This document shows, one piece after another, positions 1 to 64,000 of a DNA stretch of 64,000 nucleotides. Under the pieces are notes generated by a model. It saw only the letters and a program-made list of their open reading frames with translations. It was not told where the DNA came from and made no database searches. The stretch covers positions 1 to 64,000 of the IMG/VR virus record IMGVR_UViG_3300041411_000080; one strand, 5' to 3'. A program made the translations under genes and the position numbers. The number at the start of each line of letters is the position of its first letter. Positions within the stretch are counted from its first letter, which is position 1.

Positions 1-39
1 GTTACGTACTAGGTCGATAATAAGGATCTGAGAGTTCAT
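1..39 (-). CDS. 5' part of a CDS running off the window (MNSQILIIDLVRN...)
   Basis: ATG at 37-39 with GAGG SD, directly after the stop of 42..686. Confidence 0.6.
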   Translation of the reverse strand, partial: MNSQILIIDLVRN

Positions 40-41
40 GC

Positions 42-686
42 TTAGCCTCGTTTGCTACGATTGCGTGGGACCGTTTGGATTTCGCTGAACCGGATGGACA
101 GATCAGCACCGAAGGTATCAGGGAACAGAGTCGACAACTCTTCACGAAGCATTTCGCATACCGCTTCTTTGGTGATGTAGTTGTACAGAATAATCCCGCG
201 ATGGTAAACCATAGCTGGGTAAACCTTACCGCCTGCACGTACCTCAGCGAAGAAGCCACCGTAGGTAGTCGCCTCATGACGTACTTCATGACGGTATACT
301 TCGATCTGCACATTGTTAGCTGAACAGATCTGAACGAACTCGTTGGAGTTACCACCGAACATCACAGGACGCTTACGACCCGTAGTGATGTCTTGCAGAG
401 AACGCATCAACAAAGGTACGTCCGATTCCAGCGTGACCATGTCGATGATCTGACGCATTGCATCCATGAATTGCTTGTGAACGATTTCTTCGGTCTTCTT
501 CGTCCATGCACTGGTATCGGTAATACCGATGACGTTAATGCCAAACCACACGTAACCGTTGTTGTGTTTAACCTTGACGCAGAGGTGTGGAATGTTAGAG
601 AGACCAGACAGGTGCATGACAGTGTAGTCAGTCAACCGTTTGATCACGAGGGTCATATTGGGGCAAGTTACAATTTGCGTAGACAT
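42..686 (-). CDS. hypothetical protein (214 aa)
   Basis: ORF tiles in minus-strand operon with GAGG SD; no motif recognised. Confidence 0.8.
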   Translation of the reverse strand: MSTQIVTCPNMTLVIKRLTDYTVMHLSGLSNIPHLCVKVKHNNGYVWFGINVIGITDTSAWTKKTEEIVHKQFMDAMRQIIDMVTLESDVPLLMRSLQDITTGRKRPVMFGGNSNEFVQICSANNVQIEVYRHEVRHEATTYGGFFAEVRAGGKVYPAMVYHRGIILYNYITKEAVCEMLREELSTLFPDTFGADLSIRFSEIQTVPRNRSKRG

Positions 687-712
687 TGAGGTGGACCTTT
701 AAATAGATTGAG

Positions 713-1387
713 TTATTCGACAGATTGCCAGTTCAGACTACGTCCATACTTAGCCTCGTCGATATAGACCTGACGCTTCAACCATTCATCTTCCCGATTA
801 TCGAACTTATCGAGATGAGTGATGGTGAAACCAACTTGTTTAATGATGTCATTTGCTTGAGCAGTGATGAATTCATTCATTACCGTATTACGAGTACAAG
901 TCGACTGATTCAACAGACGACCGTAGAAGTTAGACAGTAACGTGTGCGTAGGTAATCCCTGACGATCAGCGATCACGAAATAATCCATGGTCGAATCGTG
1001 ACGGATCACATAAAGATTACCCGGTCCAGTAAGATTACGAGTCTTACGGAATGCCAACAAGTCGGCTGTGTATAACTCGTCTTCCAGAATTTGGGCACTG
1101 AAGATCTCAGGCTTAGTCAAGAAGTAGAGTTCAAGTCTAGCACCGCGTTTAACCGCAGCCTTTACACACTCAGCATTGTTACTGGTAGCGTAAGTGGAAA
1201 GGACCTGTTTAAAGTTACGAGTCTCGCTGAGCCATACTTCCCCAGTATCGCACATCAGGATAGCAAAGAAGCCACCCTTGTTCTTCCCCGGTACAGATGT
1301 TTGGTTGGTGACTTCTGCCATGTATTTACGGCAGATCCGACGAGCTTCCGTGTAGCGTGTTTTTGTGATTGGCCGTACAGCGTACAT
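713..1387 (-). CDS. hypothetical protein with two degenerate GIY-YIG-like segments
   Basis: GFFAILMCDTGEVWLSETRNF and GNLYVIRHDSTMDYFVI resemble the GIY..YIG beta-hairpin. Confidence 0.4.
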   Translation of the reverse strand: MYAVRPITKTRYTEARRICRKYMAEVTNQTSVPGKNKGGFFAILMCDTGEVWLSETRNFKQVLSTYATSNNAECVKAAVKRGARLELYFLTKPEIFSAQILEDELYTADLLAFRKTRNLTGPGNLYVIRHDSTMDYFVIADRQGLPTHTLLSNFYGRLLNQSTCTRNTVMNEFITAQANDIIKQVGFTITHLDKFDNREDEWLKRQVYIDEAKYGRSLNWQSVE

Positions 1388-1413
1388 TACTAGCCCTCTA
1401 GATAAAGTTGTGT

Positions 1414-2283
1414 TTATTCTTCTTGTTGGTTGACGTTGAGAATACTGTAGCGAAGACCGAAGTCAGGACATTTGAACTTGGTACCTAGTAGCGGGGTACC
1501 GGTCATTATGTGATCCATAAACTGACCGTACATCTTAGGGCCATCACTGTCAACCAATTTCCATTCTGGACTAAGGGTGTTATGACGATAGAACACGCGT
1601 ACCAGATCAGGGAAAGCCGTAGATAGACGATGATTATCGAGGTCTCCCTGATCCAGGTTACCATCACGCTTCAGTTGCAGGTAGTACTTGTAAAGCTTCC
1701 ACGCTGTACGTGGCTCACCGACGATCATGAAGTCTGTAGCCAGCCGCTTCTCGCTTGGTGGCAACCCCAACAACTTACCAAAGCTATCGCAGTTGCGCGG
1801 AACGTGTACAGGAGTAACACCTTCAACGAGGTAAGTGCGGCAACCCGGACGCATTGCAATCTTCAAAGGTGCGTTGCTACCACGATCACCGTTATCGAAT
1901 ACCCATGGGAGACGATCATCTTGCATATCAACGTCAACCGTAAAGTTCAGCTCACCGCCGAGTTCTTCCTCGAACTTCTTCAGTTGGATACCGAACGTGA
2001 AGATCGTCCACAGGTTAACTTGGCGGGTATAGCGGTAAGGACGTTTGTACTTGAAGCGGTAGACATGTTTATGAACGATCGCCCCTGATGGGAGTACGGT
2101 CTCAGTAATGTCCTTCCGAATATCGGTCTGTAGACCCAGATCGTTCTTTTTTGGCAAGGCTTCCGAAACGCGCTTCAGGATACCTTCGTTAGCCAGGTTG
2201 CTAAGAGTAGACTTATCAGGCTGACTCCAAACAACACTCACCTTGATACGGTCATGGCCGCGATCTCTTTTCTTAGAGGACAT
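1414..2283 (-). CDS. hypothetical protein, paralogue group A (289 aa)
   Basis: FMIVGEPRTAWKLYKYY and SPEWKLV echo the two upstream ORFs. Confidence 0.75.
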   Translation of the reverse strand: MSSKKRDRGHDRIKVSVVWSQPDKSTLSNLANEGILKRVSEALPKKNDLGLQTDIRKDITETVLPSGAIVHKHVYRFKYKRPYRYTRQVNLWTIFTFGIQLKKFEEELGGELNFTVDVDMQDDRLPWVFDNGDRGSNAPLKIAMRPGCRTYLVEGVTPVHVPRNCDSFGKLLGLPPSEKRLATDFMIVGEPRTAWKLYKYYLQLKRDGNLDQGDLDNHRLSTAFPDLVRVFYRHNTLSPEWKLVDSDGPKMYGQFMDHIMTGTPLLGTKFKCPDFGLRYSILNVNQQEE

Positions 2284-3244
2284 GTTCTAGAATCTCCTTT
2301 ACTTCTTTTTGAGTATAACCACGGTTACCCGGACGCTGGGTTTGAAGGACGTTCAGTACCGCCAAAGGGCATAGGCTACTACGAACCGATGCTTCATGTT
2401 TAAACGGTTCTTCTGAATCCAACCACTTATTCATCTGCTTCGTGTAACGATGCAATGGTCCGTAAATATCTTCATCGCTCAACTGCCATGGTTTAGGATG
2501 AACGATAATCCATTCAGGATCAACCCCATTGCCAGCGATACATTTAACCAACAAGATAGCCTTATTATCCATCTTATCAGTCAGGTTAGCAAAGATCGCA
2601 TCATTGGTCAGTGACTGATGATCTTCAGTGAAAGCCCGGCGTGCTTTGGAAGCTAGACGACCCGCTGCACAAGCCTCACCAATCGCCCATACGGCTTCAA
2701 CGCGAGTATCGTAATAGATACTAGCTTTACCCTGTACCGGGTAGGTAACGATCGGTTCCACGTTGTTACCCAGTTGACACGACTTACCGACATAATGAAG
2801 GCTGATAGGTTTCGAGGTATTAACCAGAATACCAAAGTCATGTTCCCATGTAAACCATTCAGGACGAGCCTTAGTGGAGAACTTGGTTGACATCGATCCG
2901 CCGTCCATGAATGGCTTGGCGGTATCAAGCATTTCACCGATGTCAGACATCAATGCCTTCCAGAGCTTTTCAGAACCCAGTTCCTTACAACTCCCCGAGA
3001 TACGGTACTGAGTAGGACCAGCAGCATCCGAGATACCACCTTCTTTCAATACGATCTTCTCGATACGTACCTGCGGATAGATGAAGATATAATCCGCAGG
3101 GCGAACATCGTCCAGTAGTAGACGATAATGCGCAACGATTTCTTTGATTCGGTATTGAATCCACTTACCAGCCAATGCCATCTCTGGTGTCTTCGGTACA
3201 CCACGTCTTACCCACAAGGTAAGCTCATCTTTCACACGACTCAT
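2273..3244 (-). CDS. hypothetical protein, paralogue group A (323 aa)
   Basis: VWAIGEACAAGRL and DPEWIIV; AGGAG SD downstream of an early promoter. Confidence 0.75.
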   Translation of the reverse strand: MSRVKDELTLWVRRGVPKTPEMALAGKWIQYRIKEIVAHYRLLLDDVRPADYIFIYPQVRIEKIVLKEGGISDAAGPTQYRISGSCKELGSEKLWKALMSDIGEMLDTAKPFMDGGSMSTKFSTKARPEWFTWEHDFGILVNTSKPISLHYVGKSCQLGNNVEPIVTYPVQGKASIYYDTRVEAVWAIGEACAAGRLASKARRAFTEDHQSLTNDAIFANLTDKMDNKAILLVKCIAGNGVDPEWIIVHPKPWQLSDEDIYGPLHRYTKQMNKWLDSEEPFKHEASVRSSLCPLAVLNVLQTQRPGNRGYTQKEVKEILEHVL

Positions 3245-3275
3245 TGGATACTCCTAATGTTTGGGATACACAGCT

Positions 3276-3296
3276 GTAATGTAGATGTGAAATAAA
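3276..3296 (-). promoter_or_regulatory. phiKZ-type early promoter
   Basis: minus strand TTTATTTCACATCTACATTAC, variant of a motif recurring 10 times. Confidence 0.6.
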
Positions 3297-3298
3297 TT

Positions 3299-3320
3299 GA
3301 GATGGCCAAAAGGCCACCTC
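3299..3320 (-). terminator. intrinsic terminator
   Basis: GAGGTGGCC-TTTT-GGCCATCTC followed by AATTTATTT. Confidence 0.65.
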
Positions 3321-3332
3321 GATCAGGTTTAT

Positions 3333-4289
3333 TTACACTTCAGCGACTTCACCAACAGTCTCATCTTCAATAGCCAGAGCTGTACCATCATAGACGGTTT
3401 CTTCTTGGGTTTCGAAGGTTGCGTATTCCATGGTCTTGAAGAAGCGCATGTCAGTTGTGTCGATTGCGCTGTTCCAACGAAGGGAAGTGAACGGCAATGG
3501 AGTTTCCATCATGTTCTTCATGTTGATGTTCACATAGCGAACACCTTCCACCACCCAACGATTGCTTTCGTCAAGGTTACTCACAACCCAGTTACCACCA
3601 GCCGGATTCTGGACGTGTACCCATACCAACAGGTTATGCCATTGGATGTTCGGGTGACTACGCATCATCTGCTTGATGTTGATGCGCGCGCCAGTACCGA
3701 CACCGGCTTTAAACATACTTTCACGCTCAGCAGCAATACGACCAGCGTGACTACGGGCGTAGTACTGCCATACACGACGGAACTTATCGACCGCAGTCGG
3801 TTCACCCATTACGGTCAGGCCGTTCAGTGGGGAATTGAAGTGACCGTCCCAGCTTGGGATGTCGTCGCCGGTTGCGTTCCACTGTTCAGCACCTTTACGG
3901 AGCAGTACTTGTGCAGGGCCAGCAACCATTGCCCACGGATCAGGCATCCCACCGTTATCCAGATAGGATTCCAGACGTACGAACTTGCTCTGGTACTTAG
4001 CCAGAATAGCTGCCAGCTCTTGCAGGATGTAGTGCAGGCGAGCGAACTGGTATTGGTTTGTACCCGTATGGCGGATAGGGAATACCAAGGTCAGGTTGCA
4101 ACCATAGCTCTCGTTACCGTTATGGGTAACAGCAGGCTTGACGTGGTCATGGTGATCCATCAGCTCTTTATGAACCGACAGCAGCGCATTGATGTCAGCC
4201 AGCAGATCGATTTCATTTTTGAATGCTTCACGGTCGTTAGCGCCTTGCATGTAAGCGATAGTTACACTAACGGTGTTCGGTTTGGACAT
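3333..4289 (-). CDS. hypothetical protein, paralogue group A (318 aa)
   Basis: LTVMGEPTAVDKFRRVWQYY matches the motif in 1414..2283. Confidence 0.75.
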   Translation of the reverse strand: MSKPNTVSVTIAYMQGANDREAFKNEIDLLADINALLSVHKELMDHHDHVKPAVTHNGNESYGCNLTLVFPIRHTGTNQYQFARLHYILQELAAILAKYQSKFVRLESYLDNGGMPDPWAMVAGPAQVLLRKGAEQWNATGDDIPSWDGHFNSPLNGLTVMGEPTAVDKFRRVWQYYARSHAGRIAAERESMFKAGVGTGARINIKQMMRSHPNIQWHNLLVWVHVQNPAGGNWVVSNLDESNRWVVEGVRYVNINMKNMMETPLPFTSLRWNSAIDTTDMRFFKTMEYATFETQEETVYDGTALAIEDETVGEVAEV

Positions 4290-4360
4290 TACCTTTCCTC
4301 GGAATAATTAAGATGGTTGGGGAACAGTGTCCCCATTGTATTAGCTTAGCCCGTATTAGC

Positions 4361-4834
4361 TTACTTCTGTGGTGGTGCTGCTGGCAAGAAGCTAATGGTT
4401 TGCTGGAGATAGCCCATGTCCTGGAGGTTGAATCGACCTTTATTAACCGGGTTATGTGCAATCTCACCAAATGAAAGAGTCGTGCCACCTGGATTGAGTG
4501 GTTGGCTCGAGACGCTGTTCTTAGTTACTGTGATGATCCAGCCATCGGCAATCACGACAACCGTCACATTGGTCTTACCGATGAAGTCACGAATATGATC
4601 GGCAGTCAGACAGGTTTTATCCTTGAGCTTATGCTCGATCTCCAGCAATGCATCGATGTGACCGATAGCGAAATAAGCTTGTACCTGTGGGCGGTCCCCG
4701 GTCTCGAACAGGTATTCAGAACGCATGCGTGGAGCGCCTTCAGCAGTTCTCAGTGCCTGAATAAAGGTTACATTGTCGTTAGCGCGATAACCGTAAACAA
4801 CACCTTGTGGTACAGCGTGAAGAATGAAAGACAT
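4361..4834 (-). CDS. hypothetical protein, possible Ntn-hydrolase/proteasome-beta-like fold
   Basis: MSFILH start, YFAIGHIDAL, VVVIADGWIITV, LSFGE pattern. Confidence 0.4.
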   Translation of the reverse strand: MSFILHAVPQGVVYGYRANDNVTFIQALRTAEGAPRMRSEYLFETGDRPQVQAYFAIGHIDALLEIEHKLKDKTCLTADHIRDFIGKTNVTVVVIADGWIITVTKNSVSSQPLNPGGTTLSFGEIAHNPVNKGRFNLQDMGYLQQTISFLPAAPPQK

Positions 4835-4843
4835 CTTGAATCC

Positions 4844-5011
4844 TTAGCGGTGAATGATCAGAGTAGACCAAGTGGATACGAGTAACAGAATGAGTGCAAC
4901 AGTCAGAACTTCACGACGGGCGGGAGCATGGCTCTTAAAGCACAATGCTAACCAGCCCATCCAAGTAATGATCGTAACAACCCACAACAGTCCGATGAGT
5001 GTAGGGTCCAT
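4844..5011 (-). CDS. 55-aa two-TM membrane protein (below ORF-track cutoff)
   Basis: MDPTLIGLLWVVTIITWMGWLALCF...VLTVALILLLVSTWSTLIIHR; AGGA SD; fills the gap exactly. Confidence 0.75.
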   Translation of the reverse strand: MDPTLIGLLWVVTIITWMGWLALCFKSHAPARREVLTVALILLLVSTWSTLIIHR

Positions 5012-5018
5012 AAAGGTC

Positions 5019-5453
5019 CTAGAAGTAGTTGGTTGAATCGACGGTCCAGTGCAACGGAAGTTGAATCCCCTTCATCGCCGATTGTACCTCAGAAGGAGTG
5101 CAACCGATACTGAAAGCATGGTTCCCTTCCACGTAATCTTCGAACGTTCGGGCAGCGTTGCGGTAAATATAGAAGCGCTTGGTGGTAGCCACGAAGATAC
5201 GCACGTCATGCTGACTGCTGAGTTCGATCAGCTTTTCTTCAGACAGATTGTTAGTGAGCCGCAATACGGTAGCCACGAAATTAGTCTGGACAGCCGACCC
5301 GGTTACCCACAGTCCGATTGGAGAACAGATGTTACCATCAGGCTCTGTGAACAAGCGTGCTGTCGATTGGGAAATGTAAGCCCAATCCTTAGCGATGGAT
5401 TTCAACCCACCGAACTTAAGGGTCCGTTCGGTGATGTCAATATAGAAGCTCAT
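5019..5453 (-). CDS. hypothetical protein, possible Ntn-hydrolase-like fold
   Basis: MSFYID start, LWVTGSAVQ, RIFVATTKRFYIY, AFSIGC. Confidence 0.4.
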   Translation of the reverse strand: MSFYIDITERTLKFGGLKSIAKDWAYISQSTARLFTEPDGNICSPIGLWVTGSAVQTNFVATVLRLTNNLSEEKLIELSSQHDVRIFVATTKRFYIYRNAARTFEDYVEGNHAFSIGCTPSEVQSAMKGIQLPLHWTVDSTNYF

Positions 5454-5695
5454 GCCGTCTCCTTGGGTTTGATCGCCCGAATGTTAAAACCTTCAGGGAT
5501 GTCAGCAATCTTTTGACCGAGAGTGTTAACCCGGAAGAAGAAGTCATAACCGAAGAGATGTTTCTCTTCGTCATGCACCAGTTGCACACTACCGTCTTGA
5601 ATGTAGATGTCACGAGCTGGGAGGAACTTGTGACCATGCGAACGAGATTGGTAGATACCGTTCGGCACCGTTTGACCATTTAGTTCACGACTCAT
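5450..5695 (-). CDS. hypothetical protein (81 aa)
   Basis: ORF tiles in operon. Confidence 0.7.
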   Translation of the reverse strand: MSRELNGQTVPNGIYQSRSHGHKFLPARDIYIQDGSVQLVHDEEKHLFGYDFFFRVNTLGQKIADIPEGFNIRAIKPKETA

Positions 5696-5698
5696 TAC

Positions 5699-5887
5699 TT
5701 AATCCTTTTTGTAGTACTTCGATTTAAGACTGTCTGCCAAACCATAGTCCGGGTCACGTACGGGTTCAATCCCATCTGTTGTACCGGTCATGATACGAGG
5801 TGGTGCATGACGAGGCATTTCTGCTACTACACGAGTATTAGTAATGCCTGCCTTCAATACTTCTTCTCTTAACTTTTCCCAATTCAT
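5699..5887 (-). CDS. 62-aa stand-alone fragment of ribonucleotide reductase alpha (NrdA-like)
   Basis: NWEKLREEVLKAGITNTRVVAEMP...TGTTDGIEP matches the class Ia NrdA WE.LR..I...G..N....A.MP...T.GIEP segment; AGGAG SD before ATG 5887. Confidence 0.7.
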   Translation of the reverse strand: MNWEKLREEVLKAGITNTRVVAEMPRHAPPRIMTGTTDGIEPVRDPDYGLADSLKSKYYKKD

Positions 5888-5936
5888 CTTATACTCCTGA
5901 CCACATAAAGCCCCTGCTATTAAGCAGGGACCTATG

Positions 5937-6767
5937 TCAGTGTCGAACGGTTTCGATTTCGTGAGTGAGAGCCATAGTGACAACCGATTCGTGGAATGGG
6001 TTACGACGACTTATTTCATTATGCTTGTAATCACGCAGGGTGACCTGTAAAGGAAACTTACGATACCCGTTGTAGATCAACTTGGTGACGGCTTCGTTGG
6101 ACAACGGTTCTTCTGGTCGAACCCAACTCATTCCACTACGAGTTAGTTTGATCATAGTTCCGACATCGGTGATCAGATACATGGTTGCCCATGCACCCAG
6201 TGCTTCAGCAATGCGTTCCAGTTGTAGTTCAGTCATCCCTCCACACGCAAAATAGCTGGATTCGCGCACTTCCCGTTTTGCATGCTTGTAATGACGCATG
6301 GCATTACGAACACCAACACTACTACCAACGAACAGGATGTCTTTGATGACCAAGCCATGTGCTGGGTAACCACTGATGTCCCACGGGCGATTGCAAACGT
6401 CCTCGCCTTCGAACTGGATGATCTCATCACCGGGGGCAACCCAGATTGATGCACGGCCATCGCCATGTAACTTCAGCACGTGACGGGAATCAGCGTAACC
6501 GGGATTATGGCAGTCGAGTGCGTTATGGACGTTCTGGGTCTCAGCCATCTTTTCAAACGCGTGACGCAGTTCCCAACTAGGGAAGAAGATAACTGCCTCG
6601 TACAACCCTTTCGAGTTACGCGATGGTAAATCGACCCAACGAATGATGTCGACTTTCTTCTTACCATGGTGAGCTTTGTTGAGATCAGCCATTGTCCCAT
6701 GCAGTGCTACTAGGTAGGGAGCTGGGCAATCACGTTTAACGAACAACTGGTATACTCGACCGGACAT
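5937..6767 (-). CDS. hypothetical protein (276 aa)
   Basis: ORF tiles; C-half ILFVGSSVG / MYLITDVGTMIKL resembles 4361 and 5019. Confidence 0.75.
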   Translation of the reverse strand: MSGRVYQLFVKRDCPAPYLVALHGTMADLNKAHHGKKKVDIIRWVDLPSRNSKGLYEAVIFFPSWELRHAFEKMAETQNVHNALDCHNPGYADSRHVLKLHGDGRASIWVAPGDEIIQFEGEDVCNRPWDISGYPAHGLVIKDILFVGSSVGVRNAMRHYKHAKREVRESSYFACGGMTELQLERIAEALGAWATMYLITDVGTMIKLTRSGMSWVRPEEPLSNEAVTKLIYNGYRKFPLQVTLRDYKHNEISRRNPFHESVVTMALTHEIETVRH

Positions 6768-6768
6768 A

Positions 6769-7092
6769 TCAGTTCACCTTTTCGAATTTGAATTCTTTAT
6801 CCGCAGCTTTCCAATTGGGCCAGTAGATCCCACGGATCATAATCCGCTTAGTCAGGATGCTGCTATCTGGGTCCATAGTGAAAAGACGGATCTGGAACGA
6901 GTCACCCGGTTCGATATCGGTGAGTTCGTTAAGTACCGGACGAATGCGTTCCAACACCATGTCTGGATCTGTACCCAGATCGACCAGATGCTCGATAGTG
7001 CTAGGGTTGGAGATAACCCCAACGAGATTGTCAATCGAACCACAAGCGTAGTAAGCCTTGTCCTCAGACAGGTTGTAGAATTCAACGTACAT
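6769..7092 (-). CDS. hypothetical protein (107 aa)
   Basis: ORF tiles in operon; AGGAG SD. Confidence 0.75.
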   Translation of the reverse strand: MYVEFYNLSEDKAYYACGSIDNLVGVISNPSTIEHLVDLGTDPDMVLERIRPVLNELTDIEPGDSFQIRLFTMDPDSSILTKRIMIRGIYWPNWKAADKEFKFEKVN

Positions 7093-7095
7093 GTG

Positions 7096-7389
7096 TTACT
7101 CCTGATTGATAAATGTGTAAAGTTTGCTACGGCTGGTAGTCGAGTCCTTAACAGACTTAACCGAGATATTGACGGGCGCAGTGTGTTCCGAATCTTTACG
7201 GATCAAGCCACGCATTACTTTAGGGAAAGCCGCCATCAACTGTTCTTGTACGGCTGTAGCCAGATCACGAGTGCGGTATTGCTGTGCACTGCGTTGTTTG
7301 GTAGTGGTACCGAAACCTTTCTCCGATTCAGTCAGGAGCAGCTTCTCTTGATCAACACCCAAACACAACTCAATAACGTACGATGCCAT
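7096..7389 (-). CDS. hypothetical protein (97 aa)
   Basis: ORF tiles in operon. Confidence 0.7.
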   Translation of the reverse strand: MASYVIELCLGVDQEKLLLTESEKGFGTTTKQRSAQQYRTRDLATAVQEQLMAAFPKVMRGLIRKDSEHTAPVNISVKSVKDSTTSRSKLYTFINQE

Positions 7390-7678
7390 GATTAGACCCC
7401 GCTACACGTTTGATACTGACCATGATTTTTTGACCAACGTACTCCACCAGATCATTAGCTGGATGATCTTTGAAAGCAAGTACGATATCTTCACCCATGT
7501 CACGGAAGATATCAGCAGCTACCATCGCATTGCCAGCAGACAGATAACCCGGTACTTCGAACTGGTTGTAGTTATCCACGCTATCAGGCCAAAACAGACG
7601 GACACCGACCGTGTAGGTATCTGGGATAGTAGGAGACAGACTTTCCACGATTTCTTGTAATGTAAAAACGCGTTCCAT
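7370..7678 (-). CDS. hypothetical protein (102 aa, start MERVF)
   Basis: AGAGGT SD before ATG 7678. Confidence 0.7.
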   Translation of the reverse strand: MERVFTLQEIVESLSPTIPDTYTVGVRLFWPDSVDNYNQFEVPGYLSAGNAMVAADIFRDMGEDIVLAFKDHPANDLVEYVGQKIMVSIKRVAGSNHGIVRY

Positions 7679-7680
7679 TA

Positions 7681-7806
7681 TTAACCTCTTGAAATCCAGA
7701 TAAGGGCAACACTGCAAATAATCAAGAATAGCAATACCGCTGCCCCTACTTGGTTACTTGCATCGCCGTGTACTTGACGATCGTAATCTTCATCGCTATA
7801 ACGCAT
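7681..7806 (-). CDS. 41-aa single-TM microprotein
   Basis: MRYSDEDYDRQVHGDASNQVGAAVLLFLIICSVALIWISRG; fills the gap. Confidence 0.65.
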   Translation of the reverse strand: MRYSDEDYDRQVHGDASNQVGAAVLLFLIICSVALIWISRG

Positions 7807-7811
7807 CACGA

Positions 7812-8342
7812 TCAGATCTCGATATTAACTGTCAGGAGGACTTCGGTTGGTTCCAAAGTACTCAACTGTTGACGACGGAAAAGATGCAACATCGTTTCCA
7901 TTGGAGTATGGGTATCGACCTTTGGTGCGTCGATAAAGCTGAACGTGAAAGCTTCAGTCATCAATGGATTCATTGCCCAAGAGACTACATCGGTTTCAGT
8001 GTTAAGCTTAGCCAGCAACACTTGGAAGGTATCACCAGTCTCGCCGTGGATATCAACGTAGTCATCCGAGTAAGTCTTGATGTATTGGGGATTACCCTCA
8101 GCGTCTTGAATTACGATACCATCGATTTCCAGTGACTCTTGACGCTCACCGTAGCTGGTGAGGTTCAAACGAATTGCATAGTGATCCCGTGGGACCTGCA
8201 CATAACCTTCAGCCAATCGGTTCATCGCAGTGTTAGCCTCGAAATAAGACAACACGCCATCAGCAACTGTAGCTGGATTCCCTTCGGTATCGATCGCGTA
8301 GGAAACACCAGTGAGTTGATTTACGAACAGAACTTTAGACAT
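7812..8342 (-). CDS. hypothetical protein (176 aa)
   Basis: ORF tiles; GAGGTGA SD. Confidence 0.8.
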   Translation of the reverse strand: MSKVLFVNQLTGVSYAIDTEGNPATVADGVLSYFEANTAMNRLAEGYVQVPRDHYAIRLNLTSYGERQESLEIDGIVIQDAEGNPQYIKTYSDDYVDIHGETGDTFQVLLAKLNTETDVVSWAMNPLMTEAFTFSFIDAPKVDTHTPMETMLHLFRRQQLSTLEPTEVLLTVNIEI

Positions 8343-8350
8343 AGGTCACC

Positions 8351-8701
8351 TCAGATAGATAGTTCGAATGTGTACAGTCTTTTACCGGATGCATCTACAA
8401 CAGACATGCCATACTGGCCTTCCGGGTATTTCTCAAAACGCAGTGTCTCGATAAGGTCTGTAAAATCTCGAGCATACAACCCAAGATTGTAACGAGCTTG
8501 TTCAACGTCGTCTACATAGACGATACGGTGACCATGATCGATGAACTTATCTTTAACAAAGAACGCTCGCTTGGAGTCGATTAAGGTAACCAGTGTTAAA
8601 CACCGATTATCATCTTTGTCATACACGGCGTAGTGATAATCTCGGAACAGGGTCCAATTCATATACGCTGGACGTAATGAATCGATATCCTTTACAGCCA
8701 T
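8351..8701 (-). CDS. hypothetical protein (116 aa)
   Basis: TAATG coupling. Confidence 0.75.
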   Translation of the reverse strand: MAVKDIDSLRPAYMNWTLFRDYHYAVYDKDDNRCLTLVTLIDSKRAFFVKDKFIDHGHRIVYVDDVEQARYNLGLYARDFTDLIETLRFEKYPEGQYGMSVVDASGKRLYTFELSI

Positions 8702-8964
8702 TAAGCCATACCTGGTGGACGCACACCAACCTGAGTAGGATCTTTACGCAGTTGCCCTTCACCTACCCAGACGCGATGGATATCACTCGCTGGAGTAATG
8801 CCATCACCTAAAGCCCGTACACTGTGAGGTGTATCGACCTTGCCCGGATCATAAGCCATGATTTGAAGACGGCCATTCTCTACCGCAAACACTTCACCCT
8901 TTGGACCCATCAGGTCCGCCCCAGCCAAACAAAACTCCCCAGTAAAGAAATTACGCTGCTGCAT
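8701..8964 (-). CDS. hypothetical protein (87 aa)
   Basis: ORF tiles in operon. Confidence 0.7.
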   Translation of the reverse strand: MQQRNFFTGEFCLAGADLMGPKGEVFAVENGRLQIMAYDPGKVDTPHSVRALGDGITPASDIHRVWVGEGQLRKDPTQVGVRPPGMA

Positions 8965-9556
8965 TTAAAACCCCCGTTGTGATAGGCTTAGGAATCGGAG
9001 TGCCGAATGGAACGTAGTCCAGTAGTAGTTGATTTTTAGAGGACACAATCGGGAACTCCGTATCGCCCGGATTACGCCAGACGATCTGTATTGCCTTTGC
9101 TTGTTCAAGATGATTCTGGTCTACCAGCCAGTGACGCAGCATTTGCGCTTGACCGTATACCATGCGCTCAGCGTCCACAGGACGCACTTGGAAGAACTGA
9201 CCTATCTCGGTGTTAGCCAATTCACGGTTCATCGCCATAGCGACTTCCTGAGAGGTCTTAGCGCCATAGCCGTTCTGACTCAACCAACTGTGCATCGCCT
9301 TGATGTGCGGATACAGTAGGTTATAGTTGAAGTCGTTGATAGCAATACCGGAGACGTAAATCTCAGGTAGGTTGAAACGAGAGAACCCGACAGTGTAGAA
9401 CCCGTAAGGGATACCATCATTAGGTTGACCGAACAATGGACGCACTGTGAACTCGACCCGATCCAGTTGATCGTTGATCTGTTCCAGAATTTCTTTTATG
9501 TCGCGTTTAAACAGATGTGCCGAACGAACATAGTCGCTCTTAGTGTACGCTGTCAT
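8951..9556 (-). CDS. DUF4262-like protein
   Basis: FYTVGFSRFNLPEIYVSGI and C-terminal IQIVW....FP. Confidence 0.5.
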   Translation of the reverse strand: MTAYTKSDYVRSAHLFKRDIKEILEQINDQLDRVEFTVRPLFGQPNDGIPYGFYTVGFSRFNLPEIYVSGIAINDFNYNLLYPHIKAMHSWLSQNGYGAKTSQEVAMAMNRELANTEIGQFFQVRPVDAERMVYGQAQMLRHWLVDQNHLEQAKAIQIVWRNPGDTEFPIVSSKNQLLLDYVPFGTPIPKPITTGVLNAAA

Positions 9557-9743
9557 TCAATACCTCGATCTGATCACTGGTGGCATAGAAGTCATTCATT
9601 GGCTCACTAACTTTAGCAACCTGAAAGACTTTACCGTTACGAGTTTCGTCTAGGATGTAAAGTTCATCACCAGCTTCGGCCATAGTGCAATCTACATCGA
9701 GTACAGTAATGACGATCTTGCGTAAAGCCCTTGCCCTTTTCAT
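9540..9743 (-). CDS. hypothetical protein (67 aa)
   Basis: ATGA coupling. Confidence 0.7.
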   Translation of the reverse strand: MKRARALRKIVITVLDVDCTMAEAGDELYILDETRNGKVFQVAKVSEPMNDFYATSDQIEVLNDSVH

Positions 9744-10027
9744 AACTCTCCCCCGAATACGGAATCCATATCTGTTAGCTGAACGGTTTCGATCTGATCA
9801 TGGTTGTCGCAGTTCATGACTCGGAATCCACCACCTGGGTTTTCCGTATCTTCACTGAGTACCATCAGGTCATCACCTTCATTTGCAAACTTTACTTCAG
9901 TATAGCCTTTCTCACGATCTGTGCGATGAATGAAAATGTCGTTAGTCGCTTGTAATAACATACCACGCGCTACATCACTCTTCGAGATGCCATCGATCAG
10001 TTGTGTAAGGTTCTTGAAGAAGCACAT
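9740..10027 (-). CDS. hypothetical protein (95 aa)
   Basis: AGGGG SD, downstream of an early promoter. Confidence 0.75.
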   Translation of the reverse strand: MCFFKNLTQLIDGISKSDVARGMLLQATNDIFIHRTDREKGYTEVKFANEGDDLMVLSEDTENPGGGFRVMNCDNHDQIETVQLTDMDSVFGGEL

Positions 10028-10122
10028 GTTATTTCCCCTGCTCAGTAATTGTTGGCTTCTTTCTCCAAGATTGGTCTAGGATACTATTTGTTGCCAGTTG
10101 AGATAGTGTTGATTGCACAGAC

Positions 10123-10140
10123 ATGATGTAAATCTGAATT
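10123..10140 (-). promoter_or_regulatory. phiKZ-type early promoter
   Basis: AATTCAGATTTACATCAT. Confidence 0.6.
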
Positions 10141-10157
10141 CCGTTGTACTGACATAA

Positions 10158-10177
10158 AGCCTCCCCGAAGGGAGGCT
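10158..10177 (-). terminator. intrinsic terminator, cUUCGg loop
   Basis: AGCCTCCC-TTCG-GGGAGGCT then TTTAT. Confidence 0.8.
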
Positions 10178-10182
10178 ATTTA

Positions 10183-10626
10183 TTATTCGATGAATTGAAA
10201 CAAAGCCCCGATGATTGGTGAACCTTCATCCGCCCGAATGTAGGTACGACCAGACTGCCAACTGAAATGGATGTTGATGCCCCAACGTTTTCCATTGATC
10301 TTGGTAACGTAGCCCGTATAAGTATTACCGACACCCTTCTCGATTGGATGAGGGTTACGCGGTTTTAACTTAACGATCTGTACATTACCCTCTTCGTCCA
10401 GATAGCTGATCTCACGAATGTAGATATACGACCAGTCTTCATTCGTACCGTAGGCTTGTCGGAAATCGAAAGTACGTCCATCTGCCAAGATGTGCACGGT
10501 CTTCTCGAATTCTTGGTTAGCCAACATCACTTGCACTTCGTTCCGTTGGAACCAAGGGTGAAGAATGTTGAGGTTGTAACATGGTCCCGGTTTAGGGAGG
10601 CTGTTAGGTCGGGATGTGTTGTACAT
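10183..10626 (-). CDS. hypothetical protein (147 aa, start MYNTS)
   Basis: AAGGA SD before ATG 10626. Confidence 0.7.
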   Translation of the reverse strand: MYNTSRPNSLPKPGPCYNLNILHPWFQRNEVQVMLANQEFEKTVHILADGRTFDFRQAYGTNEDWSYIYIREISYLDEEGNVQIVKLKPRNPHPIEKGVGNTYTGYVTKINGKRWGINIHFSWQSGRTYIRADEGSPIIGALFQFIE

Positions 10627-11035
10627 AAACGTCCTTTTCATTAACTGGGCCTTCAAAGGTCTCAGTCAAGAAGTTGTAGTTACGACCGGGTACACTTGCG
10701 CTACAGCTTTTAAACTGTACGAAGTTATTGTATCGATCGAAGTTGAATACGAAGACTGGTTGACCCAATACCCTAGCAAGCGACGCTTTCTTTGCGTTAT
10801 GGGTGAAACTTGCATTACCCTGACCTTTGCAGATCAAGTACTGTGTAAGTTTACCTTTAGGTAACCGAATGTGAACTGGGTCAGTAAAGGACATATATCG
10901 AGTTGGATCAAACTCACTGAGTGTAATCCATTGACCGTCACGTCGATTCTGCCAGTTAGCTAGGAGACTCCCAACCTTCCAACCCCCTATTACTATTAGT
11001 GCCGCTTTAAGTATGACGAGTATAGTCATGGTCAC
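10604..11035 (-). CDS. membrane-anchored hypothetical protein (143 aa)
   Basis: N-terminal hydrophobic helix TILVILKAALIVIGGW. Confidence 0.7.
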   Translation of the reverse strand: MTMTILVILKAALIVIGGWKVGSLLANWQNRRDGQWITLSEFDPTRYMSFTDPVHIRLPKGKLTQYLICKGQGNASFTHNAKKASLARVLGQPVFVFNFDRYNNFVQFKSCSASVPGRNYNFLTETFEGPVNEKDVYVQHIPT

Positions 11036-11307
11036 CCCGAGAATGGTTTCCCGATTACCAGATCCCGATGCAGGAAATGTTGTTTCGGTACTACCACTTC
11101 TTTCAATTCGGTTCCGGTGCGGTTATCGGCGATCTTCAAGATCTCACCCTGAGGTGTAATCTCAATTCTAACTGGAGGGATACCCACCAGACCCATGGAT
11201 ACGAAATCGAGATCATCGACCGTAGACATAGCGACTTGGTGATCGTGTCCCATCCAATCAGCAACCCAATGACCGCACTCGGTACGCTTTAGCTTAAGTT
11301 CGCTCAT
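11032..11307 (-). CDS. hypothetical protein (91 aa)
   Basis: GAGGG SD; ORF tiles. Confidence 0.75.
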   Translation of the reverse strand: MSELKLKRTECGHWVADWMGHDHQVAMSTVDDLDFVSMGLVGIPPVRIEITPQGEILKIADNRTGTELKEVVVPKQHFLHRDLVIGKPFSG

Positions 11308-11335
11308 AGTCCCTCTTAGGGGACCAGAGTCCCCG

Positions 11336-11827
11336 TTAGTTCAAAGTCTCGCGTGTGTGGTACTCTGCCAGATCGTTATTACCACCAGCGATCTCCATCA
11401 TATTCATTACGTTGATGAGTAGAGTACGTTGCACACCATTGATCTCAACACACAGCTCTACGCTGGCCGGGAAACATTGGATGCGCTGGACTTTGCCGAA
11501 GGCATAGATGAAGGTCAGCATTGGATCAACCATTGCCAGTTCGTCATCGTTCATGTTTTGCAGGTAAGGTACCAGCGTTTTCTTGACGATCCAGTTCAGG
11601 ACCGTTCCAGAATGTTGCACTTGATCGACACCCCACTGCAACAGATGCGGGATGCATTCCAGATTCGATTCGATACTGTACGCAGCATCATGCCAGGTCA
11701 TCGGAACCTTAACATAGTTATCCGATGGGAATGAGGTCACCAGTGGACCATGCTGCAAGAAGGAGACCCAGCGCAGGTAATCGTTAGTGGTGCCGTAAAG
11801 GTCGCCGTTGCTATGAACTTGTTCCAT
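11336..11827 (-). CDS. hypothetical protein (163 aa)
   Basis: GGAG SD; ORF tiles. Confidence 0.8.
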   Translation of the reverse strand: MEQVHSNGDLYGTTNDYLRWVSFLQHGPLVTSFPSDNYVKVPMTWHDAAYSIESNLECIPHLLQWGVDQVQHSGTVLNWIVKKTLVPYLQNMNDDELAMVDPMLTFIYAFGKVQRIQCFPASVELCVEINGVQRTLLINVMNMMEIAGGNNDLAEYHTRETLN

Positions 11828-11844
11828 TATCTTACTCCAGTATG

Positions 11845-12552
11845 TTATTTTTTAACGATTGTGGCGTCAGTAAAGTCGCCGTTGAATTGGACCACGTAAT
11901 TGTGGCCAACGAAGGAAATCTGCGATATATTTTCCCAGTGGTCCTCTAGGATAATTCCATTCATGAGGTGGGTCTTCAAAGCACGTTGAATGATGATCTC
12001 CGGGTTATGGAACAACTTACGGATAGTCTCACTCATCATTGTTTCAACACCGATACAAGATAACCCCAAGGCCATCATTGTTGCTTGTTCTTGTGGGAAC
12101 AACATTGCACGAAGGTAAGTAGCCCCACGCACAGCGCGGAGTGCGGGGTGCTCATCATTGTCTTTAAGGCTACCGACCACGTAAAGTTCCGGGAATAAGC
12201 GATAGCTTTTCTCACGTACCGTCACTCGGTAGGTATACTCTGAATTTTCCTCAGAGTACATTATATCGTAGGCTTGATCTCGGGTCCAGATTTCGCCATC
12301 TGAATTCAACTCAACCGAACTGCCGATTTTCCACGAATCACGGAATGCACACATGAACTTGGCAACCGTTTCGTGATTCACCATGTAGTGGCCGTAACGC
12401 TGGGCATCCCATGGTTGGTCGGTATCGTTGTGATGTGGATGGACCACGAAGAACTGTGTACCTCGTACCCACTCGATGTAGATACTGATGTTGGTTTCTT
12501 CAGGGTAGCCATATATGTTACGGTTGAAGCGTAAAGTGTCCAGCAGTTGCAT
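11845..12552 (-). CDS. hypothetical protein (235 aa)
   Basis: AGGAGG SD. Confidence 0.8.
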   Translation of the reverse strand: MQLLDTLRFNRNIYGYPEETNISIYIEWVRGTQFFVVHPHHNDTDQPWDAQRYGHYMVNHETVAKFMCAFRDSWKIGSSVELNSDGEIWTRDQAYDIMYSEENSEYTYRVTVREKSYRLFPELYVVGSLKDNDEHPALRAVRGATYLRAMLFPQEQATMMALGLSCIGVETMMSETIRKLFHNPEIIIQRALKTHLMNGIILEDHWENISQISFVGHNYVVQFNGDFTDATIVKK

Positions 12553-12595
12553 TAATGCCTCCTAGCGATTTAACGAAAAAAAGAATTTAGCTAAC

Positions 12596-12613
12596 GGGAG
12601 TCCGAAGACTCCC
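12596..12613 (-). terminator. intrinsic terminator, cUUCGg loop
   Basis: GGGAGTC-TTCG-GACTCCC with a downstream T-run. Confidence 0.7.
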
Positions 12614-12631
12614 ATTGGCTTATTGATCCGA

Positions 12632-12865
12632 TTAGCGAAAGAGTTCAGCTGCCAATGCCTGTTTAAAGGCAAGACGCTGCTGCTCATCGCCACCCCACAA
12701 CTCCACACTGGTAAACCCGTCTGCATTCGGGGAACCGAACGCATTACAGGTTTTACCGAGTGGGGAGGAGATGGAGTTTTGAATGATCCGCTCGCGTTGA
12801 GCGTTCATACGAACAACATCAGGGGTCAGGATCGTTACGTTTACTACGGTCTGCAAATTCAACAC
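12632..12865 (-). CDS. hypothetical protein (77 aa)
   Basis: AAGGAG SD. Confidence 0.75.
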   Translation of the reverse strand: MLNLQTVVNVTILTPDVVRMNAQRERIIQNSISSPLGKTCNAFGSPNADGFTSVELWGGDEQQRLAFKQALAAELFR

Positions 12866-12876
12866 AGCGATGCTCC

Positions 12877-13224
12877 TTATTTAGCTTCAGCGATGAGACG
12901 ATCTACCCAAGTGAGCATTTGTTGCTCAGCTTTGTGCAGGTGGAAGTTATTTGGATCGAGTTCTTCACGCACTTCATATGCAAGTACGTTCTTAGCAGCG
13001 GTCAGGGCTTCCTTCCAGCATTCTTTGGAAGCACCATTGCGCTGCATGTGATTAGTCATAGCGCGGATGCGAGCCGAAGCTTCATCAATCCAGCGCTCAG
13101 CGCGGCGGCGATCGTTTTCACGTTTGGCCACAAGCTGTGCTTGGTAAACCGAGTTAACGAGTAATGCAACGCCAACGACAGCCATGGCGCCATTTGCATA
13201 ATCTTCAAAAGTCCATCTAGCCAT
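12877..13224 (-). CDS. membrane-anchored hypothetical protein (115 aa)
   Basis: AMAVVGVALLVNSVY hydrophobic segment, then helical region. Confidence 0.75.
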   Translation of the reverse strand: MARWTFEDYANGAMAVVGVALLVNSVYQAQLVAKRENDRRRAERWIDEASARIRAMTNHMQRNGASKECWKEALTAAKNVLAYEVREELDPNNFHLHKAEQQMLTWVDRLIAEAK

Positions 13225-13253
13225 GATTTAGAATCCTTCAGCGTTTGAGTTAA

Positions 13254-13496
13254 TTAGTGCAGGGAGATCTTGCAGATTTGTTCGTCCAGCTTTTGAATAG
13301 CCGGAATGACTTCAGCACGGATGCGCGGGCAACCTTCGAAGTTGTACAGGTCCAGGTACAGCTGGTCGAAGAAGCCACGCATTTCTTCATCCGCTTCGTA
13401 GGAAGGGGTTTGAGCTGCGATCAGTTCTTCGATCTTGGTAGCTACAGCCAGGTTGGCTTGAGCGATCCAGGTGTTAACAGTAGGCAGAGTTTGCAT
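13254..13496 (-). CDS. hypothetical acidic protein (80 aa, start MQTLPT)
   Basis: AGGA SD before ATG 13496. Confidence 0.7.
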   Translation of the reverse strand: MQTLPTVNTWIAQANLAVATKIEELIAAQTPSYEADEEMRGFFDQLYLDLYNFEGCPRIRAEVIPAIQKLDEQICKISLH

Positions 13497-13530
13497 GATT
13501 AATTTCCTATAGATAAATTTGAGTTTTAGA

Positions 13531-13668
13531 TTAAGCTGGTTTATTTTCAGTGTCTTCAACGAAGTACACGTAAACAACACTAACCGTTACGACAACAGCA
13601 GTAACGGCCAACACGGCGGCTGCACCAGCAACCACCCCTTTGAAAAAATCGCGGGCTACTTCTTCCAT
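13531..13668 (-). CDS. 45-aa single-TM microprotein
   Basis: MEEVARDFFKGVVAGAAAVLAVTAVVVTVSVVYVYFVEDTENKPA; AGGAG SD. Confidence 0.75.
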   Translation of the reverse strand: MEEVARDFFKGVVAGAAAVLAVTAVVVTVSVVYVYFVEDTENKPA

Positions 13669-13692
13669 TTATTTAACTCCTGTAATTAAAAG

Positions 13693-13720
13693 AAGGTGAT
13701 ACTGGTTAGAGTATCACCTT
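13693..13720. promoter_or_regulatory. perfect 11-bp hairpin immediately downstream of an early promoter
   Basis: AAGGTGATACT-ggttag-AGTATCACCTT. Confidence 0.6.
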
Positions 13721-13721
13721 T

Positions 13722-13740
13722 GTAATATAGCGTTTAAATG
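13722..13740 (-). promoter_or_regulatory. phiKZ-type early promoter
   Basis: CATTTAAACGCTATATTAC (exact TATATTAC). Confidence 0.75.
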
Positions 13741-13747
13741 GGTTCTA

Positions 13748-14056
13748 TTATTTACGGCTTGCCAACAGGTGGCAACGACGCAAAGAGAAGATCAGTTGAC
13801 TTACCAAAGTACGAATGCACTTGATCGCTTCAAAGCGTTCAGTTTCTTCGATGCCCGGCATTTCGTTGAACTTGGTGATCTCTTCTTCAACCATGCTGTT
13901 CAGCTTGGCGATACGATCCAACCAAGGCACGTCGTCTGCATTCATCTGATCAAGCAGGTCACTGATACGTGCAGTGATCTCCATCTCAATGTGAGTTGCA
14001 GTTGGTTCAACCTTGGTCCAGCCGAAGGTGTTCATCATATCGCGGATAAAGCCCAT
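13748..14056 (-). CDS. hypothetical helical protein (102 aa)
   Basis: AAGGA SD; own promoter. Confidence 0.8.
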   Translation of the reverse strand: MGFIRDMMNTFGWTKVEPTATHIEMEITARISDLLDQMNADDVPWLDRIAKLNSMVEEEITKFNEMPGIEETERFEAIKCIRTLVSQLIFSLRRCHLLASRK

Positions 14057-14089
14057 CGTAAATTCCTTTAAGTTAGTTAATCCACAAAA

Positions 14090-14108
14090 GTAATATAGCC
14101 TTTAAAGG
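14090..14108 (-). promoter_or_regulatory. phiKZ-type early promoter
   Basis: CCTTTAAAGGCTATATTAC. Confidence 0.75.
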
Positions 14109-14118
14109 GTTTCTAATA

Positions 14119-14262
14119 TTACTCTTGCGGAGGTTCTTCTGGTTCAGGTTCCGGGTTATCTTTAAACAACCAGACTGTCAGTCCTAACAAAGCTACTGTA
14201 GTCACGACGAATCCTATCACCACATCGCGCAGCTGTATACTACTTTCTCCATGATCTTCCAT
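14119..14262 (-). CDS. 47-aa single-TM microprotein
   Basis: MEDHGESSIQLRDVVIGFVVTTVALLGLTVWLFKDNPEPEPEEPPQE; GAGGT SD. Confidence 0.75.
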   Translation of the reverse strand: MEDHGESSIQLRDVVIGFVVTTVALLGLTVWLFKDNPEPEPEEPPQE

Positions 14263-14295
14263 CTTACACCTCGAATAGTTTGCGGTTTGTAAAGC

Positions 14296-14673
14296 TTAGT
14301 AAAAGTACAGCACGTCTCGCCAGCGGGTCATCAGATGAATCCAGATACCACGTTCAGATGTAGACATGTGGTTGAAGTCATTAGGTCCATGACCCATTTG
14401 CTTCTCCAGTTCAAACTGAAGCCATGCAAAGGTACGACGATATTCCTTCTCCCGACCACCATTGCGGTTAGGAACCCTACGACAACGTTTCAACTCACTG
14501 TTGATCTGTTTGATCCAGTAGTCGTAGAACTGATGGTCTATCCGTTTCGATGGACGGGTGCAATGCCAGAATGCCCAGCCAGCAATCAGTACCATAGAAC
14601 CCATTATCGCCCAGAAGCTCCAAGGCATCAGTAGTGCAGCTTTGTAAAGTTCCTGCATGACAACTCCAGTCAA
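14296..14673 (-). CDS. membrane-anchored hypothetical protein (125 aa)
   Basis: TM segment FWAIMGSMVLIAGWAFW. Confidence 0.75.
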   Translation of the reverse strand: MTGVVMQELYKAALLMPWSFWAIMGSMVLIAGWAFWHCTRPSKRIDHQFYDYWIKQINSELKRCRRVPNRNGGREKEYRRTFAWLQFELEKQMGHGPNDFNHMSTSERGIWIHLMTRWRDVLYFY

Positions 14674-14690
14674 GATTTAATTACACGGCT

Positions 14691-14708
14691 ATGATATAGC
14701 TGTAAAAC
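14691..14708 (-). promoter_or_regulatory. phiKZ-type early promoter
   Basis: GTTTTACAGCTATATCAT. Confidence 0.6.
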
Positions 14709-14734
14709 CATTTCTAATAAACGAGGAAATCGCT

Positions 14735-14959
14735 ATGCCCACTAAGAGTCCAGCTCAAGCCAGATTGATGCGTGCTGCTGCACATGATCCAGAGTTCGCC
14801 AAGAAAGTTAAGGTTCCACAAGAAGTAGCTAAAGAATTCGTTGATGCCGATAAGAAAGAAAAAGAGAAGGCTGAGAAAGACAAGAAAAAGAAAGCGGATA
14901 AGAAAGACGATCATCACACCAAGTCTAGTATTACCACTCGATACAAAAAAGAAGCATAA
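14735..14959 (+). CDS. small Lys-rich conserved phage protein (MPxKSxAQARLMxAAAHxPxFAKKV family)
   Basis: GAGG SD; recognisable N-terminal motif; converges on a hairpin; only convincing plus-strand gene. Confidence 0.75.
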   Translation: MPTKSPAQARLMRAAAHDPEFAKKVKVPQEVAKEFVDADKKEKEKAEKDKKKKADKKDDHHTKSSITTRYKKEA

Positions 14960-14962
14960 CAA

Positions 14963-14984
14963 AGCCCCTCCAATCGGAGGGGCT
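14963..14984. terminator. hairpin terminator between convergent genes
   Basis: AGCCCCTCC-aatc-GGAGGGGCT. Confidence 0.7.
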
Positions 14985-14992
14985 ATATGTCG

Positions 14993-15619
14993 TTAGATCT
15001 TGGTATTGTGATACACTACATCATCGACGCCCAGCGTGTAAGATGGTCCACCTCCAATCAGAATACCTTTGGCCTTAACACGTTCTTTATAAGCCGCGTA
15101 TTCAGTTGGGTCAGTAGTGATATCCCAATGATCAGGTTGCTTGATATCGTTATCACATTCAATGACTTCGATTCCTGGATCGATATCACGGAGCATCAAC
15201 TTAAACTCATTAAGGACATAGGTCTTACCTGAGTTGCATTCCCCTATAAACATCGCATGGAAGATTGGTGCCTTCCCACGGTTAACGTACGCATATGCAT
15301 CCATAGAGGGCTTGGTCCGCCAAGGGGCCTGGAACACACGTACAGCTTCTCGCTGTGTAGTCATCGCGTAATGACGACCTAGGAAATGTTCAGACAAGAA
15401 CACCGGATTGATTATCAACGATGTAATCTCTTCGCGAGTCAACTCTACCACAGGCATGTAACACTGTGTATCGAATACCGCGTTACCGAAGCCTTGCTCA
15501 TTCAAACGTTGACGAAGCATTTGATACAGCTTCAACATAATAGGCTCGGCACGCAGATTGAGTTCTATGTTCTGGAGTTTACGGGAGAAAACGAATACAT
15601 CATACTTAGGGCAGTTCAT
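14993..15619 (-). CDS. hypothetical protein with a C-terminal P-loop (208 aa, start MNCPK)
   Basis: FIGECNSGKT Walker A; AAGGA SD before ATG 15619. Confidence 0.65.
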   Translation of the reverse strand: MNCPKYDVFVFSRKLQNIELNLRAEPIMLKLYQMLRQRLNEQGFGNAVFDTQCYMPVVELTREEITSLIINPVFLSEHFLGRHYAMTTQREAVRVFQAPWRTKPSMDAYAYVNRGKAPIFHAMFIGECNSGKTYVLNEFKLMLRDIDPGIEVIECDNDIKQPDHWDITTDPTEYAAYKERVKAKGILIGGGPSYTLGVDDVVYHNTKI

Positions 15620-15645
15620 TGGATTTTCCTTGAGACGAAATAAAA

Positions 15646-15663
15646 CCCTACCCGAAGGTAGGG
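15646..15663 (-). terminator. intrinsic terminator, cUUCGg loop
   Basis: CCCTACC-TTCG-GGTAGGG then TTTTATTT. Confidence 0.8.
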
Positions 15664-15671
15664 CGTGATAC

Positions 15672-16031
15672 TTAAGCGCCACCTTCAGGTTCAGGCGGTA
15701 CAACAGCAGCAGGTTTGAACGATACGAACAGAACCTTATCAGCAGGACCAGTAGAAATACCGATACCTTCAGCAGCAGGACCATATTGGTTCTCTACCTT
15801 AACGTCACTCCAACCACCAGCGGTGATCGATGCCTTGAGAGCAGTGATACCAGGAGCGGTCAGTTCCTTACCTTTGTAGGTACGGATGACAGTATGATCA
15901 GTTACGCTGGTATTCTCGAGGAATGCCAGAGTAGCCGCAGTTTGCAGGTGAGCGGTAATGTCAGCTTCAAAAGGTGCGATCTCAGCAGCGCTTACGGCTA
16001 CTTTCAGATCGGCAAGACTTGGGATTGCCAT
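15672..16031 (-). CDS. hypothetical protein (119 aa), possible paralogue of 55531..55905
   Basis: MAIP start and ..GGWSDVKV motif. Confidence 0.75.
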   Translation of the reverse strand: MAIPSLADLKVAVSAAEIAPFEADITAHLQTAATLAFLENTSVTDHTVIRTYKGKELTAPGITALKASITAGGWSDVKVENQYGPAAEGIGISTGPADKVLFVSFKPAAVVPPEPEGGA

Positions 16032-16081
16032 GGCATGAATTTCCTTTTAACATGGTCCGCGGTATTGCAGGACCTATACTA

Positions 16082-16555
16082 TCAGGAAACAGGGACAAAA
16101 TTAAACCGCACCTTAAACATCTCGACCTGATACTTACCATTCGGTTGAATATCACGGAATCGAATCTGACCATCAGATACGGTTATGGCCACAATACCCA
16201 AGTCTGATTCAATATAAGCTGACTTCGCCGCTAGGTCAGTGTCAAATTCGTAAAGCTTACCATCTTGATCGACCCGTAGATAAATGGTCTGCGAGAAGTC
16301 TCCACGAATGATTCCATCGAAGCTAAATACCTGTGGCACACGTTTATTGATGATGCCTGAGGTGTGACCACGCTCGAAACTAACTGACTGTATATAGATA
16401 GCCTTAATCACATCTCGAACATAAGTCCGCGACGCTTTCTTATCTTTGAGCAGTTCGTCTTGGTAAAATTTATCACGGTACCACTTCGGTGGAACTAAGA
16501 TAGACCAGAGGATATAAAGGATTAACGCTCCGCTGGCATAAGCTACCACATTCAT
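16082..16555 (-). CDS. membrane-anchored hypothetical protein (157 aa)
   Basis: N-terminal TM segment; ATGA coupling. Confidence 0.75.
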   Translation of the reverse strand: MNVVAYASGALILYILWSILVPPKWYRDKFYQDELLKDKKASRTYVRDVIKAIYIQSVSFERGHTSGIINKRVPQVFSFDGIIRGDFSQTIYLRVDQDGKLYEFDTDLAAKSAYIESDLGIVAITVSDGQIRFRDIQPNGKYQVEMFKVRFNFVPVS

Positions 16556-16773
16556 ACGCCGTACCCCTTAGATACAAAGAAACCGGTACTCGAGATGATA
16601 GTGATAATACCTGACCATTGCCAGAATTTAACCATCTTCGACCAGTCCGGTAGATTTGCCCCGAATGCAAATGCAATGATACCTAGTAGTTGAAACATTG
16701 ACGTAAACGAAAATGCTACTAGGCTTAAGGCCATCAATGCAAAGAATGTTACTGTTAACATTGAATTCCTCAT
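16552..16773 (-). CDS. small multi-TM membrane protein (73 aa)
   Basis: almost wholly hydrophobic. Confidence 0.75.
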   Translation of the reverse strand: MRNSMLTVTFFALMALSLVAFSFTSMFQLLGIIAFAFGANLPDWSKMVKFWQWSGIITIISSTGFFVSKGYGV

Positions 16774-16775
16774 AA

Positions 16776-16797
16776 TGCCCTCCGGTTAAGGAGGGCA
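16776..16797 (-). terminator. hairpin, probable terminator
   Basis: TGCCCTCC-ggttaa-GGAGGGCA on the plus strand; short U tract on the minus strand. Confidence 0.55.
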
Positions 16798-16804
16798 CCT
16801 TATG

Positions 16805-16984
16805 TTACTTGTAACCCAACTGCACCAGTTCACGATGGAGACGTTTAGCCACCCATGCGCGTTCTACTTGATGAGCGAGAACTTTGTTGCGCTTATTACT
16901 CGACAGGTACGCACTGTAGGGACGATCGCGATCCCAGAGATCTTTGCCACGCGAGTAATAACAGGTACGATAAGATTTTGCCAT
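16805..16984 (-). CDS. 59-aa basic Arg/Lys-rich peptide (start MAKSYR)
   Basis: GGAGG SD before ATG 16984. Confidence 0.7.
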   Translation of the reverse strand: MAKSYRTCYYSRGKDLWDRDRPYSAYLSSNKRNKVLAHQVERAWVAKRLHRELVQLGYK

Positions 16985-17048
16985 GGTACATAACCTCCAC
17001 AGGTTTACGTTAATAAACCGTGGCCACAGCTGAAAGTAAACAGGCATC

Positions 17049-17348
17049 TTAGCTACTCACTGTATTCCAATATTGTTCAGCCAGATTATCGACCGTTTCA
17101 GTATATGAAACTTTCAACAGTTGAACGTCTGGACCAACATGTCCGGGTGGTGGTACCAGATCCGTCTCAGTGTAGGTGATATCCATGAATCGCTCAACTA
17201 CCCCTAAGGCTCGAGCGATTGCCATTTCCATCATTTCTATTTCATCAGTATCCCCGCAGACTTCATTGATGACAGCTTCGGGGATCTTCCTAAGTTCACA
17301 CAATACAACTTGAACCATGCTGGGTTCAGGTACGTAAGTGTCGTCCAT
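17049..17348 (-). CDS. acidic protein, C-terminal-tag family (...QYWNTVSS)
   Basis: TAATG coupling; shared C-terminal motif. Confidence 0.8.
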   Translation of the reverse strand: MDDTYVPEPSMVQVVLCELRKIPEAVINEVCGDTDEIEMMEMAIARALGVVERFMDITYTETDLVPPPGHVGPDVQLLKVSYTETVDNLAEQYWNTVSS

Positions 17349-17677
17349 TAAGAACTCACTTGATCAAAGTAGGACTGCGCCAGATTCGCCTTGAGGCGGA
17401 TATCCACATGAACTTCTCCAGGGACTTCGGTCTTTTCGACGGAAGCTACGAAGCCGAGGAAGTTATCTTGAACTTCAGTCAGCGCGCTGCTCAAGGCATG
17501 ATCGATTGCTTTAGCAGCCGAACCTACCAGCAGGTCATGACCATCCAGACATTTGTCTTTAGCCAAATCACGCAGTGTATCCTTAAAAACCTCGATCGAG
17601 TCGGTACGAATCTTTACGAAGGTTTCGATTGGGTCAGTACCTTCAGTGATGATCTTTGGTTCAGTTGTTTGTTCCAT
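17348..17677 (-). CDS. acidic protein, C-terminal-tag family (...SYFDQVSS)
   Basis: TAATG coupling; shared C-terminal motif. Confidence 0.8.
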   Translation of the reverse strand: MEQTTEPKIITEGTDPIETFVKIRTDSIEVFKDTLRDLAKDKCLDGHDLLVGSAAKAIDHALSSALTEVQDNFLGFVASVEKTEVPGEVHVDIRLKANLAQSYFDQVSS

Positions 17678-17970
17678 TAAGAAGCCACCTCTTCGAAGTA
17701 CAGTGTAGACAGACCAGTAGAAATGCTCAGTTCAACCGAGACTTCTTCACCTTCGGAATCAGTAGCACTACCCGTAACCAGATCCGTATAACGTTCTTCG
17801 ACTACATCCAGAACCGCACCGACCAATTGATCAACACCTTTCTTAACTACGTCTTCTGGACTTTCAACACCATTGGCCATAGCCTGATGGAAGTCTTCGG
17901 ACATGAAGTAGTCCACCGCTTCGTTACGTTTCTCTTTGATTGCCGATACAAAATTGTCAACTTCGCTCAT
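17677..17970 (-). CDS. acidic protein, C-terminal-tag family (...LYFEEVAS)
   Basis: AGGTGA SD; shared C-terminal motif. Confidence 0.8.
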   Translation of the reverse strand: MSEVDNFVSAIKEKRNEAVDYFMSEDFHQAMANGVESPEDVVKKGVDQLVGAVLDVVEERYTDLVTGSATDSEGEEVSVELSISTGLSTLYFEEVAS

Positions 17971-17998
17971 ATGTCACCTGTCTATTAAAATGGTTTGG

Positions 17999-18094
17999 TT
18001 AGATGGAAACGGAATTCCACAACTCATAGAGTGGTTCAGTAATTGCTTCGGTAGGAGCTGTACGAGTAACCAGCTTGTCATCGAAGGCGTGCAT
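17999..18094 (-). CDS. 31-aa micropeptide, C-terminal-tag family (...ELWNSVSI)
   Basis: MHAFDDKLVTRTAPTEAITEPLYELWNSVSI; GAGGT SD. Confidence 0.65.
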   Translation of the reverse strand: MHAFDDKLVTRTAPTEAITEPLYELWNSVSI

Positions 18095-18101
18095 GTATAC
18101 C

Positions 18102-18350
18102 TCAATAGGAAAGCTTCAGGGGTTCCCAGAGCAACGCTAGCGGTGCATTAGGGTCAACGTACCATTGCCATACCCAGAAGCTACAGAACGCAATCAGGAA
18201 CACCCCAATGGCAATCTTACCATAGCGGTTAGATATACCGAAGATAGTTTCGATCTTGTACTTCTGTAGACGTGGGTGTTCGCCGAGGATCAACCAGAAA
18301 CCAGCAATGGTCCAACATACCACCAAGAAGAAAGTAAAGATATCCATCAA
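18102..18350 (-). CDS. two-TM membrane protein (82 aa)
   Basis: two hydrophobic helices. Confidence 0.75.
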   Translation of the reverse strand: MMDIFTFFLVVCWTIAGFWLILGEHPRLQKYKIETIFGISNRYGKIAIGVFLIAFCSFWVWQWYVDPNAPLALLWEPLKLSY

Positions 18351-18892
18351 GCTACGTCCTTCACGGTGGTAACACCAGCTTTAACCATCTGACGATACAT
18401 TTTCATCTTAGCTGCTTTCTGTTCTGCATTTCGGGCCTTGATCCAATCACCATACTTCGCAAGGGATTCTCTGGATGGGGTAACGAACTGGCCCATCTCC
18501 AGAATGAAGTTGCGGGTAAAGAAATTCCGCCAGCCAGCGAAACCACGGTAAGCGCCTAGTACCGAGTTACCGGACCAGTTCTCACGGATCGCATTAACCA
18601 GCAACGTACCCACACCTTTACCACGCCAGTGCGGTAATACGTAAAACTCACAGGTCTTCTCTTTAGGGTAGTAGAATGCATACCCCACCAGAGCACCAGT
18701 TTCAGTGTTAACTTTGGCGATATGGAAAGGTGTTTCGAACTTACCCTTTTGGTCGAAGTATTCCAGTTCAACCATCAAAATCGATTTAACGAAACCCAGT
18801 GGTTCATAGACACTCATGAGGTCAAGCAGACGAAGGAATCTGTTCTTCTCCTTGGTGTCAGTATGTTCGATCAGTGTAGTAATGTAGGTCAT
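18347..18892 (-). CDS. GNAT-family N-acetyltransferase
   Basis: acetyl-CoA motif A FYVLPHWRGKGVGTLLVNAI. Confidence 0.75.
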   Translation of the reverse strand: MTYITTLIEHTDTKEKNRFLRLLDLMSVYEPLGFVKSILMVELEYFDQKGKFETPFHIAKVNTETGALVGYAFYYPKEKTCEFYVLPHWRGKGVGTLLVNAIRENWSGNSVLGAYRGFAGWRNFFTRNFILEMGQFVTPSRESLAKYGDWIKARNAEQKAAKMKMYRQMVKAGVTTVKDVA

Positions 18893-19266
18893 GAATTTAC
18901 ATCATCCCAAAGAGTGGTTACGTAGTCGTTGAATGTGTGGGCGGCTCCATGAGCAATCAGTCCCGGAGCGTTCTCAGAACACAGGCCAAGGAAGTTCTCA
19001 TGTAGATTGACGTGGGCAGCCATGTAACTGCAAGCAAAGTTCACACCTTCGCCAATGCATGCTTTAACTACTTTCAGTTGCTGAGGTGTCATATCCGTGT
19101 AAGCTTGAATTAGCTTATTCATCCCATAGTCAACACCATCGACCATGCTTTTATGGATGCTTTCACGAGTCTGGGTTTCAAGTAATTCCATTGCTAGACT
19201 TACTTCAGTGGACACATGAATCAACTCGTCGATTTCTTGCCCACTCGGAACCTGTGCCGTTTTCAT
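18889..19266 (-). CDS. acidic protein, C-terminal-tag family (...TLWDDVNS)
   Basis: ORF tiles; shared C-terminal motif. Confidence 0.8.
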   Translation of the reverse strand: MKTAQVPSGQEIDELIHVSTEVSLAMELLETQTRESIHKSMVDGVDYGMNKLIQAYTDMTPQQLKVVKACIGEGVNFACSYMAAHVNLHENFLGLCSENAPGLIAHGAAHTFNDYVTTLWDDVNS

Positions 19267-19269
19267 AGG

Positions 19270-19611
19270 TTACACCCGTTCGACCTTACGGAACTTGATC
19301 AGGGCACTACCAATGACTACACCTGTTTCCATGTTAGTCAGTACGCCATAGGTTTGAAATGGTGGTTCACCGCTGCCATCGATCTTAGACCGTGCATCGA
19401 ATACACCAGTAGCTTCGACTGGATCAACGTATAGGAAATGTCGACCTTCGTACTCTTTAGGGATTTGTTCCCCAAGCGGCCAGACTGTAAACAACAGCTT
19501 GTTTTCGTACCAACCTTTAAAAGACAGTTGGACTACAGTGCCATAAGCTGGAAGATGGTCAGCCTCCAGTATAGGGAACTCAGCTGTATAACGTTCGTGT
19601 GGTTTAAACAT
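19270..19611 (-). CDS. hypothetical protein (113 aa)
   Basis: ORF tiles; AAGGA SD. Confidence 0.75.
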   Translation of the reverse strand: MFKPHERYTAEFPILEADHLPAYGTVVQLSFKGWYENKLLFTVWPLGEQIPKEYEGRHFLYVDPVEATGVFDARSKIDGSGEPPFQTYGVLTNMETGVVIGSALIKFRKVERV

Positions 19612-19848
19612 TTAATCTTCCTTAGGGATTAGCAGCTTCCAGCTATCGAGGTCTTTTACCTCACGCCAGTTCCACGAATCCTTTACAACGGTTAGGATTT
19701 TCTGAGCAGCTTCTTCGATAGTGGTTTCAACTGGACGCCACCATCCAGTACTACAACCTGCTGTGCCTGAACTGGTTTCATTTTGTTGTTGGTAAGCGAT
19801 ACTCAAGTTGAGTACATTATTTTCGGATACCCACCATTCGGCTCTCAT
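19612..19848 (-). CDS. hypothetical protein (78 aa)
   Basis: ATGA coupling. Confidence 0.75.
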   Translation of the reverse strand: MRAEWWVSENNVLNLSIAYQQQNETSSGTAGCSTGWWRPVETTIEEAAQKILTVVKDSWNWREVKDLDSWKLLIPKED

Positions 19849-20099
19849 GTACTTACCTCAGACCAATAGCGATTACATTCGATAGCAATCCCCTTACACC
19901 AGTGTGGATCACCATTAGATTCACATACACCAATAGCCTTCAACTCGAAGAGACCTTCAATAGCATCGGTCGTACGTAAGATTGCAGCTTCGATCAGCTG
20001 GGTCGGTGTAAGCTTGGGGCTATCTTTTATTAGCTCGTCACGAATACTATCCAGCTCGCCAAACGCCGTGTGTAACACATCTTGCTCTAGGCTAGCCAT
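19845..20099 (-). CDS. acidic protein, C-terminal-tag family (...RYWSEVST)
   Basis: TAATG coupling; shared C-terminal motif. Confidence 0.8.
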   Translation of the reverse strand: MASLEQDVLHTAFGELDSIRDELIKDSPKLTPTQLIEAAILRTTDAIEGLFELKAIGVCESNGDPHWCKGIAIECNRYWSEVST

Positions 20100-20455
20100 T
20101 ATGAATTCACCAATGCCCAGTAAGCCTCAAGTCCTTGGCCGAAGTCAGCGAACTCGCGGTGATCGATGTAGTTAGCTCCGGCTGCGATTGCCTCTTCTTT
20201 ATCCTCAGGTGGATCATACGCAATCAGGTTAACAGCAGGGAAGTGTTCACTGTTGCCATCCAGAATACCGAGAACACCACCGATGATCTTATTGGCTACT
20301 GCGGTGTCACGCGCAGCTGAATCCTCATAGGCATCCAGATAAGGATCTTGCAGAGCTTCGTCACGCATCTCTTTCAATGCGTATACGAATTGGTCACGTG
20401 CTTCACCCACAGTTACTGGACGAGGTTTGCCATTACCTTCAAAATAAATACTCAT
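20099..20455 (-). CDS. acidic protein, C-terminal-tag family (...AYWALVNS)
   Basis: ATGA coupling; GVLGILDGNSEHFPAVNL core. Confidence 0.8.
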   Translation of the reverse strand: MSIYFEGNGKPRPVTVGEARDQFVYALKEMRDEALQDPYLDAYEDSAARDTAVANKIIGGVLGILDGNSEHFPAVNLIAYDPPEDKEEAIAAGANYIDHREFADFGQGLEAYWALVNS

Positions 20456-20886
20456 AGATCTCCACCCATTGCTAGTAAAATGATTTTATTGCCTTCATCG
20501 TCATCATGGGATTTGATAACGAGGTCAAAGTTTTCTGGACGTTCGCTGGAATAATGGATTGGCGGGAAGTTCATGACAAAGAAACGATCACGTCCCGTCT
20601 TAATAATCCTTACTCTTCGGTCGTACCACATGTCGGGATACATGTTGTAGTCGGTGATAACCTCTACCTGCCATTGTCCCGCCAACTCACTGGTCGTAAG
20701 ATTTCTCAGTTGTAACGTCCACAGTACCTTTGCACTAGGGCATTGGATTAGACCCTGTCTATTAAAGGGCACCTTAATGCGTGGGTTACACAGGAGATAC
20801 TTTCGCATCTTACGTTTGAATAGCCCGGTGAACCACTCCTTACCTAGCCTACGCTTGAGTACAAGTGGGCTGTTATCAAAATGCAT
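20452..20886 (-). CDS. hypothetical protein (144 aa)
   Basis: ORF tiles. Confidence 0.75.
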   Translation of the reverse strand: MHFDNSPLVLKRRLGKEWFTGLFKRKMRKYLLCNPRIKVPFNRQGLIQCPSAKVLWTLQLRNLTTSELAGQWQVEVITDYNMYPDMWYDRRVRIIKTGRDRFFVMNFPPIHYSSERPENFDLVIKSHDDDEGNKIILLAMGGDL

Positions 20887-20887
20887 G

Positions 20888-21352
20888 TTACACCTTAGGG
20901 TTAAAAGTTATATGGTGCGGTGCTTCCAACCGGTTCAGTGCTTCGTAGATCTGGAAATCGAGCTGATCATCACTTTCATCAATCCCCAGATCTTCTACGT
21001 ACATGTAACCTTCTTGCACGATAGACGAGTGGGTTGGACTGTGGGTCATGTCAGCTGTAGGGCAAACCAGAAACAGATCTAGTTCTTCAGCACTGTGGTC
21101 GTCTTCTACAACACCGAGGTTGTACAACGACATGTTAGACACTGCTGGAGCATCTGAGCTGAACATCTTCTCGATGGCATCTACTGGAGTACCGATTGTC
21201 TTCAGTACATCGGGCTGCACCAATACGAACGAAGCGTACAACGGTGGTTCATCAGCGCGCGGTACGATAGTTACGATTGGATAAACAGCTAGATGCCAAC
21301 CATCGCTATTGTCGTAGATCCAGTTACCGTGGATGACTGCCTTCTCTCTCAT
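20888..21352 (-). CDS. hypothetical acidic protein (154 aa)
   Basis: first gene after an early promoter. Confidence 0.75.
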   Translation of the reverse strand: MREKAVIHGNWIYDNSDGWHLAVYPIVTIVPRADEPPLYASFVLVQPDVLKTIGTPVDAIEKMFSSDAPAVSNMSLYNLGVVEDDHSAEELDLFLVCPTADMTHSPTHSSIVQEGYMYVEDLGIDESDDQLDFQIYEALNRLEAPHHITFNPKV

Positions 21353-21364
21353 TGTATTACCCTA

Positions 21365-21385
21365 GTGATATAAATGTGAAATAAA
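21365..21385 (-). promoter_or_regulatory. phiKZ-type early promoter
   Basis: TTTATTTCACATTTATATCAC. Confidence 0.75.
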
Positions 21386-21390
21386 ATGAA

Positions 21391-21747
21391 TTAGAGCGCT
21401 TGACCGATGTTAGCCAAGCACGCTTCATTTACAGTACTCAGGATCTGTTCGTCCTTAAAACCTTTATGGACGTTCTTCATCAGGTCCAGTACGATGACTT
21501 GAGTATAGACCTTTGCCCCTTCTGAACCATTCCAATAGTTGGAAGGTTGGTTATTCAGCTTACTCATTACATCGAACTGAGTCTTACCAGCACGGAAGTC
21601 CGTTAGGACCTCCTGTGCGGCTTTATGAACGACTTTACAAGCCGGTCCGTTCAATGTTACGGCATTTGCATAAGAAGGCGTACAGCCTACGAAGGCAAGG
21701 ATTATGAGAGCAGCAAATATCTTACGCAGCATGTAGTATGTCTCCAT
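21391..21747 (-). CDS. secreted/periplasmic helical protein with a Cys pair
   Basis: signal peptide MLRKIFAALIILAFVGCTPSYANA; C...G and C-terminal C. Confidence 0.7.
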   Translation of the reverse strand: METYYMLRKIFAALIILAFVGCTPSYANAVTLNGPACKVVHKAAQEVLTDFRAGKTQFDVMSKLNNQPSNYWNGSEGAKVYTQVIVLDLMKNVHKGFKDEQILSTVNEACLANIGQAL

Positions 21748-22345
21748 TGCGTGAACGCAGTTCGTTGAGAAGCGTCATGTGAATCGATCCAATGACTGGA
21801 TGACTCGGACGATAGAACAGAATGTCCGAACGGTGGCGCCGAATCACGTTCTGGTAAATTTGATCAGGTTTCTCACCTGGGCGAATACCTTCGAAGGCTT
21901 CCAGTACATAAATCAGCTCGTAGATATTCATGACCATGTGAATGTCACTAAGCTCAGGGCCGGGCATCCCATTTTCTTTTTGGGTGATTTGTCGGAAGTT
22001 ATGCATGATCTTAGGAATCGTTGCACTGTCCAGAGTGTTAGTCATGTCAAGCCAGTTCTTGAACTGGAATGGTGTATAAGAAACACTGGAGATACACTTG
22101 ATCAACATTGCACTGGAGACCATCGAAGGCGAACCGTCAAACAGTGCCATGATAGCGCCTATAGCAAAGCAAGCATCCCAAGGACGGGATACTCGACCGA
22201 AGTCTGCCATGGCATCGATAGACTTAGCTCCGATAACCATGTTGGCTGCTGCACGGATAGAACCACGATCAGGCAAGTTACCTACAGTGTAACCTTTGGT
22301 CAATGCCAGTTGACGAATCTTGGCAATCAGTTCATTGTCGTTCAT
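21722..22345 (-). CDS. hypothetical protein (207 aa)
   Basis: ORF tiles. Confidence 0.8.
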   Translation of the reverse strand: MNDNELIAKIRQLALTKGYTVGNLPDRGSIRAAANMVIGAKSIDAMADFGRVSRPWDACFAIGAIMALFDGSPSMVSSAMLIKCISSVSYTPFQFKNWLDMTNTLDSATIPKIMHNFRQITQKENGMPGPELSDIHMVMNIYELIYVLEAFEGIRPGEKPDQIYQNVIRRHRSDILFYRPSHPVIGSIHMTLLNELRSRNGDILHAA

Positions 22346-22881
22346 TCAAAAATATCCTTACGTACGGCCCGGAGGAAACGATCTTTCTTATCGATGAAGA
22401 TACCACGACAACCAGTTTGGACTTCTTCATCAGAGTAAGTAACGGTAAAGGCAGGATCATCCAGACTAAGGGTGATCTCTTTATTCCGCCAACCACAGAC
22501 ATAACGGAGCCCCTTCAACGGGTGCCCTTGTTCAGTCACGGTAAACATCAACCAGACCAGATCCTTAACTTCTTCGAGGACCATGGTATTGGTTTCAGCA
22601 GTAATCTTCATCGGGGTCGGACGAATCACATCCAGACCAACGGAAGTCATCCCATCGATCATGTTCATCGCAACCGGCATAATGGTGGGTTGATACCCAT
22701 CCAAGTTAAAGGTGTGATCGTCGAAGGTTTGTAGACGACTGAGGAAGACTTCTTCACCCAGTCGATCTACCATGTAACCTGACCACATCTCGAACATTGT
22801 TTCCAGATCGTCAGCCATGGAGATAGCATTACGCGCTCCGGTGACACTCTGTGACATCAATCTCTCGATAGTGCGATCCAT
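22342..22881 (-). CDS. hypothetical protein (179 aa)
   Basis: GGAG SD. Confidence 0.8.
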   Translation of the reverse strand: MDRTIERLMSQSVTGARNAISMADDLETMFEMWSGYMVDRLGEEVFLSRLQTFDDHTFNLDGYQPTIMPVAMNMIDGMTSVGLDVIRPTPMKITAETNTMVLEEVKDLVWLMFTVTEQGHPLKGLRYVCGWRNKEITLSLDDPAFTVTYSDEEVQTGCRGIFIDKKDRFLRAVRKDIFE

Positions 22882-22883
22882 AG

Positions 22884-23324
22884 TTACTCCATTACTGCAA
22901 GGTTAGCGGCAACACTCTCAGTAGCAAGACTGATAGCATATTCGAATTCAATTGAAGTAGTCTTGCGTTGTTCTTCATCTACCGATTCATCAGTTAAGTA
23001 ATCAATCAGTACATGTGGACTCCGATCAGGGGAATCGTCTTGCAGTACCAGAAGACTTTCCTGTGACAACATCACGCCGAAGTTGTAGTTCTGGCAGAAT
23101 AGGAACTTGCGTGGACCTACATCTACTTGAATCGTTGCACGCGACTTCTGCTTACTGTCACCGATGAAATCGTGTGAGTAAGTAATGCCTTCAGCTTGAG
23201 TAACAACTAATGGTTTAAACTCGTTAAACTTACTGCGGTGAATACCACGATCGTACACCGCACGGAACAACTCACCCAGCTGACGTTGTAATAGTTCCGT
23301 ATGAATTCTTGGTTGATTGCTCAT
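22884..23324 (-). CDS. hypothetical protein (146 aa)
   Basis: GGAG SD. Confidence 0.8.
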   Translation of the reverse strand: MSNQPRIHTELLQRQLGELFRAVYDRGIHRSKFNEFKPLVVTQAEGITYSHDFIGDSKQKSRATIQVDVGPRKFLFCQNYNFGVMLSQESLLVLQDDSPDRSPHVLIDYLTDESVDEEQRKTTSIEFEYAISLATESVAANLAVME

Positions 23325-23427
23325 TGGGTTGCTCCAAATGATGATTTGTAATTACGGTCCGGTTTAGAGCGTAACCGAGACCGATTGTAAGAAACGTTGA
23401 CAGAACAAGGCTTGCGAAGATTTTCAT
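23272..23427 (-). CDS. tentative 51-aa signal-anchored microprotein
   Basis: MKIFASLVLSTFLTIGLGYAL...; fills the gap but has a weak SD and a 53-nt overlap. Confidence 0.35.
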   Translation of the reverse strand: MKIFASLVLSTFLTIGLGYALNRTVITNHHLEQPNEQSTKNSYGTITTSAG

Positions 23428-23446
23428 ATTCGACTCACGGCTAAAT

Positions 23447-23466
23447 GGAGGGGTGTAGTCCCCTCC
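23447..23466 (-). terminator. hairpin, probable terminator
   Basis: GGAGGGG-tgtagt-CCCCTCC after the 23471 stop. Confidence 0.6.
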
Positions 23467-23470
23467 TTTA

Positions 23471-24106
23471 TTAGTTGCTTTGACGTTGACGACGTACGGT
23501 TTCTTTGAAGGTCAAACGTTCAGCATCTGGATCACTATACTTTTCTTCGAACTGGTACATGTCGGTACTGGAGTACATACGGAAGCCAGCATCATGGATC
23601 TTGATCTTACCTTGAACTACATAAGCTTGCAGTGCAGCGCGAAGAGCGATCGTTGCTTCTTCCTGCCAGTTAGCTTTACGCATCTCATCGGTATACATGA
23701 CCTTGAGATCTGGCATTGGAGGGAACTCAAGTTCATCCATTACTTCCACCAACAACAGTTGGTCAGGCAGATCGGTGTTGGAGTAGATGATCCGTGGGAA
23801 CACAACAAAGAACTGGCCTACGTTGTAAGTATCTGGACCGCTGATCATGGTCTGGAAAACGTATTGACGTTGAGCTTCAAGTTCTTCGATGGTGTTTGGG
23901 ATACCATGCTTGGTCAGCCATTCCAAACCCAGTGGATGGTCATACTTGCGTTCTGGCTCAGGGGTGAACTCACCGGTATTAACTGCCACGTCGTTATACG
24001 CTTCTTTAGCGAACAGAGTTTGCAGTTCTTTCGGGAGAGTCTGCACCAGACGGAACACTTGGTTCGGTGAAACTTTGGTACGTTGTACTGGAACTTCAGT
24101 GGTCAT
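23471..24106 (-). CDS. hypothetical protein (211 aa)
   Basis: AAGGT SD. Confidence 0.8.
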   Translation of the reverse strand: MTTEVPVQRTKVSPNQVFRLVQTLPKELQTLFAKEAYNDVAVNTGEFTPEPERKYDHPLGLEWLTKHGIPNTIEELEAQRQYVFQTMISGPDTYNVGQFFVVFPRIIYSNTDLPDQLLLVEVMDELEFPPMPDLKVMYTDEMRKANWQEEATIALRAALQAYVVQGKIKIHDAGFRMYSSTDMYQFEEKYSDPDAERLTFKETVRRQRQSN

Positions 24107-24142
24107 GGAATTACCTTATTTAGATTGAATGTGTATTGCAGA

Positions 24143-24562
24143 TCATTTGGATTGTGGGTAGACTTTCTCTTCCTCATTAATCCATCGAGCTTTATAACCC
24201 TTAGACCTTACGTAGAAAATGTCTGTGTCTAGAAAGAATGGGTGAACTCGTTCGGTGAATTGAACGTAGCTTTCAGACTCATTCATAGCGGCTGCTTTCT
24301 TAGCAGCTTTACAGTTACCACGTGTCCACCAGAAAGGATGGTTAGGTTCCTTGCCTGGATCATTATTTACGTCTTGGAGAATATAACGAGCCTTGATGAC
24401 GTAAGCCTTTGGGCAGAAGAAATACTGGAACCATCCGAAGATAAGGATGTGTAGTAACCAGAAGAGCATCAACATCGCACAGAACGCAAATGTCTGCCAA
24501 TGATGATAGTATTTATTCTTGAGGCGATACCACCGGGTATCCCATGGATATTTTTGTGACAT
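24143..24562 (-). CDS. membrane-anchored hypothetical protein (139 aa, start MSQKY)
   Basis: GAGGA SD; TM segment FAFCAMLMLFWLLHILIFGWF. Confidence 0.75.
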   Translation of the reverse strand: MSQKYPWDTRWYRLKNKYYHHWQTFAFCAMLMLFWLLHILIFGWFQYFFCPKAYVIKARYILQDVNNDPGKEPNHPFWWTRGNCKAAKKAAAMNESESYVQFTERVHPFFLDTDIFYVRSKGYKARWINEEEKVYPQSK

Positions 24563-24575
24563 TGTAGTTTCCTCG

Positions 24576-24608
24576 AGACAAAATAAAAAAGAGTCCCCGA
24601 AGGGACTC
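24576..24608. repeat. 33-bp exact repeat, copy 1 (copy 2 at 45405..45437)
   Basis: AGACAAAATAAAAAAGAGTCCCCGAAGGGACTC. Confidence 0.85.
24591..24608 (-). terminator. intrinsic terminator, cUUCGg loop
   Basis: GAGTCCC-TTCG-GGGACTC-TTTTTTATTTT; identical to 45420. Confidence 0.85.
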
Positions 24609-24684
24609 ATTTGTGTAGATCAAGCAACCATTCACCATAGCTCTTTTTATAGCCATGGATAACAGCTGCTTCATAAGCACTCAT
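24607..24684 (-). CDS. 25-aa micropeptide MSAYEAAVIHGYKKSYGEWLLDLHK
   Basis: ATGA overlap with the upstream micro-ORF; SAYE.A...G....EWL motif. Confidence 0.6.
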   Translation of the reverse strand: MSAYEAAVIHGYKKSYGEWLLDLHK

Positions 24685-24731
24685 ATCCAATCTTCTTCAC
24701 GAGTGATTATGTCTGGGCGTTCATCATTCAT
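24681..24731 (-). CDS. 16-aa micropeptide MNDERPDIITREEDWI
   Basis: ATGA overlaps on both sides; GAGGA upstream. Confidence 0.5.
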   Translation of the reverse strand: MNDERPDIITREEDWI

Positions 24732-24766
24732 ACCCATTCCTCTTCAGATGTCTGGACGTACGTCAT
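24728..24766 (-). CDS. 12-aa micropeptide MTYVQTSEEEWV
   Basis: ATG 2 nt after the upstream TAA; AAGGT SD; ATGA overlap downstream. Confidence 0.5.
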   Translation of the reverse strand: MTYVQTSEEEWV

Positions 24767-24768
24767 GG

Positions 24769-24939
24769 TTAGATACCTTCGTATTCATCGCGAATACCCT
24801 CTCCTACACCACTGATGCCCCCACCCACTCCGATGCTATCGCCGAAGCCAGTGATTTCTTCACAGCCAATTTCTTGACTGCCGATAAGCAGATACATTTC
24901 TTTCATAGCAATTACCTCATGGTTGATTGTACATACCAT
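24769..24939 (-). CDS. small Gly/acidic protein (56 aa; alternative start 24906 gives 45 aa)
   Basis: TAATG coupling; GAGGT SD for the internal ATG. Confidence 0.6.
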   Translation of the reverse strand: MVCTINHEVIAMKEMYLLIGSQEIGCEEITGFGDSIGVGGGISGVGEGIRDEYEGI

Positions 24940-25172
24940 TAGGCGACCAGTTCTTTTAACCGGACTGGGTCCCAAGGAGTGCGTCCTTCCAACATCAGTT
25001 CACGTTCACTGAGTTCAGCTACGGGCTTACGACCTTCAGCTTTACGCCAAGCCTTATCGAGGTCCTCCACATGCTTATCAAGCTCTTTGGACTTCTTCTC
25101 AGTAGCCAATTCGAAGCCAGTGGTGCCAGGCTGCATCCACAACCCGCTTTTATGCCGTATTGCCTTAGCCAT
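24939..25172 (-). CDS. hypothetical protein (77 aa)
   Basis: GAGGA SD. Confidence 0.75.
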   Translation of the reverse strand: MAKAIRHKSGLWMQPGTTGFELATEKKSKELDKHVEDLDKAWRKAEGRKPVAELSERELMLEGRTPWDPVRLKELVA

Positions 25173-25353
25173 GTATTAATCCTCTTACGATTTCTTCAGG
25201 GGACGGACCCTTGTGTAATTCTGCTGGGTGGAACCGGTCTCGGATAAATTGACGACGTTGCTTACCCGTCAATCCGCGTGGAAAGCTAACTATCCCTGAG
25301 TCGATAGAAGCTTTCATTCGAGTCAGATCAAAGTTGAAGCTACCTTTAGTCAT
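25165..25353 (-). CDS. hypothetical protein (62 aa)
   Basis: ORF tiles. Confidence 0.7.
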   Translation of the reverse strand: MTKGSFNFDLTRMKASIDSGIVSFPRGLTGKQRRQFIRDRFHPAELHKGPSPEEIVRGLIHG

Positions 25354-25359
25354 GGCACA

Positions 25360-26088
25360 TTACTCAGGCTTAAACCAAATCCCCGGAATACCCGCTTCAG
25401 CACGGCGACGCATGAGGTATAGGTAATCCCCGCCATCGATACCATCGGTAGTGTCAGGCCATGTCCAATCACCCACTTTAAGACGCTGGTCACCTACACC
25501 CGTATGGATAATAAGATCACCACCGTCAAAACTGGTCTTGAAATGTTTACCGTAGTAAAGTTCGATGTCATCACGGTTGGCACCTGTCCACTGGATAGCT
25601 TCATTATTACAGTAAGCTCGACGTGGGTCCTGAGCGAACTCTTTGAAGATTACAGATATTTTATCCGAGGGGTAAAGATCGTAGTAATCTGGGTTAGTGA
25701 TATTACGAACGTACTCGAGGTAACGTTGAGTACTGTAATAGCATACCCAGTTACGTGGATCAGCCATATGGTCATAGGCTGCTGGATGATGCTCGAAATT
25801 ACGACCCCATTCAGCGATCGCGCCCTCGGTATCGTCAGCAAGGATAGCCTGCTTTTGAACTGGGTCCAGTCGGTTGTAGAGTACCCACAAGAACTTAGCA
25901 GATGGATTGTTGATCATCGGGCGTGATACGTGAACCTTCAGCATTGTAGGAATGCGGTACAGGATACGTCGCTTGACGAAATCGAACTCATCAGCAGGCA
26001 ATGTTAATGGAGCGTTATACATAAACGTGTACAGCTCAGCACGAGCGTGCTCTTCAGTTTGTTGCCAGATACGACCTAGGGTAGCCAT
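25360..26088 (-). CDS. hypothetical protein (242 aa)
   Basis: C-terminal QWTG.N...IIHT..GD...VGDW, a common phage motif. Confidence 0.75.
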   Translation of the reverse strand: MATLGRIWQQTEEHARAELYTFMYNAPLTLPADEFDFVKRRILYRIPTMLKVHVSRPMINNPSAKFLWVLYNRLDPVQKQAILADDTEGAIAEWGRNFEHHPAAYDHMADPRNWVCYYSTQRYLEYVRNITNPDYYDLYPSDKISVIFKEFAQDPRRAYCNNEAIQWTGANRDDIELYYGKHFKTSFDGGDLIIHTGVGDQRLKVGDWTWPDTTDGIDGGDYLYLMRRRAEAGIPGIWFKPE

Positions 26089-26098
26089 GGTATTTTCC

Positions 26099-26194
26099 TT
26101 ATTCGTCAGTTGAAGGGGGTTGGACAGAAGTGGTACTGCCTGACAATAGCAGGCAGGTCACAATGAAGAGTACGATTATCCCGAATGTTACCAT
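26099..26194 (-). CDS. 31-aa single-TM microprotein
   Basis: MVTFGIIVLFIVTCLLLSGSTTSVQPPSTDE; start overlaps the upstream stop; fills the gap. Confidence 0.6.
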   Translation of the reverse strand: MVTFGIIVLFIVTCLLLSGSTTSVQPPSTDE

Positions 26195-26394
26195 TTTCGC
26201 ATCTTCCCACCTGAACCACGTTGATAGAAAGGCTGATCTTTGATCTTACGGTTAGTACGCTCACCGTGATCGTTTTTCATCTCACCTTTATACGCACTAC
26301 CCCAGTGTACACCGCAAAGCTCTTCCAGCTTATCCTTACCGCTTACTCGGCGACCGAAGTTACTGAGATGAATGTCTGACATTAGTCCAAGCAT
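26188..26394 (-). CDS. 68-aa protein with DHGERTN...KDQPFY.RG..GKM C-terminal module
   Basis: TAATG coupling; module shared with the next ORF. Confidence 0.75.
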   Translation of the reverse strand: MLGLMSDIHLSNFGRRVSGKDKLEELCGVHWGSAYKGEMKNDHGERTNRKIKDQPFYQRGSGGKMRKW

Positions 26395-26786
26395 TAGTAC
26401 CCCTTCATCTTACCGTTACGACCACGCATGTAAAATGGTTGGTCTTTTAGTTTGTAGTTGGTGCGCTCACCATGATCTGTTTTGCAGTCAGGGTTAATGC
26501 GGAAGATACCGTCCTCACAACCGGCATCTGGTCCCAACCAATCTTTGTCAAGGTCCTGATGGATTTGCTCTGCCAGAATAAGCTCGGTCATAGTAGAAGC
26601 AATCAACCGACTCCTTGCTCCGAAACCGGTCACCAGTATTGGAGAAGCTACGTACTCCTCCTTTGCAAAGACTGGCATCGGTTCATTACCAGTCACGCAG
26701 ATAATCACATTACTGTCATCGGTGGCAGAGTCGTCGAACGTCATTTCGAGAACCGGTGAAGCGCCGATCGTATTCAAAGAAAGCAT
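26394..26786 (-). CDS. 130-aa protein with DHGERTN...KDQPFY.RG..GKM C-terminal module
   Basis: module shared with 26188..26394. Confidence 0.75.
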   Translation of the reverse strand: MLSLNTIGASPVLEMTFDDSATDDSNVIICVTGNEPMPVFAKEEYVASPILVTGFGARSRLIASTMTELILAEQIHQDLDKDWLGPDAGCEDGIFRINPDCKTDHGERTNYKLKDQPFYMRGRNGKMKGY

Positions 26787-27126
26787 CTATTCGTTCCCTT
26801 TCTTCTGGTGGGAGAACATGCATAGGCATGCGGTTATTTGGATAAGTGAACATACGGTGGCCTGGGCGTGGCTTAGTGGTATAATCCAATACCACGTCGG
26901 TCCACGTTACTACAAAACCACCGAACCATCCAACGATAGGCTTACGTCGCTCAATCTCCTCCCATGTAACTCTGGTGTATCCAGCGTACTCTTTACCGTC
27001 GAGATCATAGAAGCGTTCTTCAACAGTAACTTTACCTAGGAACACACCGAGGTCTTCATCAAAACATTGTTTTAATGCATCCCAAGATGGGATATCTGGA
27101 TTGGAGTCTGAGCTATACGTCTTCAT
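26716..27126 (-). CDS. hypothetical protein (136 aa)
   Basis: ATGA coupling to the RNA ligase stop. Confidence 0.7.
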   Translation of the reverse strand: MKTYSSDSNPDIPSWDALKQCFDEDLGVFLGKVTVEERFYDLDGKEYAGYTRVTWEEIERRKPIVGWFGGFVVTWTDVVLDYTTKPRPGHRMFTYPNNRMPMHVLPPEERERIDAFFEYDRRFTGSRNDVRRLCHR

Positions 27127-28565
27127 TCAGCTGCGGCCTCTTCGGCATCAGTTTCTTTCTCTTTTTGCAACAGGTACTCATTGCTGATGGCCTTGAAAGA
27201 GAAATCACGAGTGGTGGATTTGAATACGATACCTTCACGTTTTACTTCAGGAACGGTTTCGTGTTCGCCATGGATCTCAGCGTAAACACCCTTACCTTTA
27301 GCACGAGCCAATACTTCCTTCAGTGTAGCAGGAAGTACGGTCTCTTCGTTCAACACGTGGATGTATTCCATACCCATGGCTTTAACGATCTCACGGGCTT
27401 CTTTAGGAGCAACCCACAGCTTACCATTACGGTACACTTGGTATACAACGTAACGTGTGTTACCGACCTGCTCATGGTTCTTCTGGATACCCGGACCAAA
27501 CAACTCGCCTTGAACAGTGATCGAGTCGCCATTAGCTTTGTTGTAGGTAGCCAGTTTATCCAGCAACTGGTTATTCAAAGCGTAGCGTACGCAGTTGTCA
27601 TCCTTAGCACGGATAACACGTTTGAAACCAGCGTACCAGAAGTAACGTTTGAACAGGATCTCTTTCAACGCTTCCATTGGAGAGATCTTGCGTTGGCTAA
27701 CTTGACCAACGAAGTGTTTAGCCGTACGGTAAATCCCGCTGAAGCCGCCAGTGAAGGCCAGCATGTTCTGGGCCAAGAATCGACGGATCGTTTGTTCCCA
27801 AGTGAGGTGGATATCCTCCAGACTCATATCGAAGTTACGAGAGCAGACACCATAACGACGGATAGGACCAGCTTCATCCATGTCGTTAATGCTGTAGACT
27901 GTCATCGATTGCCCATCAGCTTTCACAGTCTCTTCAAACAGCTCGCCTTCTTGCGAAGCAGCTGCGAAGTGATGACCGATGTTCTGCACACGTTCTTGAT
28001 CAGACTTGGACAACTGCGAAGGCCAAGCACGGAATGGCGACTCAGCAGGCTTACCCGCAACCCAGCGAACAAAACGCTCGTACCAGCTTACCTCACCTTC
28101 ACGGTTCAGACGACCATCAAAACCATCGGTGTTCAGTACTTGCTCTTCCAGCTTACGTACGCCGAGCCGGTTAGTCAGGTTAGTACCAACCTTCTCTTTA
28201 GCGAACTCTGGTGGAACTGGGATCAACAAACCTTGCGATACTTCACCACGCAGTTTCACAGTACGAATACGAGAGTACACTACGCCATCGAAAGTCTTTT
28301 GACCTTCGCTACGTTCCCCTAGGAAAGACCAGAGTGGATTGGTGATAGGCAACAGAGAATCGATCTCGACATACAGTGCCAGACCACCCTCTTGGAACTC
28401 ACCTTTCTTTACGACACATTGCCACCCACCGACTTTAGCCAACTCAACGAAGTCAGCTTTCTTGATCGGTACGATTGCATCTACTTTAACAACCCGTACG
28501 AGTGCACGAGTGTTTTCTACGACAGCGGAATATTTAACACCAGACATTGTAAACTCCAATAGCAA
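27123..28565 (-). CDS. ATP-dependent RNA ligase (DRB0094/Rnl-type) with N-terminal OB-like domain
   Basis: GWQCVVKKGEF...YVEIDSLLP; motif I KADGQS, III QGELFGPGIQKN, IV REGIVFK, V FKAISNEYL. Confidence 0.85.
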   Translation of the reverse strand: MLLEFTMSGVKYSAVVENTRALVRVVKVDAIVPIKKADFVELAKVGGWQCVVKKGEFQEGGLALYVEIDSLLPITNPLWSFLGERSEGQKTFDGVVYSRIRTVKLRGEVSQGLLIPVPPEFAKEKVGTNLTNRLGVRKLEEQVLNTDGFDGRLNREGEVSWYERFVRWVAGKPAESPFRAWPSQLSKSDQERVQNIGHHFAAASQEGELFEETVKADGQSMTVYSINDMDEAGPIRRYGVCSRNFDMSLEDIHLTWEQTIRRFLAQNMLAFTGGFSGIYRTAKHFVGQVSQRKISPMEALKEILFKRYFWYAGFKRVIRAKDDNCVRYALNNQLLDKLATYNKANGDSITVQGELFGPGIQKNHEQVGNTRYVVYQVYRNGKLWVAPKEAREIVKAMGMEYIHVLNEETVLPATLKEVLARAKGKGVYAEIHGEHETVPEVKREGIVFKSTTRDFSFKAISNEYLLQKEKETDAEEAAAE

Positions 28566-28572
28566 AATAGAA

Positions 28573-28594
28573 AAGGGCTCCCGAAGGAACCCTT
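28573..28594 (-). terminator. intrinsic terminator, cUUCGg loop
   Basis: AAGGGTTCC-TTCG-GGAGCCCTT-TTCTATTTT. Confidence 0.75.
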
Positions 28595-28597
28595 AGG

Positions 28598-28834
28598 TTA
28601 TTTAGGTACGTTTTCTTTATCAAGCCAGTCTGAGATAATTTCATCTGTAACTTCTCGACCTTGCCTGCTGAATAAGGCTTTTACATCGGCAACTGATGCG
28701 AGGATAGGCTCCATACCACTACGGAACTTATCAAGCTGCTTACACTCGTAGTAATACACCCGCTCATCAAGTGTAAGTGGAACACCCTCAGCGATCTTGG
28801 TATCGATCTTAACACGAGTTTCAGTTTTCATCAA
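28598..28834 (-). CDS. hypothetical protein (78 aa)
   Basis: coupled to the thyA stop. Confidence 0.75.
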   Translation of the reverse strand: MMKTETRVKIDTKIAEGVPLTLDERVYYYECKQLDKFRSGMEPILASVADVKALFSRQGREVTDEIISDWLDKENVPK

Positions 28835-30276
28835 ACGGCTACCTTACCGGCGATGTGTGGATGTGATTCATACCCGAGGATAACGAAATCGTCCGGTGTA
28901 ATCTCACGCTGGTCTTTACCATACACTTCGGGCTTGAACAGGATGCGGGGTGTATCGTACGGTTCACGAGTCAGCTGAAGATCAGTTTGTTCCTGATGAT
29001 TCGAATAAATGTGGCAGTCCCCGCCAGTCCAGATGAACTCTTCCGCAGCCATGTTGAACTGGTTAGCGAGTTGGTGAGTCATCAACGAATAGAAGGTGAT
29101 GTTGAACGGCTTACCGAGGAAGGTATCCACCGAACGCTGATACAGATGGCAGCTCAGACCACGGCGTGGTGCCTGTACATTATCAAGCCAACTATGCATG
29201 AACTCTTCAGTGACATCACTTGGCTTATTCAAGGCACACAGACTACTCTTGAAATTTTCCACTGAACGAATCGGTGGCAACCCGCGAGCTGGATCAAATG
29301 CTGCTTGAGCATCTAGTCGGTCTTGATATGCATTGAGGCGTTCTTCCAGATTCAGTTCACGAGTCCAGAACTGGAAGAAGCAGTGGCATGGCGGGAGAGC
29401 CTGATCTTCTACCAGACGTGGGTCCCATGCACAGACGATAATCCGACGGGAGTCAGGACCATTAGCCAGCTGATCCATTACATCTTGCAGTTGGTCAATA
29501 CGACGACGGATAACACATTGGTCAGTCGCAGTATCTGTACCCGGAATGTCTACAACGAAAGTGAAACCACGTTTCTCGTAATCCACCCATTCCAACTTAG
29601 GGATGATACGGACATCATCGATGTTCCGCCACGTCTTACCGTACACTGCACCCAGATCACCACCGATCAAACGTTGTGGTTCGGATTTGAAGAACAGTCG
29701 ATGTAGACGCTTCATGCACTCAAAACCGAAGTTGGTCGCATGGGTAGCATCAGGTGACTCGACTTCTTTCCATTTAACAAGATTAACCTTAACGATCTTC
29801 TTAACGTCTTCACGATCTTTGATGTTAGGGTACTGTGCCCAGAATGCTTCAACTCCTTCAGGACTCAGTTCCGCGAGGAAGCTCTGGATATCCTCAATAG
29901 CGATATCGTTCTCGACGTCGAAGGTAGTGAACACAAGTACCCACTTACCGTCAATGTGCTTATCGATCTTGATGGTAAGATCGTATTCATCCAATGGTGC
30001 GTATTCAGCGGTTTCTGGTTTAACCCATTCGTTCCAGATACGTACACCATTACGGATCAGGTAGTCTACACGAGTATCACCAGAAGACATCCAGATCAGT
30101 TCATGGATTACCGAGTGAAGGTGAATCTTCTTGGTGGTTACCACAGGCAACTTATTGTTACGCAGATCGTAACGTTCGTGTTGACCAAACATGGACTGTG
30201 TGCCAGTACCAGTACGGTCACCTTTAAAGATGCCGAGGTCTTTGATCATTTGAAGCGATTGAAGATACTGATGCAT
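28831..30276 (-). CDS. thyA: thymidylate synthase with three insertions
   Basis: VTTKK, IWNEW, LGAVYG, SRRII..AW, ALPPCH, YQRSVD.FLG.PFN, GDCHIY.NH. Confidence 0.95.
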   Translation of the reverse strand: MHQYLQSLQMIKDLGIFKGDRTGTGTQSMFGQHERYDLRNNKLPVVTTKKIHLHSVIHELIWMSSGDTRVDYLIRNGVRIWNEWVKPETAEYAPLDEYDLTIKIDKHIDGKWVLVFTTFDVENDIAIEDIQSFLAELSPEGVEAFWAQYPNIKDREDVKKIVKVNLVKWKEVESPDATHATNFGFECMKRLHRLFFKSEPQRLIGGDLGAVYGKTWRNIDDVRIIPKLEWVDYEKRGFTFVVDIPGTDTATDQCVIRRRIDQLQDVMDQLANGPDSRRIIVCAWDPRLVEDQALPPCHCFFQFWTRELNLEERLNAYQDRLDAQAAFDPARGLPPIRSVENFKSSLCALNKPSDVTEEFMHSWLDNVQAPRRGLSCHLYQRSVDTFLGKPFNITFYSLMTHQLANQFNMAAEEFIWTGGDCHIYSNHQEQTDLQLTREPYDTPRILFKPEVYGKDQREITPDDFVILGYESHPHIAGKVAV

Positions 30277-30318
30277 GTATTTACCTTTAGTGAATTAGGA
30301 AGGACCACATAAGTGATC

Positions 30319-30723
30319 CTATTGGGTAGAACTTAGACCATGGAAACCTGGGATGTTATGCTCTGGTTCAACCATATCCAAATAAGCAATGTCCTGACTG
30401 AGTTCAGTAGACCGAACCCAGCCAAGCATGTCCGCCAGTGAACCCGCCGTAGCTGCACAGTAGATAGCAGCGTAAGGAACGTTAACCACTTTACCCTCTG
30501 GGAAGGTCACAGCAACGTGATCTTCATTTAATACCGTTCTGGTATTACGGGTGATAGAGCCCAAGGCTAGAGACATAACGTCGGCCCCTTCTGCACCGGT
30601 AATCAATGGCAAAACCTCAGGGGCTAATGCCACTGTAATCCAAAGATCCAGTGGATCGGCTATCATTTCCATCCGCTCGATTGCTTCACCAAGGTGTTGC
30701 TTAACAGCTTCGTCACGAGACAT
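30319..30723 (-). CDS. divergent SspB-like protein
   Basis: VNVPYAAIYCA parallels LEIPYTAVYAA of the neighbour and SspB VSVPLAAVLAI. Confidence 0.45.
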   Translation of the reverse strand: MSRDEAVKQHLGEAIERMEMIADPLDLWITVALAPEVLPLITGAEGADVMSLALGSITRNTRTVLNEDHVAVTFPEGKVVNVPYAAIYCAATAGSLADMLGWVRSTELSQDIAYLDMVEPEHNIPGFHGLSSTQ

Positions 30724-30725
30724 AA

Positions 30726-31898
30726 TTATGCTTCCGCCATGGTTGGAACTTTCTTTGGTTTACCGGTGAGCACTTTCAGCCAAGAAGGACGAGCCTTACG
30801 CTTACCCGGCCAAGTGCATTTGGTTACATCCAGATCAGGGAAGAAGCAGCTATTGCCATTAGCCCCATCGGAACGAAGCTCTGGTTGGGTAGACTTCATG
30901 GCATTCGCTATAACGAACTTATCGGTAGGAGCGAGCTTCTCAAGAGCTTCACGACGAGCCAACTTTTCACGATGTACGGTATCGATCCAAGGCATACTGG
31001 CTTGAGGCTTCTGCTTACCGCCTTCGATTACGGTCCAATTACGATCACGCATTTTAGTTTCCAATGTGTCATGGCCGATCATGCGACCCCATTCACCTTG
31101 TGGTTTAAGGTCAACCTTACCGGGAAAGTTAAGGATGGTAGCGTCACCACTGAAAGTAGCATTGCCCTTATCACCGAAATCAACTTTGAAGACGTTGGTA
31201 TCTTCTTTGATTGGACTAGCCAGTATAACCAACTTACCTTCAGAGTCAACTTTGAAACCATCACATTGAATAGACATACCTTGTTTACGCCATGATTCAT
31301 TCAATGCGTCGATTTCTGCTTGGGTTGGAATTGATACCTCAACCGTAGTACCATCAGTCTTAACTACTGATACAGTCGACTCAGGCGTAGCTACGTCAAT
31401 CGCCGCCAACTCTCGGGCTTTGATATCGGCACGGAGAGCAGCCAACTCTTCATCGGTGATCTCATCAATGCTCTCAACATGACCGTTGTTGAAAGTAATG
31501 CGATGTTTACCATTATCCAGTACTTCGACACCAACTGGTTCGATGCCATCTGGAAGATCCAATTCAACATCACCGTAATCTTCGAAGTAAGGGAAGATGT
31601 TAGGGATACCTGTGGTAGGATCTTCAGCAGCATATACTGCGGTGTAAGGAATCTCCAGTTGGATCTCCTTACCTTGACGACGGGACCAGAAACTGAACGA
31701 CTCATCACCGGTAGTGAAGTGACGGGTAGCATTCGCTGAGATGTTCAAACAAATCATCCCAGAGACGGGGTTCATATCCTCGAGGTAGTCCTTTGGATCG
31801 AACTGTGCAGCCTGTACGTAGATGTGCCATTTGGCAGCATTCTCGGTAACGAACCAATCCAGCAATGCTTGAAACGTAACTTTAGCCATGGGTATCAT
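30726..31898 (-). CDS. sspB: SspB-like ClpXP adaptor with a long acidic linker
   Basis: ALLDWF...LNISANAT...FWSRRQG..QLEIPYTAVYA; C-terminal RPSWLKV resembles the XB ClpX-binding tail. Confidence 0.7.
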   Translation of the reverse strand: MIPMAKVTFQALLDWFVTENAAKWHIYVQAAQFDPKDYLEDMNPVSGMICLNISANATRHFTTGDESFSFWSRRQGKEIQLEIPYTAVYAAEDPTTGIPNIFPYFEDYGDVELDLPDGIEPVGVEVLDNGKHRITFNNGHVESIDEITDEELAALRADIKARELAAIDVATPESTVSVVKTDGTTVEVSIPTQAEIDALNESWRKQGMSIQCDGFKVDSEGKLVILASPIKEDTNVFKVDFGDKGNATFSGDATILNFPGKVDLKPQGEWGRMIGHDTLETKMRDRNWTVIEGGKQKPQASMPWIDTVHREKLARREALEKLAPTDKFVIANAMKSTQPELRSDGANGNSCFFPDLDVTKCTWPGKRKARPSWLKVLTGKPKKVPTMAEA

Positions 31899-31932
31899 GA
31901 TTCTTTCCTCTAGTTAATGTTGCATCCAATGA

Positions 31933-31953
31933 ATAATATAAATCTCAAATAAA
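31933..31953 (-). promoter_or_regulatory. phiKZ-type early promoter
   Basis: TTTATTTGAGATTTATATTAT. Confidence 0.7.
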
Positions 31954-31955
31954 AT

Positions 31956-32174
31956 CTAGTGGTTAGTCGAATGGATGACACATAACAAACTAATAACAAA
32001 TCCTGCCATTGAAAGCCAAGTACAGATATGCCAGCGAAGTTTACCGCCATCATGGAATACGACAGGGTTATTGGGAACAGGTCCTCTCGATTGCCATGTA
32101 AGTTGGATGAATAGGAACATCAGACATATGAACACTAGTGGTGTCAAATGCCACAAGCTAAAATTGTCGAACAT
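31956..32174 (-). CDS. two-TM membrane protein (72 aa)
   Basis: two hydrophobic helices; GGTGA SD. Confidence 0.75.
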   Translation of the reverse strand: MFDNFSLWHLTPLVFICLMFLFIQLTWQSRGPVPNNPVVFHDGGKLRWHICTWLSMAGFVISLLCVIHSTNH

Positions 32175-32201
32175 AAATCACCAAAAAAGAAATAAAAGAA
32201 A

Positions 32202-32223
32202 GCTCCTACCCGAAGGTAGGAGC
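32202..32223 (-). terminator. intrinsic terminator, cUUCGg loop
   Basis: GCTCCTACC-TTCG-GGTAGGAGC-TTTCTTTT. Confidence 0.85.
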
Positions 32224-32232
32224 GATATGCCG

Positions 32233-32661
32233 TTACTGAGGGTTGTAGTCGATGTGACGAGTGGCGTCAATCATATCGAACGCAAGGATGTTAGTAATCT
32301 TACCTGCGGTGGTTTCGTGTTTACGAACCGAGATAGAGAACTCCTTGTGTTTAGGTTCTGTTTGGAGACGCACGAAAGTTTCTGCGAATGGACCGTAAGG
32401 TTCACAAGTAAAACTGACGCTATCCTCAGACCAGACTGGATTGATCAACCGGCAACATACGCGATCCATGTTAACTTCACGCATACGTCGGAACCACCAA
32501 GTGATATCCAGATCCCCACGGATAGGGGAACCGAACTCACAATACACTCCATCCTTAACACATGGCTGCTTAAGGAATTCCTCAAGTGCAATGCGAAAGG
32601 CGGGAGACTTACGGGTCAAATCGATTTCGTAATGCATATTACCCCAGCATGGCTCGTTCAC
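32233..32661 (-). CDS. degenerate T4 gp21-like (S77) prohead-protease-fold protein
   Basis: CEFGSP...DRVC...PYGP...FSISVR...FDMI. Confidence 0.4.
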   Translation of the reverse strand: MNEPCWGNMHYEIDLTRKSPAFRIALEEFLKQPCVKDGVYCEFGSPIRGDLDITWWFRRMREVNMDRVCCRLINPVWSEDSVSFTCEPYGPFAETFVRLQTEPKHKEFSISVRKHETTAGKITNILAFDMIDATRHIDYNPQ

Positions 32662-34375
32662 GGACTTGAGCGAAAGTTACTTCATTAGGGAACTTGCCAT
32701 CTTTGAAGATGACTTTCAGTTCACCCGAGGAAGTATCGATCTCATCAATCCCGAAAGTTTGGTTCTGTTGCAGAACGTAGTCACCTGCTTCATCACGGAC
32801 AACCTTCAGGAAACCTTTAGCCGATTTCTTGTTGGTTTCACCTTCGGTCTTAGGTGCTTTGAACAGTTCAACGAACAGGTCGTCTACTTGAACAGCGGTA
32901 GCTTTAACCGCAAAGCCGAAAGTGTCACGGGTGTTGTGCTGATAGGTGTAAGAACCGATACCCAGTACCCAGTTAGACGATGCAAAGCCTTTCTTCATCA
33001 GGCGACGCATGATCTCTTCGGTACGGGCTACAGTGATCGAGTCACCATAGATCAAGCCGATACGTTCGTGGAGAACTTTGAAGCCTTTCTCGTTGATAGT
33101 ACCACCGAAGGTTTCCCACAGCAGTTCAACTGCACCACGTTGTTCAGGAGTCAGTTCAACAGGAACGTATTCGTACCCATCGCGCTCCAATACAACCTTG
33201 CGGATCTGACCATCGACACTGACGTATTTACCAGTGATAGATTTACCTGCATGAATCATGTCCGAGATTTCAGACACGGTGAAGATCTCAGCGCCACAGA
33301 TTACTTCTACAGGATCACCCGAGTCAGGACGAACCACAACTTTAGCCAGACCGTTAGCATCCGGTTGACGACCGAGGATCTCAGCCTTAATGGATGGGAA
33401 GACGTTGGTCAGAACACCCCAGAAGTCAAAGCTGTCCGATACCAGAGAGATGATCCCTTTAGGTACCTTAACAGTAATGGCTTCAATGATGAACTCACGT
33501 TCTGCTTCCAGCTTCAGGGTATTGAGTTCGTCAGCAGTAAAGTCTGCTTCGGTCTTACCCAGCTCCTTCAGCTTAACAGCCAGACGGTACAGGATGTTCG
33601 AAGTGGCGACGGCGTGTTCGGTAGCTACTACGGAAGCGGCCAGGAACTCTTTGTCAGCATCTGCAAAGTACATGTCTTCAACGAAGTCAATCGCTGGCAG
33701 AGTGTCAGTACCTTTGAAGAACACCAAGTGACCAGCGTTCGAGAATGCAGCTGCTTGTGGGTTGTTGATACCACGCAGTGCAAAGTCGTGACCTTGGAAG
33801 TCAACACCTTCGATTGGAGAACCAGTCAGGTGTGCGAAGTGTTCCAGTACACGGCGATACTCGTAAGCGATGGTGGTGTTGCAGACCATAGCCCAGATCA
33901 ACGAGGACATGAAGGTTTCGAGATAGTTCACAACCCAGTAGAACTCAGGGAGCGTATTGTAGATCACGTAACCCGGAACGTTCATGTTCAGGCGGGAACC
34001 TTCTGGTACCGACAGTACAGTAATAGGCAGGTAACCCAGATCGTGCAGAGCAGCCATGGCTTCGATGTCAACCATACCTTCACCGAGGTAAGTATCCATA
34101 CGACGCTTGTAACGACGGATCACAGTGGCCTTGTCTTTCTTGAAGAAACTGGCATCCCAGATACCGGCAACTTCACGCATTACGGCTTGGATACCAAACC
34201 AAACAACTTTGTGGTCCCAGAACATCGATTGGGACTTAGAACCCAGGAACAAGCGGTCAGCACGTGGAGTACCGTTACCGTAAGCGAAGTTAGTGCCGTA
34301 TGGATACAGAGGACCGTGCCCCATTTTGTAACCATCAGCTACGGTTGGACCAAACAGTTGAAAGTTAGTAGACAT
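32639..34375 (-). CDS. nadV: nicotinamide phosphoribosyltransferase-like protein (Namat-like in the NARP1 context)
   Basis: DGYKMGH, DFALRG, ATEHAV, VSDSFD, VRPDSGDP, IYGDSIT, G.GSYTYQHNTRDTFGFAVKAT. Confidence 0.9.
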   Translation of the reverse strand: MSTNFQLFGPTVADGYKMGHGPLYPYGTNFAYGNGTPRADRLFLGSKSQSMFWDHKVVWFGIQAVMREVAGIWDASFFKKDKATVIRRYKRRMDTYLGEGMVDIEAMAALHDLGYLPITVLSVPEGSRLNMNVPGYVIYNTLPEFYWVVNYLETFMSSLIWAMVCNTTIAYEYRRVLEHFAHLTGSPIEGVDFQGHDFALRGINNPQAAAFSNAGHLVFFKGTDTLPAIDFVEDMYFADADKEFLAASVVATEHAVATSNILYRLAVKLKELGKTEADFTADELNTLKLEAEREFIIEAITVKVPKGIISLVSDSFDFWGVLTNVFPSIKAEILGRQPDANGLAKVVVRPDSGDPVEVICGAEIFTVSEISDMIHAGKSITGKYVSVDGQIRKVVLERDGYEYVPVELTPEQRGAVELLWETFGGTINEKGFKVLHERIGLIYGDSITVARTEEIMRRLMKKGFASSNWVLGIGSYTYQHNTRDTFGFAVKATAVQVDDLFVELFKAPKTEGETNKKSAKGFLKVVRDEAGDYVLQQNQTFGIDEIDTSSGELKVIFKDGKFPNEVTFAQVRERAMLG

Positions 34376-34384
34376 GTAGTTTCC

Positions 34385-35290
34385 TTAGATGGCAAGCCAA
34401 TTCATTTTTGGATTTACGAGACCGTTACCGTCAGTGTTGCCGGTAGCAGTAGGTTGGAACGAGTTGGTGGTAGTAACACGATCGAAGAGTTCGGTTACAA
34501 CTTCAGTACCGTAGCTGAAGATACCGTGAGTAACCCAGAGTTCAAGACTCAGAGGTTCGTATTCACGGATAGCTTTAGCCAGAGCAATAAAGGTACGACC
34601 ACCGTCACAGATGTCATCGACTACGAGCAGACGCTTGTTACCCACATGGGCATCAAAGCGAGTACCGGTGATTTCCATGGTTTCCAGATCACGATCTTTA
34701 GTAGCGCAGATGTAACCTGCTGCACCCAGTTCGGTAGCCAGTGCTTTAACGCGTTTCTGCGCACCAGCATCTGGAGCTACCAAATAGACTTCACTGAAAT
34801 CCATGTTACCGTAATAGGTATCACGACGCATGACATCCGCCAGAGGACGTACAACCGAACGCTTGATCAGCGCCGGAGTAACGTCACTGTGTGGGTCAAG
34901 CAAAGTCACTTTAGTGAAAGCCAGACGGTTGATTACGTCAGCAAACACTGCAATGCCATTTGCTTCACCCGGATTGCATACTCGGTCTTGCCGAGCGTAC
35001 GGCGTGTAACCCATCTCCAGAGCGACAGGCATGTCGGGATCGATACGACGGATCGCATCTACTACCAGCATCAGTTCAAAGCAAGTATCTGCCGAGTTGA
35101 GGTATGTCTTAAGTACAATCTCAGAAGCTGTGTCAATCCGTTCACGTACAGGTTGTGGAAGGCGAGGGTTTACCTCACCTCCTTTGAAGACTGGAGCTGA
35201 ACTGTTAATCCAGCTAGTACGGATGGTTTGACCCGCTTCGTGACGAACCAATTGAATTTCAATCATGATCGATACCTTGGTTAGATTCAT
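34385..35290 (-). CDS. prs: ribose-phosphate pyrophosphokinase-like protein (Adps-like in the NARP1 context)
   Basis: F.GGEV, PYARQDR, DPHS, APDAGA, VVDDICDGGRTF. Confidence 0.9.
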   Translation of the reverse strand: MNLTKVSIMIEIQLVRHEAGQTIRTSWINSSAPVFKGGEVNPRLPQPVRERIDTASEIVLKTYLNSADTCFELMLVVDAIRRIDPDMPVALEMGYTPYARQDRVCNPGEANGIAVFADVINRLAFTKVTLLDPHSDVTPALIKRSVVRPLADVMRRDTYYGNMDFSEVYLVAPDAGAQKRVKALATELGAAGYICATKDRDLETMEITGTRFDAHVGNKRLLVVDDICDGGRTFIALAKAIREYEPLSLELWVTHGIFSYGTEVVTELFDRVTTTNSFQPTATGNTDGNGLVNPKMNWLAI

Positions 35291-35299
35291 TACACCACA

Positions 35300-35319
35300 G
35301 TGATATAAATCTGAAATTT
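35300..35319 (-). promoter_or_regulatory. phiKZ-type early promoter driving the prs-nadV pair
   Basis: AAATTTCAGATTTATATCAC. Confidence 0.75.
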
Positions 35320-35330
35320 ATTGAGTTGAC

Positions 35331-35537
35331 CTAGAACCCAGCTAAAGTAGCTAACAGCTTGAAAATTCCCGCAACTACACTTAGGAGAATGCCGTAGAGA
35401 CTGATAACCCATCCAAGGGTCATCAGTCCGGCAAAGCCGGAATGGTTGTCTTTCATCAGGTAGCACATCAAAGACATGATGAAGAAGAATGTCCAGAGTA
35501 CTGTGTGTGCAATAATCATAATTAACCTTTTACGCAA
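35331..35537 (-). CDS. two-TM membrane protein (68 aa)
   Basis: two hydrophobic helices. Confidence 0.7.
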   Translation of the reverse strand: MRKRLIMIIAHTVLWTFFFIMSLMCYLMKDNHSGFAGLMTLGWVISLYGILLSVVAGIFKLLATLAGF

Positions 35538-36766
35538 ACGATTTGCTTGAGTGTATGAACGATCTCAACGAGGTCAGCCTGAGCAGCCATAACGTCTTCA
35601 ATGTTCTTGTAAGCCTTAGGGGTTTCATCCAAGACTTCTTTATCTTTACGACATTCAACACCGAAAGTATCACGTAGGTGATCTTCCATGGTGAAGACTT
35701 TCTTAGCCTGGTTACGGGACATCACCCGACCAGCACCATGAGAACACGAGCAGAAGGATTCTTCGTTACCCAGCCCACGAACGATGAAAGACTTAGCACC
35801 CATCGAGCCAGGGATAATACCCAGTTGATCTTTCTGTGCCGACACTGCACCTTTACGCGTCACGACGACTTGCTCACCGAAATGGGTCTCTTCCGACACG
35901 TAGTTGTGGTGGCAGTTAACTGCATTCAAGGTGGTGGTGATAGGACGACCCATGAACTTAGCGAAGGCTTCGATGGTGTTACGCATCATTACCGAACGGT
36001 TGAGTGCAGCAAATCGCTGAGCAGCCAGTACACCACGACGGTAGTCATTGTAGCTCTCGGTATCGATATTCAGGTAAGCGAGATCTTGATCAACAAGCTG
36101 AATACCCGCTTGGATCATTTCTTCTTTAGCCTGATTGATGAACAATGTACCGATAGCATTACCTACACCACGTGAACCGGAGTGCAACATAATCCACACA
36201 CGTTGTTCTTCGTCTAGACAGATCTCCACGAAGTGGTTACCAGTACCCAGAGTACCACAATGGTTGAATGCGTTATCCACAGCTCGCTTCAGAGTTTTGT
36301 ATTTACCCGACAGGTAAGCGAACTCTGATCTGATCGCCTGGACTTCTGTTTGCATCGCCATATCCAGCTTATCATAGACGATCGAGAAGTTACCCCATGC
36401 ACCACGGTCACCAGGACGACCGTTATTAGTGCGACCATGTGGCACTGCGGCTTCGATCAGACTACGTAGACCCGACAAGTCATCAGGTAGGTCTGATGCT
36501 ACGAAGTTGGTCATCTGTGCGGCCATACCGCAACCTAGGTCTACCCCTACAGCTGCCGGAATGATAGCTTGTTTAGTGGCGATCACGGAACCAATGGTTG
36601 CACCTTTACCAAGATGTACGTCAGGCATTACTGCAAGATGCTTGTGGATGAATGGGAGGTTAGCAATATTTTTCAATTGCTTCAGAGCTTCGGCCTCCAC
36701 AGGAACACCTTTAACCCAAGCTTTGATGGGAGTTTCGTTTTCAGCAGACAGATTAATGTACGACAT
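35522..36766 (-). CDS. rtcB: RtcB 3'-phosphate RNA ligase
   Basis: MPDVH.GKG..IG, GVDLGCGM, GTLGTGNHF, HSGSRG, HHNY, RKGA, PGSMG, HGAGR, DE.PKAYK. Confidence 0.95.
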   Translation of the reverse strand: MSYINLSAENETPIKAWVKGVPVEAEALKQLKNIANLPFIHKHLAVMPDVHLGKGATIGSVIATKQAIIPAAVGVDLGCGMAAQMTNFVASDLPDDLSGLRSLIEAAVPHGRTNNGRPGDRGAWGNFSIVYDKLDMAMQTEVQAIRSEFAYLSGKYKTLKRAVDNAFNHCGTLGTGNHFVEICLDEEQRVWIMLHSGSRGVGNAIGTLFINQAKEEMIQAGIQLVDQDLAYLNIDTESYNDYRRGVLAAQRFAALNRSVMMRNTIEAFAKFMGRPITTTLNAVNCHHNYVSEETHFGEQVVVTRKGAVSAQKDQLGIIPGSMGAKSFIVRGLGNEESFCSCSHGAGRVMSRNQAKKVFTMEDHLRDTFGVECRKDKEVLDETPKAYKNIEDVMAAQADLVEIVHTLKQIVCVKG

Positions 36767-36797
36767 TTAAAACCTCACACAGACGGAAAGAGATTGC

Positions 36798-37001
36798 TTA
36801 TTTAAGGAACAGTTGGCCACCGATGAAACCAGTGGCTAATGAAAAGACGATACCTAGTACCTTGCACCATGTGGCGTATTTGTTATAACGCTTCCATAGT
36901 TCGTAAGGTGTCCCAACCTTCTTACGGTTGAAGTAGATTTCACCGCTAGCACCAGCGAGGGCGAAAAGCAGTATCAGTGTAAATAACAGGTAAGCTGTCA
37001 T
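36798..37001 (-). CDS. two-TM membrane protein (67 aa)
   Basis: two hydrophobic helices; ATGA coupling. Confidence 0.75.
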   Translation of the reverse strand: MTAYLLFTLILLFALAGASGEIYFNRKKVGTPYELWKRYNKYATWCKVLGIVFSLATGFIGGQLFLK

Positions 37002-37276
37002 TGATGATTCTCCAATAGTCGTCTGACGGCATCACTGGTGTACGGAACATGTGACATCATCTCATTCAAGGCTTGTGCCAAGAGACTAGTGTCAGGGACC
37101 GATGTGAAACCTTTTGGAATAGGCAATAAACCCGGACGAACTCTGCGGCGGGGGTCCATTGCATAGAATCCGCCTACCAAGTATGGTTTCGGTGCCTCTA
37201 GACAACGTCTGTTCCAAAAGAACTTCGGGGCTCCATGCGGATGTGCCCATGGTGACCTAGGAAATCCGTAATGCAT
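36998..37276 (-). CDS. hypothetical protein (92 aa)
   Basis: ORF tiles. Confidence 0.65.
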   Translation of the reverse strand: MHYGFPRSPWAHPHGAPKFFWNRRCLEAPKPYLVGGFYAMDPRRRVRPGLLPIPKGFTSVPDTSLLAQALNEMMSHVPYTSDAVRRLLENHQ

Positions 37277-37439
37277 TGTACACCGCCGTAACTAAGCCAA
37301 TGAAACTAATGGTTACTCCAACCATTTGACATTTGTCGACCTTCGAGTAACGCCCTTCTTTTAAGAACCACTTAAATGGTGCAAACCCCACACCTATGGT
37401 TATTGCCGTACCGATGAAAATCAGTAACCCACCTATCAT
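37257..37439 (-). CDS. two-TM membrane protein (60 aa)
   Basis: GGAGG SD; two hydrophobic helices. Confidence 0.75.
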   Translation of the reverse strand: MIGGLLIFIGTAITIGVGFAPFKWFLKEGRYSKVDKCQMVGVTISFIGLVTAVYNALRIS

Positions 37440-37461
37440 AAAACCTCCGAGACGGTATAAA

Positions 37462-37481
37462 GGCCCTCCCGAAGGAGAGCC
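37462..37481 (-). terminator. intrinsic terminator, cUUCGg loop
   Basis: GGCTCTCC-TTCG-GGAGGGCC-TTTAT. Confidence 0.75.
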
Positions 37482-37486
37482 CTTTT

Positions 37487-37654
37487 TTATACGCTAAGCA
37501 TCATTAAGAAGCCAGCAAAAGCAACTCCAGCACCCACCAAGTACATGAGTACATTTAGGATATTACCGATACGAGATCGGCGAGTTGGAGCTGTATCAAT
37601 AAAGGTGGCAAGTGAAACCAGTGCACACCCTATGATGATCATAACTAGTGACAT
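37487..37654 (-). CDS. two-TM membrane protein (55 aa, start MSLVM)
   Basis: GAGGTG SD; two hydrophobic helices. Confidence 0.7.
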   Translation of the reverse strand: MSLVMIIIGCALVSLATFIDTAPTRRSRIGNILNVLMYLVGAGVAFAGFLMMLSV

Positions 37655-37662
37655 TACCCACC

Positions 37663-38031
37663 TCAGTTCAATGAGACTAAGTTGCCATAGTCGTTTTGCA
37701 TGCAAGTATTAAAAGATTGCACGTAAGTTTCAATTGGGGTTTTATGCCATTTGTACACTTGTGGTGCTTCTTCTATTACTCTGGGCAGAACGCGGTAAAG
37801 AACGTTATCTTTGTTGCGCACGCCGTAACCTTTCATGGCTTGAAGGTTCTGTTTCCACTTAGGGAGACTTTCACCTCGTTGTTTAGCTTCTGCTCCAGCT
37901 TTAGCCATCAAGGCTGCACTGTCACAATAAAGCTGATCAACCACCACTTGCTCGCCATGGGCCATGGTAGGGATCATTAAGACTCCTACCAGCAACCCTA
38001 GACGCAGTACGTGTGTTAAACATTGCATCAC
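37663..38031 (-). CDS. secreted/periplasmic helical protein with a Cys pair
   Basis: signal peptide ...LLVGVLMIPTMAHG; CDSAA..A....QRGES and C-terminal C. Confidence 0.7.
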   Translation of the reverse strand: MMQCLTHVLRLGLLVGVLMIPTMAHGEQVVVDQLYCDSAALMAKAGAEAKQRGESLPKWKQNLQAMKGYGVRNKDNVLYRVLPRVIEEAPQVYKWHKTPIETYVQSFNTCMQNDYGNLVSLN

Positions 38032-38078
38032 GTTGGACCTTAGTTGTTTGATTCAGAAGATAGGGTACTCAATCACCG

Positions 38079-38270
38079 TTAATAGGCTGCGAAAGCCACT
38101 CCGAGACAGAGCGCCCCGCCGATGGCTAGAATTAAACTGACCAAGAAAACGAAAGCACCTAACTCGATGTTCTCGCCGGGGTACCAACGCTTACTGGTCG
38201 TCTTAAAGATACCTATCAACCCCACTACCACCAGTGCAACCATGATCAGGATCTTAATCACTGGAGCCAC
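38079..38270 (-). CDS. two-TM membrane protein (63 aa)
   Basis: two hydrophobic helices. Confidence 0.75.
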   Translation of the reverse strand: MAPVIKILIMVALVVVGLIGIFKTTSKRWYPGENIELGAFVFLVSLILAIGGALCLGVAFAAY

Positions 38271-39168
38271 CAGACGAACTGGAACTACTCGAATCAGAAT
38301 AACTCACTGGCGTGCAGACGTAGTCACGTTCGTAGCCACTCTTCACTTCAGTACTGATGTTAGCTGGTACGCTAATAGCAGCGAACGACTCTGGGATCTG
38401 TCGACTGAGGACTTCAGCTATGTTCCTTGGCTCAGTAGACGATACGAATGACTCGCGCTCATCAATAGCACGGACGTCCAAAGGTACATCGTCCAGAACC
38501 ACGTCAGGTTTGATGTTGTGCTCTTTCCATTCCTCATATTCGACTGCGGTCAGTTCACCAACCAGAAGCCATGGGTAGGCATCTTCGATAGCTGGATCTT
38601 CGGCGTAAGCGCGCATGAACAGCAATGGTACGGCAGCATCACCCTCAGTAACTGGATCAGAGTGTTCTACCTTAGTGGTCCACAGCTGGGCTACTTCAAT
38701 GTCACTGGTGTAAGAAATACTGGTGTCTTCAGGATTATCAAAGATAGCAATAGTGATAGCGTTATGCGTAACCACTGCACCAGTCTCATCCGTCTCGAAA
38801 TCAACCTTGTATTTAAACATGGCGTTCGATACAGCTACCTGAATAGCCTGACGGTTAACGTGTGTACTAACATCACCCGGTAGCGGGTTAAAGGTGTTAT
38901 ACTCAGCTGAACCTTCAAGGAACTTCTGGCAACGCAGTTCCCATGGATCTTTCAGTTCACCTACCAGTTGAGCAGACTCGGTGATCTTAACATGAATGGT
39001 TGGATCGAATGCAGTTTCAATAACCCAGGACACGTTAAGACGAATCCACGCATCCCAGATCTGATAACCATTCAAGCCAGATTCACATTTGACTTTAGTG
39101 TAGAGTGGGAAACCCAGCGACAAAGCTTTGCTTCGTAGTGCGGCATGTGATACAACTGCAACCGGCAT
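38254..39168 (-). CDS. acidic hypothetical protein with a Ser-rich tail (304 aa)
   Basis: ends SYSDSSSSSSSGGSSD; AAGGA SD. Confidence 0.8.
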   Translation of the reverse strand: MPVAVVSHAALRSKALSLGFPLYTKVKCESGLNGYQIWDAWIRLNVSWVIETAFDPTIHVKITESAQLVGELKDPWELRCQKFLEGSAEYNTFNPLPGDVSTHVNRQAIQVAVSNAMFKYKVDFETDETGAVVTHNAITIAIFDNPEDTSISYTSDIEVAQLWTTKVEHSDPVTEGDAAVPLLFMRAYAEDPAIEDAYPWLLVGELTAVEYEEWKEHNIKPDVVLDDVPLDVRAIDERESFVSSTEPRNIAEVLSRQIPESFAAISVPANISTEVKSGYERDYVCTPVSYSDSSSSSSSGGSSD

Positions 39169-39179
39169 GTTTATTTCCT

Positions 39180-39377
39180 TCAGTTAGTTGTTGTTAGCTC
39201 TTCGACCATTCGTTTCAGAGTCGAGACTTCTTTAGTCAGCTTAGAGATGTTCTCAGCTTGAGCTGCTACCATTTGTTCCAACTCAACCAGCCGATCTTTC
39301 TTCGATGATTTCTTTTCTTTCACTGGGACTTTACCCCGACTGAATACTTTTGAAAGGAGTTGCCAAAGATCATTCAT
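39180..39377 (-). CDS. small coiled-coil protein (65 aa)
   Basis: heptad LVELEQMVAAQAENISKLTKEVSTLKRMV. Confidence 0.7.
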   Translation of the reverse strand: MNDLWQLLSKVFSRGKVPVKEKKSSKKDRLVELEQMVAAQAENISKLTKEVSTLKRMVEELTTTN

Positions 39378-39808
39378 TAAATGACGTCCTTATAACGCCA
39401 GTCACCGTAAGGTACGCCAACACGATACGCATTGGTTTCGTTTGGTTCCTGTGGTGTATGAAATACTGTCAGCATCATCGTTAGACGATAACAGTGATAG
39501 CGTTGTTCGAGTTGGATCTCATAAGTATCGTCTGTCGAGTCGATTATCACTTTACCCATGTACTTGGGTACAGCGAGTTGATACTTGTCATAGATCTCGA
39601 ACTCGAATTTACCAGTGTAGTTCTGTAGGGCTGGGACGACACTCGTATTAAAGATTGCCCAACCATCAGGGAACTGGATCTCAAGTGGCACTACCCAATG
39701 GACTTTACCATTTACCTTTCCACCATCCTTCGTCCAAGGAGATTCAAAGAGATCACCCTTAACGCCGGGATATAGCGGAATGCTAACAACTGTAGAGGCT
39801 GTCGTCAT
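39377..39808 (-). CDS. hypothetical protein (143 aa)
   Basis: GGAGG SD. Confidence 0.8.
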   Translation of the reverse strand: MTTASTVVSIPLYPGVKGDLFESPWTKDGGKVNGKVHWVVPLEIQFPDGWAIFNTSVVPALQNYTGKFEFEIYDKYQLAVPKYMGKVIIDSTDDTYEIQLEQRYHCYRLTMMLTVFHTPQEPNETNAYRVGVPYGDWRYKDVI

Positions 39809-39822
39809 AATAACCTCCGTGG

Positions 39823-40098
39823 TTATTGGTATTGGGTTCCAAGGTAATGCTCGTCCATATACTTATTCCAATCTTCAGCCACGGCCATCACGTTGTGGAG
39901 TCTGGTCGAGTTGTAATAAGCATTATTGTTAAACCGCATCACTTGTTTAAAGTCTTTGAGTGCTTTCTTCACACCCGCCGGACTAGGGTCTTTCCTGATG
40001 TCGTAAGCTACTTGACGAACGCAGTAATGCCATTCATCAAACTCCCCGTCTAGCTTACCCATCTTGTTGCGTATTCGTTGGTTATAGCCGTATTTCAT
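39823..40098 (-). CDS. hypothetical protein (91 aa)
   Basis: ATGA coupling. Confidence 0.75.
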   Translation of the reverse strand: MKYGYNQRIRNKMGKLDGEFDEWHYCVRQVAYDIRKDPSPAGVKKALKDFKQVMRFNNNAYYNSTRLHNVMAVAEDWNKYMDEHYLGTQYQ

Positions 40099-40550
40099 GA
40101 GTAGTGCCCTGTCCAGATATAAGTGGTGCAGTTAGGATCTTGTGTTATTTTAAGCCTAACTGCCATGTCTGCATAAACTAGCCCCGGTCGGTTCTGTCGC
40201 CAGTAACTACGCTTCTCACTGAGGATCACATGGAGTTCAGTAATGATGATAGTTTCCTCTACGTCAAAGATTGTAAAGACAATCTCATCGGGCTTTGGAT
40301 ACAACCGTTCCTTATGGAAGCTGATCTCTTTATGATCTTTACCTTTAGCGTAGTTAATGATCTCCACAATATCAGCATCTGAGAAACCAATCTCAGGATT
40401 ACCTTGTTTGCGAAGATCATTACCGTGTTCGTAGTAGCTGTGATTGAACCGATAGGGTAACTCGATCTCAGACGTAACGATATTGAAAGCCATGGCCATT
40501 ACCTGTAAGTTATTCACAGGATTGGTTATCGTAGACCTTCCCGTCCCCAC
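40095..40550 (-). CDS. hypothetical protein (start uncertain)
   Basis: ORF tiles. Confidence 0.7.
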   Translation of the reverse strand: MGTGRSTITNPVNNLQVMAMAFNIVTSEIELPYRFNHSYYEHGNDLRKQGNPEIGFSDADIVEIINYAKGKDHKEISFHKERLYPKPDEIVFTIFDVEETIIITELHVILSEKRSYWRQNRPGLVYADMAVRLKITQDPNCTTYIWTGHYS

Positions 40551-40801
40551 GCATTACCCATACAGTCTTTAAACATCAGGTTCATCCGAGTAGCGGTAAA
40601 CCAACGATTGGACTTTCGTACCGTACGTTTGGTGTATCGTTCTTTAAACTGCTTACGGATGAGACTGAGTGAACTACCGTCGGTTAAAGCCTCCATCAAA
40701 TACATGCGGAAGTCATTCCACCATGCTACGTATTGATCAAGGTCTTTTTCGTCCCGCCGTTTCTTTTTCGGCAATCGTGTTGCAGGTCTCGGTTTCTTCA
40801 T
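40526..40801 (-). CDS. basic hypothetical protein (91 aa, start MKKPR)
   Basis: GGAG SD before ATG 40801. Confidence 0.65.
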   Translation of the reverse strand: MKKPRPATRLPKKKRRDEKDLDQYVAWWNDFRMYLMEALTDGSSLSLIRKQFKERYTKRTVRKSNRWFTATRMNLMFKDCMGNAWGREGLR

Positions 40802-41816
40802 CTGTTGTAATTCTCCACGAAACAGTACCCATATAGACACTGTACAAAACCTTTAAAGGGGGATTCACTAATAGAGGCTGTGTATCAACGCTAGCTGGGT
40901 ACTTAGACTGATTAGTGCAATAAACACCAACCGGTACAGTTTTACCATCCCAGGTGAAGTCAATGGCGTCGGTAAAGATGTCCAGCTGATAATCACCAAT
41001 CTTGTAATCTTTTGCCAACCGTTCAATAGCGCTGACCAACAGTTCTTTAACGTAAAACGGACGGGATGCAGTAGCCTTAGAATCAGCGATGATCTCCATC
41101 GCATAATAATGAATCGGAGCGTGTGCAGTTTTCCGATGCGTGAGTCGTATCGCATGCTTGTCATTTACCGAATCCACTTTCTTTATTTCGTACCAACGCT
41201 TCGGATCGGTGTCTTTACGGTGCTTACGGTCTATTTTGGCGTCATCAAAAACACCAACTTGATTAGGGTCGAATGCTGTACCCAGTTCAGACGATGTAAT
41301 CAACCGGCGATTACCTATGTACTCTCGTGGTACTAGGATCTCTTTTTTATCGACATACAGGCGAATGTTATCACCCGAGAAGATCTCATTGGTAATTGCC
41401 ATCTCGTGCAGTCTGTAATACTGATGTGGCTTCAACCGACTGGCGATCTTCTTCAACCATGCAATGACTTCTTCACGATCGTTCTCACCTTCCTGGTCAC
41501 GCAACTCATGGAAATCACTATCCTCCAAATCCATGAGGTTAATCCTCATGTAGGCCACGTCGTCCACAGGGTTCCAATCTGAGAGCGTATCAGTTCGATT
41601 ACCTTTATGGCCAAGGACCTGATAGTGTACATCGTATCGCTTGTTGATACCACGACCACCAAGATATCTACCTGTGCCTTTAAAGTAGACCAAAGCAGTC
41701 TCTCGGTGTGCATACGCCTTAACGTAAGGAACGCCGTTGCGTAACCGTTCAGCGATCAGTTCAAGTCCTTCGTTCTTGCCGAACCAATTATCAAAAATTG
41801 ATTTTAATATTTCCAT
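40737..41816 (-). CDS. hypothetical protein (359 aa)
   Basis: long ORF coupled to the ligA end. Confidence 0.8.
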   Translation of the reverse strand: MEILKSIFDNWFGKNEGLELIAERLRNGVPYVKAYAHRETALVYFKGTGRYLGGRGINKRYDVHYQVLGHKGNRTDTLSDWNPVDDVAYMRINLMDLEDSDFHELRDQEGENDREEVIAWLKKIASRLKPHQYYRLHEMAITNEIFSGDNIRLYVDKKEILVPREYIGNRRLITSSELGTAFDPNQVGVFDDAKIDRKHRKDTDPKRWYEIKKVDSVNDKHAIRLTHRKTAHAPIHYYAMEIIADSKATASRPFYVKELLVSAIERLAKDYKIGDYQLDIFTDAIDFTWDGKTVPVGVYCTNQSKYPASVDTQPLLVNPPLKVLYSVYMGTVSWRITTDEETETCNTIAEKETAGRKRP

Positions 41817-43902
41817 CAGGATGCACCACCAAGCTTAAGAATGTAATTTCATCAGGGGATGATTGTTCGATGACCTTTTCTTCGTTGTGGATAACCCAAG
41901 GGATACCCAGCTCTTTAGCGCTGGCTAGTTTATGAGCGGTGTACTTGGTACCACAAACGATCATCGACGTTTTGGATGTAACGTCTTTAGTAATCTTAGC
42001 TCCCAAACTTTTATAGTGAGCCTCGACTTCTTTACGTTTCTGACCAGAGAAGTTGCTACCAGTTACAACGATAGATGCATTACCTAAGACACCGTCACCT
42101 TGACGCTTAGCAGGTGCTCTCAACCATTGCATCTTAGGGAAGTTCCGCCAACTAGATTCTTCTTCTGGTTTAGCACGATCTTCATCGAAGTATTCAAAGA
42201 TACATGTAGCACCAAGCTTACCGATATCTTCGACTTCTAACAGATCATTGTAGGACGCAGTAGAAAGATCATGGATATGCTGGAAGTGTTGTGCCAGTTT
42301 CTCCGAAGAGTTCTTAGCAATACCGTCAATACCGAACGACATCACCAAACGTTCCAGTGTCATGTTGGCTTGAGCGATTACGATAGCCTCTAGAAGCTTC
42401 TCAGTCTCTCGCTCAGACAGTCCAACGCTCAACAGGTCCTCACGTGTCAGATCGAACACTTTAGCAGGCTGGTAAGCTTCTAGGATCTTAGCGTCATGTA
42501 GCTGCTTAATAGTAGCTGGACCCAGACCTTTGATGTTAAAGACATCGCGATCCATGCAGTACTCTAGATGAGCAATGCGTCGACCATAGCACTGACGGTT
42601 ATCACAGTTGTCAGTTTCTTTACCATCTTTGTTAACCACGATAGAGGTTGGGGTGTTACATACTGGACAATGAGTCAGTGGCTCGTAGAGGACCTGATCG
42701 GTGTGTTCTACGGTTGTACCCATTACGTAGGGGATCACATCACCTGCACGTTTGATTTGCACGCTACAGCCTTTATAGAGCTTTAGACGGTCAACCTCGT
42801 TACGGTTATGCAACGTTACGTTAGAGATCATCGTACCATGAACATGAACTGGTTCTACACGAGCCACTGGAGTCAGTCGGCCTGTACGACCTACCTGATA
42901 CTCGACGTTGAGTAGTGGTGTTACACCTTCAGATGCAGGGAACTTAAAAGCAGTAGCCCACTTAGGTGCACGGGAAGTCATGCCGAGGAATTTACGATGC
43001 GCATGCTTAACTACCTTGAAGACGATACCATCGACTTCGTAAGGTTGCTCAGAACGAATGGACTGCATCTTCTCGATGAACTTTGGCCACCCGGTGATGT
43101 AATGATCCGATGGGTAGTTTAGTACATCAGGAATAGCCGCTACTTCGAATCCGTTTGTAGTAAGAGACTCTTGTTCATAGTACCAATCGCGATCGATTGT
43201 GTCCCCTTCACTGTCAAACGAGTATCCCACAAACTGCAACTTACGCTCAGCTGTTACAGCTGGGTCTTTTTGACGCAAACTACCGGCGGCGTAGTTTCGT
43301 GGGTTAGCAAAGGTCTTCTTACCCTCGGCTGCTAACGCATCGTTAATAGCCCTGTAGTCCGCTAGAGCCACCACCACTTCACCTGTAACCAACGTATACT
43401 CATTGGTCCAGGTAGTCAGTGTTTTAGGGATACCCTTGATCTGCAAAGCATTAAGAGTTACGTTCTCACCTGTTTCACCATCGCCACGAGTTACAGCCCA
43501 AAGCAGTTTACCATTGCGGTAAACCAGTCTTAGGCTCAGACCGTCTAGCTTCCATTCACCTCTCACTTCAAGACCCGTAGTCTCTGGATCACCAGTGATG
43601 TCGATGCTCCAGTCAACCGCTTCATCAGAATCAAAGGTGTTAGCCAGACTCAACATTGGCAAACGGTGCTTCAACGGTTTGAAGTGACCAAACGTCATTG
43701 CATGTCCGACTTTCTGAGTTGGAGAAGCTGGAGTTACCAACTCTGGGAACTGCTTCTCTATATGAACCAGTGCACGGAACTTCTGGTCATACTCAGCGTC
43801 TGGGATCTTCGCATCATCCAAGACATGGTAATGATAGTTCAGCTCATCAATCTCAGCACAGGCAATAGCATAAGCTTCACGTAGTTCTTTCATGTTCGTC
43901 AT
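41791..43902 (-). CDS. ligA: NAD+-dependent DNA ligase
   Basis: Y...DAEYD, PMLSLAN, EWKLDG, TRGDG..GE, NPRNYAAGSLRQ, DGIVFK, PKWATAFKFP, VGRTG, Zn finger CPVC, BRCT. Confidence 0.95.
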   Translation of the reverse strand: MTNMKELREAYAIACAEIDELNYHYHVLDDAKIPDAEYDQKFRALVHIEKQFPELVTPASPTQKVGHAMTFGHFKPLKHRLPMLSLANTFDSDEAVDWSIDITGDPETTGLEVRGEWKLDGLSLRLVYRNGKLLWAVTRGDGETGENVTLNALQIKGIPKTLTTWTNEYTLVTGEVVVALADYRAINDALAAEGKKTFANPRNYAAGSLRQKDPAVTAERKLQFVGYSFDSEGDTIDRDWYYEQESLTTNGFEVAAIPDVLNYPSDHYITGWPKFIEKMQSIRSEQPYEVDGIVFKVVKHAHRKFLGMTSRAPKWATAFKFPASEGVTPLLNVEYQVGRTGRLTPVARVEPVHVHGTMISNVTLHNRNEVDRLKLYKGCSVQIKRAGDVIPYVMGTTVEHTDQVLYEPLTHCPVCNTPTSIVVNKDGKETDNCDNRQCYGRRIAHLEYCMDRDVFNIKGLGPATIKQLHDAKILEAYQPAKVFDLTREDLLSVGLSERETEKLLEAIVIAQANMTLERLVMSFGIDGIAKNSSEKLAQHFQHIHDLSTASYNDLLEVEDIGKLGATCIFEYFDEDRAKPEEESSWRNFPKMQWLRAPAKRQGDGVLGNASIVVTGSNFSGQKRKEVEAHYKSLGAKITKDVTSKTSMIVCGTKYTAHKLASAKELGIPWVIHNEEKVIEQSSPDEITFLSLVVHPDGNIKINF

Positions 43903-44899
43903 TGGATTTTCCTTTTAGTAGTTTGATGGCCCATTCAGGGTAGCGTGATGTATACCCCAACTCCAACCGGCGTTGAGTCTCCAGTACCCGGAAGGTAAGA
44001 CCATCTGTCGGGAACATGTAATCATTCAAGTTCTCTGATACAAAAGACTCGATGCATTCTTCAATAGCACCGACCTCACGAACCTTACCATTGAAGACGA
44101 ATGCTGGCATGTGATGGAATCCCCAACTGGACATTATAGCCCGTAGTTCCATCAGCTCGAAGGTACAACCTGGAATGTTGACGGTGTGCGGGATGAACGT
44201 CAGACAATCTGGTTTTATCCCTTGATCACGAAACATGTTCATCATGACCTGTGTAGCTGTCATCTCAGGACCCACATCTTTCCAATCAGTTAACTCCATG
44301 TGTTCCGCTGTTGAGATAACAACTTTCCCATGGATATTAACACGCTCAGTTTCATTGATGTGTTGTGGTACACCATCAACCATGTACATGTGCATAGTGA
44401 CGTCTTTACCTACCAGACCATCACCATAATTAACGGCCTTGTGTAAAGACCCACCCACGTAAACCAACTCAACCTCAATACCTCTAAGAGCTGGCTCACA
44501 CAGGATGTCTTTTGCATCCACCGACTCAAACCAACGTCTTAGACTAGAAACGTCATGAGCTTCTCTCAGAGGTAACATTGGGAAGTCGTGTTTGGTTAAC
44601 TCCCCACGCGATAACATCTGTTCACGAATATTACGTGCTTGTGGTATGGCCGTCGCTGCATGTGGGTTCTCACGACACATACGTTCGTAATCTCGCTTGT
44701 AAATATCGTACTGCACGTCTGAGATCAATGGTTCTTTAAAGACGTGGTACATCAAGTCGTAGTTAGTGAGGGTGGCTCTCAATTCGTGGAGCTTTTGTAT
44801 CGATTGCATCGCCGTATTGCTCGGCAGCTTTGGCCCACCAGTCTGGGGTATGTGCATAGTAGTATTCACCGAAGATGTGGGTTGCGAGGGCATTATCAA
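43877..44899 (-). CDS. LigA adenylation-domain paralogue lacking the catalytic Lys (pseudo-ligase)
   Basis: ISDVQYD, FPMLPL, EPALRG in place of KxDG, GDG.VG.DVT, TDGLTF, GYTSRYPEWAIK; no OB, Zn finger or BRCT. Confidence 0.75.
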   Translation of the reverse strand: MIMPSQPTSSVNTTMHIPQTGGPKLPSNTAMQSIQKLHELRATLTNYDLMYHVFKEPLISDVQYDIYKRDYERMCRENPHAATAIPQARNIREQMLSRGELTKHDFPMLPLREAHDVSSLRRWFESVDAKDILCEPALRGIEVELVYVGGSLHKAVNYGDGLVGKDVTMHMYMVDGVPQHINETERVNIHGKVVISTAEHMELTDWKDVGPEMTATQVMMNMFRDQGIKPDCLTFIPHTVNIPGCTFELMELRAIMSSWGFHHMPAFVFNGKVREVGAIEECIESFVSENLNDYMFPTDGLTFRVLETQRRLELGYTSRYPEWAIKLLKGKSNDEHERTT

Positions 44900-45395
44900 A
44901 AGCGTCTAGCTTAGCTTGGTTGAGCTTTTTGATATTATGCTCCACCATGTTCATGAAGTGCTTGACGACAACCGACTGTGTAGCCAGAACGCAGTCAGAC
45001 TTACATGAAATGTCCACGAAACTGAGCGAATGACGATCACGTATCCCGTGACACGTTACGAGTAGGATATCTTCCACAAACAGTGAATATAATTCACGTA
45101 GGTCCTTGGAGTAGTCATCCGAGTCCTGTGTAAAGATCAGTTCCAACAGTCGGAGAGTCGGTTTAAGACGTTTAGGAATACGATCAGCGAAGCGTGAATA
45201 GTTGTCAAGGTCTTCACGATCTTTCTCCGTAAGCGTAAACATGAAACCGTAGATCGGTTCCAAGTACTTACCAGCTTTGAACAGATAAGGTTTATCCCGT
45301 TTTGGTGGTTCCCAGATGTAGTGCTTCTTAATGGTAGGTTGCTTGAACTGGTGTACCTCAATCGGTAACCCATCCGTGAATGTTAAGAAATGCAT
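44763..45395 (-). CDS. hypothetical protein (210 aa, start MHFLT)
   Basis: GAGG SD after a terminator. Confidence 0.75.
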   Translation of the reverse strand: MHFLTFTDGLPIEVHQFKQPTIKKHYIWEPPKRDKPYLFKAGKYLEPIYGFMFTLTEKDREDLDNYSRFADRIPKRLKPTLRLLELIFTQDSDDYSKDLRELYSLFVEDILLVTCHGIRDRHSLSFVDISCKSDCVLATQSVVVKHFMNMVEHNIKKLNQAKLDAFDNALATHIFGEYYYAHTPDWWAKAAEQYGDAIDTKAPRIESHPH

Positions 45396-45404
45396 GGTAA
45401 CCTC

Positions 45405-45437
45405 AGACAAAATAAAAAAGAGTCCCCGAAGGGACTC
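45405..45437. repeat. 33-bp exact repeat, copy 2 (terminator plus T-rich tail)
   Basis: identical to 24576..24608. Confidence 0.85.
45420..45437 (-). terminator. intrinsic terminator, cUUCGg loop
   Basis: GAGTCCC-TTCG-GGGACTC-TTTTTT. Confidence 0.85.
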
Positions 45438-45450
45438 CGTTTAGATGTTA

Positions 45451-46038
45451 TTACGCGATAGCATCTTGGGTGCCAGACTGACCCTGATACTTACCGTCGC
45501 CGTAACCAGACTCACATGGTTCACCTTGCAAGAACAATACCTGAGCAATACCACAGTTCAAGTACACTCGTACTGGCAAGTTGCAGTTGTTCACTACTTC
45601 TACCACAAGGTTACCTTTCCAACCCGGCTCCAGTGGCGTGACGATTACCGAGACAGCACCACGAGCATAGGTCGACTTACCGAGGCAGTTACCCAGAACG
45701 TCCTTCGGCATATCAAACCATTCAGGTGTATGACCCAACAGGAAACCGTTAGGTGGCAGCGATACGTAAGCTGCACCGTCAGTGGCGTACTTGATCACTG
45801 GTTCAATATAGATCTTTGGATCAATGTTCCGTGGATCAACTTCGACACAGTGTACGTCAGTGAACAGCTTCAGACCTTTGTCTGAAAGACTGATGTCGTA
45901 ACCATAGCTGGACAGACCATACGAAGGAACGCGGCTGCCGTCTTCGGTGTAGCGAACCTTCGTTGGATGAAACGGTTTGATCATTGGTGTGTCGCTAGTA
46001 CACAGATCACGAATTTGCCAATCGGCGAGAATAGTCAT
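45451..46038 (-). CDS. dcd: dCTP deaminase
   Basis: SYGLSSYGYD, GKSTYARG, TPLEPGW.G, IAQVLF, Y..GKYQGQ. Confidence 0.9.
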   Translation of the reverse strand: MTILADWQIRDLCTSDTPMIKPFHPTKVRYTEDGSRVPSYGLSSYGYDISLSDKGLKLFTDVHCVEVDPRNIDPKIYIEPVIKYATDGAAYVSLPPNGFLLGHTPEWFDMPKDVLGNCLGKSTYARGAVSVIVTPLEPGWKGNLVVEVVNNCNLPVRVYLNCGIAQVLFLQGEPCESGYGDGKYQGQSGTQDAIA

Positions 46039-46074
46039 TGGAATAACCTTGAATTGTTCATGTACACTATTAAG

Positions 46075-46599
46075 CTAGTAGGTAGGATCTTGCAGAGCCC
46101 CAGCTTTCTCTTGCGAAACCATATCCCAATAAGCCTGACAGATGTTGGTACATGGACGAGTAGCTTCCACTAACTTGATCTTATCGCCCTCTTTAGCCAT
46201 GGCCGGTACAGCGTAGTCACTGATAACGAACCGCGAGTCATGGATACCTGTACCTTCCAGTTTACAGATGGCATTGCCAACGATCAGATCCAAGGTCTTC
46301 ATGAACTGTTCAGGATTAACTGGAATGTTACCATGCTCATCGTATTTAATACGACTGACACATTCGCCTGGCTTTGGTAGGTCATGAATAGTGCTGCCAT
46401 TCAATGCGTTTTCGATATCGCAACGCATATCGAAGAAGACCCCGGCTGGACCACCTTTACGGATGCGGTAATCTTCCGTAAGGTCACGTTTTCTCAACTC
46501 TGGATCAACGAGTTGGAATCCCGACTGGTCACCAACCAAGGCCAATATTTCTTCCAATGGGTAGTCTTGGGGAAAGACCGGTTTAGAGGTATCGATCAT
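46075..46599 (-). CDS. hypothetical protein (174 aa)
   Basis: TAATG coupling. Confidence 0.8.
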   Translation of the reverse strand: MIDTSKPVFPQDYPLEEILALVGDQSGFQLVDPELRKRDLTEDYRIRKGGPAGVFFDMRCDIENALNGSTIHDLPKPGECVSRIKYDEHGNIPVNPEQFMKTLDLIVGNAICKLEGTGIHDSRFVISDYAVPAMAKEGDKIKLVEATRPCTNICQAYWDMVSQEKAGALQDPTY

Positions 46600-46892
46600 T
46601 ACACGTACCCCAGATATTCTTTCAGGATAGACTCAATACCCGACAGGTACTGCGGCTTCTTGATGGTCATGTTAACCAGACGCTCGCCATGGGATTGGAA
46701 GATCTCCCATTTGACTTGAATCGGATGCTCTTCATTCGGAGTGGTATAGTCAGCTGCGGTTGGGTAGATGACGATCTTGTTATGACCCGAATCAAAACTT
46801 ACCCAATCAGGAGTTTCATCTTTCTGACCACGACCCTTCCAATTAAGGTTATAGATCGTTTGTAACATTGACTCTACGGAATGTATGCTCAT
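46599..46892 (-). CDS. hypothetical protein (97 aa, start MSIHS)
   Basis: AAGGA SD; ATGA overlap with a micro-ORF. Confidence 0.7.
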   Translation of the reverse strand: MSIHSVESMLQTIYNLNWKGRGQKDETPDWVSFDSGHNKIVIYPTAADYTTPNEEHPIQVKWEIFQSHGERLVNMTIKKPQYLSGIESILKEYLGYV

Positions 46893-47038
46893 ACGGTGTC
46901 CTTCACATTGCGTGCCTTCCACCAATTCTCGACTGGTGGGATATCACATTTTGGTTTGGTCGCTATCATATCACAGATGCGAGTAGATTTACGATTCAGA
47001 TGCAGTTTACGGAACAACTTGGAATTACCGACCTTCAT
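46889..47038 (-). CDS. 49-aa basic peptide MKVGNSKLFRKLHLNRK...
   Basis: ATGA overlaps at both ends; fills the gap exactly. Confidence 0.65.
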   Translation of the reverse strand: MKVGNSKLFRKLHLNRKSTRICDMIATKPKCDIPPVENWWKARNVKDTV

Positions 47039-47826
47039 AGCGTAATACCACTCAATCCTCTTTGATCACGAGTAACGATGAATTCGTCATTGGCTTCACA
47101 GATGCACCGACGAGCGAGAAAGGTAAGTGCTGTAGGTGTAGCGATTTCGTACTTGGCATTAAGGACGATGTAGTAAGACGTAAGGATCAGTTCATTCAAC
47201 TCAGCTTCTGACAACTTATCCCATTCGTCTAGTGTGAAGTGTGGTGCAGTAGCCCATTCATCAGTGTGTTTGGACTTCACGATATCGATCGCACCCGGAG
47301 TCTCTACACCTACTACCGTAACATCGCTAAGTGGGATATACTTCTGCACTTTAGCGCAGAGCCTTTTACCAGCGGACATAGCTGAATCAAAAACAACGTT
47401 GCCATTCAGGACATCGCTGCTTATAATTTTCTGATGTACGTCACCCCATTTAAAGCCAGACTGATCACGGAGTTCAGTGAAACGACCACCTTCTTCAATG
47501 ATGACGCTATTCGGTATAAAGAACAAGACTCCCGGTACATGGCAAATTTCATCACGTGCTACATAACGAGTGAGGATCAGATGCTTACCAACGTACTTCT
47601 CTTTCTCGAGATTTGACATGAAGAACCACTCTTTGAATGGTACTACTTCAGCTTCACTCCAAACCTTAGGGAGACGAGACAACAACGTACCGAGTTGTTC
47701 TGAACTACGAGCGTTATAAACCATCGTAGTCGATTTCGGAATCCAATGAAACAGAATCTCACGGTTGTCAGGCCATTCGATATCTACCGCTTCCTTCGTT
47801 ACGCTACGTGCAAAGTTAAGTGACAT
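47035..47826 (-). CDS. hypothetical protein (263 aa)
   Basis: ORF tiles. Confidence 0.8.
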   Translation of the reverse strand: MSLNFARSVTKEAVDIEWPDNREILFHWIPKSTTMVYNARSSEQLGTLLSRLPKVWSEAEVVPFKEWFFMSNLEKEKYVGKHLILTRYVARDEICHVPGVLFFIPNSVIIEEGGRFTELRDQSGFKWGDVHQKIISSDVLNGNVVFDSAMSAGKRLCAKVQKYIPLSDVTVVGVETPGAIDIVKSKHTDEWATAPHFTLDEWDKLSEAELNELILTSYYIVLNAKYEIATPTALTFLARRCICEANDEFIVTRDQRGLSGITL

Positions 47827-47829
47827 CTA

Positions 47830-48240
47830 TTATACCTTCATATCCAAGTCGAGTTGCAATTCAAACACCACCACGTAACGATCCCATTCATTAACGATGT
47901 TCACGGTCAGTAGTTGTTTGGTCAGAGCATGTTCTGGGTTCTGCTTGAGGACTTCTGCGATAGAGTACTCTACTTCAGCACCAATCGATTCACGAACCAT
48001 TGCACCGCCAGTGATGGTCCATGGTGCAGAGTTTTTGTCACGCTTAACCGTAGTGTTAATACGGACGAATGCTGTACCCGAGGTAGGCATGCTGTAGTCA
48101 AGTATGCGATTGTATTTATCTACAATCGCAATGACCTCGTTAACTTTATCTTCTGCCGTGTAATGATAGACGATACCGTTATCAAACGTTAGGTTGATCT
48201 TGTTCAGATGACTCGCTGTTAAGACTCGACTCTTCGACAT
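47830..48240 (-). CDS. hypothetical protein (136 aa, start MSKSR)
   Basis: GGAGA SD before ATG 48240. Confidence 0.7.
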   Translation of the reverse strand: MSKSRVLTASHLNKINLTFDNGIVYHYTAEDKVNEVIAIVDKYNRILDYSMPTSGTAFVRINTTVKRDKNSAPWTITGGAMVRESIGAEVEYSIAEVLKQNPEHALTKQLLTVNIVNEWDRYVVVFELQLDLDMKV

Positions 48241-48898
48241 CTGTAATCTCCGGGTAGACGTGTTCACGAAATTCAGTGTAGCTCATGAATTCGTCGGTGG
48301 CATTGAAGTGGGTACTCCAAACGTTGTAATGGGTCCATGCGTCAACATACACTTCCTTACCGGCAGCGAATGCTGTCTCAACGGCAGAATCATAGATCGC
48401 TGTGCGGGCCATACGACGATTCATTGCAGCTAGTAGCTGGACTTTTTCATCCAGATACACGTACGCGAACTTCTTATCGTGGCGAGCAATGGACTTGGTA
48501 TTGGAGATCAGATCTGACAACTTCAGTTCCAGCGTCTTATCACAACGTGCCATTACGTGCGACCGGTCGATCCCTTTACGGACCGCACGGTTACCATCTT
48601 CTGGTGTGGAGATGTCGGTTACACCTTCAACCAGACGGGCAACTTCCTGACCGAATACTTGAGCGACGTGTGCCAGCGTTACGCTGGTATCTTCCACCAC
48701 GTCATGCAGAAGAATCGCTACCTGTTGCGCGATACTTGGTTCACAGTGCGTCAGGAGGATCTGTAATGCTTCCTCAGGATGATTATGGTAATCCTCGCCC
48801 GTGTACTTACGTTTCTGCCCGACAGCGGCATGAGCAGCGATACAGAAGGCCCTTGCCATTTCTACAACGGTGTAATCTCTAGGTGCTTGAGTGCGCAT
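48182..48898 (-). CDS. HD-domain (p)ppGpp-hydrolase-like protein (Mesh1/small alarmone hydrolase)
   Basis: AAH..GQKRKYTGEDY.NHP, LLHDVVEDT, FG.EVA.LV..VT, KLSD.ISN. Confidence 0.8.
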   Translation of the reverse strand: MRTQAPRDYTVVEMARAFCIAAHAAVGQKRKYTGEDYHNHPEEALQILLTHCEPSIAQQVAILLHDVVEDTSVTLAHVAQVFGQEVARLVEGVTDISTPEDGNRAVRKGIDRSHVMARCDKTLELKLSDLISNTKSIARHDKKFAYVYLDEKVQLLAAMNRRMARTAIYDSAVETAFAAGKEVYVDAWTHYNVWSTHFNATDEFMSYTEFREHVYPEITDVEESSLNSESSEQDQPNV

Positions 48899-49068
48899 TA
48901 GTCATCCTTCATTACGTGTTCAGCCCAACGTCTAAGGAAGTCCGCAAAAGGGCTACTGTAGGTTTCTCTGAAAGATACCCGTACCCAGCGTTTTGGATTG
49001 TACTTATCGTTAAGCTTGAGGCGATGTTTTAGTTTGGTCTTAAACCAGTGCCGACTTTGTTTTGCCAT
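48898..49068 (-). CDS. 56-aa basic peptide MAKQSRHWFKTKLKHRLK...
   Basis: TAATG overlaps at both ends. Confidence 0.7.
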   Translation of the reverse strand: MAKQSRHWFKTKLKHRLKLNDKYNPKRWVRVSFRETYSSPFADFLRRWAEHVMKDD

Positions 49069-49715
49069 TAGCGTTCACCAATAACATCGTAGGCTACAGC
49101 ACTTTCCAGTTTTGGTGTCGGGTTACTTTCCCGAAAAGCTGCTTTACGCTGCTTCTCTAGGTACTGCTCACGTTCCCAATCTTCCCGTTCAGCCTGTTCT
49201 TGTAGATGATACCAGTGGATAGGTGACCATTCCTTCACCACGAGTCCTCGATAAACCCCTGGACCCAACAGTAGGATGTAACCTTCAGGCATGTCATAGA
49301 TAACCTGATTAGCTGTAATGCATTGACGTAAAGACCGCTGCTGTTTAATGTTTTCAGGTCTGTATACGTCAACCAGATAACGCTTTTCACGGTTTACGCA
49401 CGCAACGCGAACTTGTGTATAGACCTCACCTTGTAAAGCAGCGTCATCACGATGTTGATTGACTCTGGTAACAGCGTACACCAGCTTTCCGTGATAGTTC
49501 TCTACCAGTCCACGTGCTTCACGAATATTCTTGGAACGTACTTGCTCAAAAGCCTGAACCGTAGCCTGATGTTCAGGTTGCAGGAAAGGGTTATGCTTGC
49601 GCACATGACGTTCGATCTTGGATGTAATGTATTTACTACGATCAGCCATACCCAAGAGGTTACGGTAATGTTCAATCGACATTACGATTTGTTGTTCGTT
49701 ATGATTACGTTCCAT
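49068..49715 (-). CDS. hypothetical protein (215 aa)
   Basis: GAGGTGA SD. Confidence 0.8.
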   Translation of the reverse strand: MERNHNEQQIVMSIEHYRNLLGMADRSKYITSKIERHVRKHNPFLQPEHQATVQAFEQVRSKNIREARGLVENYHGKLVYAVTRVNQHRDDAALQGEVYTQVRVACVNREKRYLVDVYRPENIKQQRSLRQCITANQVIYDMPEGYILLLGPGVYRGLVVKEWSPIHWYHLQEQAEREDWEREQYLEKQRKAAFRESNPTPKLESAVAYDVIGER

Positions 49716-49723
49716 GGTTCACC

Positions 49724-50095
49724 TCAGTTGATTAAACAGTAAGGAGCCGTGTTAGTTTCACGGATTTCCTTAAGGGTCTTTTTGATGTCTTTGTCGTTCT
49801 TGAGTGGATACTCGATAACCACGAATGTAGCTACCTTAGTCTTACCTTTCTCATCACGATTAATTTCTTGATCATGGAGATTCTGGAAAAACCGATTAGG
49901 GTGCTTCCCTGACGTCAGTAGCTTGAGGTGTTTATCAACGTCCTTAGAGACATCGCTAGACGAACCCATAATAAACCGACCTGAATCACGATGATCGATT
50001 ATGTAAGCACCTTTCTTTACGACATCACGACGACCACCTTTAATGGAAGCGCTATGCGTCCACTGGTTACCTCTATGGGTTGTCTCGAAACTCAT
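49724..50095 (-). CDS. stand-alone degenerate GIY-YIG-like protein
   Basis: GAYII....GRFIMGSS.D...H...L..GKHPN..FQ; the catalytic Arg position appears to be Asp. Confidence 0.6.
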   Translation of the reverse strand: MSFETTHRGNQWTHSASIKGGRRDVVKKGAYIIDHRDSGRFIMGSSSDVSKDVDKHLKLLTSGKHPNRFFQNLHDQEINRDEKGKTKVATFVVIEYPLKNDKDIKKTLKEIRETNTAPYCLIN

Positions 50096-50104
50096 GGTTA
50101 ATCC

Positions 50105-50470
50105 TTAGAGGCTGATGTGTTCTGACATATGCATCGCATGATCGGTGAGTGTGGCCAACGCATGGACGAACACCGTCTGACCTTCGCGCCAATTAGGGCT
50201 GAAGATGAAATCACCTTTAACATGCCAAGGGCGACCAACATCCCAGTCTACTGAATAGACCTTACCCAAGTACTGACATTCGAGGCGGTTCTTCCACAGC
50301 TGGAGTACCAGACCTTGCATAGTACGTGAGTTAAGTTTGATGGTAGCATAATCACCGTGAAAAATCATCGGAGCGATAAAGCATTGTTTCCACAACAACG
50401 GGATCTGAGTTTTGAAGGTCAACTTAATCAGATCGGCAACCTCGGTGTTAACTAGGTTGGGTTTGGTCAT
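50105..50470 (-). CDS. hypothetical protein (121 aa)
   Basis: GAGGT SD. Confidence 0.8.
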   Translation of the reverse strand: MTKPNLVNTEVADLIKLTFKTQIPLLWKQCFIAPMIFHGDYATIKLNSRTMQGLVLQLWKNRLECQYLGKVYSVDWDVGRPWHVKGDFIFSPNWREGQTVFVHALATLTDHAMHMSEHISL

Positions 50471-50477
50471 ACTTACC

Positions 50478-51128
50478 TCAGCAAAGATTTTCTAAACGTG
50501 GATCTGTTGGCTTCAGGATTTGACGCCAATCAATTTCTTCATAGGGGTAGTCTTCCTCGTAACGCTTGAGGAATTCCAATGCCCACTTAGTACCTGCTTC
50601 AGTGAACAGGTTCTTGCGAATAGGTACACCTGCTTCAATAGCCAGATGTAGGGCTGTAGCGGTGCCACCCGTAATCACTTCGCGTTTAGGGTCACCCTTG
50701 GTAGGGGCAGAATAGATAATCGCTCTCACATGCGATTTAAGGTCATGTCCAAAGATTTGGAACACGTTACGAGTATGTAGTGATTCCCCGTAATCATCCA
50801 GTCCCCTGAATGAACCTCTAGCTGACTGTGCCATAGCTCTAGCTAGATCCCAGTTCTCTGCGAAGTCTTGTGCGATCATAAAGAATGGATGTTGAGCAAC
50901 TCGTCTACGAGAAGCTTTAGACTCCACCAAATAAATTCTAGCCCCTACCTCGGAATACTTCCGGGATTGTTTAGCACCATACCAACCAGCGCGGTCAGCC
51001 CCGAAAGCATCGCCTGAACTAACAGCGATCCCTAGATCCGTATAGGTACGACCTATACGAATCAGTAGTTCAAGATCATCAAGACTCGCTTCACGCGAAC
51101 CTACTATTGCAACGTATTCTTGTTCCAT
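50478..51128 (-). CDS. SLOG/DprA-like nucleotide-binding protein
   Basis: VAIVGSR, SSGDAFGAD, GGTA.A. Confidence 0.7.
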   Translation of the reverse strand: MEQEYVAIVGSREASLDDLELLIRIGRTYTDLGIAVSSGDAFGADRAGWYGAKQSRKYSEVGARIYLVESKASRRRVAQHPFFMIAQDFAENWDLARAMAQSARGSFRGLDDYGESLHTRNVFQIFGHDLKSHVRAIIYSAPTKGDPKREVITGGTATALHLAIEAGVPIRKNLFTEAGTKWALEFLKRYEEDYPYEEIDWRQILKPTDPRLENLC

Positions 51129-51940
51129 CCATTACTCTCCAAAACATCCCCGAAGAAGAACTCTACAGGATTAGTCAGTTGAGTAATTGGTGGTAATTCA
51201 AGTTCGGTCATTATACGCGCGTCCTTAAGAATGTACCCGCCGTTTGTACGAGCGTGGTGCTTAGGAGGCAATAGATCGATGTCAGCTTGATCGAGTTTCT
51301 TATCCGTAGTTAACTCTTTCCAACCAATATAGGTACCACGTTTGAAGAAGTACGGATAGTGGTTCCAGTTCACACCGTGTTCAGACCACAACATCTCCTG
51401 AATCTCTGATGTATTCTTTTTGTGGAGTTGTTTATTGGAGAAGTAGTGGTGACCTGCCATTTGAATGGAATTCTTGGTAGCATCCCATTCACGCCAGATC
51501 AATACGTTCACAGCTTCCATGAGGTTTGGTACGTTCCATACGCGTGCATCAAACGTAGGGTTACGTTTAGCGTATTTCGGCATGTGCTCTAGGATGTACT
51601 GGTTGAAGTAAAGCGTGGCATGTGACCCTAGAAGGCTAACCATCTTCTGTACTCGTCCGTCAAACCAAGTCTTGGATTTAAATGAAGGACTAAACCAGAT
51701 AAGCGTAATCTCATCAGACTGTGTATAACCTACGGTTGCGTTAGTGTGCCTCACCAGTTCCTTAGTGGTGTGGATCATTGCTTTCGACATCGTGGCGTCG
51801 AATGGACGTTCCATACCGCGAGTGAATCTGGAGAATCCACGTCCATCAATCCGAGCTACGATTGGTACTAACGGCATAAAGCGCTCTTGCGCCATAGCCG
51901 ATTCATAAAGCTTCATACGATCGCCAAGTGCATCATTCAT
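51104..51940 (-). CDS. thg1: Thg1-like tRNA-His guanylyltransferase / 3'-5' polymerase
   Basis: RIDGRGFSRF, PFD, YTQSDEI, FDGRVQK, FDAR, WREWDA.KNS. Confidence 0.9.
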   Translation of the reverse strand: MNDALGDRMKLYESAMAQERFMPLVPIVARIDGRGFSRFTRGMERPFDATMSKAMIHTTKELVRHTNATVGYTQSDEITLIWFSPSFKSKTWFDGRVQKMVSLLGSHATLYFNQYILEHMPKYAKRNPTFDARVWNVPNLMEAVNVLIWREWDATKNSIQMAGHHYFSNKQLHKKNTSEIQEMLWSEHGVNWNHYPYFFKRGTYIGWKELTTDKKLDQADIDLLPPKHHARTNGGYILKDARIMTELELPPITQLTNPVEFFFGDVLESNGWNKNTLQ

Positions 51941-51946
51941 TTCTTA

Positions 51947-52159
51947 TTAATCCCATTCTTCATCAGATGCTTGTTCATCTGCGTTTTTACTGATAGCCCG
52001 CTTTTGTTCTATGGTAAAGGTATGCCACATTTCACGGAGGTCGTCATTGATGTAGTTCCGCCAGTTGTGAACGCGCCCACCAATTTCCCAGTTAGGTTCG
52101 TCGCAATCTACGTCAAGCACTATTGGCCTCCCGCATGCTATCGATCTCGAGTTGTACAC
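51947..52159 (-). CDS. small conserved phage protein
   Basis: VHNWRNY....W.TF..EQK...EEWD. Confidence 0.7.
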   Translation of the reverse strand: MYNSRSIACGRPIVLDVDCDEPNWEIGGRVHNWRNYINDDLREMWHTFTIEQKRAISKNADEQASDEEWD

Positions 52160-52595
52160 TAAGATCAGTTAGGAACAAGATTACCGAATGATGCATGTCC
52201 TGAACTTCAACAGGCAGCTTAGCTGCCACTAATGGATTAAATATAAGGTCGCCACAAATAATACTAATCCCAACGACTTGTGCTATGAGGATGGATTCAT
52301 CCTGAACAGCACGATTACAGCGATACGCATTGGTCTGGATGACCAATTGAACTGTGCAACCTACTGGAAGGCGATACTGATAAGTTTCAAGTACAGTTCC
52401 CTTAGCGAATGTTTCTTCACCACGCGTTTCCCTATGGGACTGACCTCTTAAAATTATGCTCCATCCTTGTTCGGTGAACGATGTCTTCTCGAGCCATTCG
52501 TTAATGAAGTAGATTGCACTTGCGTAACCACCGGCCACATTAAAGGCATGTACATCGGGTAGATCATTCATTTTCGATAGATCATTCATCTTCAA
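52113..52595 (-). CDS. hypothetical protein (160 aa)
   Basis: ORF tiles. Confidence 0.7.
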   Translation of the reverse strand: MKMNDLSKMNDLPDVHAFNVAGGYASAIYFINEWLEKTSFTEQGWSIILRGQSHRETRGEETFAKGTVLETYQYRLPVGCTVQLVIQTNAYRCNRAVQDESILIAQVVGISIICGDLIFNPLVAAKLPVEVQDMHHSVILFLTDLSVQLEIDSMREANSA

Positions 52596-53055
52596 ACCCC
52601 TTTACAGTAGTGTAGTGCTTTACATTTCCGATGGGGGCGCATTTAACAGCCTTAACCAGTAGGTCACCTTGTTTGTGTGCATCACCCCAAGCAGTTACCA
52701 AACCAGTTTTATGATCCTCATGTTCGAGCAACCATTCGGCTGCACGCTTGAGTAGTTCGTCATGATCCCAATGATGGAAACCAATCTTACCATGGTAGAC
52801 TTCTTTTGGTTCCCAACGCCACAGACGATCTTCGAAATCGTAAGGAGCACGTTTAACCATTACTTCTACCAACAACTTCCAACAGTAGGGTTGATCATCG
52901 GCAAACTTGTCTTCTTCAGGGGACAGATAGATCTCAAGAAGATTTCCACCGACACAACGTTCCATCAAGTGGACGCGACTATTGGAGTTACCGCCATAGC
53001 TGAGTTCCAATTTCATGGATCGGCTAAAAGAACGGATGATGTCAATGTGCTTCAT
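52582..53055 (-). CDS. hypothetical protein (157 aa)
   Basis: AAGGA SD; ATGA coupling. Confidence 0.75.
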   Translation of the reverse strand: MKHIDIIRSFSRSMKLELSYGGNSNSRVHLMERCVGGNLLEIYLSPEEDKFADDQPYCWKLLVEVMVKRAPYDFEDRLWRWEPKEVYHGKIGFHHWDHDELLKRAAEWLLEHEDHKTGLVTAWGDAHKQGDLLVKAVKCAPIGNVKHYTTVKGFEDE

Positions 53056-53213
53056 TTAAGTATCCTTGGTCGCAGAGATTTGATTTGCTTGATTAGATCG
53101 TTACGATAATAACGCTGACTAATATTAGCCTTAACCCGTTCAGCATGCTCCACTGTGAAGTAATGGTGTAAGTTTTCGTAGATCCAGTTGTGTTCCCATT
53201 GTAGCGGATTCAT
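53052..53213 (-). CDS. 53-aa peptide MNPLQWEHNWIYENLHHY...
   Basis: start overlaps the 53210 stop and the stop overlaps the 53055 start; AAGGA SD. Confidence 0.7.
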   Translation of the reverse strand: MNPLQWEHNWIYENLHHYFTVEHAERVKANISQRYYRNDLIKQIKSLRPRILK

Positions 53214-53641
53214 TCTACGACAGTCCTTTTAAAGAGATAACCTGTAATGTCCAAATGTTCCCAACCCTCTAGGAAATCTTTAGAGTGAGTCAATCGGATA
53301 TTACCATCGGTCATAGCCTCGAGCGAGTAGCACCATGTGTTCACATGTAGTCGATTGTATTTCGTAACTTTGAGGACTTCGCCAGTGGCTGTACGGATCT
53401 CATTCGGTGTGTTCCAATCTTCTGGTCGATAGATCGCAAAGTCAAAGCGATGGTTATCTCCGAAGTCTCCTAAGAAGCCTTCCGTCTTTAATACTCGAAC
53501 AAGGTTATTTACCTTATCAATTCTCAAGAAAGGTAACGTACCCTCAACAGCTGGAACTGTACGGTAGATAATGTCAGCAAAGTTAAGAGAAGTACCTAGA
53601 AACTCCAGTGAAGTTATGATACTAGCTTTCTTTTTCTTCAT
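53210..53641 (-). CDS. hypothetical protein (143 aa)
   Basis: TAATG coupling. Confidence 0.75.
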   Translation of the reverse strand: MKKKKASIITSLEFLGTSLNFADIIYRTVPAVEGTLPFLRIDKVNNLVRVLKTEGFLGDFGDNHRFDFAIYRPEDWNTPNEIRTATGEVLKVTKYNRLHVNTWCYSLEAMTDGNIRLTHSKDFLEGWEHLDITGYLFKRTVVE

Positions 53642-54684
53642 TATAGATCACTCATCATTTTTAGGGTGAGCGTAGTACATCTCGTATGCCCTTCAAATTT
53701 TACATCTGTCCAACCTACTCGTTGCAGATCACGGATAAGTCGTTCTCGGTTAGCCTCTAAGAGACGAAAGTCAAACAACGTAAATACATAAGCTTGAGTA
53801 GCTGGGTTGAAATTATTCCCACCAACGTTGGTCAGCGCTTTCTGTATAGTGGCCAGGCATTTATCATAGTTCTCAACTAACTTCTCCCCCGTCTGCTTAC
53901 TTACCGTAATTGGACCCATAAGCTCTAGTTGAGTAGTATTGTAATGCCATTCATTGAATGCTTCATTCCCATTGGAGAGATAATACACCACGTTAATGTC
54001 ACGGTAGAGATTTTTGCGATCTAGGAATAAGTTCTCGACATCCTCGACCTTCGATGCGACATAGGGGAGAAACCTTTGCTTTACAGTAGCGGGTGAGTGG
54101 TCGACTTTGAAAGGGGTCATAATGAATACGACTGTAAATCGACCAACGTGTTTGTTCGGTTCGACTACGAACTGTTCATTCTCGCCATTGTCGTATTTAA
54201 TTCTAACTGTAATTGGGACCCGCCTTACTCGTGCAGCTAAAGCTACTGACTCACGTAGACCATCGTAATCGTTAGCAACGACAAGATTATAGAACCAGAT
54301 GTCTTGATTGGGCGAACCATTTAAACTTCGTCCATACCACGTGTCAACATCTGTCATCTTACGTGGTAGTGATTGCTGTACAACTGGTACTGGATCGATA
54401 TCGTAACCTGTGAAACGTTCTATCTCAGCAGAGTCCTTCGGAGAAGAGGTCTGTACCGGGACAGTTGTCGGGATATCTGATTTGTCCTCGCTTGAGGGCG
54501 ATTTTCTTCGCTTCAACCCGATTGTAGAAAGTGCCGTACTGATCCACGAAGCCTTGTTCATAATCTTCCCCTGCGTATTTACGAAGTAATTTGATGCCGC
54601 CATATGCCTCAATATGACCGTACATGAGATTTGAGTAGTGGCGAGGTCCCATGACAATAATGTCTTTATAACGGTTGGCTGCAC
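53641..54684 (-). CDS. hypothetical protein (start uncertain, 54561 or 54357)
   Basis: long ORF whose 5' part overlaps 54425..54931. Confidence 0.65.
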   Translation of the reverse strand: MQPTVIKTLLSWDLATTQISCTVILRHMAASNYFVNTQGKIMNKASWISTALSTIGLKRRKSPSSEDKSDIPTTVPVQTSSPKDSAEIERFTGYDIDPVPVVQQSLPRKMTDVDTWYGRSLNGSPNQDIWFYNLVVANDYDGLRESVALAARVRRVPITVRIKYDNGENEQFVVEPNKHVGRFTVVFIMTPFKVDHSPATVKQRFLPYVASKVEDVENLFLDRKNLYRDINVVYYLSNGNEAFNEWHYNTTQLELMGPITVSKQTGEKLVENYDKCLATIQKALTNVGGNNFNPATQAYVFTLFDFRLLEANRERLIRDLQRVGWTDVKFEGHTRCTTLTLKMMSDL

Positions 54685-54931
54685 TGACTATCACAAAGTC
54701 AACTTTATGTTTATCCCAGCGCCAGCCAGTAAAGCCATCAGCATCATTCTTAATCCACGCTCGATGCATATAGCCATCAAGCAACATCTTACCTATGCCT
54801 TCAAGGCGCTTTACTGGATACTGACCTGTAACAATCCACCACAAACGTTTAAGCTTTTGACCTTTCTGGCTATGAAATGGAGTAGGATATTCTGGAACGT
54901 TATAACCTGAATCACGAGTTGGCCAAACCAT
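54425..54931 (-). CDS. conserved phage protein
   Basis: G.RH...EQGFVDQ.G.F..R.EA..IA...GQ....LFSE. Confidence 0.75.
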   Translation of the reverse strand: MVWPTRDSGYNVPEYPTPFHSQKGQKLKRLWWIVTGQYPVKRLEGIGKMLLDGYMHRAWIKNDADGFTGWRWDKHKVDFVIVSAANRYKDIIVMGPRHYSNLMYGHIEAYGGIKLLRKYAGEDYEQGFVDQYGTFYNRVEAKKIALKRGQIRYPDNCPGTDLFSEGLC

Positions 54932-55418
54932 CTTGAGTCTCCACTACGTTATAGATTTTGATGAGGTAGGTAACACCCGTAGATTCGCCGGTTATAATGC
55001 CGCGATGAGTGGTGCGAGTTTTAAATGTGCCATCCACGGTATACTCGAAACGTTTCCAACCGTTCAGTTTGAAGTAACGTGCCAACAGTTCCCAAGCAAC
55101 ATCGGAAGGCTCCTGATAGTAACCAACCATGACACTATAACCTTTACCGTTTTCATCATCAAGACGGTCGAGTTCATACGGGTTACTGAACGATTCTTCT
55201 ACCTTCTTACGTAATGCACGGAACTGACGATAGTCAAGTTCGTCAATGTCGGGATTGTTCTCAGCGAACTGGAGAGCCGATTCACACAGCTCTGGTGATA
55301 CATCTGTACTACTGAATTCATATTGGATAAAGTCGTTGGTATCCCATGCTGGTGGAGCTACTGTTAATTCACCAGCTGGATCAAGGGTGAGTCGAGTTAC
55401 TTGTTCAGTGTTAGACAT
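54912..55418 (-). CDS. acidic hypothetical protein (168 aa)
   Basis: first gene after an early promoter. Confidence 0.8.
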   Translation of the reverse strand: MSNTEQVTRLTLDPAGELTVAPPAWDTNDFIQYEFSSTDVSPELCESALQFAENNPDIDELDYRQFRALRKKVEESFSNPYELDRLDDENGKGYSVMVGYYQEPSDVAWELLARYFKLNGWKRFEYTVDGTFKTRTTHRGIITGESTGVTYLIKIYNVVETQDGLANS

Positions 55419-55451
55419 GATGTACTCTCATTGAGTTTAGGGATCAACAGC

Positions 55452-55472
55452 ATGATATAAATTTGAAATAAA
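55452..55472 (-). promoter_or_regulatory. phiKZ-type early promoter
   Basis: TTTATTTCAAATTTATATCAT. Confidence 0.75.
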
Positions 55473-55501
55473 TTGAGTTGGCAAAAAGAAAAGGGAATAA
55501 A

Positions 55502-55521
55502 GCCAGTCCCGAAGGACTGGC
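55502..55521 (-). terminator. intrinsic terminator, cUUCGg loop
   Basis: GCCAGTCC-TTCG-GGACTGGC-TTTATT. Confidence 0.8.
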
Positions 55522-55530
55522 AATATGACG

Positions 55531-55905
55531 TCATGCAGCTACTTTACTCTTGGACACAGATACTTGTACCCATGGGAATTGACTATTACCAGTCACGCCT
55601 TCATTGGTGTAATCAGCTGCTTCAATATCGACCATGTAGGCAGGTGGCATATAACCAACACGTTGCTTGAATACGTGCACATCATAACCGGCTTCACGCA
55701 GTTGCTTAGTTACTTCAATCTCTACGGTATTGTCGTAGGTGATATAGCCCGGCACATAGAAGCTGAAAAGACCGCTACCACGATAAGCGTCAGAGACTAC
55801 AGCTGGATCGGCCATCAGGGCACTGAGCTTAGCTGCGAAGCCAGTAGGTGTTTCTGGAACAGGTTTAACGATAGCGATCAGACTATCGGGCGTTGGGATT
55901 GCCAT
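55531..55905 (-). CDS. hypothetical protein (124 aa), possible paralogue of 15672..16031
   Basis: MAIP start; LREAGYDVHV; GAGGT SD. Confidence 0.75.
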   Translation of the reverse strand: MAIPTPDSLIAIVKPVPETPTGFAAKLSALMADPAVVSDAYRGSGLFSFYVPGYITYDNTVEIEVTKQLREAGYDVHVFKQRVGYMPPAYMVDIEAADYTNEGVTGNSQFPWVQVSVSKSKVAA

Positions 55906-55945
55906 GGTGTTACCTCAGTTAGGAAGGAAGTTCATAGAATCATAC

Positions 55946-56233
55946 TCAATGGTTTTCATTTACACGATGTTTGTTACGCTCGTCGTTTTTGGCTGACCAC
56001 TTGCCCGCTAACGTAGAACGACATTCAGCACCGTCACCCTCACGGAAGAATTCAGAGTAGCCACCTTCACGACGATTTCGCATTAGCTTTACAGGTTCGT
56101 AATCTCGGATTGAGGGATTACTCTTTGATAGATCGAATCCATCCATGCCACCCAGTTCAATATGAACCATAGGTACTTCTGGAACCGTTCTGTGTTCATA
56201 TCGGAAACACTTACCTCCAAACTTCCTACTCAT
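55946..56233 (-). CDS. charged peptide, array A (95 aa)
   Basis: AGGAG SD; R/E/G-rich; no hydrophobic run. Confidence 0.75.
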   Translation of the reverse strand: MSRKFGGKCFRYEHRTVPEVPMVHIELGGMDGFDLSKSNPSIRDYEPVKLMRNRREGGYSEFFREGDGAECRSTLAGKWSAKNDERNKHRVNENH

Positions 56234-56472
56234 GTAGGTCTCCTACTACCATAGTCGTTTTCAGCAAAACTACTTAATCGTGGGTCATTCCAACAACTTG
56301 TACGCCACCCTTCGTGAATTGGTCTGGTATCGAGATCATAACCATTCCCCCGTCTATGTTTGGCATTGATCCCACCGTGGTACCGGTGGCGCATTGCTAT
56401 ATGAGGTTCTAATGAACGAAAAATTACCTTATTACGGTCTAGCTGCCAAGCCTCCCCTAAGTATTTAACCAT
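56230..56472 (-). CDS. charged peptide, array A (80 aa)
   Basis: coupled at both ends; R/H/G-rich. Confidence 0.7.
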   Translation of the reverse strand: MVKYLGEAWQLDRNKVIFRSLEPHIAMRHRYHGGINAKHRRGNGYDLDTRPIHEGWRTSCWNDPRLSSFAENDYGSRRPT

Positions 56473-56785
56473 TGTGTCTACTCTGGTCTGTATCAGTGTA
56501 GTGCGACCATACCGTAGTAGCTAGGTTATGTCGTTCAGCATCGGGTGTCCATTGTTCATCGAACGCTTTGTCTGACTCGTACAACTCACGGGTTGATGAA
56601 CAACACTGCATACTCAGTTCGTCTTCAGGGTTGCGCCGATCTCTATCGATAACCCATTTGATATTGGCTATAGGACCCAAGGGGTAGAAATAGGCATGTA
56701 TGTCTGTATCGCCGTCTATACCTCGACCCATCGCTGGATGGCACTTACCCTTATAGTACTTCTCACGTGCGATGTTATTCCGCAT
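56465..56785 (-). CDS. charged peptide, array A (106 aa)
   Basis: SD present; D/R-rich. Confidence 0.75.
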   Translation of the reverse strand: MRNNIAREKYYKGKCHPAMGRGIDGDTDIHAYFYPLGPIANIKWVIDRDRRNPEDELSMQCCSSTRELYESDKAFDEQWTPDAERHNLATTVWSHYTDTDQSRHNG

Positions 56786-56789
56786 AGTT

Positions 56790-57005
56790 TCACTCTCTTC
56801 CAGTAATACCGCTAGCGTTACGTAGTTCTATACCGACGACACGGGCCCATCTGAATTGATTGCTACGTAGGCATTTATTGAGTGGTTCACTAGAGCGTTC
56901 ATGGCGAATGTCTTCAGGTTCATTACGAATAATGAACCCGCCTCGATCGGAATCACGTCTATTACCTAGCGGTTTGGTTTCAACCTTCCGAGTCGATGGT
57001 TTCAA
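56790..57005 (-). CDS. charged peptide, array A (71 aa)
   Basis: overlaps the 3' end of the QueC-like gene; R-rich. Confidence 0.65.
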   Translation of the reverse strand: MKPSTRKVETKPLGNRRDSDRGGFIIRNEPEDIRHERSSEPLNKCLRSNQFRWARVVGIELRNASGITGRE

Positions 57006-57765
57006 GTTTGTACTCCGGCGGACATTTGTAATAGTCGTAACTCGGATAACGAATGTCTACATACGAGCACTTACCCACATGTTGCATGACACGTTGTTCT
57101 GCCCGATCTGTACAGTATGGACCTTTACGTTGTGCTCTAGCCACAGCTCGCCATACCGTTTCTTCGTGTTTCTGTTTGTATTGATAAAGTGTTAGGTTAG
57201 CCAACATACAGGGAGAGCACTTCTGACAGGCTTTACCCTCAGATGGCATTTCACATACCCACACCATCGGTAGCAGTCGCTTATCAATCTCCTCAAGCAC
57301 GTTGAGTTTGGTCATATGTAGCAATGGGAACTCTAGTGGGATTGGATCACCATGAAAGCCATGCTTCAACATGCTGTTCCACTGGTCTTCAACATGCTGG
57401 AGGTGTTTACCGAAGTATGCCCCATCACTGTCGACATAAGCCACGCGAACACAACTGTGACGTTTTGCATCCAGTACACGATACGCGCCTTGCATCCAAG
57501 AATTTGGTTGATTCCACTTTTTACTTTGACCATCATGGAGATAGACCGGTTGCAAGATCTCATACTGACGTTGAATCTTGTTGGGGTATTCACGGTTCAT
57601 GAACTCAATCAAACGATCCCGAGCTTCCAACTCAAGTTTCATTTTCTCTTGTGCTTGTCCGCCGTTTACGTACAGAATATCAATCGGACCATCTTCAGCC
57701 AACATATAAGAAACGAGGTAGGTAGAATCCATACCACCCGACAACAACACCAATGGAACTTTCAT
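56980..57765 (-). CDS. divergent QueC-like PP-loop ATPase
   Basis: LLSGGMDST, GQ...E, FPLL..TK, WVC...C..C..C Zn motif; lacks QueC VP.RN and YPDC. Confidence 0.8.
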   Translation of the reverse strand: MKVPLVLLSGGMDSTYLVSYMLAEDGPIDILYVNGGQAQEKMKLELEARDRLIEFMNREYPNKIQRQYEILQPVYLHDGQSKKWNQPNSWMQGAYRVLDAKRHSCVRVAYVDSDGAYFGKHLQHVEDQWNSMLKHGFHGDPIPLEFPLLHMTKLNVLEEIDKRLLPMVWVCEMPSEGKACQKCSPCMLANLTLYQYKQKHEETVWRAVARAQRKGPYCTDRAEQRVMQHVGKCSYVDIRYPSYDYYKCPPEYKLETIDSEG

Positions 57766-57791
57766 AGCTACTCCAAAAAGAAAATATGAAA

Positions 57792-57809
57792 GGGGAGCCG
57801 AAGCTCCCC
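57792..57809 (-). terminator. intrinsic terminator, cUUCGg loop
   Basis: GGGGAGC-TTCG-GCTCCCC-TTTCAT. Confidence 0.75.
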
Positions 57810-57815
57810 AGTCAA

Positions 57816-58949
57816 TTAAGCGGCGAAACCCATACCTGTTTTCTGATGACCTTCACCAACCTCGTGAGCATTGATAGCCTCAGCGAGAGTAATGTCAGTA
57901 CGACCTTCTTTGAACTCGAACGGATCGATCGACATCATGTCACGGATATCGTTAGCCTGTTCGTTGTTCAGGTTCTGGAACTTCAGTACACGGAAGCAAC
58001 GGCCCGGACGCAGCAGAGCATCATCGATATCACGGGTGGAGGTCAAGTTGGTGCAGATGATCAGCTTGATGTCACGTGCCACGATACCAGCGGTAGCGTT
58101 GAGCAGAGCCGACATCGAGACGTTACCTTCAGTACGCTTCTTAACCAGAATATCCGCGTCTTCGGTGAGTACGATGGAACCAGCTGGCAGTTCACGGATG
58201 AAGTCAGGGAAGCCTGGGTGACCCAGTACGTCCATACGGTCAGCCAGATAGATCTTATCATCCCAACCACGGGCGTTGATAACTTCCATCATCCAGTTCG
58301 ACTTACCAGTACCCGGTACACCGTAGATCAGTGCAACGTTGGAATTCGAAACCGAGAACTCTTTGAAGAACTCTGCTGGAGTGAAGTTGAAGTACGGGTA
58401 GAACTTGTTGACATCCAGTACATCACGGTTACCTTGAATGGTTTCCATAACAGTGCACAGGTTGCCTTGGCCGTCTACACGAATACGGGTCAGGTAACGA
58501 GTAGGGGTAGCGTTCAGGTGCTTGGTGAACTCTTCTTTGAACCACTGACAGAATACTGGCAGACCGAGTACGTCATAGGTCGACTTAGTAGCAGTAACCG
58601 ATGGGTTAACGAAGGCACCGATGATGTGGGTATCGGAAACGATTACACGACCCATTACGCAACGGATCATACGCAGACCAGCTTTAGCCAGAATGTCTTC
58701 AGACACTACGCGAGTAACGTCGTTAGCCGATTCTTCTTTGGTACCACCGTGAGGAATGTCGACCAACAGTTCATGCTGTTCCGAATGTTGACCTTGGGTG
58801 GAGAAGTACAGACGCACTACGTCGTAGATGTTATCACCACGCAGTAGTTCCAGTTTGGAGTTGAAGATCTCCATACGAGCTTTCAGTTCTGGAGTGATGC
58901 CGTTGAATTCAGCGAGGTTAGCGGCGTCTTGCATTTCGATAAAGTTCAT
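57816..58949 (-). CDS. AAA+ ATPase (BCS1-like) with N-terminal domain
   Basis: Walker A YGVPGTGKS, Walker B LTEDAD, sensor ICTN, SRH DDALLRPGR. Confidence 0.9.
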   Translation of the reverse strand: MNFIEMQDAANLAEFNGITPELKARMEIFNSKLELLRGDNIYDVVRLYFSTQGQHSEQHELLVDIPHGGTKEESANDVTRVVSEDILAKAGLRMIRCVMGRVIVSDTHIIGAFVNPSVTATKSTYDVLGLPVFCQWFKEEFTKHLNATPTRYLTRIRVDGQGNLCTVMETIQGNRDVLDVNKFYPYFNFTPAEFFKEFSVSNSNVALIYGVPGTGKSNWMMEVINARGWDDKIYLADRMDVLGHPGFPDFIRELPAGSIVLTEDADILVKKRTEGNVSMSALLNATAGIVARDIKLIICTNLTSTRDIDDALLRPGRCFRVLKFQNLNNEQANDIRDMMSIDPFEFKEGRTDITLAEAINAHEVGEGHQKTGMGFAA

Positions 58950-58974
58950 TGCGTTTTCCTTTGTTTAAATTGGA

Positions 58975-59205
58975 TTAGTAAGTCATTCTTTCAACGATGG
59001 CATCGTCGATATGTACAAGTTCACGGGTACGGGAATCTACACGGTTAGCTCGGGGCGCTCGCGGTACGTCTTCACCGGTACGTTTAGAGGGTCCGATATG
59101 CGGTTTATTGCGTACGTCTACGAGATCGATCGCACAACCCTGACCAGTTACTTCAGGTTTGATGTTGTGCTTTCTCGTCCATGCGTCTGGTTCAGCTCTT
59201 CGCAT
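58975..59205 (-). CDS. charged peptide, array B (76 aa)
   Basis: AGGTGA SD; R/D-rich. Confidence 0.75.
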   Translation of the reverse strand: MRRAEPDAWTRKHNIKPEVTGQGCAIDLVDVRNKPHIGPSKRTGEDVPRAPRANRVDSRTRELVHIDDAIVERMTY

Positions 59206-59212
59206 ATGTCAC

Positions 59213-59509
59213 CTAGAGTGATGTACGGAGAAAGGTGGATGCGTGATTGGACATGTCCTTAAATCGTCGGTTCAGATCTCGAGTAAACCCCGCTTGGTCA
59301 TTATGACGAACCTCAGGAACACCCTCCTCGCCCCAACTGTGGCGATCAGCTTCACGCCGAAAGTTGTAGTAGGATTCATCATGTTGCCGCCAGAAGAGGA
59401 TGTCAGAATCACACAACTGTTCAGGATGCATCGGGTCATCCTCCCGAGAGAAGCTGGCGTACTGGCGCTCTCTTTGGTTACGGCCTTCCGATTTTAAGAA
59501 TCGCACCAC
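59213..59509 (-). CDS. charged peptide, array B (about 98 aa)
   Basis: GAGGA SD; R/D/E-rich. Confidence 0.7.
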   Translation of the reverse strand: MVRFLKSEGRNQRERQYASFSREDDPMHPEQLCDSDILFWRQHDESYYNFRREADRHSWGEEGVPEVRHNDQAGFTRDLNRRFKDMSNHASTFLRTSL

Positions 59510-59748
59510 TCATCCTCCCGTTTCTCTATACGTCTATCTAGGGTCTGTTTATCGATATCGAGCCGTTCTTCATCGTCTTCTTCATTAATAGAACGATGAG
59601 CCCAACTTCGGTCAAGTGGTCCGCGAACAACGCCCGGACACCATTCCCACTCAGCCTCCGGTGTTGTGTTTCCGTAACGAACATAATCCAACGTTTCTTC
59701 GTCGTAGGAAAATGGATCGTTAGGGTCATGCATAACGTGTTCGCGCAT
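59494..59748 (-). CDS. charged peptide, array B (84 aa)
   Basis: AAGGTGA SD; D/E/R-rich; WCPGVVRGP. Confidence 0.75.
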   Translation of the reverse strand: MREHVMHDPNDPFSYDEETLDYVRYGNTTPEAEWEWCPGVVRGPLDRSWAHRSINEEDDEERLDIDKQTLDRRIEKREDEWCDS

Positions 59749-59756
59749 AGATCACC

Positions 59757-60026
59757 TTAACAAACTAGTTCTTCATGATCTTGATCAGGTCGGTACATGT
59801 CACCATCGTCACTTGGTGGTTCCACACGTTCTCGAAGTCGATCAGGAACATAGGTGCTGGTACGGTGAACCGGGGCTAGCTTACGCTCACCTATACGCTT
59901 GTCGTTCGTTTGGCTAAACGGAATAGTCGTATCTCGATCAGGACGAGTAACGACTTTACGGTTAACTAGGGATGGTTCACCTTTACGCATTACTTCAGGT
60001 CCTGACTCAAGATCACGATGAACCAT
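59757..60026 (-). CDS. charged peptide, array B (about 89 aa)
   Basis: ORF tiles; R/D/P-rich. Confidence 0.7.
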   Translation of the reverse strand: MVHRDLESGPEVMRKGEPSLVNRKVVTRPDRDTTIPFSQTNDKRIGERKLAPVHRTSTYVPDRLRERVEPPSDDGDMYRPDQDHEELVC

Positions 60027-60577
60027 TTGGAGAAACCATTACCGCGATTAACGATACGCAGGTTCTTCCACAAGTCGGGCCGGATGGCCGACTCACGCAA
60101 CTTAACGATTTCGTCTTGTTCCATCCAGCCTGGGAAACTGAACTTAGCCGACCGCGCTACTGCACGATCGTCATGAGGGTCAGTACTAACACCAGCTTGC
60201 ATCTGTCCTGCACCAGTGATGTTATCCACTGGAGTAAAAGCCTCATTGAAGTTATGATCGGACAGCACAGTGATAATACTAAGTGCTGAAGTCGGTTCAC
60301 CTACCTCATAGAAGTCAGGAGGGGGCAGCGATGGCAACTCAGGTTCTTTTGGGGCTACTACGTGATCCACCAATGGAATCACTGAGTACGTGTCAGCTTC
60401 CGCGCCATAGATCGTTCGATCAATGAGGTGCCGGGTCATGTGTTCACGCGCTTCAGTAAAAGACGTAAAGGTTTTACCCTTATCCGACGTAGCCGCCAGA
60501 GTACCGTCTTCTTTAAGGAACGAAATCCGTGCTCCGCAAACGGTCATGATTGCGAAGCGTTGATCTAATGGATGCAT
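59990..60577 (-). CDS. hypothetical protein (195 aa)
   Basis: GAGGT SD. Confidence 0.8.
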   Translation of the reverse strand: MHPLDQRFAIMTVCGARISFLKEDGTLAATSDKGKTFTSFTEAREHMTRHLIDRTIYGAEADTYSVIPLVDHVVAPKEPELPSLPPPDFYEVGEPTSALSIITVLSDHNFNEAFTPVDNITGAGQMQAGVSTDPHDDRAVARSAKFSFPGWMEQDEIVKLRESAIRPDLWKNLRIVNRGNGFSKWFIVILSQDLK

Positions 60578-60586
60578 ATCTACCTC

Positions 60587-61489
60587 TTAGGAATCGAAAC
60601 CAAATACCATCCGCACTTCACCATACTTCTCGTGAAGACGTTTTACTTCATCGGTGAAGTAAGCGAACTCTTTATTGATTGCAGCATTATCCAGAGTCCA
60701 CTGACAACGAATGTTCAGTTTCTCTACGCGCCCGGCATAACGTCTAAGTTTAGCCAGATGCTTAAGCGCCGATTTCTTACGTTTAACTACACGTTGGCGA
60801 ACGATCTTCTCGACTTTAGGTACATGACGGAAGTTTCCTGGACGATCGAGGATACTCCACGAATCATGTTGGTAGTCTGGATGATCAGGGACCATTTTCT
60901 TAACGTGACGTCGAACCCAGCGGATTTTCTTCTGTGCTTCGTCAACTTCATTCAGAATATGCATGGCATAAGACTGACTACGGATTTTCTCCGGTGTCAA
61001 CTGCGATTGGTCAATAGTAATCTGTTTACCACCCCAGATACCACCACACCAACTTTCAGGTTGAGAGACTTTATCCCACTTGACGTACTGATCCATGGTG
61101 AGAACGCCACGTTTATGGACTGGATTGAAATGCTTGGTACCTTCCAGAATCTCAGTACTGGTCAACCAGCTAAAAGAATGATCGCCGAAACTACCACCGC
61201 ATTTATAATACTCTTCCCAGTCAGGGGCCTTCCAGTCCCAACGAGATTTTGGCTCTTCACGTTTCACAAGGTCCTCAGGTAATCCCCGTGGCTCAGCCAA
61301 AGGTTTGATTGAATCCCCAGTATCAGTACCGCCGAAGCCATAACCGTTACGAACGTTGGCCAACCAACCGAACAAGAAGTAGTGGCGGTTACCTTCGTAT
61401 TTATGATCCGTGATATATTCCCAACTGTCTTCAGCTGGGGTAGACCCCAGTACTTTACGTTGGAACGCTGGATGAACATCAGTACCCAT
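60587..61489 (-). CDS. conserved phage protein (MGxDxH...R.Y.LF..LA.VRN family) with an insertion
   Basis: MGTDVH, RHYFLFGWLANVRN, RGLPED, HSFSWL, RMVFGFDS. Confidence 0.75.
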   Translation of the reverse strand: MGTDVHPAFQRKVLGSTPAEDSWEYITDHKYEGNRHYFLFGWLANVRNGYGFGGTDTGDSIKPLAEPRGLPEDLVKREEPKSRWDWKAPDWEEYYKCGGSFGDHSFSWLTSTEILEGTKHFNPVHKRGVLTMDQYVKWDKVSQPESWCGGIWGGKQITIDQSQLTPEKIRSQSYAMHILNEVDEAQKKIRWVRRHVKKMVPDHPDYQHDSWSILDRPGNFRHVPKVEKIVRQRVVKRKKSALKHLAKLRRYAGRVEKLNIRCQWTLDNAAINKEFAYFTDEVKRLHEKYGEVRMVFGFDS

Positions 61490-61499
61490 GAATTACCCC

Positions 61500-61868
61500 T
61501 TAGTTAATGTGAAGATGTTTTTCGCGAGTTACTTTGGAAGGAACGTGTTTGAATTCCACTTTCAGGAAACGTTCCAACAGTTTGATGGCTTTAGCATCGT
61601 CGACGTAACGCAGGCAATCGCCATTGTATTGCTCAACGGTCAGATTACCCCACAACAGTTCGATGACCGTATGGATACCATCCATAGGACCACTGTAGTT
61701 AAGACTCATGGTCCCTTTAGCCGTAACACCGATCGTAAACCAAGTGTTGTCATTACGCAGGGTCTTATTGACTCGACCAGACTTACTACTGGATTTATTC
61801 TGGTAATACGTACCGATGGTCAACAGACGACGACCGAGTTTGGTCTTTGGATCGATCTTACGCAGCAT
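61500..61868 (-). CDS. basic hypothetical protein (122 aa)
   Basis: AAGGT SD. Confidence 0.75.
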   Translation of the reverse strand: MLRKIDPKTKLGRRLLTIGTYYQNKSSSKSGRVNKTLRNDNTWFTIGVTAKGTMSLNYSGPMDGIHTVIELLWGNLTVEQYNGDCLRYVDDAKAIKLLERFLKVEFKHVPSKVTREKHLHIN

Positions 61869-61869
61869 G

Positions 61870-62301
61870 TTATTTACCTTTTCGTTTTTTGAACTGTTCC
61901 CAGAAACAGATTATGAGTTGGAGCCAGACCACGATAGTGAGGCCGTAAACGAGCAATGGCCCGAAGAACCAATAAAGGTTATCACGCGGTGTTTGCTTTA
62001 TATCGAACTGACGAAGGTTTAAGGTAAGCTTTTCACCCAAGTGCATTTGTCGATACATGTACCCACTTATCTCTCGGTCAAATACGTAACCACTCTCTGT
62101 TTTAAACAGCCCTTCTAATCGTGCTGTACAACTATGCTTACCACAAGCCTGTACCGTATATTTGTCGATGAAAGTAACCGGTACGTCTTGATGTTTCATG
62201 TAGACGTTATTATTCCAAACATAGACCGACCAAGAACTAAGAGTGATGATTAGAAACAATAAGAAAAGACCACTGATATTAAATGTAGATTTACTTGACA
62301 T
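61870..62301 (-). CDS. membrane protein with TMs at both ends (143 aa)
   Basis: two TMs flanking a soluble loop with CGKHSC. Confidence 0.75.
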   Translation of the reverse strand: MSSKSTFNISGLFLLFLIITLSSWSVYVWNNNVYMKHQDVPVTFIDKYTVQACGKHSCTARLEGLFKTESGYVFDREISGYMYRQMHLGEKLTLNLRQFDIKQTPRDNLYWFFGPLLVYGLTIVVWLQLIICFWEQFKKRKGK

Positions 62302-62337
62302 GATTAAACACTCTTAGTGGATAAGTATTGCCCGTCT

Positions 62338-62357
62338 ATGATATAAATCTGAACTTT
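62338..62357 (-). promoter_or_regulatory. phiKZ-type early promoter
   Basis: AAAGTTCAGATTTATATCAT. Confidence 0.75.
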
Positions 62358-62360
62358 TTT

Positions 62361-62582
62361 CTATTGCTCATCAACTGGACCACGCTTGAATTCCATGTTA
62401 GTCCAGCTGTCATCTTCATCCATTTCAGCTCGACCGTCAACCCAATGACAGTTACGCTGTTCTTCACCTGCACCTAAAGGTCTCCGGGCTTCGGCCTTAC
62501 GAATGGTTGTGATATTGTGTTCGGATAACCTTGGGAACACCCCTCTAGCAAATAGGGTTGGTATGCAGTCACGTTTAAACAT
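62361..62582 (-). CDS. charged peptide, array C (73 aa)
   Basis: AAGGT SD; ends WTNMEFKRGP... Confidence 0.75.
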   Translation of the reverse strand: MFKRDCIPTLFARGVFPRLSEHNITTIRKAEARRPLGAGEEQRNCHWVDGRAEMDEDDSWTNMEFKRGPVDEQ

Positions 62583-62585
62583 TGA

Positions 62586-62795
62586 TCAGACCTTATATAA
62601 CCCACGTTTTATATCTGTGTCCCATATGTACCGATCTATATCCTTCCGGTAGTCATCTGCTCCACAGGTCTCATCATCAAATAACCGCCTACCTTCTAGA
62701 GGTCGGTATTCCGTCACACATCGTTCAAAGATTACATGACGTCTTTGGTCAGAGCTACGGTCATTTAAACCAACCCCCTGATAGTCTCTACTCAT
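62586..62795 (-). CDS. charged peptide, array C (69 aa)
   Basis: GGTGA SD; ends WDTDIKRGL... Confidence 0.75.
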   Translation of the reverse strand: MSRDYQGVGLNDRSSDQRRHVIFERCVTEYRPLEGRRLFDDETCGADDYRKDIDRYIWDTDIKRGLYKV

Positions 62796-62796
62796 A

Positions 62797-63039
62797 TCAC
62801 CACCACTTGTTGTCTATCAAACCCCGTTGAACATCTGTAGCCCAATCTAATTTATTTTGATCTGTACGGACACCGCTAAGATCGTCGCCATCTAACTCAG
62901 TGGTCATCTTTAACCCTTCCGGTTGGATACGTGGATGATCACTCTTACCGCGCTCACCGAACATGCGATAATCCGTTTTCTTATCCTTGATATCCACAGG
63001 TGATGTCGCGCCTGCGGTTTTATCTGAAGTTCTGCCCAT
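62797..63039 (-). CDS. charged peptide, array C (80 aa)
   Basis: ends WATDVQRGL... Confidence 0.75.
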   Translation of the reverse strand: MGRTSDKTAGATSPVDIKDKKTDYRMFGERGKSDHPRIQPEGLKMTTELDGDDLSGVRTDQNKLDWATDVQRGLIDNKWW

Positions 63040-63050
63040 GGGTCGATTAC

Positions 63051-63245
63051 TCAGTAAGTTAAATGTGATGGTCGTTCACAATCAAGTTTTGGATTAGATA
63101 TATCGAAGACAACTGGGCGCCAACTGACATGTTCGGGATTGGAGCGATTACCACTGTCTCTTAAGGATGCTCGTCCACCGACGGTTACATGTCGTCCCGG
63201 CATTAGTCTGGTGTCGAGATAGGTATCTTCTTGCTCTCTACTCAT
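63051..63245 (-). CDS. charged peptide, array C (64 aa)
   Basis: start overlaps the upstream stop; R/D/S-rich. Confidence 0.7.
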   Translation of the reverse strand: MSREQEDTYLDTRLMPGRHVTVGGRASLRDSGNRSNPEHVSWRPVVFDISNPKLDCERPSHLTY

Positions 63246-63421
63246 CGGAAGCGTCTCTCATTAACGTTAGGTTCATCATTGGTTCTAGAAACGTTTGTAT
63301 CTAGATGTACAAACTCACGGTAACCTTCACCCTTACGTTTGAGTCGCTCCGAGGACAATCCTTGTAGGCGATGAATAACCACATTACCGCGTCCATATTC
63401 TGAATTATAATCTAGTTTCAT
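63242..63421 (-). CDS. charged peptide, array C (59 aa, start MKLDY)
   Basis: GAGG SD before ATG 63421. Confidence 0.7.
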   Translation of the reverse strand: MKLDYNSEYGRGNVVIHRLQGLSSERLKRKGEGYREFVHLDTNVSRTNDEPNVNERRFR

Positions 63422-63452
63422 TGTAAACCTCATTTGTTAGTGGCGGCATAAA

Positions 63453-63470
63453 GCTTCCCCGAAGGGAAGC
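63453..63470 (-). terminator. intrinsic terminator, cUUCGg loop
   Basis: GCTTCCC-TTCG-GGGAAGC-TTTAT. Confidence 0.75.
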
Positions 63471-63496
63471 AGTATACCCATTAGATTAGATAAGCC

Positions 63497-63637
63497 TAAT
63501 GAAAGTCGAAGAAGCACGTAGTTAGGTACTGACGTTAGCTCCCGCTAATGTTCTTAACGTACCAGGTCACCTATGGCTGGATCACCCCCTTGAACGCAGT
63601 GCGTATTTGCACGGACTGCTTCTTGACTATACCATTA
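63497..63637 (-). ncRNA. candidate structured non-coding RNA
   Basis: ORF-free gap between two terminators; end-to-end helix UAAUG..AGUCAAGAAGCA / UGCUUCUU-C-GACU..CAUUA enclosing several hairpins; strand inferred. Confidence 0.5.
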
Positions 63638-63679
63638 CACTCAGAGTATTCTTTTAACCAAAAAAAGAAAAGGTATAAC

Positions 63680-63699
63680 GCCCTACCTTACGGTAGGGC
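63680..63699 (-). terminator. intrinsic terminator, GNRA loop
   Basis: GCCCTACC-GTAA-GGTAGGGC then a T-rich run. Confidence 0.75.
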
Positions 63700-63705
63700 T
63701 ATTAT

Positions 63706-63942
63706 TTATTCTAAGGTGAAGTTTCGGTATAACACAATGTCTTGCTCCAAATCGATAACGGTGTAGTACTTTGCGAACTCGTTATCGATCGGTAAATCGT
63801 AATTGTGATCTACCCATGCTTCCATCTCCTTCTGGGTATTGAAAGAGATCTTAACATAGTGCGTAGGACAGGTACGACCTGGACCCCATGACCGAAGTTT
63901 ATATTCGGCTTCAAACAATGGTTTAACGACTTTATTCTGCAT
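63706..63942 (-). CDS. hypothetical protein (78 aa)
   Basis: AAGGA SD. Confidence 0.75.
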   Translation of the reverse strand: MQNKVVKPLFEAEYKLRSWGPGRTCPTHYVKISFNTQKEMEAWVDHNYDLPIDNEFAKYYTVIDLEQDIVLYRNFTLE

Positions 63943-63964
63943 CTTTAAAATCCTTTAAGTTAAC

Positions 63965-63984
63965 GCCTTACCGAATAGTAAGGC
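63965..63984 (-). terminator. hairpin, probable terminator
   Basis: GCCTTAC-cgaata-GTAAGGC on the plus strand. Confidence 0.5.
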
Positions 63985-64000
63985 TATTGGTTACAGATGG

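What the first reader, a model, noticed from the sequence alone, without database searches (positions are those of the whole stretch)
62361..63039. Shared W-x5/6-RG-[LP] motif near the C-termini of consecutive peptides
Seen: WTNMEFKRGP, WDTDIKRGL and WATDVQRGL in three adjacent ORFs, plus WCPGVVRGP in 59494. The rest of each peptide is divergent. Inference: a conserved recognition or follower sequence with hypervariable cores, the hallmark of multi-precursor peptide systems or a shared docking motif.
Basis: partly seen in the sequence, partly recalled or inferred. Interest (0 to 1): 0.65.

Follow-up and report, generated by a model that had tools for sequence, protein, structure and literature searches.

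The report
Small jumbo-phage paralogues sharing a tail
Two neighbouring tiny genes of an uncultured giant (phiKZ-like) phage are diverged duplicates that keep the same tryptophan…arginine-glycine tail, probably a binding helix; the two other "matches" are unproven look-alikes, and nothing points to a modified-peptide system.

Summary
The four strings are in the sequence at the stated places, on the minus strand of a 320,858-bp metagenomic 201phi2-1/phiKZ-like jumbo phage.

ORFs B (62586-62795) and C (62797-63039) are true tandem paralogues. BLASTP between the two types gives E down to 8e-7. About ten orthologue clusters exist, all in related phage contigs. All small ORFs show pN/pS below 1.

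The B/C family has two conserved blocks, not one:
- an N-proximal block, D[KR]x[ST]D[YQ]R..F.[EH]RGK[SQ][DE];
- the C-terminal W-x5-R-[GR]-[LI] tail, which lies at the end of the only helix AlphaFold predicts in an otherwise low-confidence protein.

ORF A (62361-62582) keeps its own tail (WT[NS]MEFKRGPVDEQ) in a 64%-identical orthologue, but no unbiased profile test links it to B/C.

F's tryptophan is lost in one orthologue, and the whole motif is missing in another.

A post-hoc extended pattern ([VIF]xRG[LP][IVL]D) hits only A, C and F in all six frames of the genome. A common motif therefore stays possible but is not shown.

No peptide-modifying enzymes lie nearby, so the RiPP-like reading is not supported.

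Best reading: clade-specific, arginine-rich, probably disordered accessory proteins in a variable gene slot, with the tail as a partner-docking helix.

In passing: a structured, unannotated ncRNA conserved across several jumbo-phage genera lies just upstream.

The parts
62797..63039 (-). ORF C, 80 aa; founding member of the B/C small-protein family
   Evidence: Intact in all strains, with 8 synonymous and 0 non-synonymous differences. 80-aa orthologues at 53-60% identity: P0002, P0006, P0012, P0013, P0014. AF2 pLDDT 57 with a single helix at residues 55-71. ESM Atlas model pLDDT 0.33.
62818..62844 (-). Motif WATDVQRGL in C; the conserved tail continues as IDNKWW to the stop
   Evidence: Pairwise identity among C-type orthologues is 0.72 in the tail (residues 66-80) and 0.36-0.42 in the linkers. 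pN/pS 0.19-0.23. P0006 and P0012 have RR in place of RG.
62935..62985 (-). Second conserved block of C (residues 19-35, DKKTDYRMFGERGKSDH)
   Evidence: Pairwise identity among C-type orthologues is 0.80, and 0.43 between B-type and C-type. pN/pS 0.10-0.21.
62586..62795 (-). ORF B, 69 aa; tandem paralogue of C. Its start codon lies 1 nt after C's stop
   Evidence: BLASTP between B-type and C-type sequences gives E=6e-6 to 8e-7. Orthologues and alleles: P0004 (77%) and P0007. Ranks 2nd of 4877 ORFs with a C-only tail profile.
62598..62624 (-). Motif WDTDIKRGL in B
   Evidence: Conserved as W-D-[TL]-[DH]-[IE]-K-R-G-L in P0004 and P0007.
62361..62582 (-). ORF A, 73 aa; adjacent small protein with a similar tail. 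Homology to B/C is not demonstrable
   Evidence: HMM score -0.3, reached by 1182 of 2000 shuffles. hhalign probability 0.1-0.2%. The 64%-identical orthologue L023:845-1066 keeps WT[NS]MEFKRGPVDEQ. pN/pS 0.40.
62376..62405 (-). Motif WTNMEFKRGP in A (spacing one residue longer)
   Evidence: Chance P=0.003 anywhere in the ORF and 0.0005 near the C-terminus. No substitutions in the last 17 codons in three strain comparisons (L011, L012, L005).
59494..59748 (-). ORF F, 84 aa, very acidic; the motif WCPGVVRGP (59617-59643) lies mid-protein
   Evidence: The L004 orthologue has ...WESYPDYLRGPIDCSW, so W is replaced by S. The L016 homologue has no motif. BLASTP of C against F gives E=0.049 over W...V.RG[LP][IL]D..W.
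63051..63245 (-). ORF D, 64 aa; small arginine-rich protein, translationally coupled (ATGA overlap with E). No motif
   Evidence: pN/pS 0.11. Orthologues in L016 and L023.
63242..63421 (-). ORF E, most likely 59 aa starting at the second ATG (63421); first gene of the slot. No motif
   Evidence: Orthologues start MK.DYN. GAGG lies 6-9 nt upstream of 63421. Gene callers chose the 59-aa form.
63447..63631 (-). Conserved structured non-coding element (candidate ncRNA) directly upstream of the small-ORF slot. It ends in the hairpin at 63453-63470, followed by the invariant TTTATGCCG
   Evidence: No Rfam match. The equivalent 3' end in 201phi2-1 is the validated strong terminator at TTS 229,201 (PMC11512511).

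Best explanation
The window is the first 64 kb of an uncultured 201phi2-1/phiKZ-like jumbo phage found in rhizosphere, plant and soil metagenomes.

Directly downstream of a conserved ncRNA-plus-terminator element lies a variable gene slot. In 201phi2-1 this slot holds the unrelated gp305. Here it holds five tightly packed, translationally coupled small genes, in the order E-D-C-B-A.

C and B are tandem paralogues of a clade-restricted family of 69-80-aa proteins. These proteins are arginine-rich, very hydrophilic and probably largely disordered. The family keeps two short conserved segments separated by fast-evolving linkers:
- an N-proximal block, D[KR]x[ST]D[YQ]R..F.[EH]RGK[SQ][DE];
- a C-terminal segment, W-x5-R-[GR]-[LI], which in C-type proteins continues as -ID-[ND]-[KR]-WW.

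It is shared because of common descent, and it is retained because it is functionally constrained.

Inferred mechanism, not shown: the tail lies at the end of an amphipathic helix that folds on, and docks into, a partner protein of the phage or its host. The linkers are free to vary.

A, and more weakly F, carry a similar W...[VIF]xRG[LP][IVL]D string. They may be very diverged relatives or convergent users of the same partner, but this is unproven. The array is not a RiPP-type precursor set.
For: **Phage identity and synteny**
-.

**The small ORFs are real genes**
- Intact in nine or more strain contigs, with pN/pS 0-0.40.
- ATGA overlap and 1-3-nt gene spacings, with Shine-Dalgarno-like sequences upstream.

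**B and C are homologous**
- BLASTP E=6e-6 and down to 8e-7 across orthologues.
- An exhaustive profile search of 1.84 billion proteins returns only A-, B- and C-type clusters plus compositional hits.
- A further search finds more C-type orthologues.

**Two conserved blocks**
- Pairwise identity among C-type orthologues: 0.80 (block 1), 0.72 (tail), 0.36-0.42 (linkers).
- Between B-type and C-type proteins, the motif is the most conserved segment at 0.52.
- Block-wise pN/pS: 0.10-0.23 in the blocks against 0.44-0.65 in the linkers.

**Disorder and helix**
- AF2 pLDDT 57 with a single helix at residues 55-71.
- ESM Atlas model pLDDT 0.33.
- GRAVY -0.95 to -1.45 and charged fraction 0.28-0.43, against genome means of -0.23 and 0.22.

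**Variable slot content among relatives**
- Window: E-D-C-B-A. L023: E-D-C-A. L016: E-D-B'. L021: E-C-X. L004: C only. 201phi2-1: gp305.
Against: - No partner has been identified and no binding was tested; docking is inference from the conservation pattern and one medium-confidence predicted helix.
- Low pLDDT with a 10-sequence alignment does not prove disorder. The two blocks could pack into a small fold.
- Expression was not shown. The only 'RNA' runs holding the region are metagenomic and probably DNA.
- The glycine of 'RG' is not invariant: P0006 and P0012 have RR.
- The post-hoc pattern hitting only A, C and F in the whole genome (3 observed, 0.65 expected) suggests the motif may be wider than the B/C family. 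My main reading treats this as unproven.
Confidence: 0.55

Rival explanations
1. A genuine short linear motif, W-x3-4-[VIF]-x-R-G-[LP]-[IVL]-D, is shared by several otherwise unrelated small disordered proteins of this neighbourhood: A, C/B, F and perhaps the Y-type protein of L025. It would dock them all to one hub, for example a nuclear-shell import factor, a virion-packaging scaffold or a host protein.
For: - The 7-residue core [VIF].RG[LP][IVL]D occurs only three times in all six frames of the 320-kb genome, in A, C and F. Shuffles give 0.65 on average.
- All the carriers are arginine-rich, hyper-hydrophilic small ORFs on one strand within 3.3 kb.
- A's tail is fully conserved in a 64%-identical orthologue.
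- F's RGP[IL]D..SW is kept in the 55%-identical L004 orthologue.
- BLASTP of C against F gives E=0.049.
- L025's slot protein ends ...YNAQFIRRVIDPSGE, which resembles the tail.
Against: - The pattern was written after seeing the sequences.
- A tail profile built only from C-type or B/C proteins ranks A 219th-1628th and F 65th-710th of 4877 ORFs.
- Whole-protein profile tests are null.
- The spacing differs in A.
- F's motif is mid-protein. Its W is lost in L004 and the whole motif is lost in L016.
Confidence: 0.25
2. B/C-family proteins are small folded domains. The two conserved blocks pack against each other, possibly as a dimer, and the W...RG[LI] tail is structural core rather than a docking element.
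For: - Block 1 is at least as conserved as the tail.
- Invariant W66, R30 and R72 and near-invariant F27, G31 and L74 could form a mini-core with salt bridges.
- The alignment used for folding was shallow, at 10 sequences.
Against: - Very low hydrophobicity (GRAVY about -1.15) and a charged fraction of 0.36-0.42.
- Both AF2 and ESM models are low confidence outside one helix.
- Linker lengths differ between B-type and C-type proteins.
Confidence: 0.15
3. A RiPP-like multi-precursor system: a conserved follower sequence recruits a modifying enzyme to hypervariable cores.
For: Several short adjacent ORFs have a similar C-terminal string.
Against: - No RiPP enzyme, protease or transporter family was found in roughly 12 kb around the cluster.
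- Orthologous 'cores' contain a strongly conserved block and are under purifying selection.
- Relatives carry one to three family members beside varying other genes, with no co-varying enzyme gene.
- The peptides are not Cys/Ser/Thr-patterned.
Confidence: 0.02
4. Pure chance or a compositional artefact: RG-rich small ORFs produce the pattern without any shared ancestry or function.
For: - The ORFs are rich in R and G.
- A and F fail the unbiased profile tests.
Against: - B-C homology is significant and is reproduced across orthologues.
- The tail is conserved at 53-60% overall identity.
- The per-ORF chance of the pattern is at most 0.005.
Confidence: 0.03

Closest known systems
Tandem arrays of small ORFan accessory genes in variable slots of large phages (for example the host-takeover or early-gene clusters of SPO1, T4 and phiKZ-like phages; from general knowledge)
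   Same: - Short, tightly packed, translationally coupled genes with no database annotation.
- Gene content differs between close relatives.
- Duplication and divergence within the slot.
- Mosaic recombination between strains.
   Different: - No function, timing or target is known here.
- The proteins are unusually arginine-rich and hydrophilic.
- The slot sits directly behind a conserved ncRNA and terminator, and may be driven by a TATG late-type promoter. That is inference.
T4 internal proteins (IPI, IPII, IPIII, Alt), which share a short capsid-targeting sequence on otherwise unrelated proteins (from general knowledge; not tested here)
   Same: The concept: a short conserved peptide shared by otherwise divergent small phage proteins encoded in a hypervariable locus, serving as a common docking signal.
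   Different: - The T4 signal is N-terminal and is removed by the prohead protease. Here the motif is C-terminal and no cleavage site or virion association is known.
- There is no sequence similarity.
- B and C are homologous along their length rather than unrelated.
RiPP precursor arrays (for example prochlorosins or cyanobactins; from general knowledge)
   Same: Several adjacent short ORFs with one conserved segment.
   Different: - No modifying enzymes nearby.
- Two conserved blocks.
- The cores are not hypervariable.
- The peptides are 69-84 aa and highly charged.
201phi2-1 gp305 and its Viktualia homologue, which occupy the same slot
   Same: Same genomic position, between the conserved ncRNA/terminator and the NrdC.7 (Y05C)-like gene.
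   Different: A single 241-aa protein with no similarity to any of E, D, C, B or A, and with no homologue in this genome. The B/C family has no match in 201phi2-1 or Viktualia.

Membership tests
RiPP multi-precursor system | Gene(s) for a peptide-modifying enzyme (YcaO, radical SAM, lanthipeptide synthetase and the like), a protease or an exporter next to the precursors | tested here: not met
   Pfam and PHROG scans of the neighbours find only Y05C/NrdC.7-like, AAA, QueC-like, PhiKZ_gp244 and an SNF2 helicase, with all other neighbours unannotated.
RiPP multi-precursor system | A conserved recognition (leader or follower) segment combined with hypervariable core peptides | tested here: not met
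   There are two conserved blocks. The linkers are variable but under purifying selection (pN/pS 0.44-0.65), and orthologues are collinear along their full length.
B/C small-protein family (defined here) | Statistically significant full-length similarity, including block 1 and the W-x5-R-[GR]-[LI] tail | tested here: met
   For B and C: BLASTP E=6e-6 to 8e-7 and HMM E of 1e-29 or lower. Orthologues: P0002, P0004, P0006, P0007 and P0012-15.
B/C small-protein family (defined here) | Membership of ORF A and ORF F | tested here: not met
   A: HMM score -0.3, no better than shuffles, and hhalign probability 0.1-0.2%. A and F both rank far down with tail-only profiles. This lowers the claim 'A and F are members'. 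It does not lower the claim 'A and F use a similar tail'.
Short linear motif / molecular recognition feature in a disordered protein | The motif is more conserved than its flanks, within a region predicted to be disordered | tested here: met
   Tail identity is 0.72 against 0.36-0.42 in the linkers. AF2 and ESM give low confidence except for helix 55-71. Extreme hydrophilicity. Disorder is predicted, not measured.
Short linear motif / molecular recognition feature in a disordered protein | A defined binding partner whose interaction depends on the motif | not testable with these tools
   No candidate partner is indicated by co-occurrence: C occurs without D, E, B or A in L004. Complex prediction was not run because no specific pair is claimed.
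T4-type capsid-targeting sequence | An N-terminal shared peptide ending at a prohead-protease cleavage site, with the protein found in virions | not tested
   The motif here is C-terminal. No proteomic data exist for this uncultured phage.

The most novel reading that the evidence does not exclude
The W...[VIF]xRG[LP][IVL]D tail is a portable docking signal. Several unrelated, disordered, arginine-rich small proteins of this chimallivirus clade (A, B, C, F and others in the slot) would use it to reach one hub, for instance the phage-nucleus import machinery, the virion interior or a host complex. That would make it the first linear targeting motif described for nucleus-forming phages.
Probability: 0.15. 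Interest if true: 0.65.

Novelty: new member of a known kind. Interest (0 to 1): 0.3.

Why it matters
Jumbo phages carry hundreds of small genes of unknown function, and variable slots like this one usually hold host-interaction or counter-defence genes.

This work gives three concrete handles for experiments on cultured relatives such as 201phi2-1-like Pseudomonas phages:
- a small family with two short constrained segments (W66, R72, R30 and block 1);
- a precise set of orthologues;
- a clear separation of what is homologous (B, C) from what only looks alike (A, F).

On present evidence it is an ordinary case of tandem duplication of ORFan genes, not a new kind of peptide system.

The neighbouring ncRNA may be the more valuable lead. 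It is conserved across genera, is supported by covariation and has no Rfam family.

Tried and rejected
- **DNA-level repeat or regulatory element as the cause of the motif.** Rejected: the motif codons differ at synonymous sites and no DNA repeat covers them.
- **The small ORFs are fragments of a broken gp305-like gene.** Rejected: no tblastn similarity, and the ORFs are intact and under purifying selection in many strains.
- **Pfam, PHROGs, PDB-sequence and ESM Atlas searches of the small proteins.** Nothing significant.
- **tblastn of C against 50,697 phage genomes, and a B/C profile search of 201phi2-1 and Viktualia.** No relatives.
- **IMG/VR scan with the gp311-like neighbour.** Nothing found.
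- **Long proteins hit by the first profile (P0008-P0011).** They have no motif and no hit with the B/C-only model, so the hits are compositional.
- **The 112-aa gp307 homologue with WQGEDRLRGL (64066-64095, just outside the window).** The string sits in a hydrophobic mid-protein context of a different, conserved family, so it is treated as coincidence.
- **Positive selection on B's N-terminal half.** Rejected: pS is 0.72 there against 0.13 in the C-terminal half, which indicates a recombination breakpoint, and pN/pS is 0.37.
- **Expression evidence from public runs.** The only 'RNA' holders are metagenomic libraries that are probably DNA, and contigs cannot show transcription.
- **Supplementary tables of the 201phi2-1 transcriptome paper.** Not held, so I could not check whether the ncRNA is one of its 11 sRNAs.
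- **AF2 of A.** Low confidence, with only a short helical turn at the motif, so uninformative.
- **Complex prediction.** Deliberately not used, because no specific pair is claimed.

Full report
**What the window is.** The window is bases 1-64000 of a 320,858-bp IMG/VR virus record with direct terminal repeats, rated 100% complete. Its genes lie mostly on the minus strand. The 300-aa protein at 60587-61489 is 47% identical to gp311 of Pseudomonas phage 201phi2-1 and to its homologue in phage Viktualia, and 23% identical to phiKZ gp206. This is therefore an uncultured phiKZ-like (chimallivirus-type) jumbo phage. Near-identical DNA is held by rhizosphere, plant, soil, food and freshwater metagenomes from about a dozen studies.

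**The observation.**
- ORF A: 62361-62582, 73 aa, WTNMEFKRGP.
- ORF B: 62586-62795, 69 aa, WDTDIKRGL.
- ORF C: 62797-63039, 80 aa, WATDVQRGL.
- ORF F: 59494-59748, 84 aa, WCPGVVRGP.

The motif codons differ at synonymous positions and no DNA repeat covers them, so the similarity is at the protein level. W.{5,6}RG[LP] occurs nine times in all six frames of the whole genome, and five of these lie on the minus strand between 59.6 and 64.1 kb. In composition-preserving shuffles, each ORF shows the pattern with P of 0.002-0.005 anywhere and about 0.0005 near the C-terminus.

**Are these real genes?** The ORFs are packed as a translationally coupled string. E and D overlap by ATGA. B starts 1 nt after C's stop, and A starts 3 nt after B's stop. 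Several have Shine-Dalgarno-like sequences upstream. Nine related strain contigs at 92-99% DNA identity, plus more distant contigs, keep every ORF open. Nei-Gojobori counts give pN/pS of 0.00 (C; 8 synonymous, 0 non-synonymous), 0.11 (D), 0.31 (B), 0.32 (E), 0.40 (A) and 0.23 (F). Neighbouring larger genes give 0.05-0.17. They are protein-coding genes under purifying selection, somewhat relaxed in E, B and A.

**Genomic setting.** Reading along the minus strand, the order is as follows.
- A 78-aa gene (63706-63942) with its own terminator.
- A conserved non-coding element of about 185 nt.
- E, D, C, B and A.
- An NrdC.7/Phage_T4_Y05C-like gene (61870-62301), the gp306 homologue.
- gp310-, gp311- and gp312-like genes.
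- A second group of small ORFs (G, F, then a 97-aa and a 76-aa ORF).
- An AAA ATPase and a QueC-like protein.

In 201phi2-1 and Viktualia, the position held here by E-A is taken by a single unrelated 241-aa gene, gp305, which has no homologue in this genome. Slot content differs among relatives.
- L023: E-D-C-A.
- L016: E-D-B'.
- L021: E-C, followed by an unrelated 78-aa gene.
- L025: a different 79-aa gene, followed by C.
- L004: C alone.

It is a variable accessory slot, and C is its most widespread occupant.

**B and C are paralogues with two conserved blocks.** BLASTP of C against the B allele of L005 gives E=6e-6. Across orthologues, B-type against C-type reaches E=8e-7. An exhaustive profile search of 1.84 billion representative proteins found only A-, B- and C-type clusters. 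It also returned four long proteins, but these lack the motif and are compositional hits. A further search raised the family to seven C-type and three B-type sequences, all 55-80 aa and all from phage-like contigs. No longer protein contains the module, which covers the operators' caveat about fusions.

Invariant residues are R30, W66 and R72 (C numbering). Nearly invariant residues are D19, D23, R25, F27, G31, E41, G42, R44, D60 and L74.

Pairwise identity by segment:

| Segment (C numbering) | Among C-type orthologues | B-type vs C-type |
|---|---|---|
| Block 1 (19-35) | 0.80 | 0.43 |
| Tail (66-80) | 0.72 | 0.39 |
| Linkers (1-18, 36-57) | 0.36-0.42 | 0.21-0.31 |

Block-wise pN/pS between C and its L004 and L015 orthologues is 0.10-0.21 for block 1, 0.19-0.23 for the tail and 0.44-0.65 for the linkers.

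It is not the only conserved part. The glycine is also not invariant, because P0006 and P0012 have RR.

**A and F.** A shows no detectable relationship to the B/C profile.
- Its HMM score is -0.3, reached by 1182 of 2000 shuffles.
- hhalign probability is 0.1-0.2%, and only vqRgLi/fkrgpv aligns.
- A tail-only profile built from C-type proteins ranks B 2nd of 4877 ORFs, but A 219th-1628th and F 65th-710th.

Some evidence points the other way.
- A's own tail (WT[NS]MEFKRGPVDEQ) is unchanged in a 64%-identical orthologue and in all strains.
- F's RGP[IL]D..SW survives in the 55%-identical L004 orthologue.
- However, F's W becomes S in L004, and the L016 homologue has no motif.
- An extended pattern that I wrote after seeing the sequences, [VIF].RG[LP][IVL]D, occurs exactly three times in six frames of the genome, in A, C and F. 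Shuffles expect 0.65.
- C against F gives BLASTP E=0.049.

I therefore treat a wider shared motif as an open rival, not as shown.

**Nature of the proteins.** AlphaFold2 with a 10-sequence alignment gives C a mean pLDDT of 57, with a single helix at residues 55-71 (block pLDDT about 74) that runs into the motif. The ESM Atlas model of C has pLDDT 0.33. A is likewise low confidence.

Nine small ORFs of the neighbourhood (E, D, C, B, A, G, F, the 97-aa and the 76-aa ORF) are compositional outliers:

| Measure | Nine small ORFs | 298 ORFs of at least 150 aa |
|---|---|---|
| GRAVY | -0.95 to -1.45 | -0.23 ± 0.26 |
| Charged fraction | 0.28-0.43 | 0.22 ± 0.05 |
| Arginine | 7-16% | 5.6% |

This fits proteins that are largely disordered and carry short recognition segments. 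A small fold cannot be excluded.

**Mechanism.**
- Shown: tandem paralogy, purifying selection concentrated on two short blocks, a variable slot, and no modifying enzymes nearby.
- Inferred: the tail is the end of an amphipathic helix that docks to a partner, and block 1 is a second contact. The proteins are accessory, host- or phage-interaction factors.

The partner is unknown. C occurs without E, D, B or A in L004, so none of these neighbours is an obligate partner. I did not run complex prediction, since no specific pair is claimed.

[quoted passage not shown] That position is the 3' hairpin of the conserved element aligned. Immediately after the hairpin, all six aligned phages share CTTTATG; the four of the 201phi2-1-like group extend this to TTTATGCCG. 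This contains TATG, the phiKZ late-promoter consensus whose G is the start site (PMC4666361). A late-type promoter abutting the terminator, with the G at 63447, could therefore drive E-A. This is a hypothesis only, because TATG is frequent in these genomes.

**Comparison with known systems.** The RiPP reading fails two defining features, namely adjacent enzymes and hypervariable cores. The closest known kind is the ordinary one: tandemly duplicated ORFan accessory genes in a phage hypervariable slot. The idea of a shared short targeting peptide on divergent small phage proteins has a precedent in the T4 internal-protein capsid-targeting sequence (general knowledge). That signal is N-terminal and cleaved, and nothing here tests such a role.

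**Verdict.** The finding is a new, unannotated, clade-restricted small-protein family of a known kind, of modest interest (0.3).

**Limits.** Expression could not be shown. The runs labelled RNA that hold the region are metagenomic and probably DNA, and they are available only as contigs.

Noticed in passing
window 63447-63631 (minus strand); also L004:1800-2020, L001 (201phi2-1 record about 229,016-229,202), L002 (Viktualia), L019 (PhiPA3 record 216,208-216,334), L020 (PA1C): A structured candidate ncRNA of about 185 nt, with no annotation and no Rfam match.
- It is 89.5% identical in L004, where the flanking genes are about 70% identical.
- It is 72-81% identical in 201phi2-1, Viktualia, PhiPA3 and the PA1C/PS119XW group.
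- It lies near the SNF2 helicase gene in every locus examined.
- The consensus fold has 50 pairs, 91% of cells paired (34-40% when the partners are slid), 15 pairs with compensatory double changes, and 0 of 500 shuffles reach the observed values.
- It has an invariant GGGGGTGATCCAGCC core and ends in the hairpin that is the validated strong terminator (TTS 229,201) of 201phi2-1.
- It may or may not be one of the 11 sRNAs in Table S4 of PMC11512511, which is not held.

   Followed up: partly
window 63447-63450 (minus strand), directly 3' of the hairpin at 63453-63470: CTTTATG after the terminator hairpin is invariant in all six aligned phages, and the four of the 201phi2-1-like group extend it to TTTATGCCG. 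It contains the phiKZ late-promoter consensus TATG (PMC4666361). This may be a terminator-abutting promoter for the downstream slot genes (E-A here, gp305 in 201phi2-1)..
   Followed up: partly
window 58975-60026 and 62361-63433 (minus strand): Nine small ORFs in two groups flank the conserved gp306-gp312 block, and all are compositional outliers: GRAVY -0.95 to -1.45, charged fraction 0.28-0.43, arginine 7-16%. The genome's larger ORFs average -0.23, 0.22 and 5.6%. The reason for this concentration of hyper-hydrophilic, arginine-rich small proteins is unexplained.
   Followed up: partly
window 62586-62795 (ORF B) and 63242-63433 (ORF E), compared with L011 and L005: Strain-level mosaicism. 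Between alleles, B's first 33 codons have pS 0.72 and its last 36 codons have pS 0.13, which indicates a recombination breakpoint inside the gene. In L011, E is only 59% identical at the protein level while the adjacent C is 100% identical.
   Followed up: partly
window about 61868-61870 (junction of the Y05C-like and gp310-like genes); L010:7172-7749, L023:1559-2136, L004:2360-2937, L021:3539-4116: A presence/absence polymorphism of a two-gene cassette (65 aa and 126 aa). It is absent in the window but inserted at this junction in some near-identical strains (L010, and run X4's 87.8-kb contig), and it is present in more distant relatives.
   Followed up: no
window 63421-63433: ORF E most likely starts at the second ATG (63421), giving 59 aa. 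Orthologues begin MK.DYN, and GAGG lies 6-9 nt upstream of that ATG.
   Followed up: yes
G000 64006-64329 (just outside the window); L009:4711-5049: The 112-aa gp307 homologue carries WQGEDRLRGL, which is conserved in L015 and L016. The string sits in a hydrophobic, mid-protein context (YLFFWQG...) of an unrelated family and is judged coincidental. In this lineage the gene lies upstream of the ncRNA, whereas in 201phi2-1 it lies downstream.
   Followed up: partly
L002 (Viktualia) 2328-2417, CDS0006: The 29-aa 'hypothetical protein' annotated in Viktualia lies inside the conserved ncRNA element and is probably a spurious call.
   Followed up: no

What the first reader, a model, noticed from the sequence alone, without database searches (positions are those of the whole stretch)
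63453..63699. Candidate structured ncRNA isolated between two terminators, heading peptide array C
Seen: about 210 nt with no credible ORF in an otherwise gapless genome. The ends pair (63617-63637 with 63497-63516: 5 bp + 4 bp + 8 bp with one bulged base) and enclose GUGC-AAAUAC-GCAC, a CCAG/CUGG stem and GGUAC[..UUAGC-GGGA-GCUAA..]GUACC with a GNRA loop. Inference: a protein-binding or decoy RNA. The end-paired bulged stem recalls Y RNAs, which partner Ro60 and RtcB in RNA repair, but it does not match the Ro site exactly and no Ro60 gene is in the window. The strand is inferred from the terminators.
Basis: partly seen in the sequence, partly recalled or inferred. Interest (0 to 1): 0.75.

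Follow-up and report, generated by a model that had tools for sequence, protein, structure and literature searches.

The report
Jumbo-phage small RNA complementary to 16S tail
The gap holds a real, conserved, folded small RNA gene of giant Pseudomonas-type phages whose one unchanging single-stranded stretch is the exact complement of the 3' end of the host's 16S ribosomal RNA (the anti-Shine-Dalgarno tail), which suggests a phage RNA that grips the small ribosomal subunit.

Summary
Window 63445-63627, minus strand, is a stand-alone gene of about 183 nt for a non-coding RNA. It has a phiKZ-type middle promoter (A-rich plus TACT) and a hairpin-UUUAUGCC terminator.

It is the only stretch of this region conserved at DNA level in phiKZ, 201phi2-1, PhiPA3, PS119XW, Viktualia, D6, RVTF4, Phabio, DT01 and uncultured jumbo phages. 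There is one copy per genome.

Thirty homologues share a three-way junction (P1, P2, P3-P4 with a GNRA loop). In these, 94.5% of pair cells are paired and 21 of 23 pairs show compensatory changes, a level reached by 0 of 500 shuffles.

The homologous terminator of 201phi2-1 (TTS 229,201) was mapped and validated experimentally in a published study.

The junction strand AAGGGGGUGAUCCAGCC is invariant and complements the 16S rRNA 3' end for 14-20 nt. Every variant seen within the first 16 positions keeps that pairing (A/G opposite U, C/U opposite G). The predicted duplex is -33 to -38 kcal/mol.

No Rfam family, conserved ORF or Ro60 gene fits. The best reading is a trans-acting RNA that binds the anti-Shine-Dalgarno tail of host 30S subunits. 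That step is inferred, not shown. I found no description of it in the literature.

The parts
63645..63655 (-). phiKZ-type middle-promoter motif: A-rich run (63649-63655) followed by TACT (63645-63648), about 22 nt upstream of the inferred start
   Evidence: The sequence is. The motif definition (TACT centred 22 nt upstream of the TSS, preceded by an A-rich repeat) comes from PMC8244752. The same arrangement is present in PS119XW, 201phi2-1, D6, L014, Phabio and phiKZ (TACG there).
63445..63627 (-). the small RNA gene, about 183 nt (5' end inferred to within about 3 nt, 3' end by homology)
   Evidence: The 5' end follows from the promoter spacing and the conserved UAUAG|P1 boundary. The 3' end follows from homology to the experimentally mapped 201phi2-1 TTS 229,201 (= L002:2502). 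Model hits cover 63507-63628.
63617..63627 (-). P1, 5' strand (GUCAAGAAGCA)
   Evidence: Pairs with 63505-63516 (UGCUUCUU-C-GAC). The P1 pairs are 99% paired in 30 sequences, and 6 of 7 show compensatory changes. Helix table.
63505..63516 (-). P1, 3' strand
63596..63618 (-). P2 hairpin (GCAGU ... ACUGC with an inner CGUG/UACG or GUGC/GCAC extension). Its first three bases overlap the inner end of P1, so the two pairings are alternatives.
   Evidence: 95% paired, 3 of 4 pairs compensatory. Type C has GCAGU-UUCG-ACUGC and L016 has GUACU-UUCG-AGUAC.
63575..63591 (-). invariant junction strand AAGGGGGUGAUCCAGCC, complement of the 16S rRNA 3' end (about positions 1525-1541, anti-Shine-Dalgarno included) with one G.U
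   Evidence: Invariant in A1, A2 and A8. It is the reverse complement, apart from one A>G, of the universal 16S 3'-end primer, which 752 papers hold, and of real 16S gene ends in L346, L353 and L360. Duplex -35.3 kcal/mol. No conserved intramolecular partner.
63525..63563 (-). P3-P4 arm: P3 GGUAC/GUACC (63559-63563 with 63525-63529), P4 UUAGC/GCUAA (63544-63548 with 63535-63539) plus an extension AC/GU, and the GNRA loop GGGA (63540-63543)
   Evidence: all 12 pairs of the arm have compensatory changes. A relative's contig shows three double changes: 63535/63548, 63533/63550 and 63532/63551.
63517..63524 (-). junction strand J3/1, UAACUACG (ACG(G) is conserved in most homologues but not in Phabio)
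63479..63501 (-). P5 hairpin (CAUUAG ... CUAAUG), present in phiKZ-like (type A) members only
   Evidence: Compensatory variants: CGUCAAC/GUUGACG (Viktualia), CGUUGG/CCGACG (201phi2-1), GCUUGGA/UUCAAGC (PhiPA3), GAUCUG/CGGAUC (Phabio).
63445..63470 (-). terminator: GCUUCCC-UUCG-GGGAAGC (63453-63470) followed by UUUAUGCC (63445-63452)
   Evidence: Stems covary: GCCUCCC, GCCAGCC/GGUUGGC with a G.U, GCCCAGC, GCCCGGC, GGAGCCC. The homologous 201phi2-1 terminator was chosen for >99% efficiency and outperformed the lambda T0 control in an in vivo terminator trap (PMC11512511).
63680..63699 (-). terminator hairpin of the upstream gene (63706-63942). It is not part of the RNA.
   Evidence: Its tail GUUAUACC resembles the phage's terminator tail motif.

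Best explanation
Window 63445-63627 (minus strand) encodes a stand-alone, trans-acting small RNA of a jumbo phage.

It is transcribed from a phiKZ-type middle promoter, so presumably by the phage's non-virion RNA polymerase, and stopped by an efficient intrinsic terminator.

It folds into a three-way junction: a closing helix P1, hairpin P2, and a P3-P4 arm capped by a GNRA loop. phiKZ-like members add a hairpin P5.

This fold presents a 16-17-nt strand between P2 and P3 that no conserved helix covers. The strand is complementary to the last 14-20 nt of host 16S rRNA, including the whole anti-Shine-Dalgarno sequence.

The most likely mode of action is base pairing with the 3' tail of 16S rRNA in 30S subunits or pre-30S particles. 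The RNA would act as a start-codon-less 'super Shine-Dalgarno' that occupies or tethers small subunits and so alters translation initiation during infection.

Shown: the gene, its strand, its fold, its conservation, its complementarity, and (in 201phi2-1, from the literature) its 3' end.

Inferred: the 5' end, binding to the ribosome, and any consequence for translation.

The confidence given is for the whole statement. That it is a genuine structured sRNA gene I hold at about 0.9, and the ribosome-binding step at about 0.5.
For: Conservation
- Only this intergenic stretch is conserved at DNA level (72-80%) among Pseudomonas jumbo phages whose flanking genes are not. A relative's 13-kb contig matches only 63439-63637.
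- There is one copy per genome in phiKZ, DT01, PS119XW and the window's own genome. Phabio has one weak match.

Structure
- In 30 homologues, 94.5% of pair cells are paired, against 69.5% in shuffles and 27-35% with slid partners.
- 21 of 23 pairs show compensatory change, reached by 0 of 500 shuffles.
- Model R2, built without the window, finds it at 50 bits, E 1.7e-8.

Strand and transcription
- G.U outnumbers A.C 16 to 5.
- UUCG and GNRA loops occur on this strand only.
- The A-rich+TACT motif lies 22 nt before P1.
- 201phi2-1 TTS 229,201 falls exactly at the homologous 3' end, and that terminator was validated in vivo.
- In PS119XW the element lies antisense to both neighbours, so it is its own gene.

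16S complementarity
- The invariant strand equals the universal 16S 3'-end primer apart from one A>G that still pairs with U.
- Every variant seen within the first 16 positions keeps pairing: position 1 A/G, position 5 G/A (D6, RVTF4, Phabio, L313, L321), position 16 C/U (phiKZ).
- In phiKZ and PS119XW the complementarity extends to 19-20 nt.
- Duplexes are -33 to -38 kcal/mol in all 27 homologues, against -9.2 for AGGAGG, z about -6.6 against shuffles.
- After paying for unfolding, the net gain has a median of -21 kcal/mol, or -9.6 with the 13-nt free tail alone.
- The strand is predicted more open than the rest of the RNA: 0.5 against 0.36 unpaired, and 0.6-0.7 for its 3' half.
- No alternative complementary target exists in the phage genome.
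- No conserved ORF or start codon follows the strand. UAG or UAA often does.
Against: - No RNA reads could be laid for this phage or for phiKZ, so expression rests on one published 3' end in 201phi2-1 plus promoter and terminator motifs.
- The pairing with 16S is purely computational.
- Positions 1525-1529 of 16S lie in helix 45 in mature 30S subunits. The full 17-20 bp could form only on immature or remodelled subunits. On mature 30S about 12-13 bp are available.
- Phage mRNAs in this window also use Shine-Dalgarno sequences, so a plain blocker of the anti-SD would hurt the phage too.
- The G-run half of the strand is predicted partly paired (0.13-0.57, mostly 0.2-0.5, unpaired).
- The alignments used for the pair counts were fitted to the model.
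- The RNA was not found in EL, OBP or in chimalliviruses of Enterobacterales, Vibrio, Aeromonas and Ralstonia. It is therefore not a universal need of nucleus-forming phages.
- A Grad-seq study of phiKZ-infected cells did not report it.
Confidence: 0.5

Rival explanations
1. The RNA is a sponge or scaffold for a protein. The partner would be a phage or host RNA-binding protein such as ribosomal protein S1, Hfq, RsmA/CsrA, or a phage-nucleus RNA-binding protein. On this view the invariant strand is a protein recognition site and its match to 16S is incidental, or it reflects mimicry of an mRNA ribosome-binding site.
For: A 17-nt block that never varies is also what a sequence-specific protein site looks like. 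The conserved fold with a GNRA-capped arm could be a scaffold.
Against: A chance match of an invariant 16-mer to the very 3' end of 16S is about 1e-5, even allowing wobble (own estimate from the sequence). The only variants seen in the first 16 positions are those that keep pairing with 16S. Most members have GGGGG, which lacks the GGA core of RsmA sites. No conserved neighbouring protein gene was noticed in the flanks inspected, and the flanking genes differ between genomes.
Confidence: 0.15
2. It is a cis-acting 5' leader (attenuator, riboswitch-like element or ribosome standby site) that controls the gene downstream. The short RNA would be only the prematurely terminated by-product.
For: In most genomes a gene follows on the same strand within 30-80 nt. 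Published ONT-cappable-seq work reports many 5'UTR-derived short RNAs made by premature termination in phiKZ and 201phi2-1.
Against: In PS119XW the element is antisense to both neighbours. The downstream genes are not homologous between genomes. In phiKZ, D6, RVTF4 and Phabio an early-promoter-like AAATCTATATTAC lies between the terminator and the next gene. The 201phi2-1 terminator was among those chosen for over 99% efficiency. No conserved alternative pairing with the terminator stem was seen.
Confidence: 0.1
3. The strand is an ordinary, very strong Shine-Dalgarno sequence that drives translation of a small peptide encoded within the RNA.
For: Small phages do use the full 17-nt complement as a leader about 25 nt ahead of a conserved ORF. 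The window has a GUG-started 11-codon frame after the strand.
Against: No start codon is conserved at 4-12 nt from the SD core, and the frames differ between subtypes. UAG or UAA commonly follows the strand. The downstream sequence evolves by compensatory pair changes, not with a three-base period.
Confidence: 0.04
4. It is a Y-RNA-like partner of Ro60/RtcB, or a DNA-level element such as an origin or a packaging site.
For: The ends pair into a bulged stem, and the element is conserved as DNA.
Against: No Rfam Y RNA or YrlA match. No TROVE domain in the complete genome. The stem sequence is free to covary. Covariation and the G.U asymmetry point to an RNA, not a duplex DNA site.
Confidence: 0.03

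Closest known systems
Shine-Dalgarno elements of mRNAs, including extended 'super-SD' leaders
   Same: The same target and the same pairing register with the 16S 3' tail. The core GG(A/G)GGUGAU is a Shine-Dalgarno sequence.
   Different: The complementarity runs 14-20 nt instead of 4-9. It sits in a junction of a folded, terminated, non-coding RNA. No start codon or ORF follows. It is invariant across phage lineages whose other RNA sequence has diverged.
[quoted passage not shown]
   Same: Small RNAs proposed or shown to act by binding the small subunit directly rather than an mRNA.
   Different: Those are processing fragments of cellular RNAs that bind near the decoding site or mRNA channel. 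This one is a dedicated phage gene with its own promoter and terminator, and its predicted contact is Watson-Crick pairing with the anti-SD tail.
sRNA candidates of phiKZ and 201phi2-1 from Grad-seq and ONT-cappable-seq (PMC8545117, PMC10914365, PMC11512511)
   Same: The same phages and the same kind of short terminated transcripts. The terminator of the 201phi2-1 homologue (TTS 229,201) is in that data set.
   Different: The RNAs named in those papers lie at other loci: 3'UTR of PHIKZ298, 5'UTR of p40, upstream of gp182/gp277, PHIKZ221 and PHIKZ302. No text I could read mentions this locus, its fold or its 16S complementarity. The supplementary tables were not available.
Y RNA / YrlA with Ro60
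   Same: Size of 100-200 nt, with 5' and 3' ends paired into a stem that has a bulge.
   Different: No Ro-binding sequence, no tRNA-like module, no Rfam match, and no Ro60 gene in the genome.
6S RNA
   Same: An analogy of logic only: a folded RNA that imitates a nucleic-acid ligand of a core machine (open promoter DNA for RNA polymerase there; an mRNA ribosome-binding site here).
   Different: Unrelated fold, partner and origin. No Rfam 6S match.

Membership tests
Y RNA / bacterial YrlA (Ro60 partner) | Match to the Rfam covariance models for Y RNA or Y-RNA-like RNAs | tested here: not met
   No match at gathering score in the whole window. None at E up to 10 in 63300-63800. None at E up to 1 in six homologous loci.
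Y RNA / bacterial YrlA (Ro60 partner) | A Ro60 (TROVE domain) gene in the same genome | tested here: not met
   PF05731 was searched in six frames over the complete 320,858-bp genome with no match. The control search found it in Deinococcus and Bacteroides.
Y RNA / bacterial YrlA (Ro60 partner) | A conserved Ro-binding sequence in the stem formed by the RNA's ends | tested here: not met
   The P1 sequence differs between subtypes (AAGAAGCA, CAAGGCA, ACAGGCA, GUACAGG) and changes by compensation.
Any described RNA family (Rfam 15) | Score at or near a family's gathering threshold | tested here: not met
   ARAGORN finds no tRNA or tmRNA.
phiKZ-type transcription unit (middle promoter plus intrinsic terminator) | A-rich run plus TACT about 22 nt upstream of the start | tested here: met
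   AAAAGAATACT at 63655-63645, 22 nt before UAUAG|GUC. The same holds in type A homologues. Motif definition from PMC8244752. The start itself was not mapped.
phiKZ-type transcription unit (middle promoter plus intrinsic terminator) | A GC-rich hairpin followed by the conserved tail, with a mapped 3' end | tested here: met
   Hairpin 63453-63470 plus UUUAUGCC. The 201phi2-1 TTS 229,201 falls on the homologous CC and was validated in vivo.
Trans-acting base-pairing sRNA | A conserved, accessible seed that is complementary to a target | tested here: met
   The invariant 16-17 nt have no conserved internal partner, are more open than the rest, and are complementary to the 16S 3' end.
Trans-acting base-pairing sRNA | Demonstrated pairing with, or an effect on, the target | not testable with these tools
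   No interaction or expression data could be laid.
Shine-Dalgarno / translation initiation region | Complementarity to the 16S 3' tail | tested here: met
   14-20 contiguous pairs in every homologue.
Shine-Dalgarno / translation initiation region | A start codon 4-12 nt downstream that opens a conserved ORF | tested here: not met
   None is conserved, and UAG or UAA often follows.
Cis-regulatory leader (attenuator or riboswitch) | A fixed position upstream of, and in the same sense as, a homologous regulated gene | tested here: not met
   Antisense to both neighbours in PS119XW. The downstream genes are unrelated between genomes. A separate promoter-like motif lies after the terminator in four genomes.

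The most novel reading that the evidence does not exclude
Giant phages of Pseudomonas and related uncultured jumbo phages carry a dedicated RNA gene whose product base-pairs with the anti-Shine-Dalgarno tail of host 16S rRNA. This would be a phage-made antisense RNA against the ribosome itself. It would capture, mark or re-route 30S subunits (or block the maturation or decay of the 16S 3' end) to tilt translation toward the phage. It would be the first natural RNA known to target the 3' end of 16S rRNA in trans.
Probability: 0.4. Interest if true: 0.92.

Novelty: categorically new. Interest (0 to 1): 0.85.

Why it matters
How nucleus-forming jumbo phages take over translation is an open question, since their mRNAs must be exported and compete for host ribosomes. 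So far only proteins have been implicated, for example PhiKZ014 on the large subunit.

An abundant phage RNA that pairs with the anti-Shine-Dalgarno tail would be a new layer of host takeover. It would also be a new class of ribosome-targeting regulator.

It is directly testable in two model phages, phiKZ and 201phi2-1, for which transcriptomes, gradients and antisense knock-down methods already exist.

Even if the ribosome link fails, this is a well-supported new structured RNA family with a clean covariance model. It could be added to annotation pipelines for jumbo phage genomes, where the locus is now either blank or mis-called as tiny hypothetical proteins (Viktualia CDS0006, DT01 PA10_00263).

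Tried and rejected
- Rfam at gathering and at permissive E-values on the window and six homologues gave nothing. ARAGORN gave nothing.
- RNAalifold on a plain MAFFT alignment of all subtypes recovered only P4 and the terminator, because the subtypes are misaligned. I replaced it with a hand-set structure, covariance models and pair counts.
- An automatic helix finder mis-set P3 or P4 in several sequences, so I used it only as an illustration.
The window's runs are DNA metagenomes and gave no expression data. The run search with the 201phi2-1 stretch found only partial holders.
- Host-specific covariation with 16S (CCAACC expected for enterobacterial hosts) could not be tested. The 16 IMG/VR loci with GGGGGTGATCCAACC are not family members, and no enterobacterial chimallivirus has the RNA.
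- The genome-contig scan for the 17-mer returned 120 or more hits. That is about the chance expectation for 596 Gb. The ones inspected are coding (a hydantoinase-like gene ..RKGVIQPG..).
- I looked for a second target in the phage genome with the perfect CCCCC complement and found only chance-level near matches.
- A sigma-70-like promoter on the plus strand (63623-63652) is at chance level.
- Supplementary tables of the two transcriptome papers were not held.
- Literature searches for a phage RNA aimed at the anti-SD found none.

Full report
**What is at the site**

The window is the first 64 kb of a complete jumbo-phage genome from IMG/VR: 320,858 bp with direct terminal repeats. Genes around the finding run on the minus strand.

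Between the ORFs 63706-63942 and 63242-63433 lie about 270 bases without a credible ORF. The hairpin 63680-63699 follows the stop of the upstream gene directly and ends it. The hairpin 63453-63470 (GCUUCCC-UUCG-GGGAAGC) followed by UUUAUGCC closes the element itself. Rfam and ARAGORN find nothing.

**Conservation**

A sensitive blastn of 63200-64000 against 50,697 phage records hits only 63444-63671, at 72-80% identity. The records hit are all Pseudomonas jumbo phages: Viktualia, 201phi2-1, PhiPA3, the PS119XW group and others. The flanking genes do not match at DNA level.

A scan of IMG/VR with the invariant 17-mer, followed by covariance models, brought in more members:
- phiKZ itself (212,852-212,971, between PHIKZ203 and PHIKZ204);
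- D6, RVTF4, Phabio and DT01;
- about twenty uncultured contigs, nearly all of 70-325 kb.

There is one copy per genome. A relative's 13-kb contig from a metagenome matches the window only over 63439-63637 and is unlike it on both sides.

The element keeps company with the virion SNF2/DEAD helicase gene in phiKZ-like phages. In the window's genome that gene is at 64,974-67,103. Its orientation relative to its neighbours is not fixed, however. In PS119XW it is antisense to both neighbours.

Subtypes C and D sit in genomes that encode the helicase homologue. The two subtype B genomes searched do not.

The RNA was not found in EL or OBP. It was also not found in chimalliviruses of Klebsiella, Serratia, Erwinia, Salmonella, Kosakonia, Vibrio, Aeromonas or Ralstonia.

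**Strand and ends**

The RNA is read from the minus strand.
- UUCG and GNRA loops appear only in that sense.
- The 201phi2-1 terminator stem has a G.U, which would be an A.C on the other strand.
- Over all helices, G.U outnumbers A.C 16 to 5.

Upstream lies AAAAGAATACT (63655-63645). The phiKZ middle-promoter motif is an A-rich repeat plus TACT centred 22 nt before the start (PMC8244752). This places the start at the conserved UAUAG|GUC boundary, about 63627, which is the first base pair of P1. The same spacing holds in the other phiKZ-like members.

The 3' end follows from homology. ONT-cappable-seq of 201phi2-1 mapped a termination site at 229,201, which is the second C of UUUAUGCC in the homologue. 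That terminator was among those selected for over 99% efficiency, and it outperformed the lambda T0 control in an in vivo terminator trap (PMC11512511). The window's RNA is therefore about 63627 to 63445, 183 nt.

I could obtain no reads for this phage.

**Fold**

From the homologues I set a structure by hand and built a model from six subtype C sequences. It then found every other member full length, and it rejected chance occurrences of the 17-mer.

A second model, built from 22 sequences that did not include the window or its four nearest relatives, scores the window at 50 bits, E 1.7e-8.

The pair counts on 30 sequences are as follows (22 sequences):

| Measure | Value |
|---|---|
| Pair cells that are standard pairs | 94.5% |
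| Same, with partners shuffled | 69.5% |
| Same, with partners slid by 1-3 columns | 27-35% |
| Pairs with changes on both sides | 21 of 23 |
| Covariation score, observed against shuffled | 0.65 against 0.21 |
| Shuffles that reach the observed values | 0 of 500 |

These alignments are fitted to the model, which flatters the numbers. Independent support comes from three sources:
- Single-sequence folds recover P1, P3 and P4 in most homologues.
- The relative's contig carries three double changes in P4.
- P1 has quite different sequences in the subtypes.

The architecture in window coordinates, minus strand:

| Element | Coordinates |
|---|---|
| P1 | 63617-63627 with 63505-63516 |
| P2 | 63596-63618 |
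| Junction strand | 63575-63591 |
| P3 | 63559-63563 with 63525-63529 |
| P4 | 63535-63548 (GGGA loop 63540-63543) |
| J3/1 | 63517-63524 |
| P5 | 63479-63501 |
| Terminator and tail | 63445-63470 |

The inner three pairs of P1 and the outer three of P2 use the same GCA. Both partners are conserved, so the junction may switch between two registers.

**The invariant strand**

AAGGGGGUGAUCCAGCC does not vary while everything around it does. It has no conserved intramolecular partner. Its G-run pairs with different pyrimidine tracts in different subtypes, and its 3' half is predicted open.

It is the reverse complement of the 3' end of 16S rRNA apart from one A>G.
- AAGGAGGTGATCCAGCC is the universal 16S 3'-end primer, held by 752 papers.
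- Real 16S gene ends that contaminate IMG/VR contigs read AAGGAGGTGATCCAGCC-GCAGGTTCCCCTACGGCTACCTTGTTACGACTT in the same sense (L353).
- The G that differs faces U1537 and still pairs.

The variants found in the first 16 positions all preserve pairing:
- A or G at position 1, opposite U;
- G or A at position 5, opposite U. D6, RVTF4, Phabio, L313 and L321 have the perfect GGAGG;
- C or U at position 16, opposite G (phiKZ).

The last position is free (C, A or U). Phabio stops after 14 nt, while phiKZ and PS119XW extend to 19-20 nt.

Predicted energies:
- Duplexes are -33 to -38 kcal/mol in all 27 distinct homologues, against -9.2 for AGGAGG.
- Net of unfolding, the gain has a median of -21 kcal/mol, or -9.6 if only the free 13-nt tail is offered.

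My estimate of a chance match of an invariant 16-mer to this particular site, wobble allowed, is about 1e-5. Allowing any site in 16S it is about 1e-2.

No start codon or ORF is conserved after the strand. The phage genome holds no other complementary site.

**Interpretation**

The gene, strand, fold, family and complementarity are shown. That the RNA binds 30S subunits through the anti-Shine-Dalgarno tail is an inference, and I hold it at roughly even odds.

There are difficulties.
- The last five target bases lie in helix 45 of the mature subunit.
- The phage's own mRNAs use Shine-Dalgarno sequences.
- The RNA is absent from many related phages.

Possible effects include titration of free 30S, tethering of subunits, interference with 16S 3'-end maturation or decay, and guidance of a protein to the tail. 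I cannot choose among them.

The rivals are less likely for the reasons given under each: a protein sponge, a cis leader, a real ribosome-binding site for a peptide, a Y RNA, or a DNA element.

**Literature**

Three transcriptome or gradient studies of phiKZ and 201phi2-1 list sRNA candidates, but the ones they discuss are at other loci. Their supplementary tables, which may list this transcript, were not available.

Full-text searches found no paper that describes a phage RNA complementary to the 16S 3' end.

Noticed in passing
L329-L334, L336, L340-L343, L347-L349, L351-L352, L354-L355, L357-L359, L361-L363 (IMG/VR contigs of 4-75 kb): About 24 small-phage contigs share a conserved leader: GGGGACCCCTATTAC, then AAGGAGGTGATCCAGCC, then about 24 nt, then ATGAGAGG. 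The full 17-nt perfect complement of the 16S 3' end thus lies about 25 nt ahead of an ORF (MRGVD...). That ORF has no Shine-Dalgarno next to its ATG. This is a 'super-SD' unrelated in fold to the jumbo-phage RNA.
   Followed up: partly
L303, L307, L308, L310, L317, L318, L320, L322-L326, L328: A second recurrent, almost identical context of GAGGAGGTGATCCAGCC occurs in 7-45 kb viral contigs (GCATATAAACATCGCTTCGACAAGA...GTCTCTCGCACTCCAG). It is open in one frame, so coding or not is undecided.
   Followed up: no
L346, L353, L360: Real 16S rRNA gene 3' ends sit inside contigs filed as viral (they read through the 1492R primer site). This is probably contamination of the collection.
   Followed up: no
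window 63483-63491 (minus strand), loop of P5: UAUCUAAUC is complementary to the 790 loop of 16S rRNA (GAUUAGAUA, from memory). It is only partly conserved: Phabio has CUAUCUAAUC, PS119XW has UCUAAUC and Viktualia has CUAAUC. A 9-mer match to some 16S site is expected by chance, so this is weak.
   Followed up: partly
L041:3774-3845 (-) and L077:1104-1195 (-): Two short possible relatives score 25-27 bits with R2. Each has a stem that encloses AGGGGGUGAUCCAGC, followed by a terminator with a U-rich UUUAU tail. L077 also has a GGGA-capped hairpin. One lies in a complete 77-kb phage genome without the chimallivirus helicase.
   Followed up: partly
L159:2255-2275 (phiKZ); L181, L182, L370 downstream of the RNA: An early-promoter-like AAATCTATATTAC sits directly after the RNA's terminator in phiKZ, D6, RVTF4 and Phabio. 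The next gene therefore has its own promoter.
   Followed up: no
L001:2591-2680 (Viktualia CDS0006) and L023:3024-3146 (DT01 PA10_00263): Small 'hypothetical proteins' annotated in public records lie inside or antisense to the RNA gene. They are probably mis-calls.
   Followed up: no
L183, L208, L220, L228, L238, L260, L277 (Microbacteriaceae genomes): The 17-mer occurs in frame in a conserved hydantoinase-like gene (..YGRKGVIQPGADADLVVYDP..). This is a coding coincidence that gives weak model hits of 22-26 bits.
   Followed up: yes
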